DNA from: Phycisphaerae bacterium
GTDB lineage: Bacteria > Planctomycetota > Phycisphaerae > UBA1845 > PWPN01
Reading direction: 5' to 3'
Assembly (NCBI GenBank): GCA_012729395.1
Contig: JAAYDF010000334.1
Coordinates: 1,714 to 65,713 of the forward strand
DNA: 64,000 nt
Positions 1 to 64,000 of this stretch are shown piece after piece. Each line of letters begins with the position of its first letter. Within the stretch, counting starts at the first letter, position 1. A program made the translations under genes and the position numbers. The notes under the pieces are model-generated. The model made no database searches, had not been told where the DNA came from, and saw only the letters and a program-made list of their open reading frames with translations.

Positions 1-64
1 TCGTCGTCTTCTTCAGACCACATCCGCCAGTTTCTCCCAGTTACTTCTGGCCCCGCAGCCCTGT

Positions 65-811
65 TCATCCCCCGTGCTCTTGTGCCACCTGCCGCGCGGA
101 AATCCGAAACGCCAACTGCTCGAAATGCACGGCGAGATCCACGGAAGTCACCGATACCGTCTCCGGCACGTTGATGGCGACCGGCGCGAAGTTCAGGATC
201 CCCATGATCCCCAGCGGCACGAGCCGATCCGCCAGCGACTGAGCGGCGTCGGCGGGCACGCACAGAATCGCGATCTGGACATCATACTGGGCAATGACCT
301 CGGCGAGTCGTTCGAGCGGCAGCACCCGCAACCCCGGGGTCATACCCACCTGCTCGCCGATCCGGTGGGCGTCGCAGTCAATCGCCGCCACAATTCTGAA
401 GCCTTTCTTGAAAAAACCGCGATAGCTGAGCAGTGCCCGGCCCAGGTTCCCGGCGCCGAGCAGCACCGCGTTCCATGTCCGGTCGGTGCCCAGGATGGAG
501 CGAATGCGGGCGATGAGCTCCTCCACACGGTAGCCCACACCGGGGTACCCGAACTGCCCGAAATAGGCCAAATCCTTGCGTACCTGGGCATCGGTGAGGC
601 CGAGCATCTGCCCCAGCTGCTTGCTCGAAACGGTGTGCCGATCCTGAACCAGGAAGCCCTCCAGCTCGCGAAGGTAGAGGCACAATCGCCGAATGGCGGG
701 CGACGGGACTGGACCCTCCTTGGCCGGTCGGGTCTCGTCGGACGGTGACGGCTTCCCGGTCTGGTCGGTACCCATATCTGGACTGTACAAAGGTACGAAG
801 TCCGCCGTCAA
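65..811 (-). CDS. rex: Redox-sensing transcriptional repressor Rex
   Basis: 248-aa ORF. Winged-helix segment (SSKQLGQMLGLTDAQVRKDLAYFGQFG) followed by a Rossmann NAD(H) motif (LLGAGNLGRAL). The start could instead be the internal Met at 775. Confidence 0.85.
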   Translation of the reverse strand: MTADFVPLYSPDMGTDQTGKPSPSDETRPAKEGPVPSPAIRRLCLYLRELEGFLVQDRHTVSSKQLGQMLGLTDAQVRKDLAYFGQFGYPGVGYRVEELIARIRSILGTDRTWNAVLLGAGNLGRALLSYRGFFKKGFRIVAAIDCDAHRIGEQVGMTPGLRVLPLERLAEVIAQYDVQIAILCVPADAAQSLADRLVPLGIMGILNFAPVAINVPETVSVTSVDLAVHFEQLAFRISARQVAQEHGG

Positions 812-947
812 GCACTCCCCTGCCGGGCGGTCTGTAACCTCTTTGGGCAGAGGCGTTTGGTCGATTTGGCCGGTTCTTGACAGAGGCCGGCCGCGCGGAT
901 ACGGTTAACGCTCTCCAGGTGGAGTCCTGCGTCGCGGGAACGAAGGG

Positions 948-2312
948 TTGCCCGTGGCGGGTGTGGTTAGGAATCTGGGCGGACCGGCACAGCACGGACT
1001 AAGGCAGCGCCGGTCCCCTTTGGCTTCAGGGGAGCGGGCCGCTGATCGGCGCCGTTGTAGACTCGTGCAATATCGCAAGACCAACGCTGCATCCGACCCC
1101 AATCGAACCGGCACGGACACTGAGACACGAAGCTTGTTGCGGCTCGCGCCGGGACCCGTGAGCTTGGCCGTCTGTCTGGGAATACTGGCGGGTCTGCCCT
1201 CCGCCGTTGTCGCCCAAGACGCTGCGGCCGGTCCGAACTGGGAAGTCATCCGCAGGTCAGCCCTTGCCGCGATCGACCGCCGGACGACCCAGGTTTGGGT
1301 TGAGAATCAGGTTCAAAGTCTGCTCAACAACGACAATCCGGAGCAGCTGCAAACGGCTGGCGCGGCATTCTACACCGAGCTGCTTCGGCACTACACCGCG
1401 CGTGACAGCACGGCTGATTTCAAGAACGGCTTGGCGGAGATTGTGGCCGGCGCGTTCTCACAAGCGTACCAGTCCACAGCGGAAGGCGGCAAAGCACCGC
1501 AGCCGCTGGGCACCGCGATGGTGCTGCTGGTTCTGCGGGACTTTGGGCACCGGGCGAGCCTACCCTGTTTCCAGGCGGCGTTGGCGGACAGCACTCCCGC
1601 TCCCCGCCTGGTGGCGGCGGAGGGTCTTGCCGGTCTGCGGGACGGGCTGAACGAGCAGGAATGGACCGCGATCGTGCCGGAGGTGCAGCGTGCCGCCGGC
1701 CGCGAGATTAACCCGGTGACCCTCAATCGTCTTTATCGGGTGCTCTACATCGAAGTGCCTGCCCGGGCGGAGGGGGCGATCGCCGCGGTTCAAGGCAGTC
1801 TGGACGCTCGTCTGACCGGGTTCGAGCAGCAGGATCTGCTGCCTCTGTCCGCCGATGGCGAAGCCGCGGCATGGTTGGCCGCGAAGGCTGCGCTCAGCAC
1901 GAACACCCAAACACGAACGGGAGTTGCCCTGCGACTGGGGCGACTGCTCGCCAACGCCGTGGATATCTACCTGAGTGTCAGGATCAAGGAAGCCCAGCAG
2001 GAACAGATCGAGCGAGCGATTCTGTTGACAGAGCCGGCCCTCGAATCTCTCGTGCGTATCGTCAACCGTACCGCGACCTTCCCCAACCCGACGGTTCGCG
2101 ACGCGTTGTCGACCGGCGTCGAGGGGCGAGCGGAGAAGATGGATGCGGCGGTGACCCAATGGGTTGGCTCGGAGGAGGTCGCCGGGGTGTTGAGTCAGCC
2201 GCCGTTCGGTTTTCCCAGGGGGCTACAGGTTCCGCATCGGATGCGCACCGCCGCGACCGCGCCCGCGACCGCGCCCGCGACAGCGACAGCGTCGGCGCCG
2301 GCCAATCCATGA
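948..2312 (+). CDS. Hypothetical secreted/exported protein with Ala-Pro-Thr low-complexity tail
   Basis: 454-codon ORF with a TTG start. Signal-like hydrophobic stretch (LAVCLGILAGLPSAVVAQD). No domain recognised. Start uncertain. Confidence 0.5.
   Translation: MPVAGVVRNLGGPAQHGLRQRRSPLASGERAADRRRCRLVQYRKTNAASDPNRTGTDTETRSLLRLAPGPVSLAVCLGILAGLPSAVVAQDAAAGPNWEVIRRSALAAIDRRTTQVWVENQVQSLLNNDNPEQLQTAGAAFYTELLRHYTARDSTADFKNGLAEIVAGAFSQAYQSTAEGGKAPQPLGTAMVLLVLRDFGHRASLPCFQAALADSTPAPRLVAAEGLAGLRDGLNEQEWTAIVPEVQRAAGREINPVTLNRLYRVLYIEVPARAEGAIAAVQGSLDARLTGFEQQDLLPLSADGEAAAWLAAKAALSTNTQTRTGVALRLGRLLANAVDIYLSVRIKEAQQEQIERAILLTEPALESLVRIVNRTATFPNPTVRDALSTGVEGRAEKMDAAVTQWVGSEEVAGVLSQPPFGFPRGLQVPHRMRTAATAPATAPATATASAPANP
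2250..2290. repeat. Short 12-bp tandem repeat (gcgaccgcgccc-like) encoding the APATAPATATAS tail
   Basis: ccgcgaccgcgcccgcgaccgcgcccgcgacagcgacagcg read directly at the 3-prime end of the 948..2312 ORF. Confidence 0.5.
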
Positions 2313-2379
2313 GGCAACCTCGCTGGATCGCGGCCTGGGCTGACGGTATCGTTTTGCCCCCAACATTGGCCGATCAACC

Positions 2380-3738
2380 ATGGCACTTCCTACTGTCAGC
2401 ATTGTCGGTCGCCCGAACGTCGGCAAGAGCTCCTTGCTCAACATGCTTGCCGGTCGACGGATCAGTATTGTCGAGCCCACAGCCGGCGTGACCCGAGACC
2501 GTATCCAGGCTCTTTGCGACCACGAGGGAGTTTACTTCGAGGTCGTTGACACCGGTGGGTACGGCATCGCGGATCAGGACAATCTCGGCGTGCAGGTTGA
2601 GCAGCAAATCGGGTTTGCGGTTGAGCAGGCGTCGCTGGTGCTTTTCGTCGTGGATGCTCGTGCGGGGCTGCTGCCGTTGGATCGCCAGGTGGCGGACTGG
2701 CTACGAGGCTGCCAACGGCCGGTGCTGCTGCTGGCCAACAAGGTAGATGCGCCGAACACGGCCACCGAGCTGGGCGACTTCCACCGGCTGGGCTACGGTC
2801 CTCCCGTGCCGGTGTCGGCGATGCACCGCAGCGGCGAGGAGGAGATCAAGGAATGGATCGTCGCCCATCTGCCCGCGGGCGATACGGCGGCGCCGGACGA
2901 TCCGGTGATGAAGATCGCCCTGGTGGGTCGGCGGAACGCGGGCAAGAGCACGCTGATTAACGCGCTGGCGGGCCAGGAGCGGGTGATCGTCTCCGAGATT
3001 GCGGGCACTACGCGTGACGCGGTGGATGTGCGGTTCGAGCACCACGGGCGGGCGTACATGGCCATCGACACCGCCGGCCTGCGGAAGAAGAGCCGGATTG
3101 CCGACGACGTCGAGTACTACAGCTTTCACCGTGCGGAGCTGTCGATTCGCAGAGCGGATGTCGTGCTCTTCCTGCTCGACGCCACGCAGGAGGTTGGGGC
3201 GGTTGACAAGAAGCTGGGGCATTACATCGCCGAGCAGTACAAGCCCTGCGTCCTGGTGGTCAACAAATGGGATCTGGCGAAGGATCGAGCCAGCACTGAG
3301 GAGTTCGGCGAGTACCTCGATCAGATTCTGCCGGGCATCGCGTATGCCCCGGTGGCGTTCGTGACCGCCAACCAAGGCAAGAACGTGCAGACGGTGATTG
3401 ACCTGGCGAGCGCCCTGTTCAAGCAGGCGTCGACTCGGGTGCCCACGGCCCAGTTGAACAGCGTGCTGGACGCGGTCATGTCCGGCCCGATTCCTTCGGC
3501 GAAGCGGGGGCCGGGGTCGGTCAAGATTCTGTACGGCACACAGGCGGCGGTCTGCCCGCCGACGCTGATTCTGTTTGTGAACGACGCAAGCCGAGTCTCT
3601 CCGGGGCTTGAGCGGTTCCTCTTGGGCCGCCTGCGTGATATGCTACCCTTTGCGGAAGTGCCGATCCGGCTGGTGTACCGCGGCCGTCGTGGGGTCCGCG
3701 CCGCTCGCGAAGCCGCCGAACGCTCCGGCGAGAGGTAA
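2380..3738 (+). CDS. der: Ribosome-associated GTPase Der (EngA)
   Basis: Two tandem GTPase domains with P-loops GRPNVGKSS and GRRNAGKST, G3 motifs DTGG/DTAG and G4 motifs NKVD/NKWD, plus a KH-like C-terminus. Confidence 0.95.
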   Translation: MALPTVSIVGRPNVGKSSLLNMLAGRRISIVEPTAGVTRDRIQALCDHEGVYFEVVDTGGYGIADQDNLGVQVEQQIGFAVEQASLVLFVVDARAGLLPLDRQVADWLRGCQRPVLLLANKVDAPNTATELGDFHRLGYGPPVPVSAMHRSGEEEIKEWIVAHLPAGDTAAPDDPVMKIALVGRRNAGKSTLINALAGQERVIVSEIAGTTRDAVDVRFEHHGRAYMAIDTAGLRKKSRIADDVEYYSFHRAELSIRRADVVLFLLDATQEVGAVDKKLGHYIAEQYKPCVLVVNKWDLAKDRASTEEFGEYLDQILPGIAYAPVAFVTANQGKNVQTVIDLASALFKQASTRVPTAQLNSVLDAVMSGPIPSAKRGPGSVKILYGTQAAVCPPTLILFVNDASRVSPGLERFLLGRLRDMLPFAEVPIRLVYRGRRGVRAAREAAERSGER

Positions 3739-3741
3739 GCC

Positions 3742-4278
3742 ATGAGCATCCAGATCAAATGCGAGAAGTGCGGGCATGGGATGAGTGTTCCACGCGAGTC
3801 GGCTGGCGGATACTCAGCCTGTCCAAGCTGCGGCAACTCGGTCTACATCCCGACGCCCGAGGAGGAGATCGAGGAGCTACCGCTGGCGAAGGAAGATCCC
3901 AGCGAGATCGAGCGTGAAGCCGCCCTGCAGGCCGAGCGACGCCGATTGGACATGCAGCTGGCCCGCGAGGAGAAAGGCGGCAGTTCGGAGCCATCTTCGG
4001 GGTCGCCCCCGCTCAGACGACCGGCGGCGGCTCCGCCGCACCCGCCGGGCAGCGGGCGGACCACGGTCAAGGGCGTAGTCATCGCCTATCTGACCGCGAT
4101 GCGCGATTCGGATCTCTCGCGAGCCGAGCAGGCGGCTGCACTTCTGGAACCCTACAAGGCCGAGACATTGCGGATCATCGACCGCTTGGCCGCCGACCAG
4201 ATCCCCCCCGCCGAGATGGCGGATGTTCCTCCCGCGGTTTTCCAGGGATTCCTCAAGAGTCTCCGCAGCAAGTTGTGA
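3742..4278 (+). CDS. Zinc-ribbon domain protein, function unknown
   Basis: ATG lies 3 nt after the der stop. N-terminal CxxC...CxxC pair (CEKCGHG...CPSCGNS), then an acidic linker and a helical C-terminus. Confidence 0.7.
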   Translation: MSIQIKCEKCGHGMSVPRESAGGYSACPSCGNSVYIPTPEEEIEELPLAKEDPSEIEREAALQAERRRLDMQLAREEKGGSSEPSSGSPPLRRPAAAPPHPPGSGRTTVKGVVIAYLTAMRDSDLSRAEQAAALLEPYKAETLRIIDRLAADQIPPAEMADVPPAVFQGFLKSLRSKL

Positions 4279-4461
4279 TCCATCGCGGCCGGTGCCCAGC
4301 CGCCTTGCGGGAGCGCTACGTTCTCGGCGGGCGATGCCCATTCGCTGGGCATGAGGCAGGCTGAGCGGTTTGTGAGGCCAAGGTATCGGGGTTAAGATGC
4401 CCAGGTACGGTATCGAAACGGATCGACCGCGACGGGTTCGCCGCGGCAGGAGGTTATTACC

Positions 4462-5772
4462 ATGACGAAGAAGATGAACCGCCGGAAGTTCATTCAGCAG
4501 TCAGCGGCGTTGGGTGTGCTGGCCGTCGCCGGGCGGTCGCCGATCGCTCTGGGCGCTCCGCGGCGAGGGGCGAATGAGGAGCTGCGTGTCGCCTGCCTCG
4601 GCATCCGAGGGCAGGGCGGCGGTCATATTCACTCGCACGCACACGCGAAGAACGTACGTGTGGTCACCCTGTGTGACATCGACGAGCGTCTGTTCGGCCA
4701 ACGGATCAAGATGGTCACTGATGCCGGGGCACCCGCTCCGAAGACGGAGTGGGACTTCCGCCGCGTGCTTGACGACAAGGATGTGGATTGCGTCTCGATC
4801 GCCACGCCGAACCACTGGCACGCACTGGCGACCATCTGGGCCTGCCAAGCGGGCAAGGACGTGTACGTCGAGAAGCCCTGCTCGCACAACATCTTCGAGG
4901 GTCGCAAAGCGGTCGAGGCGGCGGCCCGGTACAAGCGGATCGTGCAGCACGGCACGCAGGCTCGCTCGATCCGTTGTGTCCGGGAGGCGATCCGGCTGCT
5001 TCACGAGGGCATTATCGGAGACATCTACATGGCCCGGGCTTGCTGCTTCAAGCGACGGGACTCGATCGGTATCAAGCCCGACTCGCCGGTACCCGCCGGG
5101 GTGCACTACAACAACTGGCTTGGGCCGGCCCCCGAGCGAGCGTTCAACGAGAACCGCTTCCACTACGAATGGCACTGGCATTGGGACTACGGCAACGGCG
5201 ACATCGGCAACCAGGGCGTCCACCAGATGGACATCGCCATGTGGGGCTTGGGCAAGGACCATGAGCTGCCGGTCAAGGTCAGCAGCATGGGCGGCCGGTA
5301 CACCTACGAAGATCAGGGCCAGACGCCCAATACTCAAATTGCCACCTGCCAGTACGCCGACGGTAAGATGCTCGTGTTCGAGGTCCGCGGCCGGCAGACC
5401 AATGATGAGTGGGGTGTCGGCGTGGGCAACCTGTTCTACGGCTCGAAGGGCTACATGGCCATCCGCGGGACGGGTGGGCCGTTCGAAACGGTGATTGACG
5501 GCCAGCCGGGGCCCAAGGGTGAAGGCGGAGCCAACGAGGCCTTCACGAACTTCCACGCCGCGGTGCGCAGCGGCAAGGCTTCGGACCTCAACGCCCCGAT
5601 CGAGGTCGGCCACTACTCAGCCGCTCATTGCCATTTAGCGAACATCGCCTATCGGGTCGGGCGGACTCTGTCTTTCGATCCCCAGGCGGAGCGATTCGTC
5701 AGCGACCCGGAGGCCGATGCCCTGCTGACCCGCGATTACCGCGCCCCGTTTGTCGTGCCGCAGACAATGTGA
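4462..5772 (+). CDS. Gfo/Idh/MocA family oxidoreductase with twin-arginine signal
   Basis: RBS aggagg upstream. Tat motif NRRKFIQQSAALGVLAVAG. Rossmann N-terminus (LRVACLGIRGQGGGH). The EKP motif (VYVEKPCSHN) is typical of the family. Confidence 0.9.
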   Translation: MTKKMNRRKFIQQSAALGVLAVAGRSPIALGAPRRGANEELRVACLGIRGQGGGHIHSHAHAKNVRVVTLCDIDERLFGQRIKMVTDAGAPAPKTEWDFRRVLDDKDVDCVSIATPNHWHALATIWACQAGKDVYVEKPCSHNIFEGRKAVEAAARYKRIVQHGTQARSIRCVREAIRLLHEGIIGDIYMARACCFKRRDSIGIKPDSPVPAGVHYNNWLGPAPERAFNENRFHYEWHWHWDYGNGDIGNQGVHQMDIAMWGLGKDHELPVKVSSMGGRYTYEDQGQTPNTQIATCQYADGKMLVFEVRGRQTNDEWGVGVGNLFYGSKGYMAIRGTGGPFETVIDGQPGPKGEGGANEAFTNFHAAVRSGKASDLNAPIEVGHYSAAHCHLANIAYRVGRTLSFDPQAERFVSDPEADALLTRDYRAPFVVPQTM

Positions 5773-5793
5773 ACGTGAACGGAAGGTGTGCGC

Positions 5794-5820
5794 GAAGCCG
5801 CGACCCCAAGGGAGCGTCTG
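5794..5820. repeat. REP family 2 singleton (agccgcgacc..aagggagcg)
   Basis: agccgcgaccccaagggagcg differs at about 3 of 21 positions from the arm at 25327-25350. It lies just downstream of the oxidoreductase stop. Confidence 0.5.
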
Positions 5821-5913
5821 GGTGGCGGTGGTGATCGATGTGGGCAGGCTTCTCTGGCTCGCCTCCGCAATCCCTTCCAGGCGGTGGCGGCGCGGTGGTA
5901 TGGGCACGTGCGT

Positions 5914-6384
5914 ATGCTGTTTCGATTGTTATTGCTGTTCACCGTGGTGCCGCTGATCGAGCTGACCCTGTTAATTAAGATCGGCCAGCGAATCGGCGCG
6001 GGAACCACGATCGCGCTGGTTCTGTTGACCGGCCTGGCCGGGGCGGCTCTTGCCCGACACGAGGGCTGGCGGACATGGACCGCCATACAGCGTGACTTGG
6101 CCGCGGGTCGCTTGCCGGGCGATCGCATTGTCGATGCCCTGCTCATTCTCGTCGCGGGCCTATTGCTCATCGCCCCGGGCGTGTTGACCGACTTGGTCGG
6201 GGTGGTGCTGCTTGTTGCGCCCACGCGTCGGTTGATGCGGCAGTATCTCAAGCGGCGGTTCGCGGCCCGCATGGTCATCATGAGCCCGGGGCCGGCTCGC
6301 CCCACCGACCCTAACCGCCCGCTCAATCGCGACGATGATTTCATCGACGTCGAGGCCCGCCCGCCGGGCCACCGCTCCGACTGA
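5914..6384 (+). CDS. fxsA: FxsA family membrane protein
   Basis: Starts MLFRLLLLFTVVPLIELTLLIKIGQRIGAGTTIAL, the typical FxsA N-terminus, with further TM helices. The track ORF starts at 5788; ATG 5914 was chosen by homology reasoning. Confidence 0.8.
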   Translation: MLFRLLLLFTVVPLIELTLLIKIGQRIGAGTTIALVLLTGLAGAALARHEGWRTWTAIQRDLAAGRLPGDRIVDALLILVAGLLLIAPGVLTDLVGVVLLVAPTRRLMRQYLKRRFAARMVIMSPGPARPTDPNRPLNRDDDFIDVEARPPGHRSD

Positions 6385-6400
6385 CACGAGGAAATGCGCC

Positions 6401-6451
6401 GGTCGCTACGGCTCGGCTGCGCTCGCCGAAGTCGGGGGACGACCGCTGCGG
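6401..6451. repeat. Repeat family 3, short (unfilled) copy
   Basis: ggtcgctacggctcggctg|cgctcgccgaagtcgggggacgaccgctgcgg matches both flanks of the longer copy at 12505-12610. Confidence 0.6.
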
Positions 6452-6710
6452 GGGGAAGAGCAAGGCTTTCTTGCCAGGAATCCCGCCACCAAGGGGACAG
6501 GCGGAACGCGCTCGTGTGGCACTGCTCTGTGAGCGGTGCATGCGTGCACGGCTTTCTCGCCATCGGCCCCGCCACCAAGCACGGCCCGGTCGCCACGGGG
6601 GGCGACCGCTACGGCGACTCTGTTCGTCGTCCTCGGGCCCGACAGGATGGCTCCAACCCCCGCGATGGCGAGTGGGGGTTTTGAGTACGTCGCTGACGCG
6701 CCGCATCCCC

Positions 6711-6822
6711 GCGCTCGCGCTTGGGGCTCGTTGGCGCTTGACATTCCTTGATCGCGCTGGCGATTGGGGCTCGTTGGCGATTGGCGGTCGTTGATCACGC
6801 TCGCGCTTGGGGCTCGTTGGGG
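6711..6822. repeat. Cluster of three degenerate REP-tail copies (cgcgcttggggctcgttggcg)
   Basis: Copies at 6711-6736, 6753-6779 and 6797-6822 share ttggggctcgttgg. The gctcgttggcg tail is the one attached to REP family 1 hairpins at 7552, 34346 and 39577. Confidence 0.6.
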
Positions 6823-6847
6823 CGCGGGGGGTTGCCCGGGGAGGCGT

Positions 6848-7459
6848 TCACTCGCTGCCAGCCACTACCCACTCGCCGGTGGTCAGGCGTTCAAAGAAGA
6901 TGTAGCGACGATCCCGCCGGGCAAGCTCGATGCCTTGGTTATCGATGCGCAGAAAAGTTCGGCGGCCGGCGGCCAACGGCAGGTGGGCGATGTGCAATCG
7001 CAGGCGACGGACATTGTTGGTCTGCACCTGAATACGGTTCCGCTCGGGGAACTCGCCGGTACAGGTGGCGGGACTGTCTTGGTTGGCCAGGTCGAGAACC
7101 TTCAGCCAGCCGGGCTGCTCCTCCTCCGCAGAACGCAGGTACAACCGAACGGTGTACGGCGGTTCCGAGAGATAGCTGGAAGCAGGCATGGTCTCGGGTA
7201 CCGGTTGAGCCGTCCGCGTTGCGGCCGGAGCGGTATCGGTCGGGCCGGGCCCGACGACCACCGTCGATGGCGGTGGCGGCATGTCCTCCGGTGAGCTGGC
7301 TTGAGTAGCCGGCGGCCCCTTGGCGAGGTCAGCGGTTTGGCGTTGGCGTGGCTTGTTGTTGCAGCCGATCATCGCCATGACCACCGGAAAGAGGACCAAC
7401 ATCAACAGCGTGTATACACCGGCGTGACGCGTTCGGCCTCGGCGGGCAAGGGGTTCCAT
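6848..7459 (-). CDS. Hypothetical lipoprotein
   Basis: RBS gaggagc precedes ATG 7459. Signal peptide with lipobox ([11 protein letters not shown]), a Pro-rich linker, then a beta-rich C-terminal domain. No family recognised. Confidence 0.65.
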
Positions 7460-7551
7460 GGGTAGCTCCTCTTCTGCAAGGGCTGCGCGGCGGTCTGGCA
7501 CTGCTGGATTCTACGCGAGGGCGTGCGGCGAAGCGAGGCGTGTGTGCTCAC

Positions 7552-7585
7552 GAGCCGCGGGCTTTGGGCCCGCGGCTCGTTGGCG
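7552..7585 (+). repeat. REP family 1 variant hairpin
   Basis: gagccgcgggc-tttgg-gcccgcggctc forms a perfect 11-bp stem with a 5-nt loop, followed by the gttggcg tail. It lies about 70 nt upstream of the hslV start. Confidence 0.7.
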
Positions 7586-7656
7586 GGCGCGGTTGCGGCG
7601 TCGGGGGCGATGGGCTAAGGTGCATGCGTGATGACCAACGAGAGGGAGCAAGCCAG

Positions 7657-8202
7657 ATGGGCACAAGCGGAGTCATGATTCGGAGCACGACGATACTCGC
7701 GGTCCGCCGGGACGGGCGGGCGGCGCTGGGCGGCGACGGGCAGGTCACGCTGGGCAACACGGCCGTCAAGCACGACGCCAACAAGATCCGCCGCCTCTGC
7801 GGGGGCAAGGTATTGTGCGGATTCGCGGGTAGTGCCGCCGACGCCTTCGCCCTGCTTGACCGGTTCGACAGCAAGCTCGAAGCGTTCAAGGGCAACATGC
7901 GGCGTGCGGCGATCGAGTTGGCCAAGGATTGGCGCACGGACCGCATGCTGCGCCGGCTGGAGTCGCTGCTGGCGGCGGTTGACCATGAGACTTCGTTGAT
8001 CATCAGCGGCAGCGGCGAGGTGATCGAGCCGACGGACGGCGTGGTGGGCATCGGCTCGGGGGGCATGTACGCGGCGTCGGCGGCTCGGGCTCTGCTCAAG
8101 CATTCCGCCCTGCCGCCCGAGGAGATCGTCCGCGAGTCGCTGCTGATCACTGCGGGGATCTGCATCTACACCAACGACCACCTGACGATCGAGACCCTTT
8201 GA
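7657..8202 (+). CDS. hslV: ATP-dependent protease subunit HslV
   Basis: Contains [11 protein letters not shown] (Thr nucleophile region), [17 protein letters not shown] and GSGG. RBS gagggag upstream of ATG 7657. ATG 7675 is an alternative start. Confidence 0.9.
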
Positions 8203-8257
8203 TTCTTTGCCGGAGGCGATCGACGACCGGCCGTTCGGAGCCGGCAATCGCGCGAAC

Positions 8258-9595
8258 ATGAACGACCTGACACCCAGACAGATTGTTGAGGAACTGGACA
8301 AGTACATCATCGGCCAGGACGACGCCAAGCGGGCGGTGGCGGTCGCGGTGCGGAATCGCTGGCGGCGGCAGCAGTTGCCGGAAGAGCTGCGGGCCGAGGT
8401 CGGCCCCAAGAACATCCTCATGATGGGCCCAACCGGGGTGGGCAAGACTGAGATCGCCCGCCGACTGGCTCGCCTGGTCAACGCCCCGTTCATCAAGGTT
8501 GAGGCGACCAAGTACACCGAGGTCGGCTACCACGGTCGCGACGTGGAGAGCATGATCCGCGACCTGCTCGACCTGGCCATCCACATGGTCCGGGGCGAGC
8601 AAGCGGAGGTCGTGCGGCAGGAGGCGGAGCGACTCACCGAAGAGCGGCTGCTGGACGTCCTTCTGCCCGACGGCGGGCCCGCGGGTCTCGATCCCAACAG
8701 CGAGCAGGCCCAGCAGCGGCAGCGCACCCGCGAGAAGTTCCGGCAACGGCTGCGTGACGGCGAGTTCGACGATCGCGAGATCGAGATCACCGCCGAGGAG
8801 AAGGTCATGCCCGTAGGCATGATGGCCACCATCGGCGCCGACCAGCTCGATCCCGAGATGCAGAGTTTCTTTGAGAAACTCATCCCTCAGCAGCCGCGCA
8901 CTCGCCGGTTGCCATTGCGCGAGGCCCGCAAGGTTCTGCACCAGCAGGCCTGCGAGAAACTCATCGACCGCGAGAAGGTCACGGAGATGGCCATCCGCCG
9001 AACAGAGAACAGCGGCATCGTGTTCATCGACGAGATCGACAAGGTGGCCGGCCCGTCCAGCAGCCACGGCCCGGATGTGTCCCGTCAAGGCGTGCAGCGC
9101 GATCTCCTGCCGATCGTCGAGGGCTCGACCGTGGGCACGCGGCATGGGCAGGTCCGCACCGACCATATCCTGTTCATCGCCGCCGGGGCCTTCCATGCCA
9201 GCAAGCCCGCCGATCTGATGCCCGAGTTGCAGGGCCGCTTCCCTATTCGTGTCGAGCTCGGGGATCTGACGCAGGAGGACTTCGTCCGCATTCTCACTCA
9301 GCCGCAGAACGCCCTGACCCGCCAGCAGATCGCCCTGCTGGCCACGGAGGGCGTGCGGCTCAGCTTCACCGACGATGCGGTGCAAGCCATGGCCGAGATC
9401 GCCTGCCAAGTCAACCGCAGCACGCTGAACATCGGGGCTCGGCGACTCTACACGATCATGGAGAAAGTGCTGGAGGAACTGGGCTATGAGGCCCCGGAGC
9501 GTTCCGGGCAGGCCGTGGTCGTGGATGGAACTCTGGTCCGTGAGCGGTTGGCGGGCATCTGTGACCGGGAAGACGTCAGCCGGTTCATCTTGTAG
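8258..9595 (+). CDS. hslU: ATP-dependent protease ATPase subunit HslU
   Basis: Starts MNDLTPRQIVEELDKYIIGQDDAKRAVA. Walker A GPTGVGKTE, Walker B IVFIDEIDK, and the I-domain insertion. Confidence 0.95.
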   Translation: MNDLTPRQIVEELDKYIIGQDDAKRAVAVAVRNRWRRQQLPEELRAEVGPKNILMMGPTGVGKTEIARRLARLVNAPFIKVEATKYTEVGYHGRDVESMIRDLLDLAIHMVRGEQAEVVRQEAERLTEERLLDVLLPDGGPAGLDPNSEQAQQRQRTREKFRQRLRDGEFDDREIEITAEEKVMPVGMMATIGADQLDPEMQSFFEKLIPQQPRTRRLPLREARKVLHQQACEKLIDREKVTEMAIRRTENSGIVFIDEIDKVAGPSSSHGPDVSRQGVQRDLLPIVEGSTVGTRHGQVRTDHILFIAAGAFHASKPADLMPELQGRFPIRVELGDLTQEDFVRILTQPQNALTRQQIALLATEGVRLSFTDDAVQAMAEIACQVNRSTLNIGARRLYTIMEKVLEELGYEAPERSGQAVVVDGTLVRERLAGICDREDVSRFIL

Positions 9596-9602
9596 CGGGC
9601 GA

Positions 9603-9860
9603 TCAAGTGGGACGTCGCGGCGGGACGGGGTCCAGCCCACCGAGGCAGAAGGGATGGCAGCGTAGCAGACGCTTCACCCCCAGCCAGCTCCCGCGGACCG
9701 CCCCCCACTCGCGGACCGCCTGGAGGAAGTACTCGCTGCACGTCGGGGAAAACCGGCACGAGCCGATCAGCAAAGGGGAAAGGGCCACCCGGTAACCGCT
9801 GATGAGCAAGCCAATCAACAGGGCGGGCAAACCGCGGACACAATGCAGCAAGCGAGGCAT
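9603..9860 (-). CDS. yidD: Membrane protein insertion efficiency factor YidD
   Basis: 85-aa product with [16 protein letters not shown] and [12 protein letters not shown] motifs. ATG 9860 was chosen within the longer track ORF. Confidence 0.85.
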
Positions 9861-9876
9861 GGTGCCATTGTAGCGG

Positions 9877-10320
9877 CTAGGGCACGTCGGTGAAGAGCAG
9901 CTCCCGGATTGCCCTGAACCGCAGTGGGGGCTCGCCGCCGCGTTTGCCGCGCCAGTGGCCGGCCCAATACTTGGTGACGGCCGCGTCATAAAGCCGTGGC
10001 GAGATCAGCAACGCCGTGGGATGGCTGAGCCGAAGGGCCCGAGCCAGGCGCCAAAGCCGCAGAATGTCCGGCCAAGGAACCTGCAACTTCGCGAGACACC
10101 AGAGATACAGGCGGATGGGTTGCGGCTTGTTCTCCCGCCGCTGACGCCGTCGCTCCAGATAACCCAGCAGAGCCACCAGCAACGCGCCGATGACAAACAG
10201 CAGAGCCACGAACGATATTTTCCAGTACAGTTGGGGATCGGTCTCCTCGAAGTGACTGCGCATGCTCTCGATAGCGACGCGCTGACGAGGTGAAGCTTGG
10301 GCGAGCAGTTGAGGAATCAT
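9877..10320 (-). CDS. Hypothetical single-pass membrane protein
   Basis: Its start overlaps the stop of the upstream HEAT gene (ATGA overlap at 10317-10320). It has one clear TM helix ([21 protein letters not shown]). Confidence 0.6.
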
Positions 10321-12278
10321 GGTGCGGCGACCTCCGGTATGCTCGGCACCGGCGAGCTAGTCCGGGCGGGCGAACGACGGGCGGATTCCTCGGTCAACCG
10401 CTCGATCATGCTCTGGGCCCGGTGGCGAACGGTGATATCCTCATCCTCCGCGGCCATGCGAGTGATGCGAGCCGTCAGGTTGAACACCCCCATGTGTTCG
10501 ATCAACCAGAGAGCGCTAATTCGCTGCGCCCGATCGGGGTCGATCAGCATGCGTAGCATCGTCTCCGCCGCCTCGCGAAAACCAAGATTCAGCAAAGCCT
10601 TGACGGCGTTCGCCCGAACACGATTGTTTGGCGAGGCCAGCTTGGGCAACAGCTCACTTCCCGCTCCCTCGCCGTAAGTCTTCTCTGCCACTTCGACGGC
10701 GTTGGCCTGCACGCGGGTATCGGAATCGCGGAGGGCGTTGTGTACGATCTGACGGGTCGTGCCATTGGGCATCTTCGCGCAAGCCGCGACCGCTGAGCTA
10801 CGAACCTCCGGCTGCGGATCATGAGTCAACCTGTAGATCTGGTCCGCGAACGCGGGCACGAGTCCCAGCAGCTCAATCACGCGGATAGACCGGACCCGGT
10901 TGTGAGGCTCCGTTGCCGAGAGCTGCCTCGCCAGCAGGGCATGGGCTCCAGGCGTGCGCGTGAGCATCTCTTGCCCAAACTGTTCGCGTTCCTCTTTCGT
11001 GAGTCGGTCGAATGCCGCCCAGTACCGCTCGAAGGTGACCGGCCGTCCGGCGGGCCGCTCGGAGCGACCGGCGGTCATCGCCACGGGGCCAGGAAGGAGA
11101 ACCTCCGACAGGGAGTATTCCAACGGCCGACGGCGGACCAGCTCACGCATGGCGATGCACGACACTTCGCTATCAGGAGAAGCGGCCAACTTGCGCAGCA
11201 TCTCGGTTGCACCGGCGTCATGCCAGTCAGTCAATGTCCAGACCACGGCCCGTCGGCAAAGCGGGTTTTCGTGCATCTGAAGCTGCTTGAGCAACTCGAT
11301 CTTGCAGTCCGCCGGCAGCCCCATGGACAGGATCCATCGAGGAATCCGACTCTGGGCTCCCGGGGAAACACGCAACAGCTCCATCGCGTGGTGATCGAGG
11401 CAGGCCAGATCCTTCACCGCGCTCATGGCTCGTGCCTGCTTGGGTTGCACGAACCGCCACGATTGCCGCAGCCATTCTTCCAGGAAGGCGGAATCGGCAC
11501 ACTTAGCCAACACGTGAGCCACGTGCGGCCGGAATTGGGCGTAATGCAGTGCCTTCATGGCAAACGGCACAAGTCGCGGCGAGAGGGACTCGCTGAACAG
11601 GCGCATCGCGACCTGCCCTCGCCGGCCGCCCGGTGCCGTCATGGTGGTCCAGAACTTCGCCCCCAGATCGTCGACCATCCACATCGCCGCCTGGATAACG
11701 ACCGGCTGGCTGTGCAGGTCATAGGCCATCAGAGCCGCCTGGACCGCCCCCGCCAACTGCCTGCGGTCTTCCGCGTAAGCTTCAAGCAGGGCCATGCGAG
11801 CCTGCAGCTCATCGGCCGGCAGATCGATCCGCACCTCATCCGCCGTCACGGCGGGATCCGTCTTGAGAATCTCCTCCGCCAGGAAAAGGAGCGTCTCGGC
11901 CGCCTTCTCGCGCACTCGCGATGATCGGTCGTGAAACGTGCCATCCAGCAGGTACGACGCCCGGTAAAGCCGACCTTCCCGAATCAGGTCCAGCACGTTC
12001 AGCCGGACCTGCTCATCCCGCGACTGGGCGGCCTCACGCAATACGCCAAACAGACGGTCCGTCTCGCCCAACACGCGATGGCATAAGGTTTCGTCCAGCA
12101 GGTGCAGGGCCATCACCAGACCGCGCAGTCCTCGCCGTTGCTGACGAACCAGCAGCGTCTCGACGATTGCCTGCGCAGTCGGCAGGTCGGCGCTCTTCAG
12201 TGCCGCGAGCAGGGCATCGTCGGCTGCGGGGTCTCTGGTCTCGACCAGGAGGCGAAAGATGGAACGACCCTGATTCAT
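10317..12278 (-). CDS. HEAT-repeat protein
   Basis: Multiple HEAT-like units (DSDTRVQANAVEVAEK, SPNNRVRANAVKALLNLG, DPDRAQRISALWLIEHMG, DEDITVRHRAQSMIERL). Start uncertain: ATG 12278 has GAGGAG 10 nt upstream; alternatives are 12305, 12326 and 12443. Confidence 0.75.
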   Translation of the reverse strand: MNQGRSIFRLLVETRDPAADDALLAALKSADLPTAQAIVETLLVRQQRRGLRGLVMALHLLDETLCHRVLGETDRLFGVLREAAQSRDEQVRLNVLDLIREGRLYRASYLLDGTFHDRSSRVREKAAETLLFLAEEILKTDPAVTADEVRIDLPADELQARMALLEAYAEDRRQLAGAVQAALMAYDLHSQPVVIQAAMWMVDDLGAKFWTTMTAPGGRRGQVAMRLFSESLSPRLVPFAMKALHYAQFRPHVAHVLAKCADSAFLEEWLRQSWRFVQPKQARAMSAVKDLACLDHHAMELLRVSPGAQSRIPRWILSMGLPADCKIELLKQLQMHENPLCRRAVVWTLTDWHDAGATEMLRKLAASPDSEVSCIAMRELVRRRPLEYSLSEVLLPGPVAMTAGRSERPAGRPVTFERYWAAFDRLTKEEREQFGQEMLTRTPGAHALLARQLSATEPHNRVRSIRVIELLGLVPAFADQIYRLTHDPQPEVRSSAVAACAKMPNGTTRQIVHNALRDSDTRVQANAVEVAEKTYGEGAGSELLPKLASPNNRVRANAVKALLNLGFREAAETMLRMLIDPDRAQRISALWLIEHMGVFNLTARITRMAAEDEDITVRHRAQSMIERLTEESARRSPARTSSPVPSIPEVAAP

Positions 12279-12504
12279 GCGCGCAAAGCTCCTCGATGTC
12301 TTCATCGGCTCCGCGGGATCTTGCATTGAGAATACCGATGTCGTCCGATAAGTGGACGGACGATGATCCAGAACGCTGGTACAAACGTGCGGAACGAGAG
12401 GCTGCTCGAAGGAGAAGAGCGGACCGCGTGCGCGCTGGAGCATTTCACGAGACTACGTCGCGACCATCGCCCATGGAGCACGCTGGATCCCCAGCAAGCA
12501 CGCC

Positions 12505-12610
12505 GGTCGCCGCGGCTCGGCTGTCTTCGACGCTGAGCTCGCTTCGTCTGAGCTCAGCGTCGAAGACAGACGAAGCGAGCTCGCCGAAGTCAGGGGGCAA
12601 CCGCTACGCG
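12505..12610. repeat. Repeat family 3 copy carrying an interleaved double palindrome
   Basis: The flanks match 6401-6451. The core at 12523-12582 has the layout X-S-Y-S'-X'-Y'-S. It can form an 18-bp perfect helix (12523-12540 with 12550-12567) and an alternative 15-bp helix (12535-12549 with 12568-12582). Confidence 0.75.
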
Positions 12611-12625
12611 ATTGCGTGGACCGCT

Positions 12626-13633
12626 CTACAAGCCCAAGGTTTTGACCCAGGCCACACCGGCGCTTCCATTTGCGGGGTCGGCGTAGGGCACGATCTCGCC
12701 GCCGAAAACCTCCGGCCGATGTTCCTTCATGATGGTCTCCGCCACGACCCAACCCAGCGCGGCTCCGAAAATCACGTCCGAGAAATGATGCTCCCCGTCA
12801 TCCATGCGCTGGACGGCGACCAAGCCGGTCAAGCCGAACATGGGTACGCCCACCAGCGGGCCATACGCGTTGTGCAACACTGTGGCCAAGGCCATGGTGC
12901 TGGAAACATGGCCGGAGGGCCAGGCGAAGGCCTCACCGTTCGGCGAGTCGGTGCAGGCCGCCGCCTTCAACAGCAACGTCGTCGCGCCGCTGATCGCCAG
13001 GGCACTGAACGCCCGCTTGCCGACCTCGTAGGTCTTGATGTCCTGCATTTGCTGACCGGCGAGATACCACACGCCGGCGGCAGCGAAGTGCACGATCGGG
13101 TTGCCCAGAGTGGCGAACGTATCGGGCCAATCACCGCCAAACGAGCGATGCCGGTCGTAATGGTCCTCGATACGATCGTCCACCGTATAGCGCACGGCCG
13201 CTGACGCTCCGCCCGCCCCCAACAGGAACACAAGGTTGGCTGGATCGCCGAACACCTTCTTGGTGTCATGCCATAACAGCCCGGGGGCCTCCTCCAGATC
13301 ACGGCGGACGGTGTCGAAGAAGCCCGGCAAGGGTCCACGGTCCATGGGGGCCGGCTGTGTGTCGGCGACCCCACCGGACACGCTCAGCGGCGACCCATCC
13401 GCATCCGCCGGCCGGGTCTCGACGTCAACCGCCAGCCGAAACGTAGTGTCCTCCATCCATTGCCCGTGTAGCTCGTCCGGACGAACACGCACCGCTTCCT
13501 GAGCCGCCCGCAACCGCCGCGCCGCGACCTCGCCGGCGATCTGGGCCCAGTCGGCTCGCTCTCCACCCAGGCAGCTCTCAACGCCCCAGGCTACACTGCC
13601 AGCCAGCAACACGCACACCATCGCCCGCGCCAT
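12626..13633 (-). CDS. PAP2 superfamily phosphatase
   Basis: Signal-like N-terminus. PAP2 motifs PSGH (WPSGHVSSTMA) and the SR..HxxxD equivalent (QRMDDGEHHFSDVIFGAALG). Confidence 0.85.
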   Translation of the reverse strand: MARAMVCVLLAGSVAWGVESCLGGERADWAQIAGEVAARRLRAAQEAVRVRPDELHGQWMEDTTFRLAVDVETRPADADGSPLSVSGGVADTQPAPMDRGPLPGFFDTVRRDLEEAPGLLWHDTKKVFGDPANLVFLLGAGGASAAVRYTVDDRIEDHYDRHRSFGGDWPDTFATLGNPIVHFAAAGVWYLAGQQMQDIKTYEVGKRAFSALAISGATTLLLKAAACTDSPNGEAFAWPSGHVSSTMALATVLHNAYGPLVGVPMFGLTGLVAVQRMDDGEHHFSDVIFGAALGWVVAETIMKEHRPEVFGGEIVPYADPANGSAGVAWVKTLGL

Positions 13634-13646
13634 GACATGCCTCTTT

Positions 13647-14666
13647 TCAAGGAGTTTCCAGAAGAACCGTGTTCGAGTCGGCCGAACCAGGCGGCGCGTA
13701 CTTGCTCACCAGATTGCGGATCTTGGGCTGGTCGGGGTTCAACTCGAGCGACTTATGCCAGCAATCGACCGCTTCCTGCCGAAGGCTGACTTCAGTTGGC
13801 GATTGAAGGTACTGGCTCATCTTCGTAATGCCCAGACCGGCGTGGGCCTCCGGCATCTTGGGATCGAGGGCCACCGCCTTCTCGTAATGTCTTCGGGCCT
13901 CATCCAGCGACCGCTCAAGGAAACAGCAGTAGCCCATCCGCTCGTGGGCCAAGGCCAGTTCCGGGGCGATCTCGATCGCCCGCTCCAGCGACTTATGGGC
14001 ATTGGCCAGCCGATTCTGCTTGATCAGCGTCGTCGCCAGGTTGATCAGGACCAGCGGCTGCTGAGGATCACGTTCGAGCGACTCGTTGTACGCATGGATA
14101 GCCTCGTAGTACTTCTGCTGAGCATCGTAAGCGGCCCCGAGATTGGCATACGCCGCCGCCTCGTCGGGCGCCAGCTCGATCGCCCGCTGGTAATGTGCGA
14201 TGGCTTCGTTCAGTTCGCCCGCTTGGTGATAACAGGAAGCCAGATTCAGGCGGGCCTGCAGATTCACCGGTTGCAGCTCGCAGGCCTGCAAATAGGCACG
14301 AACCGCGTCAGGAAAACGCAGCAGGCGCTGGTACATGCGAGCCAGCGAGAAGTTGTAGTCGAAGTTGGACGGGTCCAGTCGGACCGCCTCGGCAAACCGT
14401 CTCGCCGCCGCCTCGAAGTCGCCTTTGCGTTCCCAGATGGCCCCCAGCCCGGCGTGGGCCTCCTTGAGCCGGGGGTTCAGCTCGACGGCGTTCTGCAGCT
14501 CGAAGAGGGCCTCGTCGATCTCCTCGGCCTCCAGGTGCTGCTTACCCTGAGCCACCGCCAAGTGTGAGCGGATCAAGGCGAAGGGTTCATATCGCCGGTC
14601 CGCGCATCCCACCACCGCCGCCGTCAGACCCCCTGCCAGGGCCATCCTCCTGACGCACCCTTGCAT
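13647..14666 (-). CDS. TPR-repeat lipoprotein
   Basis: RBS gggaggt precedes ATG 14666. Lipobox AAVVGC. At least seven 34-aa TPR units (for example AIAHYQRAIELAPDEAAAYANLGAAY). Confidence 0.85.
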   Translation of the reverse strand: MQGCVRRMALAGGLTAAVVGCADRRYEPFALIRSHLAVAQGKQHLEAEEIDEALFELQNAVELNPRLKEAHAGLGAIWERKGDFEAAARRFAEAVRLDPSNFDYNFSLARMYQRLLRFPDAVRAYLQACELQPVNLQARLNLASCYHQAGELNEAIAHYQRAIELAPDEAAAYANLGAAYDAQQKYYEAIHAYNESLERDPQQPLVLINLATTLIKQNRLANAHKSLERAIEIAPELALAHERMGYCCFLERSLDEARRHYEKAVALDPKMPEAHAGLGITKMSQYLQSPTEVSLRQEAVDCWHKSLELNPDQPKIRNLVSKYAPPGSADSNTVLLETP

Positions 14667-14891
14667 ATGAACCTCCCACTCGCTATGCAGCGTTTCGGCT
14701 TGCCCGCCGCGTTTCGGTTCACCCACTGCTGGGGCACCGGCCGTCCGGCCTGCCGGGCCCATGATACTTATCGCCCACCCGGTACACAACGCCCCAAGCC
14801 ACCCGTTTGGCAATCGACCCCAGCCCTCCTACCATGTTCTGAGGCGCACGGCAACGACCCGAGGCCGAGGCCTCACGGGAGACTCTGACCC

Positions 14892-15641
14892 ATGATGCGT
14901 TACCTCGTGGCCATTCCGGTATTCAATGAAGCCAGGTATCTGGAATCGGTGCTGCGTACGGTCCGGCACTACGCCTACGATATACTCATCGTGGACGACG
15001 GCTCCACGGACCAGACACCGCAACTCCTGGCGGCCGAGCCCGACGTCCACGTGGTCCGCCACCGCGAGAACCGCGGGTACGGCCAGAGCCTGATCGACGC
15101 CTTCGCGTTCGCCCAAGCGAGGGGCTACGATTGGCTGGTCACCATGGACTGCGACGAGCAGCATGAGGCCGCCCAGATCCCCGAGTTCCTCGCCGCCGCA
15201 GCCTGTGACGATGCCGATATCATCAGCGGCTCTCGCTACCTGCAAAGCCTCCCGGGCAATTCCAAGGCTCCGCCCGACCGACAAGCGATCAACCAGAAGA
15301 TGACCGACCTGCTCAATGAACTCCTGGGCATGGGTATCACCGACGCGTTTTGCGGCTTCAAAGCCTACCGGGTCTCGGCCCTGGCCCGGCTGGCGATCAC
15401 CGTGCCCGGTTATGGCATGCCCCTGCAATTCTGGGTCCAGGCCGCCCGCCAGGGCCTGCGGATCCGCGAGATCCCCGTCCCGCTCATCTACAACGATCCC
15501 AACCGCCACTTCGGAGGCTCGCTGGATGATCCCGACGCCCGCCTGCTGTACTATTACGATGTGCTGGTGCACGAGTTGGGCGACCTCGGCGGTCATCTGA
15601 TTCCCCAGCGAATCGCGACCGCAAGAAGCCGCACACCTTAG
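14892..15641 (+). CDS. Family 2 glycosyltransferase (polyprenol-phosphate sugar transferase-like)
   Basis: VAIPVFNEARYL, IVDDGSTD, NRGYGQSL and TMDCDEQH (DxD-type) motifs. Confidence 0.9.
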   Translation: MMRYLVAIPVFNEARYLESVLRTVRHYAYDILIVDDGSTDQTPQLLAAEPDVHVVRHRENRGYGQSLIDAFAFAQARGYDWLVTMDCDEQHEAAQIPEFLAAAACDDADIISGSRYLQSLPGNSKAPPDRQAINQKMTDLLNELLGMGITDAFCGFKAYRVSALARLAITVPGYGMPLQFWVQAARQGLRIREIPVPLIYNDPNRHFGGSLDDPDARLLYYYDVLVHELGDLGGHLIPQRIATARSRTP

Positions 15642-15783
15642 CCCACAAGGCTCTTGTGCCGGGGACGATGTGTCCGCACCTTTGGAGAACACCGCGTGGC
15701 TTAGAGCCCGCAGCACGTTGACGCGATGAGCGCCACAGCCGGCGGATCAGTGAGTCTGAGGACTGACGCTCCATGTAACCGAC

Positions 15784-17361
15784 ATGCTTGACTTCGACCG
15801 ACTGACAACCCCTCGCAACGACGGCGATGTCCTCATCGAGCCCTGCCTGGCGCGCTGGCAGCACCTGCTTGAGGATACCGAGTCGCGCAGAGCAACCGGA
15901 GAGATCCTGCTGGCCGGCCGACGCGTCGCTGACCTTCGCCCACTGATTCGGGATCAGCTGGTCAAGCTTGCTTCCCGCGAATCCGCCGCTGAGGGTTGTG
16001 TGCCAGGACCAAGCCTCCCCACCAAACCGCTGATTCTGACCGGCCACCAGCCGGCGTTTATTCATCCGGGGGTCTGGGCCAAGCAGGTGGCCGTCCGCCT
16101 CGCGGTCGCGGAACACGGCGGAGCCGCGCTCGACCTCATCGTAGATAATGATTCGCCTCAGTCCGCCGCCATCGAGGTCCCTCACGTCGGGCGGGACGGG
16201 CTGGTTACCCTACGGGACATAACCTGGAGCCTCGCCCCGGCCGGCAGCGCCTACGAAGGCCGGCCTGCTCTCCCCGCTGGGGAGATTGAAGTCATTCGGC
16301 AGAACTTGGCCACATTGATGGGTGAACGCTGGGCCGCGTCCATGATGCCCGATTACCTGGCCGGCTTCGGTGAGGCCCGGAACACGGACTTCGTCGGTCA
16401 GCACATGGCAGGACGCGCACGCGTGGACCGGGCCCTGGGGGCGGACCTCCCACAGGTTCGGGTGAGCGAGGCGTTCGGCGGGCCGTTCCTGGCAGACCTC
16501 TTGCTCTACGCCGGCCGATTCGCCACAGCCTACAACCGCAGCTTGGCCGACTATCGCCACCGGTACGATGTGCGCAGTCCGGATCGCCCGCTGCCGGACC
16601 TCCGCACCGACGGCACATGGACCGAGACGGCCTTGTGGATCTATCAGCCCCTCCAGGTGCGGCGGCGACTGTGGGTCTGCCGGCACGGTGACAGCCTGCT
16701 GCTGCGGGCGGACCAGAACAACGCCGGGAGCATCGCCGTCGCGGACCTCCAAGCAGACACCGATGCCGCCCTGCGCTGCCTGGCGCCCTGGCGAATACGC
16801 CCCCGAGCGCTGACCCTCACCCTGTGGGCTCGCCTGCTGGCCTGCGACCTGTTCGTGCACGGTATCGGCGGGGCCAAGTACGATCGCATCACTGACGACC
16901 TCTTCCGGCATTACTACCACTGCCCACCGCCGCCTTATACCTGTGTCTCGGCCACACTGCGATTGCCGTTGCCGCGACAGCCGGTCACGCCCGAACACCT
17001 GGCCGCGGCCGTTCGCCGTATGCGTGACGTGCGGTTCAACCCGGACCGGTATCTGTCGGCTCCCGACCCGCGGCTTCTCGCCGAGCGCCGCCGACTGATT
17101 GCCGAGTCGCAGCGTTTGAGGACCGAGCGGGTATCCCGTCCACGACGACATGAGGTCTTCCTGGGCATCCACAAGCTGAACGCCGAGTTGGTTAACCTGC
17201 AACCCAACATTGAGGGGCAACTGGGCGCCGACGCTGACCTGCTCGCTCGCCAGCTCGCCAGCAACCGCTTGGCCACCAGCCGTGAGTTCTTCTACGCCCT
17301 CCACGAGCGTGACCGCCTCGCGGCGCTCCAAAAAGGTGTCAGGAACCTTTTCGCCGAATAA
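15784..17361 (+). CDS. Conserved-looking hypothetical protein (525 aa)
   Basis: Long ORF with coding-like composition and no confidently recognised domain. LTGHQPAFIHPGVWAK and HGIGGAKYD look like catalytic-type motifs. The last 10 codons and the stop lie inside MITE copy D. Confidence 0.7.
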   Translation: MLDFDRLTTPRNDGDVLIEPCLARWQHLLEDTESRRATGEILLAGRRVADLRPLIRDQLVKLASRESAAEGCVPGPSLPTKPLILTGHQPAFIHPGVWAKQVAVRLAVAEHGGAALDLIVDNDSPQSAAIEVPHVGRDGLVTLRDITWSLAPAGSAYEGRPALPAGEIEVIRQNLATLMGERWAASMMPDYLAGFGEARNTDFVGQHMAGRARVDRALGADLPQVRVSEAFGGPFLADLLLYAGRFATAYNRSLADYRHRYDVRSPDRPLPDLRTDGTWTETALWIYQPLQVRRRLWVCRHGDSLLLRADQNNAGSIAVADLQADTDAALRCLAPWRIRPRALTLTLWARLLACDLFVHGIGGAKYDRITDDLFRHYYHCPPPPYTCVSATLRLPLPRQPVTPEHLAAAVRRMRDVRFNPDRYLSAPDPRLLAERRRLIAESQRLRTERVSRPRRHEVFLGIHKLNAELVNLQPNIEGQLGADADLLARQLASNRLATSREFFYALHERDRLAALQKGVRNLFAE

Positions 17362-17423
17362 GCGGCGTTGGCGGCACCGCCAGCTTTACTTACCCGGAGA
17401 AAAGGTTCCTGACACCTTTTTGG
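17328..17423. mobile_element. MITE-like palindromic element, variant D
   Basis: Perfect 25-bp terminal inverted repeats: ccaaaaaggtgtcaggaaccttttc (17328-17352) and gaaaaggttcctgacacctttttgg (17399-17423). It shares the ggtgtcagga core with copies A-C. Confidence 0.8.
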
Positions 17424-17430
17424 TTGCGGA

Positions 17431-18651
17431 TCAGCGGACCATACGTTTGAGGAAGTGGTCGGCCTCTTCGTAGCCTTCAAAGCTCCGTTCGAGGGCCCGG
17501 AACTCGGGGGTATGCGCACGGTGTCGGCCGGCCGAGGCACGCAAGCCCAGTTTCTTGTGCAGCAGCTCATGGTGCATCACGTGGTCGATGACCAGGGTGG
17601 GCACATCGGGCCGGTCGAGGGTGGCGCTGATCATCACCGTGTTACGCACGAAATTGAAATGCCCGAAGGTGCGGTGGGTCAGCGTGCGGCTCCACATAAG
17701 CCGGGGCCTGGCCATGGCCCCTTGGAAGTAATGCCGGTTGACACGATCGAACACCTCGGCCAAGTCGTGGGTCATGCCGCGGGTCTGCTCCACGTCGCCC
17801 ACGAGGCTCTCGAGCTCCGCGGCCACCTCCTGGTACGGCTCGGCCAGCATGGCCGCGGTGATCTGCGTCTTGGTGCGTTCTCCGCTGACCATCTGTCGGC
17901 CGAGTTCCCGCACTGTCGAACCATCGAAAGCGATCATCGGCGTCGGCAGCATGATCCGCGTCCCCCGGGCAACCACCGACCAGCGGTACATCGTGCGAGT
18001 CGGGCGATAGTGGACCAGCAATGGCGAGCGCCAAGTCTGCTCCCTCCCCGGCAGAGCGGCCAGTACGCCCTGGGTTCGCTCGACGGCCTGGGCGTACCGG
18101 GCAAACGCCTGCTCATCCGCGAAGTAGCGGAACCAGGCCACCAGTTCCCGCGTCTGCGGCTTGAGATGCTCGGGGCGCAAGCCATCCCTCGCGATGCTCT
18201 GATCCAGCCGGTGGGCGGTCTTGCGGATCACCCCGTGGGTCGCCGCCGGCTTGAGCTGTCGCTCGTGGATCAGCCGGGCGGTGTCGTCGAGCACCCGATC
18301 GAGAAACGCTCGCAGGCCGCGGAAAGTGACGCTCTCGGTGTCCGGGCCGCCGCGTGGCTCAGCCGCCTCCACGTGCTGACCCACGCCGATCTTGGCCGGG
18401 TGAAGCTGGGCGAGAAAGGCATATGCCCGCCGCGACGGAGTCGGCAGATGAGACACCTTCGCATCATGCAGGCGCAGGATGGCGTCCACCTGAGTGATCG
18501 TCTGTTGTACCCGATTCACCAGCGTGTCCCGCTCCGCCCCCGTCAGCGGGCGGCTCAGCGTCCGCCGGGCCCGGTGCGCCGCCTGGACCAATCCCGTGAT
18601 TCGAAGCCTGTGCATACCCTCAGCCCAATCAGAGCGCCGCCCGCATCTCAC
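17431..18651 (-). CDS. Putative zinc metallopeptidase, DUF45/YgjP(SprT)-like C-terminal domain
   Basis: The C-terminal about 110 aa carry an HExxH motif (DHVMHHELLHKKLG) in a YgjP-like context (FGHFNF...ISATL...HTPEFRALE). The long N-terminal region is unassigned. The GTG 18651 start lies in a repeat; ATG 18615 is an alternative. Confidence 0.65.
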   Translation of the reverse strand: MRCGRRSDWAEGMHRLRITGLVQAAHRARRTLSRPLTGAERDTLVNRVQQTITQVDAILRLHDAKVSHLPTPSRRAYAFLAQLHPAKIGVGQHVEAAEPRGGPDTESVTFRGLRAFLDRVLDDTARLIHERQLKPAATHGVIRKTAHRLDQSIARDGLRPEHLKPQTRELVAWFRYFADEQAFARYAQAVERTQGVLAALPGREQTWRSPLLVHYRPTRTMYRWSVVARGTRIMLPTPMIAFDGSTVRELGRQMVSGERTKTQITAAMLAEPYQEVAAELESLVGDVEQTRGMTHDLAEVFDRVNRHYFQGAMARPRLMWSRTLTHRTFGHFNFVRNTVMISATLDRPDVPTLVIDHVMHHELLHKKLGLRASAGRHRAHTPEFRALERSFEGYEEADHFLKRMVR

Positions 18652-18768
18652 ACGCGCAGGGACGCCACGCGCCTCTGTCCCTTCTGCCTTTGTCCCTTCT
18701 GCCTCTGTGCCTTCCGCCTCTGTGCCTTCTGCCTTTCTCCCCCCCCCCGCATCTCACACGCGCAGGGA
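18640..18768. repeat. 15-bp minisatellite (4 units, 18675-18737) bracketed by perfect 23-bp direct repeats
   Basis: DR cccgcatctcacacgcgcaggga occurs at 18640-18662 and 18746-18768. The units are ctgtcccttctgcct, ttgtcccttctgcct, ctgtgccttccgcct and ctgtgccttctgcct. Confidence 0.8.
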
Positions 18769-19560
18769 GGTCACCGTGACCACGATCACATTGTAAAACA
18801 CATGGCAACCCGCCGCGATTCCGAACCCGCGATACAAGAAAAGGATCGCCAGGTAGATACCCGCCACCGTGCGGAACAGGAAGTCGCCCAGCACGAACGG
18901 GTCCGCCCCCAACGGCGGATGGTGTTGCCCCGCGAACAGCGCCGCCGACAGCAGAATGGCAAACAACCGAGACGCACTCCGCGGAGCCCGGATGATGTTG
19001 ACCAGCAGGATGTCCAGCGCGGTGATACAGATCAGCCGGAAAACCAACTCCTCATACAAACCCGCGCCCAGGCTGCGAATCGCTTGCGGCCCCCATCCGC
19101 CATGCCACTGTGGGGCGCCCGCCAGGAGCGCCTGGTGCAGAACGCGGTTGAAGGCAAACAGCGGAATCGTGCAGACCAGGCTCTCGCCTATCATGGTCAC
19201 GAGAACCAGGGGGTTGATCCGCCAAGGGTGACGCGCCACCAAGTGTGACGCCAGCAGAATCGCCACCAACGCCAAGGCCGGGAAGATATACCCGAACCGC
19301 CCCGCCCCGAGCCAGATGACGATCCGCTCGATGAGGTACGCACTAACAAGTTGCGAGGCCGCCCCTGGTGTGCCGTTCTGCGTGCGATAGATGCCCCACT
19401 CGAAAACCGCGATCATGGGCAGGACGAAAAGCAGGTTCGGCCAGGGTCTCAAGGTCGCATAGGAATACTGCAGCCCCAACAGAGAATCGGGCAGCAGCGG
19501 ACGGCCGGCATCTGCTCCGTCCGATGCCCCTTTGGCTCGTCCTGTCTGTTTCCGACCCAT
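18754..19560 (-). CDS. CPBP family intramembrane glutamic endopeptidase (CAAX protease-like)
   Basis: Polytopic protein with the family motifs EELVFR, FAGQHH and HVFYN. Its stop codon lies inside the right 23-bp direct repeat. Confidence 0.85.
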   Translation of the reverse strand: MGRKQTGRAKGASDGADAGRPLLPDSLLGLQYSYATLRPWPNLLFVLPMIAVFEWGIYRTQNGTPGAASQLVSAYLIERIVIWLGAGRFGYIFPALALVAILLASHLVARHPWRINPLVLVTMIGESLVCTIPLFAFNRVLHQALLAGAPQWHGGWGPQAIRSLGAGLYEELVFRLICITALDILLVNIIRAPRSASRLFAILLSAALFAGQHHPPLGADPFVLGDFLFRTVAGIYLAILFLYRGFGIAAGCHVFYNVIVVTVTSLRV

Positions 19561-19921
19561 GGCGGGCGATTATCGTCCGCCCGACAGGCTTGGCAATACT
19601 GAAACGGCCATTCCGAAATAAAACCCTCCCGTGGGCGATCCAACCCGTTTGAGCATCGAGCCACGGTTGCCATAACCCGAGGCGAGACGGTCGAGGGGCC
19701 GGCCCGACTGAACCTTCCCGCGACCGGCAGATCACGCATCCCCGTTCCCCCGTCGGGCAGTGCAGGCTACCACGGCCGTTTGTGTTCATCTCCCGCGTCG
19801 GCTATCCTGTCGGCGCGGCCCAGTGGATACCTGCCGGGAACCAGCCGACGCTTGGCGGTCTGTCCGTGTCGGGCCATACAGAAACCAAACTCGAACTCGC
19901 CCACAGAGGAACCACGGAGCC

Positions 19922-21001
19922 ATGACGCTCTCACCCATTTTCCGTTCGCACAACGCGGTGGAGGCCCTGAAGTCCCGGGGCTACCTGGACCGCCTCGCGC
20001 CCTCCATCGCCGCAGAGCGGGCGTACGTCGATACCCTGCACGGCCTGCTCGCCGACGTGATCGACCGCCGCTACCTCGCGGACCACATCGTGCGCGCGGA
20101 CGATATCGCGTTCCTTCAAGAGCATTTCTTCCTGACGCTCTTCGATTCGGTGTTTCGGGCCCTGGGTTGCCCCGCACAGAGGCTGCACACCTACGGGCTG
20201 CTCAACCTCTGCGTCAAAGGCCTCGTCGTCTCGGGCGATAATCTCTTCGACAACGAGGCGAAGATGGATTTGCCGTTGGCGCTCGGCAAGGGACGGATGT
20301 TCGCCTCCATCATGCAGATGCTCTGCTTCGACCACTTGGTGATGCGCATCCTGGAGAAGCATCCGCCCGGCCCACCGGAGGACGGTGCGATTCGCTACCG
20401 GCGTGACTTGCTCAACGAGCTGGCCTTCATCGGCACGCTGGAGGGCAGCGAAGAGGCCGGCGTCAACACCATCCTGCCCATGGACACGATGATCGAGCAA
20501 GTCCACGAAGTACGTGGCGGCCTGCTCTTCTCGCTGGCGTTCATCGCGCCGCGGGTTTGGGAGCCGGCCGACCAGCAGGATCGCTGGGCCACCGCTCGCC
20601 GAGGTATCGCTCGGCTCGGTACCGCCTTCCAGATCGTCGATGACCTCACCGATTTCGAGTTTGACCTCACCCGGCGCAGCCACAACGCTCTCGCCGCTCG
20701 CATCGCTCACGACGGTACGCCGGCCGAGAAGGCGGCCTTCGAGCCACTTTGGGCTGGCCAACAGCCCGCCGCCGGCGTGGTCGAGCGGTCATTCCGCGAG
20801 TCCGCACGGGCGGTCCTGACCCGGGCCCGCATCGAGGCTGAGCGCGGCTTCGCCGACCTCGCCGAGCTCGGCTTCTGGTATCCGCCGAAAGACGCCGACC
20901 TCTTCGTCCGCGCCATCGCCGGCGACGCCGGTGACGACCGCATCGACGCCCTGACGACCCGCAGCGAGGGGAAAGGCGGAAGGTTGAAGGTTGAAGGCTA
21001 A
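19922..21001 (+). CDS. Polyprenyl synthase-like (class 1 isoprenoid enzyme fold) protein with atypical first Asp-rich motif
   Basis: ggag RBS then ATG 19922. Second Asp-rich motif in canonical context (LGTAFQIVDDLTDFEFD). About 135 aa upstream there is only SGDNLFDNE, not DDxxD or DDxxxxD. Confidence 0.7.
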   Translation: MTLSPIFRSHNAVEALKSRGYLDRLAPSIAAERAYVDTLHGLLADVIDRRYLADHIVRADDIAFLQEHFFLTLFDSVFRALGCPAQRLHTYGLLNLCVKGLVVSGDNLFDNEAKMDLPLALGKGRMFASIMQMLCFDHLVMRILEKHPPGPPEDGAIRYRRDLLNELAFIGTLEGSEEAGVNTILPMDTMIEQVHEVRGGLLFSLAFIAPRVWEPADQQDRWATARRGIARLGTAFQIVDDLTDFEFDLTRRSHNALAARIAHDGTPAEKAAFEPLWAGQQPAAGVVERSFRESARAVLTRARIEAERGFADLAELGFWYPPKDADLFVRAIAGDAGDDRIDALTTRSEGKGGRLKVEG

Positions 21002-21051
21002 AGTCCTTTGGCCTTGAGCCATCCCCCCCCTCCACGGTTACAATACCGCCG

Positions 21052-22875
21052 ATGTTCGGACGGCATCTTTTCCATCTCTCGCTCGCGGCCAAATGCCGCC
21101 TGTTGTTCGGCTTTGCCGTGGCACTCATTATCGCCTCGGCACTCTTCGTCCCATGGCGATCCTTGGAGAACTTCGTACACGACCGCAACGCCAGACGGGC
21201 GAGGACCTTTGCTCTTCTCGCACGGGCACAACTTGACCCGGCCAGCAAGGATTGGGTGCAACAGCAGGTCCGGCTCAACCAGTGGTGGAACGACAACTGG
21301 AGCGTGCTGCGTCTGCCTGAAAGCAGCCCGCCGCGACTGATCCGCCTGCCACAAAGCGAGTCCCCGCGGGTCACCCAGGAGGAGTTGCTCGCCCAGGCGG
21401 AGACGGCACAGCGACTCCTGCGCCCGCCCCTGGCTGTCGCCGAACGCTGGTTGCGCAGCTCGTCCCCCGTGCAGACAGGCGAAGCTCTCTGGGCGTCGGT
21501 CTCCCAGGAACTGAGAACCCGCGTCGCCGCCAAGTTCCGATCGCTCGGGCGCCATGCCGCCCAGTTGATCGCCGGCGAACAGCTTCTCCTCGACGAATTC
21601 CAACTGAAGACCGTGCGAATGTTCCAGGGTCAAGCCCCTGAGGCGACTCCAGGCGGCGAGATCCCCCACGACGCATGGCGAACTGAGAAGGCACGCGGGA
21701 AGCCCACCACCTACCGGTACATCCTCGCCGTGCGCGGCTCGGCGACAGGCTCGGGGCAACTCCCGCTGCTCGGCATCATCGACGTCAAGCTCGAAGCCAC
21801 CGACACCAACGAGGTTCTGCTCTGGACACGAGTCATGATCGTGCTGGCGGGCTTGTGTGCCGGCCTGCTGGCCATCCTGGTCTTCTACCTCATCGTCCAG
21901 AAGTTCATCCTCGCCCCTGTCCGCGAGCTGACCGTTCTGGCCGAGGAGATCGCCGACGGCGACTTCAGAGCCCGAGCCGACATCGCCACCGGCGACGAGT
22001 TCCAGGAGCTGGCCAACGCTTTTAACGACATGCTCGGACGACTCGAGCGCGCCCGCGTCGAGCTTGAAACGATCAACAAATCGCTGGACACGCGGCTCGG
22101 CGAGCTGGCCCAACGCAACGTCGCCCTCTTCGAAGCCAACCGCCTCAAGAGCGAGTTCCTGGCCAACGTCAGCCACGAGCTTCGCACCCCGCTGACCTCG
22201 ATCATCGGGTTCGCCGACCTGCTGCGCGACATCACCCAGTCCGACGGTCCGGTCGATAAGGCCCGCGGAACACGCTTCGCCCACAACATCCTGACCAGCG
22301 GCCGCAACCTGCTCGACCTGATCAACGACCTGCTCGACCTGGCCAAGATCGAAGCCGGCCGCGTCGAACTCCATCGCACCCGGTTCTCGCTGCTTGATAT
22401 CTGCGAGGCCCTCGACGACTTCATGCGACCCCTGGCCGACAAGAAACAGCTCACCTTGACGGTCGACCTGTCCCCGGACCTGCCTGTCATGCACTCCGAC
22501 GCCGGCAAACTGCGACAGATCCTCTACAACCTGCTCAGCAACGCGGTCAAATACACGCCCGAAGGCGGCCAGGTCCGGCTCACCGCCATCCTCCTGCCCA
22601 ACGGAAGCGTCCAGCTCTCCGTGGCCGACACCGGCCCAGGAATCGCCCCGGAGAACCAGGGCAAGATCTTCGAGAAGTTCAGGCAGCTTGATGCCTCCGT
22701 CACCCGCGAGCACAGCGGCACCGGTCTCGGTTTGGCCATCAGCAGGGAACTGACCAATCTGCTTGGCGGTACGATTCGCGTCGAAAGCGAACCCGGCAAG
22801 GGCGCCGCATTCGTTGTGGAGCTGCCTCTCGAATCCCCCGAGACGGGCCATCGCCCGTTGCCCTCGCTCGTGTGA
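21052..22875 (+). CDS. Sensor histidine kinase (TM - periplasmic - TM - HAMP - HisKA - HATPase)
   Basis: Two TM segments and a HAMP domain (APVRELTVLAEEIADGDF). H-box SEFLANVSHELRTPLTS. N and G boxes (LLSNAVKYTP, GTGLGLAISREL). Confidence 0.9.
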   Translation: MFGRHLFHLSLAAKCRLLFGFAVALIIASALFVPWRSLENFVHDRNARRARTFALLARAQLDPASKDWVQQQVRLNQWWNDNWSVLRLPESSPPRLIRLPQSESPRVTQEELLAQAETAQRLLRPPLAVAERWLRSSSPVQTGEALWASVSQELRTRVAAKFRSLGRHAAQLIAGEQLLLDEFQLKTVRMFQGQAPEATPGGEIPHDAWRTEKARGKPTTYRYILAVRGSATGSGQLPLLGIIDVKLEATDTNEVLLWTRVMIVLAGLCAGLLAILVFYLIVQKFILAPVRELTVLAEEIADGDFRARADIATGDEFQELANAFNDMLGRLERARVELETINKSLDTRLGELAQRNVALFEANRLKSEFLANVSHELRTPLTSIIGFADLLRDITQSDGPVDKARGTRFAHNILTSGRNLLDLINDLLDLAKIEAGRVELHRTRFSLLDICEALDDFMRPLADKKQLTLTVDLSPDLPVMHSDAGKLRQILYNLLSNAVKYTPEGGQVRLTAILLPNGSVQLSVADTGPGIAPENQGKIFEKFRQLDASVTREHSGTGLGLAISRELTNLLGGTIRVESEPGKGAAFVVELPLESPETGHRPLPSLV

Positions 22876-23106
22876 GAGGAGACAACCGGGGCCGGGACGC
22901 CGATCCAATCGACCGGCTCCGCACGAAGCCACATCGCGATGCCTGAGACCAGAGAGGAACACTCGATGGGATCATCGATCACAGCACGAAGAAGTAGCGT
23001 CCGCGTCCCGTGGACCCTGGCGAACCATCACTATTCCCCCAGTGGGCGTGTGAGTCATCTTCTCAGAGCTGCGCCCGCAAGGGACCGGGCACTCACTGCG
23101 GAGAAG

Positions 23107-23133
23107 AACCGCTCCCTGATGGTCGCGGCTCTG
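23107..23133 (+). repeat. REP family 2 copy
   Basis: aaccgctccctgatggtcgcggctctg matches 25378-25404 at 25 of 27 positions. It contains ATG 23119, used here as the heparinase-like gene start. Confidence 0.65.
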
Positions 23134-25272
23134 ATACGCCACGCACCGTGCACACATCTTCTGAAGCACCGCCGCAACGTCGGACTCGCCGTTGTCTCAA
23201 GCGGTGTCCTGCAACTTGCGGTCGTGGTCGCCGGTTTGGCCGCGGCCACCGCATCCGCCTACACCGCCCCGTCGGTCGAAGGGCTGGGCTTCGAGATCGG
23301 GCGACTGGACACCGACAAGGTGGACGCACGGCAACCCAGACTCTTCTGCACGGCGGGGGAAATCAAGCGAGCCCGGCAGCGCGTGCAGGAGGATCTTGCC
23401 GCCCGTAAAACAGGGGATCGGCTCATCGAGACCGCCGACCGGCACAAGACCCTGGATATCCGGCCGCTGGACGAGAGCTGGTGGGACACCGTCAAGAACA
23501 AGCCCTGGGGCGAGACCTACCCCGACGTATTCCTGCACACCATGAAGGAGCCGCTGGTCTACGGATTAGCCGCCGCGGAATCCGCTCAAGCATGGCAACT
23601 GACCGATCGGGAGGAGTACGCCGATCGGGCCGTGGCCGCTCTCATGAACCTGACGCCTTACACTTTCCAGGCCGAGCATTACGACGTCGGCCTCAACTTC
23701 AGCATCTGGGGTTTGCATGCCCTGCGGGCTTACGAGATCCTCTACCCCCGCCTCACCGCCGGGCAACGCCGCGAGGTGGACGACTTCATGACCCGGCTCG
23801 CCTGGGCGGTCGCCCGCAACCATATGTACTGGATCGAGCACAACGTCGGCGGCGGGCTGAACAACCACTTGGCCTGGCATAACCTCACGCTCGGGCTGTT
23901 GGGGCTGTTCTACAATCGCCCGGAGATGGTCGAGGTCTGCATGCAAGGCCCCCGGGGGATGATGCCGATGCTCGAGGAAGGTTTGCTCGACGACGGCCTG
24001 TGGTGCGAGTCCAGCCTCGTCTATCACTTCACCGCCGTCGTGCCGATGATCATCATGGGTGATTGCCAGCGACGCATGGGCCGTCAACCGTCCATGCTGC
24101 ACCTCACCGGAGCCAACGACCGCACACTCAAGCAGGCCTTCGACGCCATGCTCAACACCCTCTTTGCCGACACCATGATCCCACCGATCGGCGACGCCTA
24201 CGGTGCCCGCACCCATCTATGGCAAATGCCCGTCTACGAGTACGCATGGGCCGCCTGGGGCGATCCCCACTACGCCTGGCTGCTGGCCCAGAACCCCGAG
24301 CGGCGGATCGAATCGCTCTTCTCGCCACCCTTGCCGGCAGATCCGCCAGCACCACCCATCGGCACCCTTTTGCGACCCGAGCATGGCTACGCATTTCTGC
24401 GTTCGCATCGTGATGCCGAGTACTGGAACACCGACGCATGGTGCGCCTTCTTGACCTACGACCGCTCCAGCGTCCACGCCAACGCCGACAAGCTCAGCCT
24501 GATGCTCTTCGGTCAAGGCAGACTCCTGCTGCCGGACGTTGAAGGAAAAGCAACCGTTCCCCACGCGTTCAGCTCACGCATCCAGAGCGAACTCAACCGA
24601 GGCGGGCTCAGCCAGAACACGGTGATGATCGACGGCCGCGATCAGCGGTGCGGCCCGGAGATGCTCCGACTGGTCGAGTTCCGCGACCTGCCCGCGGAAA
24701 AGCGCATCACCGCCGCCGACGACAAGGGCTTGCTCTACGAGGGCGTGCGGCAAATGCGCACCGTGGCGATGACGCCCGACTATGTGCTCGATGTGTTCCA
24801 GGTGGACGCCGGTGGTACCGAACGACAGATCGACTGGATTATCCACGCGCTCGACGAGCGGGCCATCGCGCCACCGGACACCAACCCCCATCTGGCAGGC
24901 TGCGAGGCGTTTCCGCTGCCGGACACGGGCGCCTGGGCATGGCTGCGCAACCCCCAGAGCTACATACCTGACGACGACATCCGCATGGAGTGGCGAGCGG
25001 ACCGCGCCCGGTTGCGACTCCACATGCTCAACCCCTCGGCTGAGCGGGTCATCCTCTGCGGCTACCCGGCCACCGATGAGCCCGATTCGGGCGAGATTCC
25101 AATGGTCATCGTTCGTTGCCGCGGCTCGCGGGCGGTCTTCGCCGCGATCTGGCTGATTGGCGACCGACCCGCCCAAGCCGAGTTTCGCACGCTGCCGCCG
25201 CGCGATGGCTCGCTGGTCTACGAGGTTGTCACCGACGGTCACGCTCGCCAGCACCTCGTCCCCGGCCTCTGA
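23119..25272 (+). CDS. Heparinase II/III-like / alginate-lyase-fold polysaccharide lyase
   Basis: Signal-like N-terminus (VGLAVVSSGVLQLAVVVAGLAAATASA), an alpha/alpha toroid-type N-domain, and a C-domain with SVHANADKLSLMLFGQG (heparinase II/III signature region). Start uncertain; the track ORF begins at 22939. Confidence 0.8.
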   Translation: MVAALIRHAPCTHLLKHRRNVGLAVVSSGVLQLAVVVAGLAAATASAYTAPSVEGLGFEIGRLDTDKVDARQPRLFCTAGEIKRARQRVQEDLAARKTGDRLIETADRHKTLDIRPLDESWWDTVKNKPWGETYPDVFLHTMKEPLVYGLAAAESAQAWQLTDREEYADRAVAALMNLTPYTFQAEHYDVGLNFSIWGLHALRAYEILYPRLTAGQRREVDDFMTRLAWAVARNHMYWIEHNVGGGLNNHLAWHNLTLGLLGLFYNRPEMVEVCMQGPRGMMPMLEEGLLDDGLWCESSLVYHFTAVVPMIIMGDCQRRMGRQPSMLHLTGANDRTLKQAFDAMLNTLFADTMIPPIGDAYGARTHLWQMPVYEYAWAAWGDPHYAWLLAQNPERRIESLFSPPLPADPPAPPIGTLLRPEHGYAFLRSHRDAEYWNTDAWCAFLTYDRSSVHANADKLSLMLFGQGRLLLPDVEGKATVPHAFSSRIQSELNRGGLSQNTVMIDGRDQRCGPEMLRLVEFRDLPAEKRITAADDKGLLYEGVRQMRTVAMTPDYVLDVFQVDAGGTERQIDWIIHALDERAIAPPDTNPHLAGCEAFPLPDTGAWAWLRNPQSYIPDDDIRMEWRADRARLRLHMLNPSAERVILCGYPATDEPDSGEIPMVIVRCRGSRAVFAAIWLIGDRPAQAEFRTLPPRDGSLVYEVVTDGHARQHLVPGL

Positions 25273-25326
25273 TAAGACCGCGTGTCGCGATCCGAACCGC
25301 GACTGAGCAGACCCGCGAGTCAGCAA

Positions 25327-25404
25327 AGCCGCGACCGTAAGGAAGCGGGTCCTCCAGGATCGCGTCACATACCCAAAAACCGCTCCCTAACGGTCGCGGC
25401 TCTG
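25327..25404. repeat. REPIN-like inverted doublet of REP family 2
   Basis: Arms are agccgcgaccgtaaggaagcgggt (25327-25350) and aaccgctccctaacggtcgcggctctg (25378-25404). They are reverse complements with about 3 mismatches and a 27-nt spacer. The mutM stop (25365-25367) sits in the spacer. Confidence 0.7.
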
Positions 25405-26279
25405 CTGGCTGCCTTTGCCCCTCTGCCCCTTCTGCCTTTGTGCCTCTGTGCCTTCTGCCTCTGACACTGCGGACAGACAAACGTTCCACGGCCCGCGACC
25501 ACCAGCCGCTCGATGACCGCCCCGCACTTGAGACACGGTTGGCCCGCCCGACCATACACCCGCAAACGCCGCTGAAAGTAGCCCAGTGTGTTCTCCGCCG
25601 TCCGGTAGTCGCTGATACTGCTGCCGCCGGCCCGCACGGCTTCAGTCAGCACGCGCCGGATCGCTGCATGCAGCCGTCTCACCGTCGCAGCATCCAAGTC
25701 ACTGGCCCGCACGGTCGGATGCACCCCGGCCCGGAACAACGACTCATCGCAGTAGATATTCCCCATCCCGCCGATGGGCTGCTGGTCGAGCAGCAGAGCT
25801 TTGATCTGACGCCGGCGAGTGAGTGCCGCCCGAAAGACATTCAGCGGCAGATCCAACGCATCGCGACCAGCGGGCGGCAGACGCCGGCCGATCCAGCCCT
25901 CGCCGTCCGACTCCGCCCTAGTCACCACCCACAACCCCCCGAAACGCCGCGGGTCGCAAAACCGCAGTTCCGTACGCCGTCGCTGGAAGACAATCCTTAG
26001 GTGGGTATGGGGCTCGATCGGGGCTTGGGCGTCCGCCAGCACCAGCCGGCCGGTCATGCCCAAGTGCACGACCAACGACCAGTCGCCGTCCGTCTGCAGC
26101 CACACCTGCTTCGCCCGCCGGGAAACCGCCCGAATACGGCGGCCATGCAATGCCACACAAAGCGGAACCGGTCGCCCATGTTGAATGTCGGCCCGCGCGA
26201 GATGCACCTCGGCCACGCGCCACCCGACCAGGCGCGACAAGCCGCGTACAACCGTCTCGACTTCCGGCAGCTCAGGCAT
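25365..26279 (-). CDS. mutM: Formamidopyrimidine-DNA glycosylase (Fpg/MutM)
   Basis: MPELPEVETV N-terminus (catalytic Pro2/Glu3), H2TH region, and zinc finger CLKC...CPQC. About 31 extra C-terminal codons after CPQCQ are encoded by repeats. Confidence 0.9.
   Translation of the reverse strand: MPELPEVETVVRGLSRLVGWRVAEVHLARADIQHGRPVPLCVALHGRRIRAVSRRAKQVWLQTDGDWSLVVHLGMTGRLVLADAQAPIEPHTHLRIVFQRRRTELRFCDPRRFGGLWVVTRAESDGEGWIGRRLPPAGRDALDLPLNVFRAALTRRRQIKALLLDQQPIGGMGNIYCDESLFRAGVHPTVRASDLDAATVRRLHAAIRRVLTEAVRAGGSSISDYRTAENTLGYFQRRLRVYGRAGQPCLKCGAVIERLVVAGRGTFVCPQCQRQKAQRHKGRRGRGAKAASRAATVRERFLGM
25409..25462. repeat. Second locus of the 15-bp ctgtgccttctgcct minisatellite
   Basis: An exact ctgtgccttctgcct unit at 25446-25460 plus degenerate neighbours. 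It is translated as the QKAQRHKGRRGRGAKAA tail of MutM. Confidence 0.7.
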
Positions 26280-26300
26280 ATCCTCATCATCGCCGCTCGG

Positions 26301-26999
26301 TCATTCGGGCGTTCGCTCGGCTGAGGGCGGCGCCTCGCCCGGTTGAGTCGCGGGCTCCAGCACCTTGTCGATCGCCTCTTCAAGATGTGAGGCAAGATCC
26401 ACCTGGTAAGGCTCGACCGGCACCTCCGCCTCGTCGGCCGCCTGCTTGAGCTCTGCCACCAATGCGGTCAACTCCTCCGCCGTCAGATCGTCCCGGATCT
26501 GGTCGCTATTCGCATCCCCGACAAACAGCTTACCCATGACCTCTTCCGCTTCACTACGTGAAATCGTCTTCTCCACCAGCCCCCGCTCAAAACGCGAGAA
26601 GGCAAGCTTCGCCTCGGCCAGCGTCTCCTCCGTGGGCTTGCAGACCCGCTCGTAACGCCCACGCAGTTCGCTCAACTGCAACAGCGTAAAGAACGGCCCT
26701 TCCGAAAGCTCCTCGGCGATCTCGCCCATCTCAGCCCCGGAGATCCGCCCCTCCTTGTAGTCTGTCCCCAGTCTCTCGGCTATGGTCGTAAGCCGGTCTT
26801 TCTGGTCCTGCGGCAGGTTCGACTCGGCAATCACTCCCTTAATCGGCTCCAGCATCGCGCCAACCACGATCGACCGGAAGTTCATATAAAGGTACGTGCC
26901 GATGCCGGCGCAGACCAAAGCGATCACGACGAAGATGATGGCCAGAACCTTGAGAGCGCCACCGCGACGATTCCAGGATGCCTGAGACTGCTGGTGCAT
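26301..26999 (-). CDS. Hypothetical membrane-anchored protein
   Basis: RBS ggaggt precedes ATG 26999. One N-terminal TM helix (VLAIIFVVIALVCAGIGTYLY), then an acidic helical domain. The track ORF extends to 27347, but that part overlaps a mobile element. Confidence 0.6.
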   Translation of the reverse strand: MHQQSQASWNRRGGALKVLAIIFVVIALVCAGIGTYLYMNFRSIVVGAMLEPIKGVIAESNLPQDQKDRLTTIAERLGTDYKEGRISGAEMGEIAEELSEGPFFTLLQLSELRGRYERVCKPTEETLAEAKLAFSRFERGLVEKTISRSEAEEVMGKLFVGDANSDQIRDDLTAEELTALVAELKQAADEAEVPVEPYQVDLASHLEEAIDKVLEPATQPGEAPPSAERTPE

Positions 27000-27181
27000 A
27001 CGGACCTCCAAGTTCGAGAAACACGCAGAATCTTGAACTGTCGTCAACGCCGGGGCGAACATCGTGCCAGCCGCGCCCCCACACTCACCCGCCGCTCGCA
27101 TTGCCCCGCAACGCGCGGCCAGTCTACGATCATGCCGACCATGGATCAACCACACACCCGCCGGGCGCCCGGCCCTCTCCG

Positions 27182-27348
27182 GTGAGCACGGGGTGCATCC
27201 GAATTTCGGGGGCACTGGGTGGCACTGGTCTGTACCCAGACCAGTGGTTGTCCGCATTTGGCCACGGGTCGGAGTACCGACCCATGCCACCCTCGATACT
27301 TCGCCTTTGGCAACTTGCCACTGAACGGCGGATGCACCCGTGAGCACG
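27182..27348. mobile_element. 149-bp non-autonomous TIR element with 9-bp target-site duplication
   Basis: TSD gtgagcacg at 27182-27190 and 27340-27348 directly abuts perfect 11-bp TIRs: gggtgcatccg (27191-27201) and cggatgcaccc (27329-27339). Internal hairpins at 27223-27246, 27266-27283 and 27308-27320. No coding capacity. Confidence 0.75.
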
Positions 27349-27459
27349 ATGTCCCGCCCCCGGGCGCTTGTCTGGCCGTGCGAATGCCCTTATAGTCCAC
27401 GCTCGCGGTTTATCGAATGAGTGTAAGTCCCCGATCGGACGGAGGTTGAACAGAGATCC

Positions 27460-29337
27460 ATGAGCACTGCCTCTCTTCTCCTGGCGTCGAGCGAGGCCGG
27501 TTCGCTGGCCGGCCACTTCACCTGGATCGACTGGATGGTCGTCTTTGGCTACCTGGCGCTCACCACCGTCATCGGTGGGGCCTTGGCCGGCAAGCAGGCC
27601 ACCATCCGCGACTTCTTCCTCGGCGGCCGAAAGCTGCCCTGGTATGCCGTCTCCGGATCCATCATCGCCACCGAAATCAGCGCCCTGACCTTCGTCGGCG
27701 TGCCCTTCGTGGTCTTCAAGGACGGAGGCAATTTCACCTACCTGCAGCTCGGCGTATTCGGCTCGTTTTTCGCCCGCTTGATCGTCGGGTTCGTGCTCGT
27801 GCCCGCCTACTACAAACGTGAGATCTACAGCCCCTACGACTACATGGGTAACCAGCTCGGCAGCAGTGTCCGCTCGGTCACCACCGCCCTCTTCGCCCTC
27901 GGCGGTATCCTCAGCCAGTCCGCCCGGGTCTATCTCACCGCCGTGGTCCTCAACCTGATCCTCAGAGATCCCCTCAGCCAACTCGCCGCGTGGTCCGGCA
28001 TCAGCCCTTTGGCGTGGTCCATCTGGATCATCGGGGTCGTCGCCATCCTCTGGACCATCATGGGCGGCATCACCACGGTCATCTGGACCGACCTGATCCT
28101 CTTCCTCGTCTTCCTCCTCGGTGCCGTGGTCGCCCTGGTCTTCGTCATTCATGGGCTGCCCGGCGGATTGCGCGAGATGCTTTCCGTCGGCTATGACGCG
28201 GGCAAGTTCCAGTTCTTTGACTTCGACACCTCGCCACTCAAGGCCTACACCATCTGGACCGCGGCCATCGCCAGTACGTGGGGCGGCCTGGGGGCGTACG
28301 GCACCGACCAGTTGCTCGCCCAACGCATGTTCTGCTGCAAGGGCCCCAAGCAAGCCCGGCTGGCGATCATCGTCAGCTCGGCCGGCCAGCTCATCACCTT
28401 CACCGTCATGCTGGTGGGCGTCGGGCTCTTCGCCTACTACCAGCGGTCCCCGCTCGTCGGCGACGCCCTGGCCGCCTATGAGATGAAGGGTGAGAACATC
28501 TTCCCGATCTTCATCCTGAGCGTCATCCCGACCGGGCTAACCGGCTTGATCATTGCCGGCGTGTTCGCCGCCGCAATCTCCAGTCTCGACTCGATCCTCG
28601 CCGCCCTGGCGCAGACCGTGATGTCCGCTTTCTATCTGCCTTATCGCAAGCGAGCCGTCGAACGGCGACGCGGTACGGCCCTCCACCCCGACGACCCCGA
28701 AGAGCATCGCCACACCGTCGCTGTCTCTCGGATCTTCGTGATCTTCTGGGGCGTCGTTCTCTGCCTCATGGCCCAGTTGGCCGACGTGATCTCCCAGAAC
28801 TATCCCTCGATCCTGGATCTGGGGCTGGCCATGGCCGGCTACGCGGGCGGGGCTTTGCTGGCCGGCTTCCTGCTCGCCTTCCTCAGGCTGGGTATCGATG
28901 GTCGCGGCTATATCTGGTCGGCGCCGCTTTCCGTCCTGGCCGTCTTCGCCTTGGTCTGGCATTACCCCTGGACGCACATCGTCTGCTGGGTCGGCGGCGG
29001 CATCCTTCTGCTCATCTGGCTGTGGCCCATGATGCGCGAGGCCATGCTCCTGCCTGATGTCCAAGATGACCGGGAACAGCGCCGCCGCATGATTGCCCTC
29101 ATGGTTCGCGATTGGCCGCAAACCCTCATCCTCATCGCCGGCATCGCCCTGATGCTGCTCATCAACTACCACGGCTACTGGGAGGGACCGCCCAACGCCG
29201 AGACCGGCGCACCGACCTACCTGACCGTCGCCTGGCCCTGGTATGCTCCGCTGGGTTCGACTGTGGCCTTCGTCTGGGGCTTCCTCCTGGCCCGCCGCAA
29301 AGCGGACGAGGATCTCGCCGATCCGCTACCGGCCTGA
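27460..29337 (+). CDS. Sodium:solute symporter family (SSF) transporter
   Basis: 625 aa with about 13-15 TM helices. N-terminal SSF-type region (FFLGGRKLPWYAVSGSIIATEISALTFVGVP). RBS ggagg upstream. Confidence 0.9.
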   Translation: MSTASLLLASSEAGSLAGHFTWIDWMVVFGYLALTTVIGGALAGKQATIRDFFLGGRKLPWYAVSGSIIATEISALTFVGVPFVVFKDGGNFTYLQLGVFGSFFARLIVGFVLVPAYYKREIYSPYDYMGNQLGSSVRSVTTALFALGGILSQSARVYLTAVVLNLILRDPLSQLAAWSGISPLAWSIWIIGVVAILWTIMGGITTVIWTDLILFLVFLLGAVVALVFVIHGLPGGLREMLSVGYDAGKFQFFDFDTSPLKAYTIWTAAIASTWGGLGAYGTDQLLAQRMFCCKGPKQARLAIIVSSAGQLITFTVMLVGVGLFAYYQRSPLVGDALAAYEMKGENIFPIFILSVIPTGLTGLIIAGVFAAAISSLDSILAALAQTVMSAFYLPYRKRAVERRRGTALHPDDPEEHRHTVAVSRIFVIFWGVVLCLMAQLADVISQNYPSILDLGLAMAGYAGGALLAGFLLAFLRLGIDGRGYIWSAPLSVLAVFALVWHYPWTHIVCWVGGGILLLIWLWPMMREAMLLPDVQDDREQRRRMIALMVRDWPQTLILIAGIALMLLINYHGYWEGPPNAETGAPTYLTVAWPWYAPLGSTVAFVWGFLLARRKADEDLADPLPA

Positions 29338-29448
29338 GAATAGCCGACAGGATTGGCTGAACTGCACAGACGTCAGGGCACCCGACGGATCACGGAACCG
29401 ACTGTTCTCCGATCGTGGCGATAAGCCGCGATTCCACACGGGGCACCA

Positions 29449-29510
29449 CAGAGGCACTGAGAGCGCGGAGAGAAGCCGGCTTCCTTGCTTCTCCATGCGC
29501 TCCGTGTCTG
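29449..29510. repeat. Imperfect hairpin repeat, cactgag..cgcggagaraagc family (copy 1)
   Basis: Arms at 29449-29476 and 29487-29510. The left arm matches the left arm of copy 2 (30080-30107) at about 20 of 24 positions. Confidence 0.6.
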
Positions 29511-29690
29511 CGGGATGACGCCTTTGAGCCCGTGGCCTGGGTTTGGGGAGCACCGGGGAGCGATCGCTGGGCATGATCGTTGTGTTTGCCAGTACAACGG
29601 GATGGAGTCGATAATCCCCCCCCCCAGGACCGGGGGCATGGACCCGCTTCGGTGGTGTACGTCGCGTGCTGCATCATGAGGAACCGAATC

Positions 29691-30215
29691 ATGCTAGCAC
29701 ACGAGAAGCTTACGAGCCGGGTTATTGCTGCGGCCATCGATGTGCATCGCCATCTTGGCCCCGGACTGCTCGAATCGGCATACGAGCGATGCCTCTGCCA
29801 CGAACTGGAGCTGGCTAGGATCCCTTTTCATCGGCAGGCACCTCTCCCAGTTATCTACAAGGGCATCAGCCTGGACTGCGGGTATGACATGGATGTGGTT
29901 GTCGATCAGAAGGTGGTTCTGGAACTCAAGGCGGTCGAACGGCTTCTGCCCGTTCACGAGGCCCAACTGCTGACTTATTTGAAGCTGGGGGGCTACCGGG
30001 TTGGACTGCTCATCAACTTCAATGTTCCGGTCCTCAAGGACGGCGTCAAACGCCTCGTACTTCGAACCAGAGGGCAACAGGGAGACACTGAGGTCGCGGA
30101 GAAAAGCCGGAATCTTCTCCGTGTCCTCAGTGCCCCCGTGGTGCACTTCGAGGTCTTGTGGGCCGTCCGAGGCGAGGTTCCTACAATCTCGCGGTTGCCG
30201 AGCGATGTCAGGTAG
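29691..30215 (+). CDS. GxxExxY protein (PD-(D/E)XK nuclease-like fold family)
   Basis: LTSRVIAAAIDVHRHLGPGLLESAYERCLCHEL matches the GxxExxY motif context, followed by DMDVVVDQKVVLELKAV and LLINFN. The conserved part ends near 30075; the remaining about 45 codons run through hairpin repeat copy 2. ATG 29676 is an alternative start. Confidence 0.8.
   Translation: MLAHEKLTSRVIAAAIDVHRHLGPGLLESAYERCLCHELELARIPFHRQAPLPVIYKGISLDCGYDMDVVVDQKVVLELKAVERLLPVHEAQLLTYLKLGGYRVGLLINFNVPVLKDGVKRLVLRTRGQQGDTEVAEKSRNLLRVLSAPVVHFEVLWAVRGEVPTISRLPSDVR
30080..30137. repeat. Imperfect hairpin repeat, same family (copy 2)
   Basis: gggagacactgaggtcgcggagaaaagc (30080-30107) and cttctccgtgtcctcagtgccccc (30114-30137) are near reverse complements. 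Confidence 0.6.
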
Positions 30216-30253
30216 CCGCACGGCGGCGTCTGAATCAACAGGAGGTTCCACAC

Positions 30254-30835
30254 ATGGTCCGCGTCGACTCGACGATGTTGCCGCTGGGCACACCGGCCCC
30301 TGACTTTCGCCTGCCGGACACCGAAGGCAAGCCGGTGTCGCTCGGAGATTTCCAGGATGCCCCGGCCCTGCTGGTGATGTTCATCTGCAACCACTGCCCG
30401 TACGTCAAGCACATCCGCGCCCCGCTGGCCGTCCTGTGCCGCGAGTTTCAGGAGAAGGGAATCGCCGTCGTGGGGATCAACTCCAACGACGCCGAGAGAT
30501 ACCCGGACGACAGCCCGGAGATGATGTGCCGCGAAGTCGTCGCGGCTGGGTACACCTTTCCCTATCTCCACGACGAAACGCAGGAGGTGGCCAAAGCATA
30601 CCGGGCGGCCTGCACGCCAGATTTCTTCCTCTTCGACCGCCAGCAAAGGCTTGTCTACCGCGGCCAGCTCGACGACAGCCGGCCGAGCAACGGCAAGCCG
30701 GTCAACGGCTCCGATCTGCGAGCCGCGGTCGAGGCCGTGCTCGCCGGCCGGCCGACCCCTGTCGACCAGAAACCCAGCGCAGGATGCAATATCAAATGGA
30801 AGCCTGGCAACCAGCCCGATTACTTCAACGGGTGA
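30254..30835 (+). CDS. Thioredoxin-fold (AhpC/TSA-like) protein
   Basis: RBS aggagg precedes ATG 30254. Contains PAPDFRLPDTEGKPVSLGDF and a CxxC-type centre (FICNHCPYV). Confidence 0.85.
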   Translation: MVRVDSTMLPLGTPAPDFRLPDTEGKPVSLGDFQDAPALLVMFICNHCPYVKHIRAPLAVLCREFQEKGIAVVGINSNDAERYPDDSPEMMCREVVAAGYTFPYLHDETQEVAKAYRAACTPDFFLFDRQQRLVYRGQLDDSRPSNGKPVNGSDLRAAVEAVLAGRPTPVDQKPSAGCNIKWKPGNQPDYFNG

Positions 30836-32391
30836 TCGAAACTCGTCGTCCAACGCGAAGTGGTGAGATGGTGCTTGCGAAGCTTGTGGTAGAAGGTGCG
30901 CCGGCTCAAACCCAGACGATCCGCCAGGCCCGCGTGCGTGCTTTGCAGACGCTGCAGGGCCTCGCGCAGGATCACGGCCTCGAACTCGTCGAGAATCTCT
31001 GAGAGGTTCATCCGCCCGCCCTGGACCAGGGCCGTCGCCGCGGACGTCAGCGCCTCCGTCACGTCCGCCTCTTCGCGACGGCTCACCTGACGCGCCAACA
31101 CGTTCGGCGGTATGTCGCTCAGCTCCAGCCGCGTCCCCGCTCGCTTGAACGCCAGAATTCGCCGAACCGCGTTCTCCAACTCCCGCACGTTTCCCGTCCC
31201 GACCGAACGAGTCAGAACCTCATAAACCTCAGCATCCACCGACTCAATCCCCGGCGGGTAATACGACGCATACCGACGCAGGAAAAACTGGACCAGCAGC
31301 GGCACGTCCTCCGGCCGCTTGCGTAGCGGAGGAATCTCCAGGGCAATCACGTTCAACCGTTGGTACAAATCCAGCCGAAACTCATTCTGCTCTACCAACA
31401 CCGGCAACGGACGATTGCACGAAGCGATCACCCGGACGTCGATTCCCTCCTCCTCGTCCCCGCCGACCGGCAGAACCCGACTCTCCTGCAAGACACGCAG
31501 CAACTTCGGCTGGAGCACCTTGTCCAACTCGCTGATCTCATCCAGCAGGATGGTCCCGCCCTCCGCGGAGCGAAAACATCCCAGCCGATTTTCCGTCGCC
31601 CCGGTGAACGCGCCTTTCCGGTGCCCAAACAACGCGCTCTCCGCCAGCGTGCCCGCGATGGCCGCACAGTTTACCGTCACGAACGGGCGGCGCCGCCGCT
31701 TCGGGTCCATCCGGTGAATCGCCTCCGCCAGCAACTGCTTGCCGGTCCCGGACTCGCCCGTAATCAGCACCGGGGCATCCGAGATCAACGACGCCCGCTT
31801 GGCGTGAAAAAGCAGCTTGGCCATCAGCTCGCTCTTCCCCGCGATGCCCGTTTCGTCGAAAAGCCGCTGCGAGTGCAGCTCGCGGCCCTCGGCCAGATCC
31901 GCCTCGTACCGCGCGTACGCCTGATCCAGTCGCTCGACCACCCGGTCAAGGCTCTGACGCTCGTCCCAATGCACAAAGCCCGCCGCGCCCAGCGTCACCG
32001 CTTGGCAGCAGGTAACCAGATCAACGCCCCGCCCGACCAGCACCACCACTTGAGAAGCTGGCGACGCGCTCCGCAATCGCTCCAGCGTCCGCAAGCTGAC
32101 TCCAGCGTCCTCCGCAGGTACGGCACCCGCAGCGGATGACTCGGAACCGGATATATCGAGAAGAATCAGCGGATATGCTTGCACCGTCGCTTCAACGATC
32201 GCCTCCTCGGACGACGATACCTGCGCAACGGCAAAGCCGCACGCTCCTAAGTCGCGCGCGAGCCTCTCAGTAGAACCTCCCGCGAGGCGCACCAAAAGCA
32301 CGCCTGCCCGGCTAATGCGATTGACGTGCAACTCTCTCTCCCGCTCGCGAGGATGGGTAGCGTATGAACACGCTATCTGCCCGCTCCTCAC
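30820..32391 (-). CDS. Sigma-54-dependent transcriptional activator (NtrC family)
   Basis: Receiver-like N-domain. AAA+ core with Walker A GESGTGKQ, GAFTGA loop (GAFTGATE) and ILLDEISEL. C-terminal Fis-type HTH (LADRLGLSRRTFYHKLRKH). The start may instead be TTG 32331, preceded by gggagagagag. Confidence 0.9.
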   Translation of the reverse strand: MRSGQIACSYATHPRERERELHVNRISRAGVLLVRLAGGSTERLARDLGACGFAVAQVSSSEEAIVEATVQAYPLILLDISGSESSAAGAVPAEDAGVSLRTLERLRSASPASQVVVLVGRGVDLVTCCQAVTLGAAGFVHWDERQSLDRVVERLDQAYARYEADLAEGRELHSQRLFDETGIAGKSELMAKLLFHAKRASLISDAPVLITGESGTGKQLLAEAIHRMDPKRRRRPFVTVNCAAIAGTLAESALFGHRKGAFTGATENRLGCFRSAEGGTILLDEISELDKVLQPKLLRVLQESRVLPVGGDEEEGIDVRVIASCNRPLPVLVEQNEFRLDLYQRLNVIALEIPPLRKRPEDVPLLVQFFLRRYASYYPPGIESVDAEVYEVLTRSVGTGNVRELENAVRRILAFKRAGTRLELSDIPPNVLARQVSRREEADVTEALTSAATALVQGGRMNLSEILDEFEAVILREALQRLQSTHAGLADRLGLSRRTFYHKLRKHHLTTSRWTTSFDHPLK

Positions 32392-32815
32392 CTCTCCGAT
32401 ACGGGGCCGAGCGCCGACCTGAAACCACCTCGCTCGGCCCCCACTGTATGTTCAGTATAACCGCCCGGAACGGCAAAATGCAACGCCCAGACGACCTGCG
32501 AGCCGCAGTTTACCGGACCTCCCCTCAGGTTTCAAGCGGCCCGGCCACCCAGGCCCAACCCGAGAGCCGTGACAGAGTCGCGGTCCGGGGCGGTGGTTTG
32601 GGAATCGTAGCGGCCGCCTCACCCGCTGGAGAACAGCGCCTTTTGGCGGCGAACAGCCCATGACGAAACCGGCGGGATATCGTTGCCGGGACCAGGGCAA
32701 CCTGTTACTGTCCGTGACCTATGCTTCGCACATCCGTCAAGAAGCCGACTCGGTCCCAAGGGAGCGGCACGCCGCAGGTCGCTTGCCTTCCACTGGCCAC
32801 GGCAGGGAGCCGGCC

Positions 32816-34231
32816 ATGCCGCCACTAGATGATTCACATACGCTTTCGCCTGCCGACCGCGATCGGCTCGTTGCCTTGGACCGGGCCCATGTGTGGCACC
32901 CGTTCACCCAGCATGCCCTGTGGAACGAGGTGGACCCGCTGATCATCGTCGCGGGGGACGGCGAGTACCTCATCGACGCCGATGGTCGGCGTTACCTTGA
33001 CGGCCATTCGAGCCTGTGGTGCAACGTCCACGGACACCGTCGGCCGGAGATCGACCGGGCAATCATCGAGCAGCTTGGCCGGATCGCCCACAGCACGCAG
33101 CTCGGGCTGGCCTCGCCGCCGGCCATCGAGCTGGCCCAGCGTCTGGTCGAGATCGCCCCGCCGGGCCTGACCCGGGTCTTCTTTTCCGACGACGGCTCCA
33201 CCAGCGTCGAGGTGGCCGCCAAGCTGGCCTACGCCTACTGGCACCACCGCGGCCAGCCGCAGCGCGACCGGTTCATCAACCTGAGCCTCGCCTACCACGG
33301 CGATACCATCGGGTCGGTCAGTCTCGGCGGCATCGATCTCTTCCACCGCCTCTATCGTCCGCTGCTGTTCCCGACGCTGCCGGCCCCGACGCCCTACTGC
33401 TACCGCTGCCCGCTGGGTTTGTCACCGGATTCCTGCGGGCTGGCCTGTGCCGACGAGGTCGGGCGGCTCCTCGAACAACATGCCGGCCGTGTTGCCGCCG
33501 TCGTGATTGAGCCGCTCGTGCAGTGTGCCGGCGGGATCATCACCGCCCCACCGGGCCACCTGGCCCGCATCCGCGAGGCGTGCACCCGGCACAACACGTT
33601 GCTGATCGCCGACGAGGTCGCCACGGGTTTCGGTCGCACCGGCCGCATGTTCGCCTGCGACCACGAGCGCGTCGCCCCCGACCTGTTGTGCCTCTCTAAG
33701 GGACTGACCGGGGGTTATCTGCCCCTCGCGGTCACGCTGGCAACCGAGGAAATCTACGCCGCCTTCCTCGGCCCGATCGACAGCGGCCGTACCTTCTACC
33801 ACGGTCACACCTTCACCGGTAATCCGCTCGGGTGCGTCGCCGCTCTGGCTTCGCTGGACATCTTCGCCGCCGACCGGACGCTCGAGCATCTACCCACTCT
33901 GATCGAGTCCCTCGCCGTCCACCTTGCCCGCCTCGCCCGCAACCCACACGTCGGCGACGTGCGGCAATGGGGTTTGATCGCCGGCGTCGAGATCGTCCGC
34001 GACAAGGCGACGCGCGAGGCGTTCCCCTACGCCCGGCAGGTCGGCGCCCGCGTCTGCCATCACGCCCGCCGCTACGGCGTGATTCTCCGTCCTCTGGCCG
34101 ACACCATCGTCATCATGCCCCCGCTGTGCATCACGCCCGCCAACCTCGACCACCTCTTGCTCACCGTCGAACGTTGCATCAACGAGGTACTGCCGGCCAT
34201 CGAGACCGGCACCGCGGATGGGCTGGAGTGA
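32816..34231 (+). CDS. bioA: Adenosylmethionine-8-amino-7-oxononanoate aminotransferase
   Basis: Class III PLP aminotransferase. Contains HVWHPFTQ, LIADEVATGFGRTG, catalytic-Lys region LCLSKGLTGGYLPL and HGHTFTGNPL. Confidence 0.88.
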   Translation: MPPLDDSHTLSPADRDRLVALDRAHVWHPFTQHALWNEVDPLIIVAGDGEYLIDADGRRYLDGHSSLWCNVHGHRRPEIDRAIIEQLGRIAHSTQLGLASPPAIELAQRLVEIAPPGLTRVFFSDDGSTSVEVAAKLAYAYWHHRGQPQRDRFINLSLAYHGDTIGSVSLGGIDLFHRLYRPLLFPTLPAPTPYCYRCPLGLSPDSCGLACADEVGRLLEQHAGRVAAVVIEPLVQCAGGIITAPPGHLARIREACTRHNTLLIADEVATGFGRTGRMFACDHERVAPDLLCLSKGLTGGYLPLAVTLATEEIYAAFLGPIDSGRTFYHGHTFTGNPLGCVAALASLDIFAADRTLEHLPTLIESLAVHLARLARNPHVGDVRQWGLIAGVEIVRDKATREAFPYARQVGARVCHHARRYGVILRPLADTIVIMPPLCITPANLDHLLLTVERCINEVLPAIETGTADGLE

Positions 34232-34345
34232 CCGTTGATAACGCGAGCTGCCGATACCTCGCACAAACCGATGCCGAGTCAGGAGCCGGGTATTTCAGTC
34301 CACACGGCGCCTCTGCGGTGAATTGCCGGTGATCGCGTTTTACCG

Positions 34346-34378
34346 GCCGCGCGGGCTGAAACCCGCGGCTCGTTGGCG
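34346..34378 (+). repeat. REP family 1 singleton
   Basis: gccgcgcgggctgaaacccgcggctcgttggcg is the same hairpin and tail as the copies inside purH. It lies between bioA and the SDR gene. Confidence 0.7.
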
Positions 34379-34466
34379 TAGCGTGTCTCCACAGTCCGGC
34401 CGGCTTGGCAGCGGCGACGGGTGGGCGTAAAGTAGTGTCCGTTCAACGAGATATCCCCGGCAAGGA

Positions 34467-35255
34467 GTGCACAGCATGGTCAGCAAGCAGCCCGTCGCTT
34501 TGGTCACCGGAGGCTCCCGCGGCATCGGCCGGGGAATCGCTTTGGCTCTGGGCCAGGAGGGCTACACCGTCCTGATCAACTACAACAGCAACGTCGGCTC
34601 GGCGGTACAGACCAAGCACATGATCGAGCAGATGGGCGGCCAGGCGGAGACCTGCCAGGCGGACATCGCGGCCGGGCCCGACCGCGAGCTGTTGCTGGAT
34701 TACTGTATGGAGAACCTCGGGCGGCTCGACCTGCTGGTCAACAACGCGGGCATCGCTCCGCCCAAACGCATGGACCTGCTGGAGACCGACGAGAAAAACT
34801 ACGACAAGGTCATGACCACCAACCTCAAGGGGCCGTTCTTCCTCGCCCAGCGGGCGGCCAACCTGATGATCCAGGAACTGCAGAACAAGATCATCCCCTC
34901 CGGGTGCATCATCAACGTCTCCTCGATCAGCGCATATGCGGTCAGCGTCAACCGCGGCGAATACTGCATGAGCAAAGCGGGCGTGTCGATGATGACCAGC
35001 CTGCTGGCCGTCCGGCTGGCGGAGCACGGCATCCCGGTGTACGAAGTGCGGCCCGGAGTGGTCGATACCGACATGACCGCCGCGGTCAAGGAGAAATACG
35101 ACAAGCTCATCCGCGAGGGCTTCTCGCCTATCCGCCGCTGGGGCAAGCCCGCCGACGTGGGCAAAGCCGTGGCCATGCTGGCCCGCGGCGACCTGCCGTT
35201 CTCGACCGGCGAGGTCATCAACGTCGACGGTGGCTTCCACATACGGTATTTCTGA
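34467..35255 (+). CDS. SDR family oxidoreductase (3-oxoacyl-ACP reductase-like)
   Basis: TGGSRGIG cofactor motif, NNAG, and catalytic SS...YCMSK (YxxxK). Confidence 0.9.
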   Translation: MHSMVSKQPVALVTGGSRGIGRGIALALGQEGYTVLINYNSNVGSAVQTKHMIEQMGGQAETCQADIAAGPDRELLLDYCMENLGRLDLLVNNAGIAPPKRMDLLETDEKNYDKVMTTNLKGPFFLAQRAANLMIQELQNKIIPSGCIINVSSISAYAVSVNRGEYCMSKAGVSMMTSLLAVRLAEHGIPVYEVRPGVVDTDMTAAVKEKYDKLIREGFSPIRRWGKPADVGKAVAMLARGDLPFSTGEVINVDGGFHIRYF

Positions 35256-35290
35256 GTCAATTAGAACAAATTGACGAAAGGAGACCCGCC

Positions 35291-36391
35291 ATTTCCGCGC
35301 TGACCATCAAGCCTCCCGACGCGTGCCGATGGGACGCTGTCGCCCTCGGCGAAATCATGATCCGCCTCGACCCCGGCGATGGGCGCATCCGCACCGCGAG
35401 GCAGTTTCAGGCTTGGGAAGGCGGCGGCGAGTACAACGTCGCCCGGGGCCTGCGCCGTTGCTTCGGGTTGCGAACCGCGGTGGTCACCGCCATCGCGGAC
35501 AACGAGGTCGGCCGACTGCTCGAGGATCTCATCTTGCAGGGCGGCGTGGACATGTCCCACGTGAAGTGGGTGCCGTACGACGGCGTCGGACGGCGGGTGC
35601 GCAACGGCTTGAACTTCACCGAGCGGGGCTTCGGCGTGCGGGGGGCCAAGGGCTGCTCCGACCGCGGGCACACCGCCACCTCGCAGCTCAAGGGCGGCGA
35701 CATCAACTGGAAGCGCATCTTCAAGGACGAGGCGGCCCGCTGGTTCCACTGTGGGGGCATCTTCGCCGCTCTGTCGGAGACGACGCCCGACGTCGCCCGC
35801 GAGGCCATGATCGCCGCCAAGGAGGCGGGCACGATCATCTCCTACGACCTCAATTACCGGCCGTCGCTCTGGCAGGACATCGGCGGGCAGGCGCGAGCGC
35901 AGGAGGTCAACCGCGAGTTGGCCCCCTACGTCGATGTGATGATCGGCAACGAGGAAGACTTCAGTGCCGCCCTGGGCTTCGAGGTCGAGGGTGTTGACGA
36001 GCACCTCGCCCAGTTGGACCCGGCCCACTTCAAGAAGATGATCACCCGCGTGGTGGCCGCGTATCCCAACTTCAAGGCCGTCGCCACGACACTGCGTGCC
36101 GCCCGGACCGCGACAGTCAACGACTGGGGCGCGGTTCTGTGGTACGACGGTGAGTTCTACGAGGCCCTGCAGCGGCCGGGACTGGAGATCTTCGACCGCG
36201 TCGGCGGCGGGGACAGCTTCGCCAGCGGTCTGGTCTACGGGTTCCTGGCCGGCAAGACCCCCGAGCAGTGCGTCAACTACGGCGCCGCCCACGGTGCCCT
36301 GGCCATGACCACGCCGGGCGACACCAGCATGGCCACGCTCGCGGAGGTCGAGAAGGTCATGAAGGGCGGCAGCGCCCGCGTCGCCCGCTGA
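35291..36391 (+). CDS. PfkB-family sugar kinase (2-dehydro-3-deoxygluconokinase-like)
   Basis: The DAVALGEIMIRLDP N-terminal strand, GGGEYNVA and C-terminal DRVGGGDSFASGL are PfkB signatures. There is no ATG, GTG or TTG between the upstream gene and the conserved N-terminus. An in-frame ATT at 35291 lies 7 nt after aaaggaga. Start assignment is tentative. Confidence 0.8.
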   Translation: MSALTIKPPDACRWDAVALGEIMIRLDPGDGRIRTARQFQAWEGGGEYNVARGLRRCFGLRTAVVTAIADNEVGRLLEDLILQGGVDMSHVKWVPYDGVGRRVRNGLNFTERGFGVRGAKGCSDRGHTATSQLKGGDINWKRIFKDEAARWFHCGGIFAALSETTPDVAREAMIAAKEAGTIISYDLNYRPSLWQDIGGQARAQEVNRELAPYVDVMIGNEEDFSAALGFEVEGVDEHLAQLDPAHFKKMITRVVAAYPNFKAVATTLRAARTATVNDWGAVLWYDGEFYEALQRPGLEIFDRVGGGDSFASGLVYGFLAGKTPEQCVNYGAAHGALAMTTPGDTSMATLAEVEKVMKGGSARVAR

Positions 36392-36421
36392 CCAACCGTC
36401 GCTGGAGCCATCCAACCCGGC

Positions 36422-37807
36422 ATGAATGCCGGGCCTGGCGCGGATGAGGCCGTATCCACGAGCGACACTGGACATGTGCAGGCCCGGCGGCCTGCGGGCA
36501 ACCCAACGCATCGGGCCAACAGGAGGTTCCGGTTGCCGCGTTTACCGACCTTGTCGCTGGTGCTGCTCACGGCCGCTTTGACGGCAGGGTCTGAACCGCA
36601 CGACCCCATCGCCCCGGGCGAACTGCCGCAATACATCTTCTTCAATCGCGTCCCCGGCAGGCTCTGGCAGCAACAGCGTCCAAGCAGCTTCACCGCAGCC
36701 GGCTTCACGGAGGTGGTCGATGACGCAGGCACCCGCGGCAATGATCGTCTGCGGATCGGGGTCAGCTTCATCTTCTCGATGCTCGAGGGCCCGCTGGACG
36801 TGCAGAGCAAGTCGCTGCGCCGCCTGCTCGAAGCCGCCGAGCAGGCCGATGTGCCTATCCTGATCACCCTCGATGGGCAAAACTGGTGGCAGAGTCGGCC
36901 CGACCTGTGGAACTGGTGGGATCCGGACCTCCCAGGCTTCGATGAGGCCAACCGCCACAACGTCGAGTGGACCGGCTGGGGCCCGGAGCACGCCATCAAG
37001 GTTTCCTGGCGCAACTGGGGCCAACAGGTCCGCGTCCGCCCCGCCCCCAACCTCGCGTCGCCGGCCTTCCTGGCCGAGCACTGGAAGGGCTACGACGCCC
37101 TGATACCCATCATCCTCGACTGGTATCGCCGCCTGCCGCCCGGGCGGCGCTACCTGTTCGGCGGCGTGAAGCTCGGGTGGGAAGCCTCCATCAACGTCAA
37201 CGCCTACCACTATCCCGATGGCAACCGCATCTTCGAGGCCTCACCCGGCGACGCGAGCAACGATCCGACCGAACGAGACATGACTCAAGGCTGGGCGTTC
37301 GGCGGGGCGAAGCTCGGCTATGCGGCCGCCTGCATGAGTGGGCTGCGGACCAGCGGCGAACTGACCCGCGAGGATATTGAGATCCTCGTGCACCAGTACC
37401 TGCGGCACCTGGTTCGCGAGGCACGCCGCCGCGAACTGCCCGCACACCTGCTCTTCACCCACCAGGGCGGCACGTACGAACCGTGGGACAAGCACATGTC
37501 GTTCAAGCCCGCGATCGTAGAGGAATCCATTCCTGGCTGGAGCTTCTATTCACACGATCCGCCGGACTGCGGCTCGCTGCCCACCGACCTCGAAGCCGCC
37601 GGCCGAACACAATGGGCGGCCGCCGAGTGGTGGCGCGGAGCCACGGATACGGCCGGCTGGGTGCAACGGTTCGAACGAACCCTGAGCTTCAAGCAGTGCC
37701 GCCACGTCTGCGTGTACAACTGGGAGACATTCGCCAAGATCCCCGAGGCCCTCGCCGCGGTGCGGGAACTCGTCGCCGCCACAACCCGCCCGGCGCCGAA
37801 TCGGTAG
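36422..37807 (+). CDS. Hypothetical secreted protein, possibly a glycoside-hydrolase-like barrel
   Basis: Signal-like RFRLPRLPTLSLVLLTAALTAG. Trp-rich conserved-looking blocks (DGQNWWQSRPDLWNWWDP, VKLGWEASIN, WAAAEWW). No family recognised. Confidence 0.6.
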   Translation: MNAGPGADEAVSTSDTGHVQARRPAGNPTHRANRRFRLPRLPTLSLVLLTAALTAGSEPHDPIAPGELPQYIFFNRVPGRLWQQQRPSSFTAAGFTEVVDDAGTRGNDRLRIGVSFIFSMLEGPLDVQSKSLRRLLEAAEQADVPILITLDGQNWWQSRPDLWNWWDPDLPGFDEANRHNVEWTGWGPEHAIKVSWRNWGQQVRVRPAPNLASPAFLAEHWKGYDALIPIILDWYRRLPPGRRYLFGGVKLGWEASINVNAYHYPDGNRIFEASPGDASNDPTERDMTQGWAFGGAKLGYAAACMSGLRTSGELTREDIEILVHQYLRHLVREARRRELPAHLLFTHQGGTYEPWDKHMSFKPAIVEESIPGWSFYSHDPPDCGSLPTDLEAAGRTQWAAAEWWRGATDTAGWVQRFERTLSFKQCRHVCVYNWETFAKIPEALAAVRELVAATTRPAPNR

Positions 37808-37939
37808 CCGAACACCAGCACATCAACAATTGGCGCCCGCCTGGAGCGTTGCACGATTCACCGTAGCGGTCGCCCCCAGACCTCGGCGAGCTCGCTGGAC
37901 GCCTGGCTCCTGCGGCAAAATGGCGAATGCCCAAGGCCC

Positions 37940-38051
37940 AATGACCAATCAATGACCAAGCCCGAAGCCAGAACGCCAACCGCGGGCGGGGACGTTGGTC
38001 ATGGGTCATTCGGACTTCATGGCTCATTGGGGCTTCGCCATGGGTCATTTC
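37940..38051. repeat. Imperfect inverted repeat built from aatgaccaa / ttggtcatt units
   Basis: aatgaccaa at 37940-37948 and 37951-37959. Inverted units ttggtcatgggtcatt at 37995-38010, plus 38017-38030 and 38039-38051. It lies between two convergent genes. Confidence 0.6.
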
Positions 38052-38096
38052 GACCGCGGATCGCGAGTTGCGCCCTACACAATCTGGTGAAACGCT

Positions 38097-40625
38097 CTAG
38101 TGTTTGAAGTGTCGAGTACCGGTCAGGATCATGGCCACGCCGGCCTGGTCACAGGCGGCGATGGTCTCGGCATCACGCTTGCCACCACCGGGCTGGATCA
38201 TCGCGGTGATACCGGCGGCGATGAGCTTGGCGGGGCCATCCGGGACCGGGAAGAACGCATCCCCCGCCGCCACCGCCCCGGCCAGCTTGTCGCCGTGGCC
38301 ATTCTCGTGGGCCAGTTGGATGGCCACATCGCAGCTCTTCACCCGTGACATCTGCCCCGCCCCGTTGCCCAGCAACATGCCGTCGCGGCAAATGCTGATC
38401 GCGTTGCTCTTGGTGTGCTTACAGACCAGCCAGGCAAATCGCAAATCTGACATCTCAGATTCCGAAGGGGCCCGTTGGGTGACTACCTTCCACTCATCTT
38501 CATTGAGGCCAAGCAGATCGCGGGTCTGCACGAGCATACCCCCTGCGATCTTGCGGTAGTCAAGGTCGTTGGGGTCGGGCGGCGCGCTCATGTCGCCGAC
38601 GGCCAGCAGGCGGCAACTCGCCCCCCACTTGCGCTTCTCGGTCGGCGTGGTGATGAGATCGACCGCGTCGTCGTCGAAGCCCGGTGCGATCCAGACGTCC
38701 AGCTTGAAGAAGGACGCCCCGGCCGCCTTGCCCCAGGCCTGGAAGGTGTTCATCACCGTCTGGGCGAAGTCGCGGGTGACGGCGAAGTTGACGCACAGCA
38801 CGCCCCCTGCCGCCGCGATCGGATCGCCCAGATACGCCCGCCGGTACGTGTCGATCGGGTCATCCCCCACCGCACACCCACACGCGTTGGTATGCTTGAT
38901 AAACGCGACAGCGCAGCCGCTCGTCAACGAAGCTCCGCCCAAAGAGCCGCGGGCTTCAGCCCGCGCGGTCATCGGAAGTCGTGAGACGCCCCGCCCTCCC
39001 TCGACGCCAGAGATCACCGCCCCCCGGAATGAGCCCCCGCAAAGCATCCCCTGCTGTCCCAGAACGTAATCCACGGCGGCGCAGACATCCTCCTGCGCCT
39101 TGATGTGCCGGGTAGAGCCCGATTTCGTCCACCAGCGCGAACCGGCAGGCAAGGCAAAGCGTTTGCCCAGTTCCCGCGAGGTACTGCCTTTGAACAACTG
39201 CAGGAGCTCGTCGCCTTGCCGCTCCGTCTGGCAGAGGAGGTGCACGTGATTGCTCATCACACTCAGTGCCAGCAGGCCGATGCCGTGCCGATGAGCCACG
39301 TCTATCAGCGCTTCAAACGCGCAGAGAGCCTGCTCGCTAGACAACAGAACAGGCTCTCCGCCCATCCGCTCACGCGCCGATTCGGATACATCCCTCTCTG
39401 CCGCCGAGTACGGCGTACCGGGGACATTGTGCACAATGTGTGCGCCTTGGTCCGTGGGTGTTCGGCTTACAAACCCTCGCGGATCGCCGGGCAGCCATTG
39501 GCCATAGGTCGTCCAGGTGAGTAGCCATTTTCGAATCGACGAATCAGGGGGAGAGAACGCGTCCGCAGGAAGCCCCACCGCGCGGGCTGAAGCCCGCGGC
39601 TCGTTGCTTGGCGAATCCGCGTTTGCACTGCTCCCAGGCACCGCGCGGGCTGAAGCCCGCGGCTCTTTGGCCGCCCGCGTCAGCTCCTTCACCAGGGACA
39701 ATGCCGCGTCGCCATCGACGTAGTTGTTGAACGAGAGAGGGGACTCGGAAACCTGCTCCGACCACACCAACGTCGCTTCTTGCTCCGAATGCACCTGCGT
39801 CGCTTCTCGCCCTAGCCGTGCGTGCATCGCTCCCTGATCTGGTGCCGAGGGTGTGGCCCCCATCCCAAACACACTGCGGAAACTCCACAATGCCGCATCC
39901 TGGGCGGGGTTCTCCCCGTAACGGAGCAGGTGATCACGACTCAAAGCGACGATCGCATGCGCAGGTGGCGGCACAGGCGGGCCACTGTCACCTCTCCGCT
40001 CGGCAAGGCGCTGGAGCATGTGGCCGAAGAAGCTGCTGAAATGCTGGTATACGGCAAGATCGTAGCCGCTGGTGGTCTCGAATACGTTGATCGCACAAGC
40101 CAGCCTGAACCCGTAACCGCAGCAGCCGGTACAAGCCCGCAGAGCATCCAGGACATCCTTGTACTGCTGTCGCAAACAAGCCACGAGAACGCCGCTATGA
40201 TTCTTCGCCGCGGCGCGGAGCATGCAAGGGCCGCCAATGTCGATCATCTCGATGGCGTCCTCGAACTTGCAGTTCGGGTCCGCGACGGTCTTCTCGAACG
40301 GGTAGAGGTTGACCACCACCATGTCGATCGGCTGGATGCCGTGCTCGGCCAGTTGCCGCATGTGGTCCGGGTTGTCGCGGTCGGCGAGGATCGCGGCGTG
40401 GATCTTGGGGTGCAGGGTCTTCACCCGGCCGTCAAGCATCTCGGGAAACCCGGTGACCTGCTCAACCATGGTCACGGGAATGCCGGCCTCCTTCAGGTGC
40501 TTGGCCGTACCGCCGGTGGAGATGATCTCGATGCCGAACTCGTCCACCAAGGCACGGGCAAAGTCGGCGATACCGGTCTTGTCATACACCGCAATCAGGG
40601 CGCGTTGAATCTTGAGTGTGTCCAT
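38097..40625 (-). CDS. purH: Bifunctional AICAR transformylase / IMP cyclohydrolase PurH, interrupted in frame by a RAYT-REP element
   Basis: The N-terminal MGS-like domain (ALIAVYDKTGI, STGGTAK, DGRVKTLHPKIH, VVVNLYPF, DIGGP) and the AICARFT domain (LRYGENP, LSFNNYVDGDAA, FIKHTNACG, KHTKSNAI, GAGQMSRV, DAFFPF, IQPGGS-like QPGGGKRD, RHFKH) form one 842-codon ORF. About 250 codons in the middle are foreign. Confidence 0.85.
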   Translation of the reverse strand: MDTLKIQRALIAVYDKTGIADFARALVDEFGIEIISTGGTAKHLKEAGIPVTMVEQVTGFPEMLDGRVKTLHPKIHAAILADRDNPDHMRQLAEHGIQPIDMVVVNLYPFEKTVADPNCKFEDAIEMIDIGGPCMLRAAAKNHSGVLVACLRQQYKDVLDALRACTGCCGYGFRLACAINVFETTSGYDLAVYQHFSSFFGHMLQRLAERRGDSGPPVPPPAHAIVALSRDHLLRYGENPAQDAALWSFRSVFGMGATPSAPDQGAMHARLGREATQVHSEQEATLVWSEQVSESPLSFNNYVDGDAALSLVKELTRAAKEPRASARAVPGSSANADSPSNEPRASARAVGLPADAFSPPDSSIRKWLLTWTTYGQWLPGDPRGFVSRTPTDQGAHIVHNVPGTPYSAAERDVSESARERMGGEPVLLSSEQALCAFEALIDVAHRHGIGLLALSVMSNHVHLLCQTERQGDELLQLFKGSTSRELGKRFALPAGSRWWTKSGSTRHIKAQEDVCAAVDYVLGQQGMLCGGSFRGAVISGVEGGRGVSRLPMTARAEARGSLGGASLTSGCAVAFIKHTNACGCAVGDDPIDTYRRAYLGDPIAAAGGVLCVNFAVTRDFAQTVMNTFQAWGKAAGASFFKLDVWIAPGFDDDAVDLITTPTEKRKWGASCRLLAVGDMSAPPDPNDLDYRKIAGGMLVQTRDLLGLNEDEWKVVTQRAPSESEMSDLRFAWLVCKHTKSNAISICRDGMLLGNGAGQMSRVKSCDVAIQLAHENGHGDKLAGAVAAGDAFFPVPDGPAKLIAAGITAMIQPGGGKRDAETIAACDQAGVAMILTGTRHFKH
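38944..38969 (-). repeat. REP family 1 hairpin (inverted relative to the other two in purH)
   Basis: gagccgcgggcttcagcccgcgcggt on the + strand. Translated within purH as TARAEARGS. Confidence 0.8.
39577..39613 (+). repeat. REP family 1 hairpin with gttgcttggcg tail
   Basis: accgcgcgggctgaagcccgcggctc has a 7-bp core stem (cgcgggc / gcccgcg) with loop tgaa. Translated within purH as EPRASARAV. Confidence 0.8.
39640..39670 (+). repeat. REP family 1 hairpin
   Basis: Its 26-nt core is identical to the copy at 39577-39602, 63 nt away and in direct orientation. Also translated as EPRASARAV. Confidence 0.8.
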
Positions 40626-40787
40626 GGGGGCTCATCATAGCGAGTGCGCCTGAAGCGACAAAGAGACAATTCGCAGACCAAGCGACAAAGGGATGATTGA
40701 CGAAGGAATCGCGAGCCTGCTCGCCTCTTGGCGAGACAGCCATCGAGCAGCATTCGTGAGGTCGCCCCCCCACTCCGCACTCGCGCT

Positions 40788-42170
40788 TCACTGCTCGATA
40801 CGACGGGTCGATCGCAGAGGATCGGCCAACAGCATCTCGTCGTAGCTAGGCGGCGGACCTTGCTCAGTAGCGGGGGAAGCGGCGGTCTCGGCTTCGGCTT
40901 CCTCCTGCGTTGCAGGCTGAGCTTGCTCGGCGGGTTGGCCGACGGACGGGGCCGCGACCGGCTTGAGCCGAAAGTCCGCGAGGGTCAGAGCCGGGGCCCC
41001 AATGGGCCGCAGGCAGCGGATCTCGCCCCGGGCGTTAGTCAGCAGAATGGCGTCGTTCCAGGGGTTGCTCAGGGCATCAGCCAAGGGGCAGATTTCCAGC
41101 AACTCGGCCAGCTCACCGCGGGCGGGATCCCACAGGGCAATCCGCCCACCGGTCTGGAGCACCGCGACACGGCTGGGTAGTTCTGCCAGGAAAGCCCGGC
41201 CGGCCGGGTCACGCCAATTGGGCCGCGTCCGCTCGAGCCCAATGCGGTGCAGCCCCTCATTCCGCGTCGCTTGGTAAACGGCATCCTTGGTCACGATGGG
41301 GCCGCCCTCGGGGCGATCCGCCAGCCGATACTGCCAGACCACGTCGCCGGTCACCCGCTCAACAGCGTGCAGAATGCGATCCATGGTGGCAACGTAGACG
41401 TTCCGCCCATCGACGGCCAACCAGCCAAGCGGCCTGGCCCCCAGTTGCCGCGAGAACCGGTTCATGCGACCGGAGCTCATGGCGGTCATACTGCCGCTGT
41501 CGTCGACGACCACCAGGGTGTCATCCCCTAAGACGTAGACCGGGGCCAGACTGAGCGTTCCGTTGGCCGACGCGGTCCATTCCACCAGCCCGTCGGTGAT
41601 GTTGAGGCACGTCATGCGGTACTGCGGGCTGACCTGGAAGAGCCATTCCTCGGCGGCGGCGACGGAGGCGTTATTCGTGGCGGGCAGGCGGCCACGCCGC
41701 AACTCGGCCCCACTCTGCGGATCAAGGAAAAGGACGTCACGGACGCGACTGAAGGCGACCGCCTGCATGCTGTGACCGATGGCCACATCGTGGGCGCCGG
41801 CCTCGTCGGCGGTCAGCGTCAGGTTGGCTGAAACCGGCGGCCAGATGACCTCGAACTCCTCGGCCACCTTGCGGGCCCAGGCATATTCGCCGGTATCCGC
41901 CCGGACGGCATACACCACCCCCGTCGAGGCGATGGCGTAGATGTACCCGTCCACCAAGTGGTAGGAGCGAATGGACGCCGACAGCCTGATCGGGAGCGAG
42001 GTTTGCCAGGCCGTGCGCACGCGGGCCAGCCCCATTTGCGGCCCGGCCCAAGGCCCCAAAGGGGCGGCGGCGTGAGCGACAGCGGCGGTCAGGCCGGCGA
42101 GCAACAGGGTCCAACGGGCCGCCCACGCTCGGCGAGCAGCGGGACAACACCCGGGCAGGGATGGGTTCAT
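40788..42170 (-). CDS. PQQ-like beta-propeller repeat protein (BamB-like)
   Basis: Signal peptide (RWTLLLAGLTAAVAHAAAP). Repeated blades with D/G-x-hydrophobic-Y-ali and W motifs (VVYAVRADTGEYAW, DGLVEWT, GDVVWQY). Acidic/Pro-rich tail. Confidence 0.75.
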   Translation of the reverse strand: MNPSLPGCCPAARRAWAARWTLLLAGLTAAVAHAAAPLGPWAGPQMGLARVRTAWQTSLPIRLSASIRSYHLVDGYIYAIASTGVVYAVRADTGEYAWARKVAEEFEVIWPPVSANLTLTADEAGAHDVAIGHSMQAVAFSRVRDVLFLDPQSGAELRRGRLPATNNASVAAAEEWLFQVSPQYRMTCLNITDGLVEWTASANGTLSLAPVYVLGDDTLVVVDDSGSMTAMSSGRMNRFSRQLGARPLGWLAVDGRNVYVATMDRILHAVERVTGDVVWQYRLADRPEGGPIVTKDAVYQATRNEGLHRIGLERTRPNWRDPAGRAFLAELPSRVAVLQTGGRIALWDPARGELAELLEICPLADALSNPWNDAILLTNARGEIRCLRPIGAPALTLADFRLKPVAAPSVGQPAEQAQPATQEEAEAETAASPATEQGPPPSYDEMLLADPLRSTRRIEQ

Positions 42171-42484
42171 GCTGGGCACCTCACAAGATATTTCCGGAAC
42201 CATTCAATCCGGCCGAGAGCCCCCGGTCAAGAGCTTGGGCGGAAAAAGGGTTCGGGGGCTTGCAAAGGCGGACCGGGCCAGTTAGTCTTTGCCCGAGGCG
42301 CATGGTAGAGCGGGAGTTGTGTTTGCACCGCCACCGACCCGCCGGGTCGCTGCCTCGGCCCGATTGTTGAGTGCCAGCCCGCAGGCTGGGGTAAGCCGGT
42401 TCCAGCCCGGCAGGGTCCTCCCTCCTCGAGGCCTCCGAGGTTTGGGCTTGGTGGAACCTTGGATATGCAAGCAGGAGCCTGTAG

Positions 42485-43372
42485 TTGACCACCACAACGA
42501 AGATCTTCGTGATTCTGGTGTGCCTGTTCTCGTTCGTGTTTGTGCCCTTGGCGGTGTCCTTCGCCGCCCGGACGCATAACTGGCGAAAGCTGGCCGATGA
42601 CTATCGCAGTGAACTGGCTATCGCTTACGCCAACGAGCGAAGCGTCATGGCCATTGCCGCCTCTGAGATCGAGCGGCACAAGGCCCTGCGGGACAAGGAG
42701 CGTGAGCGCTGCGAGACGCTGGACCGCCAGGTCAAGGACCTGCAGACGCAGAACGCCGAGCTGGTCCGCGAGCGCGACGACCTGGCCCGAAGCCGCGATG
42801 ACTGGACCATCTCCACGCGGCTGCTGACCGCCGAGATGGCCGTCAAGACCCAGCATAACGAGGAACTGCTCGACGCAAAGGAAAAGGCCCTGGAACGTGA
42901 GCGCGAGTTGCGCATCCGCAATATCCAGCTCAACGATCGAGTCAAAGAGCTTGACGCCAAGCTCGTGGTGGTGACTCAGCAACTGCGGCAGAAGCTGGAC
43001 GAGATCGCGGCCTACCGGGACGAGAACGAACGTCTGCGGAAGGCCTCGGGGCTTGGCACCGCGAGCAGCATCCTGGTGTCCTCGCCAACACCGTCGGCCC
43101 GGGCTGAAGGCGCGGCCGCTCCAAGCCCAGTCTACGGCACGGTGACCAAGGTCCAAGGTTCGCTGGCAACAATCGATGTGGGAAGCCTGGCGGGGGTGCA
43201 GAAGGGAGCCCGGATGGTGGTGCTGCGAAACGGCACAGAGTACGTCTGCGACCTGCAGATCACCGATCAGGTTCAGCCGACGGAAGCGGTCGGCGAAGTC
43301 CTGCTGGAACGCGACAAACGCATCCAGCCTGGCGACAAAGTCGAGGACGCCGAGAGTTTCAACCGTCGCTAG
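42485..43372 (+). CDS. Membrane-anchored coiled-coil protein with C-terminal beta domain
   Basis: aggag RBS 7 nt before TTG 42485. TM helix (IFVILVCLFSFVFVPLAVSF), then about 170 aa with heptad-like charged repeats, then a beta-rich domain (VYGTVTKVQGSLATIDVGSLAGVQKGARMVVL). Confidence 0.7.
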   Translation: MTTTTKIFVILVCLFSFVFVPLAVSFAARTHNWRKLADDYRSELAIAYANERSVMAIAASEIERHKALRDKERERCETLDRQVKDLQTQNAELVRERDDLARSRDDWTISTRLLTAEMAVKTQHNEELLDAKEKALERERELRIRNIQLNDRVKELDAKLVVVTQQLRQKLDEIAAYRDENERLRKASGLGTASSILVSSPTPSARAEGAAAPSPVYGTVTKVQGSLATIDVGSLAGVQKGARMVVLRNGTEYVCDLQITDQVQPTEAVGEVLLERDKRIQPGDKVEDAESFNRR

Positions 43373-43412
43373 GATTCGATGTACCGCTTTCGCTCTGCCA
43401 AGGAGAAGCCCG

Positions 43413-43574
43413 ATGGCCCCTGTCGGTCCAAAGAACAACCAGGTTGCCCCGGCGGATGATCTGTACACCACGTTGTTGATTATTTCGGCCGCCGTGCTAT
43501 TGATCGGGATCGTGTTCCTGGCGGTGCGCTCGGTTCAGATCTTCGAGTCGCTCTGGCCGGCCGGGGGTGGTTGA
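43413..43574 (+). CDS. Small (53 aa) single-TM protein
   Basis: aggaga RBS 6 nt before ATG 43413. One TM helix (LYTTLLIISAAVLLIGIVFLAV). Sits between the coiled-coil gene and mreB. Confidence 0.5.
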   Translation: MAPVGPKNNQVAPADDLYTTLLIISAAVLLIGIVFLAVRSVQIFESLWPAGGG

Positions 43575-43695
43575 GTCGACCCGCTGAGACCGGCGCAGCT
43601 TGGCGGTCTGCGACCGGTCCTTCGCCGCCTCGTGGGGAGAGATCCCGCCAACGAGTCGGCTCGATCCTGCTACAGTTGGGTGGAAGGGTGACCTC

Positions 43696-44748
43696 GTGAT
43701 CCTCAACTCGCTACTGGGGCTGTTCAGTCTGGACATGGGAATCGACCTGGGTACGTGCAACACGCTGGTGTGCGTGCGCGGACAGGGGATCGTGTTGAAC
43801 GAGCCTTCGGTAGTGGCCGTCAAGAAAGGCACCAACCGCGTGCTCAAGAACGGCAACGCGGTGGGCCTGGTGGCCAAAGAGATGATCGGCAAAACGCCGG
43901 GGACGATCACCGCGATCCGGCCGATGATGGACGGGGTCATCGCCGACTTCGACATCACCGAGGCCATGCTGGCGTACTTCATCCGCAAGGTTCACGGCCG
44001 ACGGTCGTTCGTCATGCCGCGCGTGGTCATCGCGGTCCCCTCGGGCATCACCGCGGTGGAGAAGCGGGCGGTCTACAACTCCGCGGAACGCGCGGGTGCC
44101 CGACGGGTGTATCTGGTTCCGGAACCCCAAGCGGCGGCGATCGGGGCCGGGCTCCCGGTAGCTGAGCCGCGGGCCTCCATGATGATCGACATCGGGGGCG
44201 GAACGACCGAGGTCGCGATCTTGTCGTTGGCCGACATCTGCGTGTGCGAGTCGATCCGAGTCGCCGGCGACGATATGGATGAGGCGATCATCAACTACCT
44301 CAAGCGAACCTACAATCTCATGATCGGCCAGCCGATGGCCGAACGAATCAAAATCGAGATCGGCTCAGCGTCCCCATTGCCCGAAGAACGGACGATGGAG
44401 GTCCGGGGGCGGGATATGATCAGCGGCCTGCCACGAAAAACGATCATCGGCAGCGAAGAAGTCCGCGAGGCGCTCAAGGAGCCGATCGGACTCATCGTCG
44501 AGGCCGCCGTACGAACGCTGGAAAAAGCCGAGCCGGAACTGGCGGCGGACTTGAGTGAAGACGGGATCTGCCTCGCGGGCGGCGGAGCCCTGATCCGCGG
44601 GCTGGATACCGTGCTGGGGCAGACCACGGGATTGTCGGTCCGCGTTGCCGATGATCCCCTCACCTGCGTCGCCCGCGGCACCAGCGTCTTCCTCGAGAAC
44701 CTCAACGACTGGAAGGACACCCTGGAATCGACCGAGGATGACATGTGA
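43696..44748 (+). CDS. mreB: Rod shape-determining actin homologue MreB
   Basis: LGLFSLDMGIDLGTCNTLV, NEPSVVAV, DIGGGTTEVAI and LAGGGALIRGLD. GTG 43696 was chosen so the N-terminus matches the usual MreB length. Confidence 0.95.
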   Translation: MILNSLLGLFSLDMGIDLGTCNTLVCVRGQGIVLNEPSVVAVKKGTNRVLKNGNAVGLVAKEMIGKTPGTITAIRPMMDGVIADFDITEAMLAYFIRKVHGRRSFVMPRVVIAVPSGITAVEKRAVYNSAERAGARRVYLVPEPQAAAIGAGLPVAEPRASMMIDIGGGTTEVAILSLADICVCESIRVAGDDMDEAIINYLKRTYNLMIGQPMAERIKIEIGSASPLPEERTMEVRGRDMISGLPRKTIIGSEEVREALKEPIGLIVEAAVRTLEKAEPELAADLSEDGICLAGGGALIRGLDTVLGQTTGLSVRVADDPLTCVARGTSVFLENLNDWKDTLESTEDDM

Positions 44749-45713
44749 TGCGGCGATATCGCCTGCGAACTCCTTCGAAGCAGACCGTGTTTCTCCTGCT
44801 GATGGGGGCATCACTGGTCATGTGGTGGCTGCCCGCCGAGCTATTCGGACCCGCCCGTGGCATGACCCAACTCGTCGCGCTCCCTCAATGGGCGGCCCAT
44901 CAAGCCACTACCCGCGTCACCGAGCCGCTCAAGGCCCTCGCTCGCCAGCAGATGACCGCCGCGGAACAACGTGACCTGGCGGAACACAAGATCGCCCTGG
45001 AAAACGAAAACGCCGTCCTCCGGCAACGCATCGAAGAACTCAAAAACACCATCGAAGAACTCGCCCTCTTGCGACAAGACGGCGCCCCTTTGCAGGGCGT
45101 CATTATCCCGGCACCGGTCATCGGGCTCGACGCCGCCCCGCGTCGGGACTCGCTGGTCCTCGGCAAAGGGCAGATACAGGGTGTGCGACAGGAAGACTGG
45201 GTCGCCTCACGACTCTTCGTGCAGGCGGGCCGCGAGGATGGCGTCGAGGATGACGCCGCCGTACTGGCCCGCGAATGCCTGATCGGGCGGGTGGAGCAGA
45301 TCGGTGCCCTGACCTCACGCGTGGTCCTGCTGAGCGATCCCTACGCCAACCGGGCGATGAGGGTGCACATCGCCCACTTCGATCCCGAAACCCGCCGGCC
45401 ACTCCACGTCACCTTTGACGGACGAATGGCCGCATTCGTCCTCCGCGGCTCCGGCAGCGGGCTCATGACCGTCTCCGACATCCACCGCGATTTCGTCCAG
45501 GCCGGCGTGGTCACCGTCGGCGACCTGGTCACCTCCGACCCGCACGACGCCAAACTGCCCCGGGCCATGGTCATCGGCGAGATCATCGAGCTCCGCCACA
45601 ACCGCGACAAACCCCTGCTCTACGACGCCGTCGTCCGGCCGCGCTACGACCCCAAAGCCCTCAGCCAAGTCATGGTCGTCGACCTCTCCCGCGCCGCCCT
45701 CGACCGGCAATGA
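44745..45713 (+). CDS. mreC: Rod shape-determining protein MreC
   Basis: ATGTGATG overlap with the mreB stop. N-terminal TM, coiled coil (ENENAVLRQRIEELKNTIEEL), and beta-barrel region (GLVTSDP-like VTSDPHDAKLPRAMVIGEI). Confidence 0.85.
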   Translation: MMRRYRLRTPSKQTVFLLLMGASLVMWWLPAELFGPARGMTQLVALPQWAAHQATTRVTEPLKALARQQMTAAEQRDLAEHKIALENENAVLRQRIEELKNTIEELALLRQDGAPLQGVIIPAPVIGLDAAPRRDSLVLGKGQIQGVRQEDWVASRLFVQAGREDGVEDDAAVLARECLIGRVEQIGALTSRVVLLSDPYANRAMRVHIAHFDPETRRPLHVTFDGRMAAFVLRGSGSGLMTVSDIHRDFVQAGVVTVGDLVTSDPHDAKLPRAMVIGEIIELRHNRDKPLLYDAVVRPRYDPKALSQVMVVDLSRAALDRQ

Positions 45714-45715
45714 CC

Positions 45716-45840
45716 CCAAAAATGGTGTCAGGATGATTTTTGCGGGCAAAAAAACGGGGTCAGGGTCATGGCATCAGGGGGGGCACACATCCAGATACTC
45801 GCAAGAAACCCCCGCAGAAATCATCCTGACACCGTTTTCC
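45716..45840 (+). mobile_element. MITE-like element, copy A (about 125 bp)
   Basis: TIRs are ggtgtcaggatgatttttgcggg (45724-45746) and cccgcagaaatcatcctgacacc (45811-45833), 22 of 23 complementary. A/T-rich outer ends. The internal core is shared with copy B. Confidence 0.8.
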
Positions 45841-45873
45841 CGGTACCTTAGCTACTTGCAGGAGGTTGATCGC

Positions 45874-47355
45874 ATGACTTTCGCACTGGATACAAAGCAG
45901 CAAATCCGCCAGCGTTCGGCTGTTGGCACGTCTGGGAGGCGATACCTGGCTGCCATCGCACTCGTGCCGTTGGCCGCGCTGGCCGGTGCCGCCTTGGCGG
46001 ACGGGCCGCAACTCGAAAGCCCAGCCGCTTACAAGCAACTGTGGGACAACCCCCACATCGTGCACCGCATCAACGAAGGCATCGAAACACACCGCAAGAG
46101 CACCGCGACCCTGAGCATAGTCGATACCGATGGAAACGCCCTCTCCGATGCCCAGATCGAGGCCGTGCAGACCACTCATGATTTCCTCTTCGGCTGCAAC
46201 CTCTTCTTCCTGGACGGTTACGAGACCGAGGCGGAAAACCACGCCTACGAAGCCCGCTTCGCCCAGCTCTTCAACTTCGGCTCGGCACCGTTCTACTGGT
46301 CCGACCTCGAACCCGAGGAGGGCAAACCGCGGTTCGCCAAGAATTCACCACGCATCTATCGGCGACCGCCGCCTGATCTCGCGGTCGAGTTCGCCCAAAA
46401 GCACGGCATAACCCTCAAGGGCCATCCGCTGATGTGGAACCACTTCTACCCCAGCTGGCTGCCCAAAGACAAGGATCAGGTCGCCAAGGCCATCTCCATG
46501 CATATGGCCGAGATTGCCGAACGCTATGCCGACAAGATCAGAATCTGGGACGTCGTGAACGAAACGCTCAACGCCCCTCGACCGGAGATCATCCTGCCGG
46601 ACGACTACGTCGCGTTCTGCTTTCAGCAGGCCGGGCGGTGGTTTGGGGCCAACAACCTGCTCTTGGCGAACGAAACGCGCGAGGCGGCACATCATTGGCT
46701 TGGCGAAGACGGCTCAGAAAGCCGTTACTACCGCATGCTCAGCTCGCTGGCACAGCGGGATATCCGGTTCGACGGCATCGGCTTCCAGTTCCACTGCGCC
46801 GACACGGCCAGGATTCTTGCCGGCGCCGAGTGCACGCCGGAGTCCCTCTTGCGGGTCTACGACCTGTATAGCCGGTTCAAGCGGCCGCTGTACATCACCG
46901 AGTTGTCCGTCGGCACCGCGGGCGAGGGGTCCAGCGGCCAGCCGGTCCAGGCTGAGGTGGTGCGCAACTTCTACCGGCTATTCTTCAGCGTCGAGCGCAT
47001 GGCCGGCATTACCTGGTGGAACCTCGCCGACGGCACCGCCCACAAGTGGGACGAGATCCGCGACGGCAAACACTACGTCTACGACGAGAATCGCTGGCAG
47101 GCGGGCCTCCTCGACCGATCGCTCACCCCAAAGGAAGCCTACCGCGTACTCGAACGGCTGATCCACGACGAATGGCGAACACGCACCGTCGGCCGGACAA
47201 ACCCCGCCGGGCAGTTCACCTTCCGTGGCTTCCACGGCCACTACCGCATCACCGTCCGGCACGGCGAGATGGCCGAGACCTTCGACTTGCACGTATCGAA
47301 GGCTGGCCCCGCACAACACCGCCTCGTCCTGAGCAAAAAAAAGGTGTCAGGATGA
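45874..47355 (+). CDS. Glycoside hydrolase family 10 (endo-beta-1,4-xylanase-like)
   Basis: ggagg RBS precedes ATG 45874. Signal-like N-terminus. GH10 catalytic motifs WDVVNE (acid/base) and YITELSV (nucleophile). The last codons (KKKVSG) and the stop lie inside MITE copy B. Confidence 0.85.
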   Translation: MTFALDTKQQIRQRSAVGTSGRRYLAAIALVPLAALAGAALADGPQLESPAAYKQLWDNPHIVHRINEGIETHRKSTATLSIVDTDGNALSDAQIEAVQTTHDFLFGCNLFFLDGYETEAENHAYEARFAQLFNFGSAPFYWSDLEPEEGKPRFAKNSPRIYRRPPPDLAVEFAQKHGITLKGHPLMWNHFYPSWLPKDKDQVAKAISMHMAEIAERYADKIRIWDVVNETLNAPRPEIILPDDYVAFCFQQAGRWFGANNLLLANETREAAHHWLGEDGSESRYYRMLSSLAQRDIRFDGIGFQFHCADTARILAGAECTPESLLRVYDLYSRFKRPLYITELSVGTAGEGSSGQPVQAEVVRNFYRLFFSVERMAGITWWNLADGTAHKWDEIRDGKHYVYDENRWQAGLLDRSLTPKEAYRVLERLIHDEWRTRTVGRTNPAGQFTFRGFHGHYRITVRHGEMAETFDLHVSKAGPAQHRLVLSKKKVSG

Positions 47356-47459
47356 TTTTTGCGGGCAAAAAAACGCGGGTAGGATCAGTGCATCAAGGGT
47401 GGGCACACCTCAAGGAACTCGCAGCTTGCCCCCGCAAAAATCATCCTGACACCATTTTT
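47334..47459 (+). mobile_element. MITE-like element, copy B
   Basis: Perfect 23-bp TIRs at 47343-47365 and 47431-47453. Same orientation and internal sequence as copy A. Confidence 0.85.
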
Positions 47460-47499
47460 CGGCCTTGCTGTCGCTGCCCCCTTGTGTTCAAATAGTGAG

Positions 47500-48474
47500 A
47501 TGGAACACAGCAAAACACCAGACAACCTGTCCCGTCGTGAGTTGATCCGTGTCGCAGGGGTAACGGTCCTGGGACTCGGTGCGGTCGCCCCGGCAGTGGC
47601 GGAGAGCCCGGACTCGCCTCGCCGGCGGGTGCTGCGAATCGCACACCTCACCGACATCCATATGACGCCCGATCGCAAGGCGGCCGAGGGCATGGCGGCC
47701 TGCTTGCGACACATACAGTCCCAGACCGACAAGCCGGACCTGATCCTGACCGGCGGCGATCATATCATGGATTCGATCGGAGCCGACGCCGCTCGAACCA
47801 AACAACAATGGGATCTGTACCAGGCGGTCCTCAAAGCCGAATGCAGCCTGCCGGTCGAAGCGTGCATCGGCAACCACGATTGCTGGGGCCTGAACCGCAA
47901 GAGTAGCGGGACGACCGGCAGCGAGCCCCTCTACGGCAAGAAATGGGCCGTGGACGCCCTGGGCATCGAGCGGGAGTATCGTAGCTTCGACCGGGCGGGC
48001 TGGCACTTCATCATGCTCGACAGCACCTTCCCCAAGGACGACGGCTACATCGCGCGACTTGACGACCAGCAGTTCGACTGGCTGGCCGAGGATCTGCGTC
48101 GGGCAGACCCGGCGATGCCTGTCCTGATTCTCTCGCACATCCCCATTCTGTCCGTGAGCGTCTTCTTCGACGGCGAGAACGAGAAGACCGGGGACTGGGT
48201 CATACCGGGATCCTGGGTTCACATCGACAGCCGGCGAATCAAGGATCTGCTCATCAAGCATCCGAACGTGAAAGTCTGCCTCAGTGGCCATGTGCACTTG
48301 GTTGACCGCGTGGAATACCTTGGCGTTTCGTACGCGTGCAATGGTGCCGTGTGCGGTGCGTGGTGGAACGGCGCCTACCACGAATGCGAACCCGGCTACG
48401 CCTTGGTTAACCTCTACAGCGACGGCTCATTCGACAACCGCTACGTGCGGTTCGGCTGGAAGCCCGAGGCGTGA
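47500..48474 (+). CDS. Calcineurin-like metallophosphoesterase with Tat-type signal
   Basis: SRRELIRVAGVTVLGLGAVAPAVA signal. Metallophosphoesterase motifs (HLTDIH, GGDHIMD, GNHD, LSHIP, GHVH). Confidence 0.85.
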   Translation: MEHSKTPDNLSRRELIRVAGVTVLGLGAVAPAVAESPDSPRRRVLRIAHLTDIHMTPDRKAAEGMAACLRHIQSQTDKPDLILTGGDHIMDSIGADAARTKQQWDLYQAVLKAECSLPVEACIGNHDCWGLNRKSSGTTGSEPLYGKKWAVDALGIEREYRSFDRAGWHFIMLDSTFPKDDGYIARLDDQQFDWLAEDLRRADPAMPVLILSHIPILSVSVFFDGENEKTGDWVIPGSWVHIDSRRIKDLLIKHPNVKVCLSGHVHLVDRVEYLGVSYACNGAVCGAWWNGAYHECEPGYALVNLYSDGSFDNRYVRFGWKPEA

Positions 48475-48488
48475 AGAAGGCCTCACGC

Positions 48489-48583
48489 GAAAAAGGGGGT
48501 CAGGATGATTTTTCGCAGCGGTGGGCAACACTCGGAAAGAGCGCTGCTCAACCCTGCGAAAAATCATCCTGACACCCTTTTCG
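48489..48583. mobile_element. MITE-like element, copy C (about 95 bp, different core)
   Basis: TIRs are ggggtcaggatgatttttcgcag (48496-48518) and ctgcgaaaaatcatcctgacaccc (48554-48577). The znuB stop codon (48564-48566) and its last codons (KRVSG) lie inside the right TIR. Confidence 0.8.
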
Positions 48584-49415
48584 TGCCCAGCCGGCGGGCG
48601 CCCACGACCAGTAAGTAGAGACCTCCAGCCAAGGCGATGGTCATGGCTCCGGGGGGTAGCTCGGGCTGGTAGCTGACCGCCAAGCCAGTGGTGGTCAGGG
48701 CGGCACTGATCACGGCGGCGAGAAGCATCACCTGCCACAGCCGGCTGACGAAGTGGCCTGCGATCGCCACCGGCAGGGTAATCAGGGCGATAACCATGAC
48801 CAGCCCCACGATGGTCACCAACACCACCACGGTCAGGGCCGTCAGGCACAGCAACAACAGGTAGTAAAACTCGACGGAAATGCCTCGCAAACGCGAGAAC
48901 TCTTCGTCAAAGCAAACGGCCAGGAACTTGTTATAGAAGCCCAGACCCACGGCCACCACCAGCAGATCGAGCCCAATGATGAGCACGAGATTGTCGCGGG
49001 AGACCAGCAGGATGTTGCCGAACAGGTAGCTCATCAGGTCTTCGTAGTAGCCCGGCGTACGGGCGATGAAAAGCACGCCGACGGCCATACCGATGGCCCA
49101 CAGGGCACTGATGACCGTGTCCTCGCGTTCCTTGGCCCGCAGACTGACCCACCCGATGATCAGAGCGGCCAGCAAGGCGGCGATCACCGCCCCATGCAGC
49201 GGCTCGAGCCATTCCCAGCCCAAGACCTTATTGAAGTACCGGGCGGCCCCCATCCCACCGAGCGTGCAGTGGGCCACCCCGCCGGCGATGTAGGTGATCC
49301 GCCGGGCAACCACGTAGCTGCCGACGATGCCACAGGCGACGCTGGCCGCCACACCGGCCAGCAAGGCATGCTGCAGAAGAACACTGTGTTTGAGGGCTTC
49401 CAGAAACTCGCTCAA
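48564..49415 (-). CDS. znuB: Metal (Zn/Mn) ABC transporter permease
   Basis: ABC-3 family polytopic permease of 283 aa. Its start overlaps the znuC stop. Confidence 0.88.
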   Translation of the reverse strand: MSEFLEALKHSVLLQHALLAGVAASVACGIVGSYVVARRITYIAGGVAHCTLGGMGAARYFNKVLGWEWLEPLHGAVIAALLAALIIGWVSLRAKEREDTVISALWAIGMAVGVLFIARTPGYYEDLMSYLFGNILLVSRDNLVLIIGLDLLVVAVGLGFYNKFLAVCFDEEFSRLRGISVEFYYLLLLCLTALTVVVLVTIVGLVMVIALITLPVAIAGHFVSRLWQVMLLAAVISAALTTTGLAVSYQPELPPGAMTIALAGGLYLLVVGARRLGTKRVSG

Positions 49416-50230
49416 GGTTCAACCCTCGCGTTGGGTGCACGGCCATGATGAAGCAGGCGGACCTCGCGACCGTACATGTCGGCAACCGTACGATGGCTCA
49501 GCTCGCTCATCGGGTGTGTGTGCACCGTCCGGTTCACGCAGACCACGGTCTTGAAATACAGCGACACAAAGCCGATGTCGTGCGACACCATGACGATGGT
49601 CAGTTTGCGATTCAGCTTGCCGAGCAGCTCGTAGAGATCATCCTGCACCACCGGGTCGAGATTAGCCATGGGCTCATCGAGCAGCAGCAGTTCCGGCTCG
49701 CAGGCCAGGGCCCGGGCGATCAGCACCCGCTGCCGTTGCCCGCCGGAAAGTCGCGCGAACGGCCTCCTGCGCAGCTCGGCCATACCCACCTCGCCCAAGG
49801 CCGTCAACGCGACTTGCTTATCCGCTTGGCGATACGGACCCAACATGGGCGCCCGCCCGAGTCGCCCCATGAGCACCACGTCCAGAACACTGACCGGAAA
49901 CCGCGGGTCGAGTTGGGCATGCTGCGGCATGTAGCCGATCAACGAGCGGGCCACACGCGGCGACTTGCCCAGTACCTCGACCGTGCCCTGATTGGGCTCG
50001 ATCAGCCCCAGCATGAGCTTCAGCAGCGTACTCTTGCCCCCGCCGTTCGGGCCGATCACGCACACGAAGTCCCGCTCGCCGACAACTAGGTTCGCCCGCT
50101 GAATCACGGGTGGGCCGTCGTAGGTGAACGACACCTCCGTCAGTGTGATGACCGGCTTGGCTGTCACGTCACTTCCATTCATGTCGCCGCTCGTAACGGT
50201 CGCCAGAGCCAGCGGACGCTTGGAGAGCAT
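49412..50230 (-). CDS. znuC: Metal (Zn/Mn) ABC transporter ATP-binding protein
   Basis: Walker A GPNGGGKST, signature LSGGQRQR, Walker B LLLLDEP. The start may be 50182 instead of 50230. Confidence 0.9.
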   Translation of the reverse strand: MLSKRPLALATVTSGDMNGSDVTAKPVITLTEVSFTYDGPPVIQRANLVVGERDFVCVIGPNGGGKSTLLKLMLGLIEPNQGTVEVLGKSPRVARSLIGYMPQHAQLDPRFPVSVLDVVLMGRLGRAPMLGPYRQADKQVALTALGEVGMAELRRRPFARLSGGQRQRVLIARALACEPELLLLDEPMANLDPVVQDDLYELLGKLNRKLTIVMVSHDIGFVSLYFKTVVCVNRTVHTHPMSELSHRTVADMYGREVRLLHHGRAPNARVEP

Positions 50231-50245
50231 ACTGGCATACCAGAC

Positions 50246-50421
50246 GCGCTTGTACGTCGCTTACGCTCCACTTTCCCGTCGCTTGCGCTCCGGGCTCGTA
50301 TGCTGCGCTCCGGGCACGTATGCTGCGATCCAGACTCGGGTACCGCGCTCCGGGCTCGTATGGTACGTTCCAAGCTGGTGGACTGCACCCCGGGCTCGTA
50401 TGTGCTTGCACTCCAGTTCGC
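50246..50421. repeat. Degenerate 20-bp tandem array (about 8 units) filling the znuA-znuC intercistronic gap
   Basis: Units include gcgctccgggctcgtatgct (50285-50304), gcgctccgggcacgtatgct, gcgatccagactcgggtacc, gcgctccgggctcgtatggt, acgttccaagctggtggact and gcaccccgggctcgtatgtg. Confidence 0.75.
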
Positions 50422-51375
50422 TCATGTCGGCCGCGAGGAGACCGCTCCCGACGAATGCCCCAGGGCCTGCTGTATCTTCGCGGCAATGTCGAGCAAGTTG
50501 TTCAAGTAATCCTCGGCCATGGGATCCATGGGCAGCACCGCCCCGCCGATGGCCTCGGCGACGGCCTCAACGCTTTGCCGGGCGAACTGCGGCTGAACGA
50601 AGATCAGCTTGACACCCGACTCGCGGGCCCGGTCGATCAGCCGCTCCAGTTGCCTCGCGGTCGGCTGCTTGCCCCCGGTCTCCACCGCCACCTGCTTGAG
50701 CCCGTAATCCTGCGCGAAGTAACCGAAGGCTGGATGGAACACATAGAACTCCCGCCCTTGAAGCGGGGCCAGAACCGTCGCAATGCGGGCATCTACATCG
50801 TCCAGGTCTGCCTCGAACGCCGCGAGGTTCCGCTCGTAGTCCGCTGCCCGATCAGGGTCCAGCCGAACCAGCTCGGCGGCGATGTTGCGGGCCTGGATCT
50901 TCACCAGACGCGGGCTCATCCAGGTGTGCAGGTCGAGTTCCCCGCCACAGTCGTGGTCGCCATGCTCATGATCGTGGTCATGGTCATGATCGGGATTGGG
51001 AGCCAACTCGATGCCTGCCTGGGTCTCCACCACGCGTAACGTCTTGACCGCCGCGGTGGCCTTCGCCACAATCCGCCGCTCCAAGGGCAGCCCGATGCAG
51101 AAGAAGACCCGAGCACGCGAGAGATCAACCACCTGCCTGGGAGTAGGTTCGTAGCTATGATGCGATTGGCCGGGCGGCACCAGTACCGAGACATGCACGT
51201 GTGGACCACCGATCCGTTCGACGAAGTACTTCTGAGGTGGGATGCTGACAAAGACGGGGATCGCGGTCCCGTCGGCCGGTGCCGTCGAAGTCGTCCGCTC
51301 CCGGCAAGCACCGGTCAACAACAGCAGTCCGACGACCAGCATAGCCCGCACTCGACTAGCACGCCGTTCATGCAT
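50422..51375 (-). CDS. znuA: Metal-binding lipoprotein of ABC transporter (ZnuA/TroA cluster) with His/Asp-rich loop
   Basis: ggagga RBS precedes ATG 51375. Lipobox LLLLTGAC. His/Asp-rich loop PDHDHDHDHEHGDHDCGGE, typical of Zn-specific ZnuA. Confidence 0.85.
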   Translation of the reverse strand: MHERRASRVRAMLVVGLLLLTGACRERTTSTAPADGTAIPVFVSIPPQKYFVERIGGPHVHVSVLVPPGQSHHSYEPTPRQVVDLSRARVFFCIGLPLERRIVAKATAAVKTLRVVETQAGIELAPNPDHDHDHDHEHGDHDCGGELDLHTWMSPRLVKIQARNIAAELVRLDPDRAADYERNLAAFEADLDDVDARIATVLAPLQGREFYVFHPAFGYFAQDYGLKQVAVETGGKQPTARQLERLIDRARESGVKLIFVQPQFARQSVEAVAEAIGGAVLPMDPMAEDYLNNLLDIAAKIQQALGHSSGAVSSRPT

Positions 51376-51530
51376 AGGCTTGTATCCTCCCAATAACACA
51401 GTTCCAGCCCAGAGACTTCGGACCGAACGAACTTGTTCGTGGTCCCGGACTGAGCACTCGATTGCACTGCTCACAGCCACACGTCTGTCGTCTGCCCGCG
51501 AAGCGGCAAGCCAGAAGCACGAGCCTCTTA

Positions 51531-51616
51531 ACGCACGCAACCACCCACGCACCCACGCACTCACTCAACCACGCGCTCACCCTCACGCTCACGCACCCAC
51601 CCACACGCGCACGCGC
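51531..51616. repeat. Degenerate 8-bp (acgcaccc-like) C/A-rich tract
   Basis: acgcacgc aaccaccc acgcaccc acgcactc and onward, with five CCC runs (51544, 51552, 51580, 51596, 51600). It is G-rich on the znuA sense strand and lies in the gap between the RHH gene and znuA. Confidence 0.7.
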
Positions 51617-51624
51617 TTCCTCGC

Positions 51625-51906
51625 TCACTCTCCATGCGGACTGAGTTCCTGTTCTCGACCGCAGACCAGGTGCCACTCGTGGCAATCGCGGCATTCGCGG
51701 AGAGCGTGATGCCGAGCAAAGGCTTGCCAGTGTTTCTTCTGCTCCTGGGTCAGGATGCCCGCCCCCTGACACAGGGGACAGACGTTCTCCAGGGCCGCCA
51801 GCACAGCCGACCGGATGAACGCGGACCGATTGGGCAGCGCTTTGAGGGCTGCCGCCAGGGATTCTTCTGCCTTAAACGTCACAATGCTCTGCTTGTGCTG
51901 GGCCAT
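51625..51906 (-). CDS. Ribbon-helix-helix (CopG/NikR-like) protein with C-terminal CxxC...CxxC metal-binding module
   Basis: RHH-like N-terminus (SIVTFKAEESLAAALKALPNRSAFIRSAVLAAL). Cys/His-rich C-terminus (CPLCQGAG...HH...CRDCHEWHLVC). Co-directional with znuA and immediately upstream of it. Confidence 0.7.
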   Translation of the reverse strand: MAQHKQSIVTFKAEESLAAALKALPNRSAFIRSAVLAALENVCPLCQGAGILTQEQKKHWQAFARHHALRECRDCHEWHLVCGREQELSPHGE

Positions 51907-52104
51907 CTCAGATAACCTCTTACCCTGTCAGGTGTTACATCCACCAACAGGCCCCCCGAGCAGTATTCATACTTTGTATTACTGCATTATCCGTCCAGCG
52001 GTTCGTTGCGTCAACTGGGGATACCGTGGCGGCTCGCGGGCAGCGGCTGGCGGCTGGACTCGCCGGCCGCCAGAACCGGCCGATCATGGCGGGGAAAGGG
52101 ACCG

Positions 52105-52512
52105 CTACTGGGCCGGGAGAGGAAGGGGGTCTCGTTTGCGATACACGGTGCCGTGGAAAACGGCGACAATCTCGTTGGCGTCGTCGGTGACCCGCACGGA
52201 GTAGGTCGCCAAGCGGGGCGAGAGCGACTCCTCGCGAGCTTCGGCGGTGAGCGTGCCGGTGGTGGCGGCCTTGACATAGGAGATGCTGGCGGCGATCCCG
52301 ACCGCGACGCTGCCGTGGGAGTTGGAGGCGGCGGCGAAAGCCAGGTCGGCGAGCGTGAAAGTCGCTCCGCCGTGCACCATGCGCAGACTGTTGTAATGGT
52401 CCTCGCGAATGGTCATGCGGGCGATCGCCCGACCGGGGGCAACCTCAGTGAGTTCGATGCCCAGCAGGTTGGCGAGTTGATCCTGGCTGAAATAGCGTTT
52501 CACCTTGTCCAT
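52105..52512 (-). CDS. PaaI-family hotdog-fold thioesterase
   Basis: LLGIELTEVAPGRAIARMTIREDHYNSLRMVHGGATFTLADLAFAAA is the typical PaaI/YbgC-like core. Confidence 0.85.
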   Translation of the reverse strand: MDKVKRYFSQDQLANLLGIELTEVAPGRAIARMTIREDHYNSLRMVHGGATFTLADLAFAAASNSHGSVAVGIAASISYVKAATTGTLTAEAREESLSPRLATYSVRVTDDANEIVAVFHGTVYRKRDPLPLPAQ

Positions 52513-52533
52513 GGTCGGTCTCCTTGGCGGTTG

Positions 52534-53469
52534 TCACCCGGAGGCGTCTGCGCTCTGCTCGCTGAACAGGGCCTGAACGAAAGCGGCGGGATCAAACGGC
52601 TCGATGTCGTCCGGAGTCTCGCCCAAACCCACGAACTTAACGGGAATGTTGATCTGGTCGTGAATGCCGATGACGATGCCGCCCTTGGCCGATCCGTCCA
52701 GCTTCGCCAGGAACAGCCCGGTCACCTTGACATGCTCGCTGAAGATCTTCGCCTGGTTGATGGCGTTCTGCCCGATGGTCGAGTCCAGCACCAGCAGCAC
52801 CTCGTGCGGGGCGTCGGGCATCTTCTTCTGAATCACGCGTTCAATCTTGCCAAGCTCTCGCATGAGATGGCTCTGGGTGTGCAGTCGGCCGGCGGTATCG
52901 ACGATGAGCACATCCGCCTGCCTGGCGAGAGCGGCGTCGCAGGCATCGTACGCGACGGCCCCGGGATCGGCGCCCTGGTCGTGCTTGACGATCTGCACGC
53001 CGAGTCGGCGGCTCCACTCGGTAAGTTGGGCCACGGCGGCGGCGCGGTACGTGTCACACGCGGCCAAGATCACCTTCTTGCCCTGCTTGGACAAGTAACT
53101 GCACAGCTTGGCGACGCTGGTGGTTTTGCCTGAGCCGTTCACCCCAGCCACAAGAATGACCGTCGGCCCACTGGGAGCGAAGCGGAGTTGGCGGTCGGCT
53201 TCGGGCCAGAAGGAGACGATGTGCTGCTGGAGGAAGGGAATGATCTCCTGCGTCTCGGCGATCTGGCCGGCCTTGTACGCCTTGCGGACCTCGGCGATGA
53301 GCAGAGCCGTCGCGGCGGGTCCCATGTCGTCGGCGAGCATGGTCTCTTCGAGCTCATCGATAAGCCGGTCGTCGATCTTGCGGCCGAAGGGCAAAACAGA
53401 CCGGAAAGTGCGAGCGATCTTCTCGCGGGTCTTGGCCAGGCCTTTCTTGAAGCGGTCAAAGAGTCCCAT
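52534..53469 (-). CDS. ftsY: Signal recognition particle receptor FtsY
   Basis: MGLFDRFKKGL start with gaggaag RBS. NG domain with GVNGSGKTT, DTAGR and LAKLDGSAKGG. Confidence 0.95.
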   Translation of the reverse strand: MGLFDRFKKGLAKTREKIARTFRSVLPFGRKIDDRLIDELEETMLADDMGPAATALLIAEVRKAYKAGQIAETQEIIPFLQQHIVSFWPEADRQLRFAPSGPTVILVAGVNGSGKTTSVAKLCSYLSKQGKKVILAACDTYRAAAVAQLTEWSRRLGVQIVKHDQGADPGAVAYDACDAALARQADVLIVDTAGRLHTQSHLMRELGKIERVIQKKMPDAPHEVLLVLDSTIGQNAINQAKIFSEHVKVTGLFLAKLDGSAKGGIVIGIHDQINIPVKFVGLGETPDDIEPFDPAAFVQALFSEQSADASG

Positions 53470-53956
53470 GTTCTTCCTCGGCGGGGCCGCGAGCGCCGGG
53501 CGTTGCCGACTCGCGTGCACCGCGGGCCACTTTGCACGCCGGCTCTCGGCGCCAGACGGCGTCCAGCACACCGTTGATGAATTGCGGCGTCTCCGCGGCA
53601 CCGAACTCCCGGCCAAGTTCGATCGCCTCGTCCATCACCACGCGGGCGGGCACATCGGGCCGCTCGATCAGTTCGTAAATCGCCAAACGCAGGATATTGC
53701 GGTCCACCACCGCCATGCGGGATACATCCCAGTGGTCGGCGGCGGCGGCGATCATCTCGTCATAGCGTGCATGCCCGGCCCACGCGCCGGCGGTCCGCTC
53801 TCGCACGAATTGCCGCGACTCGTCGTCAAGGGCGGCCTCGTCCATCAGGGGCGCAAGCAGCGGCGTCGGGTCCATATCCAGAGCCAGACGCTGCATGTCA
53901 ATCTGATACAGACCCTGCAGGGTGATGATTCGGGCCTGGTGGCGTTTCTGCTTCAT
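53456..53956 (-). CDS. nusB: Transcription antitermination factor NusB
   Basis: RHQARIITLQGLYQIDM and VDRNILRLAIYEL are NusB family blocks. It overlaps the ftsY start by 14 nt. Confidence 0.9.
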   Translation of the reverse strand: MKQKRHQARIITLQGLYQIDMQRLALDMDPTPLLAPLMDEAALDDESRQFVRERTAGAWAGHARYDEMIAAAADHWDVSRMAVVDRNILRLAIYELIERPDVPARVVMDEAIELGREFGAAETPQFINGVLDAVWRREPACKVARGARESATPGARGPAEEEHGTL

Positions 53957-53983
53957 AATGATTCTGAGGACGGCTGTCGGAGG

Positions 53984-54472
53984 TTACTTCTTCCGGGCGT
54001 CCAGTTGGGCAAAGAGGTTGACCATTTCGATAGCGGCCATGGCGGCGTCGGCGCCCTTGTTGCCCGCCTTGGCGCCGGCCCGGTTGATCGCTTGTTCGAG
54101 GGTATCGGCCGTCAGGACGCCGAAGGACACCGGCAGCGTGGCTGCGAGACTGACCTGGGCGATACCTTTGGCGGCCTCGTTGGCGACGAAGTCGAAATGC
54201 GGGGTCTCGCCGCGAATCACGCACCCCAAACAAATGACACCGTCGAACCGACCGCTGGCCGCGGCCTTCTTCGCCGCGAGCGGCAGTTCCCACGCCCCGG
54301 GTACCCAGATGGTCGTGATATCGCCAAGGGCACAACCGTGCCGCTGCAAAGTGTCCACCGCCCCACCAAGCAGCCGGGACGAGATGAACTCGTTAAACCG
54401 GCTGATGATGATCGCGAATCGCTGCTTCTTGACGACCAGTTCGCCCTGGATGGTGTTGATCGCTTCAGCCAT
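53984..54472 (-). CDS. ribH: 6,7-dimethyl-8-ribityllumazine synthase
   Basis: 162 aa. [38 protein letters not shown] and GVLT. ATG 54472 chosen within a longer track ORF. Confidence 0.95.
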
Positions 54473-54604
54473 AGCTCGATAGACTCCACTGCCCGCGGCC
54501 TCAACCGGGACACGAAACCCTGCCCCCAACCGCGTTCCGCGTGTATCCTTGCCGGTATCGTACCGGATGGCCCGGGCAAACGCCACACCCGGCAGGAGTA
54601 TGCG

Positions 54605-55444
54605 ATGGCGGATGTGAACTTCACGGTGGATGCCTTTGGGGTGTTTGGGCCGGGGCGGGTGCGCGTGGTCTGGCGGGATGAGCCTCGGCCGACGAACGCA
54701 CCGCTGGACGCGTTGGTGGACCGGACCTGGGCCGAGGCCCTGCATGAGGCCGAGCGCAGCGGAGCGGTACTCTTCAACGGCCAACTGGCCCGCTATCTGC
54801 GACATCGCGTCCAGGAAGAAGCCCTGTACATCGAGGTCGGCCCGACGGACTACGCCCAGTTCATGTCCACCAACTATCTCAATCACGCACGCGGGGACGA
54901 GTTTGGCTGGGATCTGTTCAGCAATCCCATCGGCACCACGGCGACGCTGGTCACACGAGATGGTTGGCTGCTATACGGTCGACGGAGCAAGCGGGTCGCC
55001 TGCCACGCCGGCTACGTCCACACCTTCGGCGGCGGTTTGGAGGCGGGCGAGCGGAACGCCGCCCGCGAGTTCGACGTATTCGGCAGCGTGCGGCGCGAGC
55101 TCGCCGAGGAGCTGGGCCTGCGTGCGGCGGAGATTTCCTCCATGGTATGCCTGGGACTGATCCGCGACGCGACCATCCGCCAGCCGGAGCTGATCTTCGA
55201 TGCCCACCTGACGTTGACGCGGGCGGAAGTTGAAACCCGGTTGGTCCACGATCGCCAGCACGAGCACGACGCTGTGGCCGCATGCCGGGATGAACCGGAC
55301 GCGGTCGTGCCGTTCGTTCTCGCGGCCGGCCGCATCGCTCCCGTCGCGGTCGGAGCCCTGTGTCAGCACGGGCGGCAACGCTTCGGCGAAGACTGGTACG
55401 CGGGCACCGCAGCCAGAACGGGGTGGGAGGTCAAGCTGCCGTGA
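54605..55444 (+). CDS. NUDIX-hydrolase-like protein
   Basis: Only the C-terminal 279 codons of the 778-aa track ORF are credible; the rest is antisense to ftsY, nusB and ribH. Nudix-box-like GGGLEAGE...[10 protein letters not shown]. Confidence 0.65.
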
Positions 55445-55454
55445 GACGGCACGC

Positions 55455-56324
55455 CTACAGCTCGATGATCTCGTAGCGTTTGGCCAAGTAGGTGCAGCCG
55501 ACGTTGACGCACTCGAAGTGGGCGTGGCTGAAACGGTCGGGTTTGTGGCTGTGACCGCAGACGGCGTAACGCACCTGGGGATGATCGAGCAGAATCTCTC
55601 CGAACAACTCGCTGCCTAGGAAAGCGCTGGCGAAGGCCCAACTGGGTCGCTCCGTGTAGGGCACCATGCGCCACAACGGCAGATGGTGCAGCCCCACGAA
55701 AACGCGCTCGGCCTTGCGCTCCACGCGGGCGAGATGATCTTCGAGCCGGCCCAGCAGGCGATGACAGAAATCGAGATCGCTCATGAGCAACCGGGCGTGC
55801 TCGCCATCCATCCAGCGGGTGCCGATCTGAAAGGCGTGCTCGGGGATGTCCGATCGGTCCTCGACAAGGTACTGATAAGCTGGCAGCCGCGCGGCAGCGC
55901 CCGGGGCGATCTTCTCGCGGTAGAAACGCAACGGGATACCCAGCCGGGCAGGCCGAAAACTGAAGTCGTACCACCCGATGCTGCCGACGATCCCGACGGA
56001 TCCGAGCACCGCGGGTTCGGCATCCAGAGCCTGAAAATCGGCGGCCCGGCAGACGGCGGGCAGATCCTCCTCCAGCCGCCGCACCGAGTCGCCGCCCGGG
56101 TCGATCCAGATGTCGTGGTTGCCGGCCACAAAGAACTTGCGGCCACGAAAGCGGTCGAAGAGGTGAAGGCATTCGAGCGTCACCTCGGGATCACGGCCGG
56201 CCACGTCGCCAAGCAGCAGCAACACGTCCGCATCGAGGTCGCAGACCTCCTCCGCCAGGCGCAGAGTCGGCCCTCGGCTGCGCGCGATGTCGTAGTGCAG
56301 GTCCGCGGTCGCGATGATCCTCAT
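55455..56324 (-). CDS. Calcineurin-like metallophosphoesterase
   Basis: MRIIATADLHYD, LLLLGDVAG, GNHD and CGHSH motifs. ATG 56324 chosen within a longer track ORF. Confidence 0.8.
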   Translation of the reverse strand: MRIIATADLHYDIARSRGPTLRLAEEVCDLDADVLLLLGDVAGRDPEVTLECLHLFDRFRGRKFFVAGNHDIWIDPGGDSVRRLEEDLPAVCRAADFQALDAEPAVLGSVGIVGSIGWYDFSFRPARLGIPLRFYREKIAPGAAARLPAYQYLVEDRSDIPEHAFQIGTRWMDGEHARLLMSDLDFCHRLLGRLEDHLARVERKAERVFVGLHHLPLWRMVPYTERPSWAFASAFLGSELFGEILLDHPQVRYAVCGHSHKPDRFSHAHFECVNVGCTYLAKRYEIIEL

Positions 56325-56620
56325 GCTTGGCCCCGTTCGACCATCCCTTTGTGTCGAGAGAGCATGATACCCTCCACGGCCGCAGGTTGCATCGCTCGGC
56401 AGCGGCTTGCGGGGGCGGGTGGCGAGGGCGGTACTCCGATCCCATGCGTGCACCGTCCGGGTGAACCCGCGGACTGGCGTCCGCGGCTCGTGTGGGCAGA
56501 TCCGCGAATGCGCCGGTGGGGATCTCTGGGATATCGCGAAACGGCGAGCACTCCGGTAGAATGCCACCTCTTGATATTTCGCGAATTGCCGCTGAGCCGG
56601 CCGGAAGGTTGTGAAGCAGA

Positions 56621-57364
56621 ATGGCAGAACCCGTACTCAAGGTCGACAATCTTAGCAAGAGCTACCGGCTGGGCAGCCAAGAGATCCGCGCTCTGGATGA
56701 CGTCTCTGTGACTGTGGAGGGTGGCCAACTTGTGGCCATCATGGGCGCCAGCGGATCGGGCAAGAGCACACTGCTGCACTTGGCCGGCGGTCTGGACACG
56801 CCCGACACCGGTACCGTGTGCGTCGAGGGCCAGAACCTGGCGAGCATGTCGGACCGCAAGCGGACGCTGTTTCGCCGTCGGCGGATCGGCATCATCTTCC
56901 AGACCTTCAACCTGCTGCCGACACTCAGCGCGTGGGAGAATGTCGCGGTGCCCCTGCTGGTGGACGGGACATCGGGGGCGGCGATGCGTGAGCTCGTCGC
57001 GGACATCATGCGGCTGGTGCACCTGGAGAACCGGGCGCACCATCGGCCGCAAGCCATGTCCGGAGGCGAGCAGCAGCGGGTGGCGATCGCTCGGGCCCTG
57101 TTGAACGACCCGGCTCTTGTTCTGGCGGACGAGCCCACGGGCAACCTGGACTCAATCAACGCGGCGGAGATCTGGCAGTTGCTGCGTCGCCTGACCCGCG
57201 AGATGGGCAAGACGGTCCTGATGGTGACGCACGAGGCACTGGCCGCTTCGTATGCCGACCGAGTCTACGTGCTCAAGGACGGTCGCGTGATCGGCACGAT
57301 CGAGCAAGGAGAGCCCGGCCATGCGGCACTGGTGGCAGCTCGGTATGCGGAACTGGCGGGTTAA
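56621..57364 (+). CDS. ABC transporter ATP-binding protein (MacB/LolD type)
   Basis: Walker A GASGSGKST, signature MSGGEQQR, Walker B LVLADEPTGNLD. Confidence 0.9.
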   Translation: MAEPVLKVDNLSKSYRLGSQEIRALDDVSVTVEGGQLVAIMGASGSGKSTLLHLAGGLDTPDTGTVCVEGQNLASMSDRKRTLFRRRRIGIIFQTFNLLPTLSAWENVAVPLLVDGTSGAAMRELVADIMRLVHLENRAHHRPQAMSGGEQQRVAIARALLNDPALVLADEPTGNLDSINAAEIWQLLRRLTREMGKTVLMVTHEALAASYADRVYVLKDGRVIGTIEQGEPGHAALVAARYAELAG

Positions 57365-60314
57365 GCCCGGCCGGACCGCGGGTGCGCTGGGGGCTATCGC
57401 TCTGGGCGTGGGCGTGGTCATCTGGGTGACTTGCGCGCACGAATCGGTGCGGCTTGCCCTGCGCGACCAGGTATGGTTCTGGATCGGGCGCAGCCACCTG
57501 GCGGTCGAGAGCGTCTACAGTGCGCAGGGCACGGTCTATCAATCCATCGCGGACGACGTCGCGGCACTTCCCAATGTCGCTCATGTGACCTACCGCCTCA
57601 AACTGCGGGCACTCCTGGAGAAGCTCCCCGAACCCAGCCACCCCAGCGACACCAGAACCCCGCGGGGACGGCACGCCTCGGACGATTTTCCTGAAGAAGG
57701 TGAACCTTGGGATTCACCGTCCCCGCCGGCCAACGAGGTGCAAGTCATCGGTGTGCTCCCGGAGTTGGAGACGGCCTTCCGCGACTACGGCGAAGACCGC
57801 ATCACCGGCCGCATGCTGACCCCCGAAGACACCGATGCCGCGGTCGTCGACTACAAGCTCGCCGACCAGTTGGGCCTCGAGATCGGTGACCGCTTCGTCC
57901 TGCGGGCAACCGCCTTGAACCCCGAGGACGTACCCACGGAGACAACCGCGACCTTCACCGTCGTGGGTCTGCTGGAACATCGGCGAATCGCTCAGCAGCA
58001 GCGGCCGGTGGTCATGACCCGGCTGGATCGCGTCCAGCCGCTGGCCGGCTACGACCGTGCTCCCCGACGCGTCACCCGAATTGACATGATCCTCCACGAT
58101 ACGACCCAACGCGAGCTGGTGAACACGGAACGGCGAGTGTCCGCACTGGTGGCCAAACACCAACAGGGATTTCTGGTCAGTAACGCACGGGGCAAGATGG
58201 CTCAGGTGGAAGCCGCCGAAAATCAAACGCGATTTCTGTTGCTGGTGGTTTCGACGGTAGCCCTGTTCACCGCGTTCTTCATCATCCTCTCGACGCTAAG
58301 CATGGGGATGGTGGAGCGGATCGGCCAACTGGGCACGCTGCGTTGTCTGGGCATGACCCGCTTTCAGGTCTGTATGCTGGTCCTAGCGGAAGCCATACCG
58401 CTCGGAGTCGCAGGCGTGCTGCTGGGCATCCCCGTGGGGTTGGCCCTGGGCAAACTGAGCGTCCTCATCGCTCCGGAGTACATCGGGCACTTCGCGATCA
58501 GTCGACCGGGGCTGATCCTCGCCCTGGTGGGCGGTGGGGTGACAACACTCGCCGGAGCGATGCTGCCCATGTTGCAGGCGCTGCGGGTCTCTCCACTGGC
58601 GGCAGCCCGACCGCAAGCCCAACCTACGCCAAGCGTGCTCACCTGGGTGGCGTTGGTCGTGGGCGCGGCGATGATCTGGCGGCATTGCTGGATGCTGGAA
58701 ACACTGCCAACCAACCAATGGTTCAAGCCGTACAACACGCTGGAAGGGGTGGGCCTGCTGTATCTGGGGTACGCACTGATCGTACCGGCTCTTGTGCGAG
58801 TCGTTGGCGTGCTGGCGGTTCGGGTGGCGGCGGTTGTGTTGCGATTGCGGTCACGGCTCCTCAGCGATCAGGTCGGCCGGGCCGTCTGGCGCTCGTCGGC
58901 GATCTGCTGCGGGCTGATGGTGGGCCTGTCGCTGATCGTGACCCTCGCGGTACACAGCGAGTCGATGTCCGCCGGGTGGGACTTCCCCAAGCAATTCTGC
59001 GAGGCGTTCATCTACGTCCTGCCGCCGGTCAAGAGACCCGTGGCCGACCAAGCACGACAGATACCCGGCGTGGCGGAAAGCTGCCTGGTCAATACGAGCA
59101 TCAACGTGACCACTCAGGGGCGCGGGCTGTTCAACTTTCCCTTCTCGATGTTCGTGGCCGGCGAGCCGGACGAGTTCTTCAACATCGCCAAGCTCGAATT
59201 CGTCGAGGGCAATCTCGAAGACGCGATCGCCAAACTCAAGCGAGGCGGCTACATCCTGGTCACCCCGGAATTCGTGCGTTCCAAGCGGATCGGGTACGGC
59301 GAGAAGGTCTTCGTGAAGCAGGGGGCGTTGTTCGGCCGCTGGACACAGTTTGAGATCGCGGGGGTGGTGACCTCGCCGGCACTGCACATCACGGCTAACT
59401 ACTTCAACGCGGGCGACATGCTGGTCTCGCAATCGGTGCACGTGGTGCTGGGGACGATCAACGATGCCCGGAAGGTGTTCCAGGTACCCGACGAAGTCAG
59501 CCTGGTGCTGGTCAACTTTGACCTGCCGGAAACCGAACCGCCGCCCGAGTTTGCCGCCGATCAACCGCCCGATTGGCGCAACCCGGTCGAGACGGCCAAA
59601 CAGATCATCGCGTGGCGATCGCTGTTGCCGCAGCGCCAGGCTGAAATCGACGAGCTTGAACGGCAACTGGCCTCGGCGCAGGAGGCGGCAGGTACACACA
59701 CACGCTGGACGCAGATGGTCATGGCCAGGCTGTTTCGCGATGCGCTCAGTGACGTGGCCGGCCAGTGGTCGCAACGCACACCCGCCCAGCGGTGGCGGAT
59801 CTTCCGCGAAGGCCTGGTCATGCGACTGGTCGCCTGGCGAACAGGAGCCACCACCTCGCAGCACGCGTCCGTGCGAGCGCTCAAACTGCAAATCGACCAC
59901 GACCTGCGAAGGGCCACGCAGCTCTTCGCCGCCATCCCCATGGTCGCTCTGCTGGTCGCCGCTCTGGGGGTGGGCAACCTGATGATGGCCAACGTCACCA
60001 ACCGCACGCGGCAAATCGCTATGCTACGAGCGGTCGGCGCGACGCGCTGGCAAGTGACACGGCTGGTCATCGGCGAGGCGATCGTACTGAGTACCCTGGG
60101 CAGCACCGTGGGGATCGCCCTGGGCATCCATGCAGCATGGGGCATCCGTCAGATCGTCATGGGCGTGTGGGGCTACGAACCGCAGTGGACCATCCCGTGG
60201 ACTTGGATCTCATGGGGGGTAGGCTTCACCCTGTTGGTGTGCCTGATCGCGGGCCTGATCCCCGCCCGCCGAGCAGCCCGCAACAACATCATCGACGCGC
60301 TGCAGACAACCTGA
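57321..60314 (+). CDS. ABC transporter permease with two FtsX/MacB-type modules
   Basis: 997 aa. Two blocks of four TM helices, each preceded by a large extracytoplasmic domain. FtsX-like C-terminal blocks (LRCLGMTRFQV, LRAVGATRWQV). Overlaps the upstream ATPase gene. Confidence 0.88.
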   Translation: MRHWWQLGMRNWRVKPGRTAGALGAIALGVGVVIWVTCAHESVRLALRDQVWFWIGRSHLAVESVYSAQGTVYQSIADDVAALPNVAHVTYRLKLRALLEKLPEPSHPSDTRTPRGRHASDDFPEEGEPWDSPSPPANEVQVIGVLPELETAFRDYGEDRITGRMLTPEDTDAAVVDYKLADQLGLEIGDRFVLRATALNPEDVPTETTATFTVVGLLEHRRIAQQQRPVVMTRLDRVQPLAGYDRAPRRVTRIDMILHDTTQRELVNTERRVSALVAKHQQGFLVSNARGKMAQVEAAENQTRFLLLVVSTVALFTAFFIILSTLSMGMVERIGQLGTLRCLGMTRFQVCMLVLAEAIPLGVAGVLLGIPVGLALGKLSVLIAPEYIGHFAISRPGLILALVGGGVTTLAGAMLPMLQALRVSPLAAARPQAQPTPSVLTWVALVVGAAMIWRHCWMLETLPTNQWFKPYNTLEGVGLLYLGYALIVPALVRVVGVLAVRVAAVVLRLRSRLLSDQVGRAVWRSSAICCGLMVGLSLIVTLAVHSESMSAGWDFPKQFCEAFIYVLPPVKRPVADQARQIPGVAESCLVNTSINVTTQGRGLFNFPFSMFVAGEPDEFFNIAKLEFVEGNLEDAIAKLKRGGYILVTPEFVRSKRIGYGEKVFVKQGALFGRWTQFEIAGVVTSPALHITANYFNAGDMLVSQSVHVVLGTINDARKVFQVPDEVSLVLVNFDLPETEPPPEFAADQPPDWRNPVETAKQIIAWRSLLPQRQAEIDELERQLASAQEAAGTHTRWTQMVMARLFRDALSDVAGQWSQRTPAQRWRIFREGLVMRLVAWRTGATTSQHASVRALKLQIDHDLRRATQLFAAIPMVALLVAALGVGNLMMANVTNRTRQIAMLRAVGATRWQVTRLVIGEAIVLSTLGSTVGIALGIHAAWGIRQIVMGVWGYEPQWTIPWTWISWGVGFTLLVCLIAGLIPARRAARNNIIDALQTT

Positions 60315-60395
60315 CCCAAGTCGACCATCGGCAACGAGGCATAGGGACCCCACCGTTCCGCAATCGCTCCATGCCCCGCTCTCGAGTCGCCAGGC

Positions 60396-60659
60396 TCAAT
60401 TCCCCATGCGTTGACGTTCAATATCCTGCCGCACCTCGGGCACAAGGTAGCACTGGTCCACACCTTCCACGGAAGCGAGAGCGGCCAGCGTACGGTCGTA
60501 GCGGGTGGCCAAGTCCGCCAGCGTATCCACGAAGAGCACGCGGCGGCCGCGCAACACACACAGCCCACCGCCCTCGCCATTCATCGGTTCAGCCCGCACT
60601 TCAATCCCGACCTGCTCGGCCACCCCCAGCAGGGCCTCCAACCTCAAACCCAAATCCAT
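60396..60659 (-). CDS. Small hypothetical protein (87 aa)
   Basis: Compact ORF with ggtgagg/gggagg purine-rich sequence upstream of ATG 60659. No recognisable family. Coding status is plausible but unproven. Confidence 0.45.
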   Translation of the reverse strand: MDLGLRLEALLGVAEQVGIEVRAEPMNGEGGGLCVLRGRRVLFVDTLADLATRYDRTLAALASVEGVDQCYLVPEVRQDIERQRMGN

Positions 60660-60926
60660 GAACCTCACCGCCTCCCAACACGACCTCTCACCACCCCACC
60701 TGTGTCCCCCCTACGGGCACAACACGAACCAGCAGGGAAGCGCCCCCTTCGGACGCCGTCGCCCCAAACAGGCAAGTGCTCCCTTCAAGATTCCGGGGAT
60801 CCCCTGCCGATACTCCATGAACACGGAGACCCTGTCGGAACCTTGCCACGAGCAACCGTTGTAGGTGATGTCGCACCGCAGTCACGTGGGCTGATTCCGT
60901 CCGGCAGGGATGCCTCAGGAGGGCTC

Positions 60927-61814
60927 ATGCCGCCGTTCGCCCCTAAGCCACCTCAACGTACTCCGCCTGCCGGAAACCGACCTGAGACCGCGAAGCAAAG
61001 CCTCACCGCGGTGACGCTTGGTAAGCCCCCTGCCCAGCAACCCAATGTAACCAGGGATGCATACGCCCTACAAGCCCAACTCGATCACCTCGGCCAGCAG
61101 TTCGACAGTCTCCGAGCCCAGCTTCGCCAATCGCAGAAGCTCGCCACGCTGGGCACCACCACAGCGATGATCGCCCACGAGCTGAATAACCTGCTGACCC
61201 CCGTGATGGCCTACGCCCGGGAAGCACTGGACCGCGACGACGTGGACCTCATGCGCCTGGCCCTACAGAAAACGCTCGATCGGGTCACCGCCATGCGGGA
61301 GATGGCTGACCGAGTCGTCGGGCTCGCCCGGCGCCCGGACACGGTAGTCAAATCCGTCCCCCTGGTGCATGTCGCCCAGGAAGCCCTCGCGTGTCTGGGG
61401 CGCGACCCGGCCAAGGACGGCATCTCAACCCGCCTGCAGATCGACCCTCTGCTGTGCGTACGGGCCAACGAAAGCCAACTCCTCCAGGTGGTGCTCAACC
61501 TGCTCACCAACGCCCGGCAAGCGATGCTGGGCCGTCGCGGACTGCTGACCATCGAGGCTGAGCCGGCCCCCAACGACCAAGTCCGACTCCATGTCCGCGA
61601 CACAGGCTGCGGTATTCCCGCCGAGCATTTGGCCGACGTTTTCGACCCATTCTTCTCGGCCAGGCAAAACACCGATCGGCCTGACCAGCGAGGGCTCGGG
61701 CTTGGCTTGGCGATCTGCCGCGACATCATCGAGGAACTCGGCGGACAGATCGAGTTGGAAAGTACCCTCGGTGAGGGCACTTCCGTGACCATCACACTGC
61801 CCCGTGGCCAATAA
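60927..61814 (+). CDS. Cytoplasmic histidine kinase (HisKA + HATPase)
   Basis: aggaggg RBS precedes ATG 60927. Coiled-coil region, then H-box TAMIAHELNNLLTPV. N box LLTNARQA and G boxes DTGCGI, GLGLGLAICRDI. Confidence 0.85.
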   Translation: MPPFAPKPPQRTPPAGNRPETAKQSLTAVTLGKPPAQQPNVTRDAYALQAQLDHLGQQFDSLRAQLRQSQKLATLGTTTAMIAHELNNLLTPVMAYAREALDRDDVDLMRLALQKTLDRVTAMREMADRVVGLARRPDTVVKSVPLVHVAQEALACLGRDPAKDGISTRLQIDPLLCVRANESQLLQVVLNLLTNARQAMLGRRGLLTIEAEPAPNDQVRLHVRDTGCGIPAEHLADVFDPFFSARQNTDRPDQRGLGLGLAICRDIIEELGGQIELESTLGEGTSVTITLPRGQ

Positions 61815-62019
61815 ACCCCGGCACTGCGTAGAACTTCAAGCTTCCGCGATACATTGAACGGCCCGACCCAAGCTCATCCGCAGCCGCGTCGCCATCCTTG
61901 AGCCCTGCCCGCCCAAAGGCCCCTTCGGCGCAACCAGAACGGCCGGCCAGTCCCTCAAGGAACCGGCCGGCCGACTGTGGCGGGGACGTCGAGTGAGGTC
62001 GCCTGATCCGGCGACCATG

Positions 62020-63111
62020 TCACGGGCATTCGCCGCCCGTGGCAGTATTCAAGTTGTTACGCGTACTCACCAGATCGAAGATGTTGATGGAGCCGTCCGC
62101 GTTCGCGTCGGAGCGGAAGTTCGAGGCCGACACCTGCATATTCAGACTGTTGCGGACGGTGACGAGATCGAAGATGTTGACCGATTCATCACCGTTCGCG
62201 TCGCCGACGAGAACGCCAAAGCAGAGCGTTTCTTCGGCGACGGCGGCCTCGCTGTCTGCATGGGCAATCCCGGGGAAGCCAAGCTCCACGCGAGCCGGGC
62301 TGGTCGCCCCGGTGATCTGAACCGACAACTCGGTCTCGTTGATCGCGACATCGGTAATGGTCCCCGCCATTCCGGTGCTGGCCAAGGCGACATCGGCGAC
62401 ATCAAGACCGCCCACACCCTGAATGGGAACGTCGAAACCGACGACGACAAGCGTCGGCCCACCGGCACGATTCTCGACAGAGACCGACCGGCCTGACGGC
62501 GGGGTAAGCAGATCCACGTCGAACGCGCCCGCCGTGCCATGAGTCTTGCGCGAGACGGCGCTGACAATGGTCGGAGCGTCCGCCGGCTGAACCGTGATGG
62601 TGAACTCGACGCCGCTCTGCCCACCAATGTCATCGAAACTGTCCGCCTCACCTACCGCGAAGTCCGTCAGAGTCAGTGTGTAATCTCCCGGAGCGGTACC
62701 GTCCACTACTTCCAGATCGAGGGTAACCAGCCGGGAGTCACCCGTCAGACGCGGCGTTTCACCCGGAGCCGACAGAACCACCGCGCCAAACCTGGCCGAG
62801 CTGTCGGGATTGAGCGCCCCTGTCGGGATCGGCAGAGACCACGTCGCATCCCAGTCCGCTCCATACGATCCACCCACAATCTCCACCACGCCGCTCGTCC
62901 CCGCCGTCAGGAGCATTTCCGAGCTCACGATGGTCTCGGGGGCCACACTGACGTTCACGTCGATGCTGAAGCTGCGACTGACGCTCGGGTTGACCACCAC
63001 GACGTAACCACTGCCACCGGCTTCGTTCACCGTCGCGGTGAGTGAGGCATGGGCAAGAGGGGCAACAACCAACGTAGACGCCACGATCAAGTAAAGGAAC
63101 GGTGTTCGCAT
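62020..63111 (-). CDS. Secreted protein with C-terminal type-I-dockerin-like repeat pair
   Basis: Signal peptide MRTPFLYLIVASTLVVAPLAHA, beta-rich Ig/cohesin-like middle, and two Ca-binding dockerin-type repeats (GDANGDESVNIFDLVTVRNSL, SDANADGSINIFDLVSTRNNL). Confidence 0.8.
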   Translation of the reverse strand: MRTPFLYLIVASTLVVAPLAHASLTATVNEAGGSGYVVVVNPSVSRSFSIDVNVSVAPETIVSSEMLLTAGTSGVVEIVGGSYGADWDATWSLPIPTGALNPDSSARFGAVVLSAPGETPRLTGDSRLVTLDLEVVDGTAPGDYTLTLTDFAVGEADSFDDIGGQSGVEFTITVQPADAPTIVSAVSRKTHGTAGAFDVDLLTPPSGRSVSVENRAGGPTLVVVGFDVPIQGVGGLDVADVALASTGMAGTITDVAINETELSVQITGATSPARVELGFPGIAHADSEAAVAEETLCFGVLVGDANGDESVNIFDLVTVRNSLNMQVSASNFRSDANADGSINIFDLVSTRNNLNTATGGECP

Positions 63112-63519
63112 TGCAGCACCCTCTTTCCGGCTTGCGTCATTCGAGACGAAGCTGACCATCCCAGGGCGATCTCCGCACCGCCCGCTCATGATGTGAACAT
63201 GGAGCGATCAAGTCCGCGACTAGCGCTTGGTCAAGTTCGACCAACCTTGACCCGCTCCCTGTGACGATTATACCACTTTGGGAGACGCCAATGCAAAGGG
63301 ATTCCGGACGTTTTTCGCCCTGGTTGACCCCCGCTCCGCTGTACCGGGCATCACCCCGAGGTCCTCGCCAAGCAGGCCGCTGAGCTTCCGCCCCCCAACC
63401 GACGCGGTGAACCGGCATCCGATCCGTCGCCGGGAAGAGACCAACGTGCCGCCCTGCCGACAGCCCCTCCCCAACCCGTAACTCTATCTAAAACCGCGAC
63501 TTAACGCATCGATGGACCG

Positions 63520-64000
63520 TCAAGGCGGCGAGCCGGACGATGCCGAGCGAGATTCCAGAGCCTGCGTGTCCGCGTCGATCATCAGGCGGACAAGATCCCG
63601 GAAACGGGTGCCGGGCTGCCAACCAAGCCGCTCGCGGGCCTTCGAGGCGTCGCCGACCAGCAGATCCACCTCCGCCGGGCGGTAGTAGCGCTCGTCCGTC
63701 CGAACGTACTCTCGCCAATCAAGATCCACGCAGGAGAAGGCCTCATCCAGGAACTCGCGCACCGAGTGCGTCTCACCCGTCGCAATCACGTAGTCGTCAG
63801 GCTCATCCTGTTGCAGCATGAGCCACATCGCCTCGACATACTCACGGGCATAGCCCCAATCGCGCTTCGCGTCCAGGTTGCCGAGATACAGCGCGTCGTC
63901 AAGGCCCGCCTTGATCCGGGCCGCACCCCGCGTGATCTTGCGAGTCACGAAGGTCTCGCCGCGGCGAGGCGATTCGTGGTTGAACAGAATGCCGTTGCAG
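63520..64000 (-). CDS. gmd: GDP-mannose 4,6-dehydratase (C-terminal part; gene runs off the window end)
   Basis: Reading back from 64000 gives [25 protein letters not shown]...[27 protein letters not shown], the canonical GMD blocks. Confidence 0.9.

Follow-up and report, generated by a model that had tools for sequence, protein, structure and literature searches.

An in-frame HUH/Y1 transposase domain with flanking hairpins inside PurH of Phycisphaerae

In the purH gene of the 64,000-nt stretch of Phycisphaerae DNA analyzed here (hereafter, the window), a complete HUH/Y1 transposase domain and the DNA hairpins that bracket it lie within one reading frame. It is likely, in our judgment, that this is an old REPtron-like element that would be expressed only as an internal domain looped out of a still-functional PurH and that would probably still process its hairpins. 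Transposases are expected to destroy their target genes, or to remove themselves as inteins and IStrons do. Here, essential enzymes throughout a bacterial class seem to tolerate, and to be translated with, a whole transposase, DNA ends included. No description of an in-frame RAYT or Y1 domain in purH or in tRNA synthetases was found in the full-text literature searched, where subscription papers are under-represented; intragenic REPs and RAYT biology are described there.

The preliminary description of this DNA had reported purH as a single ORF of 842 aa without a stop, and ORF analysis agrees. The PurH identity was supported by the NCBIfam model NF002049 (553 bits; cutoff, 402), and the domain search that had been proposed for the 842-aa product placed Pfam MGS at aa 18-133 and AICARFT at aa 572-770, with Y1_Tnp between them. 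Among 29 insert-bearing PurH homologues, the motifs KH.N.CG, KHTKSNA and RHFKH show no variation, and the host parts of PurH are under strong constraint (dN/dS 0.09-0.18). The PQQ-propeller gene upstream of purH is found at filled, empty and footprint loci alike, and because of this synteny the purH of the window is taken to be at its native locus, where the catalytic domains and conserved motifs appear intact.

The insert covers 250 codons (aa 320-569, nt 38919-39668), with the same boundaries as given before, and comprises two hairpins in direct orientation, then the 172-aa HUH/Y1 domain, then a single inverted hairpin (Table 1). At the same junction, canonical PurH is limited to a few residues, as shown by both the alignment to Mycobacterium tuberculosis PurH (3ZZM) and the empty-site homologues. 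The 26-nt hairpin GAGCCGCGGGCTTCAGCCCGCGCGGT is present exactly at all three positions previously reported, with a chance expectation of 0 (100 shuffles), and the insert has a terminal inverted repeat of 34 nt (97%; 38936-38969 / 39640-39673). The core was also said to have no start of its own; there is indeed no Met in aa 320-366, which leaves two GTG codons within the hairpins as the sole alternative starts. A promoter search of the insert found no sigma-70-like promoter, and no internal start is conserved among the insert-bearing relatives.

Table 1 Features of the window, with positions counted from its first nucleotide.
Feature	Position	Strand	Description
purH ORF	38097..40625	-	842 codons and stop, without interruption
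PurH N-terminal part, aa 1-319	39669..40625	-	MGS/IMP cyclohydrolase domain and start of AICAR transformylase domain; last helix ...LVKELTRAA
Left linker, aa 320-356	39558..39668	-	pLDDT <50; mostly hairpin-encoded, peptides KEPRASARAV and NEPRASARAV
Left hairpin copy 1	39640..39665	-	GAGC-CGCGGGC-TTCA-GCCCGCG-CGGT; 7-bp stem; -9.7 kcal/mol as ssDNA
Left hairpin copy 2	39577..39602	-	Identical to copy 1, direct orientation, 63 nt away from copy 1
Type-A HUH/Y1 core, aa 357-528	39042..39557	-	172 aa; strand WLLTWTTYG
HUH motif NHVHLLC, aa 459-465	39231-39251	-	Inside type-A core
Predicted catalytic Tyr520 of type-A core	39066-39068	-	Core position Y164
Right linker, aa 529-569	38919..39041	-	pLDDT <50 from aa 537; holds right hairpin, peptide TARAEARGS
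Right hairpin	38944..38969	+	Exact inverted copy of left hairpins
PurH C-terminal part, aa 570-842	38100..38918	-	Opens with strand CAVAFIKHTNACG bearing conserved Lys-His motif
PQQ_2/BamB-like propeller gene	40791..42203	-	Upstream of purH; synteny with purH
Solo hairpin	34346..34371	-	2 mismatches; one G-T wobble; intergenic, flanked by ORFs 32660-34231 and 34467-35255
Solo family-related hairpin	7549..7583	+	Symmetric; GAGC-CGCGGGC-TTTGG-GCCCGCG-GCTCGTTGG
Degenerate family-related hairpin	56461..56494	+	CCGCGGAC-TGGC-GTCCGCGG-CTCGTGTGG

A single frame runs across both junctions in all relatives, in line with the read-through that had been proposed for the window, and a DNA-level search independent of gene calls recovered the N part, insert and C part in one frame in all the purH-linked matches (10/10). 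Translation of this frame would give a PurH fusion of ~90 kDa. In the AlphaFold model of the full-length protein, which is of moderate confidence (mean pLDDT 70, pTM 0.44), the Y1 domain is folded separately between two low-confidence linkers; the core and the PurH domains have pLDDT values of 80-90, and both linkers are below 50. The predicted structure, a separately folded domain between flexible linkers, is thus consistent with the earlier suggestion that the insert is looped out.

A Y1 domain was detected in exactly the same PurH loop in 51 of 121 close homologues (Phycisphaerae/Planctomycetota), always within one ORF, including that of strain RAS2, which is in culture and has a complete genome (CP036352.1; purH in the region 1886182-1908650). 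The idea that purH of the window holds a rare surviving insertion was not sustained, as the architecture is old, widespread and recurrent in Phycisphaerae and is also found in ValRS, LeuRS and MmeI enzymes. A recent accidental insertion, a pseudogene or an assembly artefact in one genome would match only the prior expectation for a transposase within a gene. However, the complete RAS2 genome has the same architecture, as do dozens of divergent homologues drawn from NCBI, JGI, ENA and Logan assemblies; the dN/dS of the host parts is ~0.1, and the identity between core copies is only ~56%; the insertion is therefore old. With this recurrence, the kept frame and the host dN/dS, a single recent event of this type is ruled out for practical purposes, and we give it next to no weight.

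The empty-site comparison that had been suggested was possible, since ~44% of the close PurH homologues have no insert; another 14% show a short footprint or a lengthened loop but nothing more. Hairpin footprints often persist in PurH genes that lack the domain. The footprints include a hybrid hairpin (L089), a solo right hairpin (L090), half remnants (L091) and, at another locus (L008), a type-A half hairpin that adjoins a type-B insert. In total, the same loop hosts three different Y1 families, each with its own flanking hairpins. Regarding the possibility raised earlier that relatives carry the segment in a REP-free form, the segment is indeed present in relatives, but the hairpins are kept there as DNA.

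HUH/Y1 enzymes perform metal-dependent cleavage and joining of single-stranded DNA through a 5'-phosphotyrosine intermediate. The assignment of the insert to the Y1 transposases was supported by Pfam PF01797 (Y1_Tnp; 25.6-27.4 bits, gathering cutoff 23), and the HUH motif and catalytic Tyr that had been pointed out in the window were located at aa 459-465 (NHVHLLC) and aa 520. The type-A core is gap-free over its 172 aa, with H104 and H106 invariant in 20 sequences and Y164 likewise invariant. H104/H106 align with the HIHLF motif of 2F4F, and Y164, in a predicted helix (158-166), aligns with the Tyr of 2F4F and 2EC2. The type-A profile matched IS200/IS605 TnpA structures at 1e-9 to 3e-6 (2F4F, 1e-9; 2XMA, 9e-7), and the best 30 Foldseek matches of the core model in the PDB were all Y1 transposases, with the RAYT 4ER8 among them (E down to 9e-7). 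The core, as modeled, has the IS200/IS608/RAYT fold. The Y1 domain has probably retained catalytic activity. The dN/dS of the type-A core was 0.08-0.27, a range that is informative only in part given that core dS is at or near saturation.

The name RAYT given to the domain at first holds for the organization of the unit, which is RAYT-like, but not for the family assignment. Type A scored 33.7 and 36.4 bits on the RAYT equivalog NF047646 of NCBIfam, against a cutoff of 80, and 25.6 and 27.2 bits on the IS200 model NF033573, against a cutoff of 55, and thus fails both. Types B and C, which occupy the same PurH loop in other lineages, scored 73.9 and 88.4 bits on NF047646. By sequence and fold, type A is no further from IS200/IS605 TnpA than from RAYT.

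The hairpins have a perfect 7-bp stem, a fixed TTCA loop, an invariant GAGC on the 5' side and CG(G) on the 3' side. For covariation, 42 distinct hairpin sequences were picked by their flanks and loop only. Their stems were 88.8% paired, with both sides changing in 6 of the 7 pairs, and the covariation score was 0.606 versus 0.173 for shuffles (0/500) and at most 0.128 for slid registers. Within a gene, the left and right copies have a stem variant in common. In RAS2 the left hairpin is in a different reading frame, and P0015 and P0016 likewise read the hairpin in another frame. Third-codon identity is 0.87-0.89 in the hairpins versus 0.28-0.83 in conserved host motifs. The other frame, the stem covariation and the third-codon conservation all argue against the hairpins being kept as peptide only; judging from these comparisons, they are conserved as nucleic acid. 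The hairpin is open in 5 of 6 frames.

At the loci of relatives (300 kb), all the hairpins (76/76) are within 1.8 kb of the domain, some of them in the leader or trailer of the host gene. The interpretation from these loci that hairpins are element ends only was overturned by a metagenome scan and by the three solo copies in the 64-kb window (Table 1). The exact hairpin 25-mer was found in at least 120 metagenomic stretches, and no Y1 was nearby in 47 of the 49 with enough flank. Solo hairpins are often translated within genuine proteins, among them a class I tRNA synthetase, a PAS/histidine kinase, TPR and RHS proteins, and the linker of an AroD-AroE-AroK protein.

The type-A unit with its cognate hairpins is also in frame in ValRS (one site), LeuRS and MmeI-type enzymes, and is found stand-alone. 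The layout of hairpin, Y1 and inverted hairpin is the same in purH, ValRS, MmeI and the stand-alone relatives. The family is present in at least five host genes, with a helicase and MutS as further hosts, and one MAG has two copies of the domain (L023 and L031). Based on this distribution, the type-A unit appears to have moved between host genes. In neighbor-joining trees on identity distances the domains group according to host gene, with a correlation between the distances of host and core (Mantel r = 0.60, 0/5000 permutations). In every close pair, the core has diverged more at synonymous sites than the host parts have, which a purely vertical history leaves unexplained. Recent transposition within a genome found no support, given the grouping by host gene and the observation that the copies from one MAG are not sisters; no near-identical domain copies were found among those compared, and the domain may by now be wholly domesticated. 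The loops that hold the PurH, ValRS, LeuRS and MmeI-type units would be permissive ones that adjoin conserved motifs in essential or core enzymes.

Alternatively, an exapted Y1 domain, no longer mobile together with its hairpins, could have a host role, such as the binding of mRNA or DNA hairpins to tune purH or valS, or a nucleic-acid-linked role in the enzyme. The long and mostly vertical residence, the grouping of domains by host gene with correlated host and core distances, the purifying selection on the domain, and the proximity of the 76 hairpins to it (including those in leaders and trailers) would all fit such a role. However, the hosts are unrelated in function (PurH, ValRS, LeuRS, MmeI restriction-modification enzymes, helicase and MutS), and three unrelated Y1 families interchange at one loop where many of the close PurH homologues have no insert or only a short footprint or longer loop. 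In addition, the catalytic HUH and Tyr are retained, which would be superfluous for a pure binding role, and solo hairpins appear to be spread genome-wide. We therefore regard exaptation as unlikely.

The insert could also be removed before the mature enzyme is made, via partial DNA excision, IStron- or intron-like mRNA splicing, or intein-like or proteolytic removal, giving PurH without the insert. The 34-nt, 97% complementary ends could join the junctions in RNA or single-stranded DNA, the excision of IS200/IS605-type elements is seamless (Corneloup 2021, PMC8266576), and the empty sites and footprints indicate that loss does happen. On the other side, the frame is always kept over both junctions despite variable linker lengths, which would be needless if the insert were removed before translation, and the insert is present in all assemblies from many independent samples and in one complete genome. 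An intron or IStron was rejected, as no intron or ribozyme family was matched in Rfam at E up to 1 (37900-40900), and nearly all 750 nt encode the domain. An intein was likewise rejected, with no Hint or intein match in Pfam; the insert begins with Lys-Glu in the window and with Lys or Glu in general, and the residue that follows it varies among relatives (C, H, Y or S). Removal of the insert is thus improbable.

In the explanation that we favor, that of an old REPtron-like element retained in PurH, a unit consisting of a single-stranded-DNA HUH/Y1 transposase domain bracketed by inverted cognate hairpins would have become inserted in a PurH surface loop in the distant past, and would then have been inherited mostly vertically with the gene. 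The unit, without a promoter or start codon of its own, would be made only through purH translation. Its Y1 domain would fold independently outside PurH on two flexible, hairpin-encoded linkers, and PurH with the insert would remain functional. The domain would probably still bind, cut and rejoin its hairpin on single-stranded DNA, and such processing would match the left and right copies and seed the scattered solo hairpins. In-frame residence in an essential gene would guarantee expression and would protect the element, since a deletion there is tolerated only if it is precise or in frame. Such a logic of selfish persistence would place the element in a niche like that of inteins, without splicing. 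More generally, we lean slightly towards an HUH/Y1 lifestyle in Planctomycetota (class Phycisphaerae) of gene-less, hairpin-bounded units in core-enzyme loops, which would be long-persisting, replaceable and footprint-leaving, and would represent a non-splicing counterpart of inteins.

Generally, REPs are 20-50 nt palindromes that follow a conserved tetranucleotide, usually GTAG, and occur genome-wide at high copy number, mostly in intergenic regions; a RAYT is usually a single-copy, stand-alone gene without evidence of mobility. REPtrons are RAYT/TnpAREP genes flanked by a REP and an inverted REP (Nunvar 2010; Ton-Hoang 2012; Corneloup 2021, PMC8266576). As in REPtrons, the HUH/Y1 protein is directly flanked by inverted short perfect palindromes, each after a conserved tetranucleotide, the protein and hairpin co-evolve, and solo hairpins appear to be dispersed. 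Unlike in REPtrons, the Y1 protein has no gene of its own but forms a domain within PurH or, at other loci, within ValRS, LeuRS or MmeI enzymes; the hairpin tag is GAGC instead of GTAG or CGTC, and the unit seems to have moved between host genes, with two copies in one MAG.

The best sequence and fold matches of type A are in IS200/IS605 elements (IS608, ISDra2 and IS200 TnpA), which are likewise hairpin-ended. These IS elements are processed as single-stranded DNA, and here the entire hairpin-Y1-hairpin unit would have been relocated. The ends here, however, are identical inverted hairpins, whereas IS ends are distinct left and right subterminal hairpins on one strand. The unit also differs in having no promoter or start, in that no multi-copy identical elements were seen, and in a conserved stretch of ~30 aa (WLPGDxRGFVSR...) that type A has in addition, following strand 1.

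IStrons are IS200/IS605-like elements fused to a group I intron, and a ribozyme removes them from the mRNA. They are similar to the unit in that an IS200/IS605-type element sits inside genes without destroying them, but no ribozyme was matched here and the reading frame is kept across the whole element. With inteins carrying homing endonucleases it has in common a selfish DNA-processing enzyme in frame, adjoining catalytic motifs of essential genes, with expression only via the host gene, reuse of the same site and a patchy distribution among relatives. In contrast to inteins, no Hint domain, splicing residues or sign of protein splicing were found, and the insert appears to be retained as a looped-out domain. 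In-frame palindromic repeats in coding genes are known from the RPEs of Rickettsia (Ogata 2000) and from intragenic GTAG/CGTC REPs (Di Nocera 2013, PMC3733652). These are similarly short palindromes translated in frame within apparently functional proteins, but carry no transposase domain, whereas a whole one would be translated along with the repeats here.

If true, this explanation would represent a new way in which mobile elements ensure that they are expressed and persist, and would illustrate how ancient enzymes gain new domains in their interior. The insertion sites would constitute a natural set of permissive loops in PurH and tRNA synthetases, and the domain and its hairpin would provide a tractable RAYT-like enzyme/hairpin pair for the question of REP spread. 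As a side observation, annotation pipelines label some of these essential genes "transposase".

The preliminary description of the purH insert proved correct in every element. The gene is one uninterrupted open reading frame (ORF), as had been read from the sequence, and its product is PurH by NCBIfam NF002049 (553 bits, cutoff 402), with Pfam MGS (aa 18-133) and AICARFT (aa 572-770) domains. The roughly 250 extra codons described at the PurH junction fall at a loop that is short both in M. tuberculosis PurH (3ZZM) and in relatives with an empty site, with a helix on one side and the strand CVAIIKHANPCG, bearing a conserved Lys-His motif, on the other. The two direct and one inverted REP-like hairpins are exact copies of a 26-nt sequence that occurs three times in the window, with none expected by chance, and the inverted repeat at the insert ends extends to 34 nt with 97% complementarity. 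The transposase-like core between them passes the Pfam Y1_Tnp threshold (25.6-27.4 bits, threshold 23) and carries the HUH motif NHVHLLC (aa 459-465) and Tyr520, and no Met precedes it within the insert, again as described. The profile search and the comparison with relatives that had been proposed recovered all three domains with the insert boundaries, and ordinary PurH of 550-580 aa.

Coordinates of purH, its insert and family hairpins (GAGC-stem-TTCA-stem-CGGT) in the window; solo, without a Y1 domain beside it
Feature	Position	Strand	Remark
purH ORF	38097-40625	minus	842 codons, uninterrupted
Insert in PurH	38919-39668	minus	aa 320-569, extra residues relative to canonical PurH
Hairpin copies 1 and 2	39640-39665, 39577-39602	minus	direct, exact 26-nt GAGCCGCGGGCTTCAGCCCGCGCGGT
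Right hairpin	38944-38969	plus	exact inverted 26-nt GAGCCGCGGGCTTCAGCCCGCGCGGT
Solo hairpin relative	34346-34371		intergenic
Solo hairpin relative	7549-7583		symmetric GAGC...GCTC form, resembles the deletion footprint at locus L089
Solo hairpin relative	56461-56494		

The whole-protein search returned many PurH of 740-870 aa with the MGS-Y1_Tnp-AICARFT arrangement, from Phycisphaerae/Planctomycetota MAGs and the complete genome of Phycisphaerae bacterium RAS2. Among the best 120 hits aligned with the window protein, 51 proteins had an insert of 200-315 aa at exactly the window's loop. These inserts form three families, each between its own repeat-encoded peptides: type A, that of the window (29 proteins, WLLTWTTYG...HVHLLCQ...Y), is flanked by EPRASARAV and TARAEARGS, type B (RRNLPHIQ..YFVTFR..MPDHVHLL) by LWHRRPAG, HRRDAGAT and variants, and type C (RRKLPHWQ..YWVTF) by GSAKLCFA and NKAELCSP. 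Against the NCBI RAYT model (cutoff 80 bits), type C scored 88.4, type B 73.9 and type A 34-36. A PQQ_2/BamB-like propeller gene is syntenic upstream in the window and at type-A, type-B, empty and footprint loci (footprint, a loop that keeps a hairpin remnant and no Y1 domain), so the compared purH loci are orthologous native loci. A DNA-level search with one genome per species, which removed the bias of viewing only called full-length proteins, gave 412 type-A relatives, 80 of which were kept; in all 10 that were located in purH the N part, insert and C part shared a single frame. The rival reading of the insert as an artefact has to be set against this recurrence and these intact frames. The domain combination had already been noticed by automated pipelines, named "PurH/REP element-mobilizing transposase RayT" by JGI and, for some of the genes, "transposase" by NCBI.

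The type-A core (172 aa) is essentially indel-free across the 29 PurH homologues, and H104, H106 and Y164 are invariant once stand-alone relatives join the alignment. Its profile matched solved IS200/IS605 TnpA structures (2F4F at 1e-9, also 2EC2, 2XM3 and 2A6M), and its HUH and Tyr motifs aligned with theirs. The best 30 Foldseek matches in the PDB to its AlphaFold model (pLDDT 79, pTM 0.75) were all Y1 transposases, including 4ER8, the complex of E. coli RAYT with a REP hairpin (E = 1.4e-3). Purifying selection acts on the Y1 domain at the protein level, with dN/dS, where computable, of 0.08-0.27 in the core and 0.09-0.18 in the PurH parts. A full-length model was confident for the PurH domains and Y1 core (blocks at 80-90) and fell below 50 in the linkers (aa 322-354 and 537-568), which the hairpins encode, consistent with a core looped out on flexible tethers. 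Strand 1 and helix 1 of the core are separated by a strongly conserved segment (residues 20-53, window aa ~376-409; WLPGDxRGFVSR...H...N.PGTPY) that was modeled with low confidence. Classical IS200/IS608 TnpA is without this segment, which is a signature of the type-A family.

Selection acts on the hairpins at the level of nucleic acid structure. They flank the Y1 domain in relatives with no more than 65-75% PurH identity, with compensated stem variants (CCCGGAC/GTCCGGG at L005, CGCGGCC/GGCCGCG at L006, and CGCAGGC, CGCGAAC and CACGGCC in other genomes), and within a gene both ends always share one variant. In RAS2 the left hairpin lies in another codon phase and is translated as QRAAGFSPRG, and the right one as AARAEARGS. 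To avoid circularity, hairpins were selected for covariation by their invariant flanks and loop only (GAGC-N7-TTCA-N7-CG). In the resulting 42 distinct sequences 88.8% of cells were paired, six of the seven pairs changed on both sides, and the covariation score was 0.606, as against 0.173 in shuffles (0/500) and at most 0.128 in slid registers. Third positions of invariant-residue codons were 87-89% identical in hairpins and 28-83% in equally conserved host and core motifs. As single-stranded DNA, the family hairpin folds at about -10 kcal/mol.

The family hairpin is also a palindromic repeat that is dispersed and often translated. It can be read through in five of six frames, giving peptides rich in Ala, Arg, Gly, Ser, Pro and Glu. 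The exact 25-mer occurred in at least 120 metagenome stretches, and among the matches listed with enough flank, 47 of 49 had no Y1 domain nearby. Such solo copies are often translated in frame within real proteins (L168, L130, L122, L179, L155, L159 and L208), including a class I tRNA synthetase (a head-to-head doublet), a PAS histidine kinase, an AroD-AroE-AroK linker, and TPR, RHS and LPG-synthase-like proteins. All 76 family hairpins present in 300 kb of DNA from relatives' loci lay within 1.8 kb of a Y1 domain, some in the host gene's leader or trailer or at other positions of the host ORF, and none was found farther out in the fetched flanks; this clustering may reflect action in cis or over short distances. 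Extra copies 1-2 kb from a Y1 domain were seen at L011 (3757-3863), L017 (4023), L020 (3517), L004 (12349), L027 (3888 and 6922) and L031 (6213 and 6916). The window is 64% GC, and many open frames overlap around 7549 and 56461.

The type-A unit also lies in frame in other host proteins. At least five cases are in valyl-tRNA synthetase (ValRS; L014, L016, L024, L027 and L031), which share a single insertion point between ...SDQWFV and ...DWCISRQLWWGH, one is in leucyl-tRNA synthetase (L023), and six are in MmeI-type restriction-modification enzymes (L029, L030, L032, L039, L043 and L082). The domain is further fused to a helicase (L047) and MutS (L060); judged from stop-to-stop frames, these and an aminotransferase case are probably terminal fusions. 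The remaining relatives among the 80 are stand-alone genes of ~180-230 aa from Gemmataceae, Pirellulales, Kuenenia and others. Cognate inverted hairpins surround the Y1 domain in every context, and in two stand-alone copies (L033 and L034) the hairpin is exactly that of the window. A library of 50%-identity representatives held 1,491 type-A-family clusters at E <=1e-10, most stand-alone and a minority embedded.

In a neighbor-joining tree the cores grouped by host gene into PurH, ValRS and MmeI clades, and two copies from one MAG were not sisters. Core and host distances of type-A PurH were correlated (Mantel r = 0.60, 0/5000 permutations), and together these patterns indicate that residence in purH is old and largely vertical. 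In the PurH tree, loops with a type A, B or C insert, footprints and empty loops are thoroughly intermixed, and some sister pairs differ in state. In 17 PurH without a Y1 domain the loop is longer by 7-46 residues, in many with repeat-like peptides. The L089 footprint is one hybrid hairpin (GAGC-TGCGGGC-TTCA-GCCCGCG-GCTC), its left flank from the left copy and its right flank from the right copy, which is what a deletion between the terminal hairpins would be expected to leave. At L090 a right-type hairpin remains alone, and at L091 two half remnants are left. A type-B purH (L008, 5629-5660 region) carries, at the right junction, half a type-A hairpin (CTGAAGCCCGCGGCTCTTTG, translated as SEARGSL), suggesting that type B came into a site formerly occupied by type A and that Y1 families succeeded one another in one loop. 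Most simply, the element entered purH long ago, was co-inherited with it over a long period, was repeatedly lost in frame and was now and then replaced; hairpin remnants may have served as landing sites. In every close pair (codon alignments of the window, L002, L003, L004, L009 and others), the core had higher synonymous divergence (pS 0.65-0.78) than the PurH parts (pS 0.43-0.62), a misfit with purely vertical history that is possibly due to stronger codon bias in PurH proper or to element exchange or re-insertion. Exaptation of the Y1 domain and hairpins for a host function is a rival to be weighed with the constraint on both and with this turnover.

A single frame crosses both junctions in all insert-bearing cases, no conserved start codon precedes the core, and the sole sigma-70-like match lies upstream of purH, with none inside the insert. 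The Y1 domain would be made solely as part of the PurH polypeptide and fold independently between flexible hairpin-encoded linkers. Removal of the insert ahead of the mature enzyme is the rival here; intron and ribozyme models gave no match in the purH region, and Pfam found no intein features in the insert-bearing PurH. RAYTs and IS200/IS605 TnpA perform hairpin-specific cleavage and joining on single-stranded DNA (Corneloup 2021, PMC8266576). By analogy the fused domain may keep this activity, which would hold the two ends matched and seed solo hairpins. An in-frame seat next to a catalytic motif of an essential gene would secure expression and shield the element except from precise or in-frame deletion; its niche would be that of an intein without splicing. 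That the fusion is translated, that PurH stays active in it and that the Y1 domain is active are predictions from sequence.

The purH unit is like a REPtron in organization, but falls below the equivalog score that defines RAYTs and is not a single-copy stand-alone gene. In sequence and fold its Y1 domain is no more distant from IS200/IS605 TnpA than from the E. coli RAYT, yet the unit lacks the IS200 score and end architecture. Its translated repeats recall Rickettsia RPEs and intragenic REPs (Di Nocera 2013, PMC3733652); the niche is that of inteins without their Hint domain, and the ribozyme of IStrons is missing. We found no description in the literature of an in-frame Y1/RAYT domain within PurH or tRNA synthetases. 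The combination appears to be new, joining features of known families while failing the defining features of each.

Some further repeats were seen at purH. A second lineage-specific segment (aa ~250-297, low model confidence) is unrelated to the Y1 insert and includes a 27-nt in-frame tandem duplication (REATQVHSEQ / EATLVWSEQ) at 39754-39807 (aa 273-291). The leader (40653-40698), where no riboswitch was found, has a pair of 19-nt direct repeats (AAGCGACAAAGAGACAATT, AAGCGACAAAGGGATGATT) spaced by 27 nt, which overlap the promoter match (40661-40634) and might be a regulator binding site. Directly 3' of the stop (38000-38054), a ~16-nt unit (CATGGGTCATTCGGAC) is present in three tandem copies.
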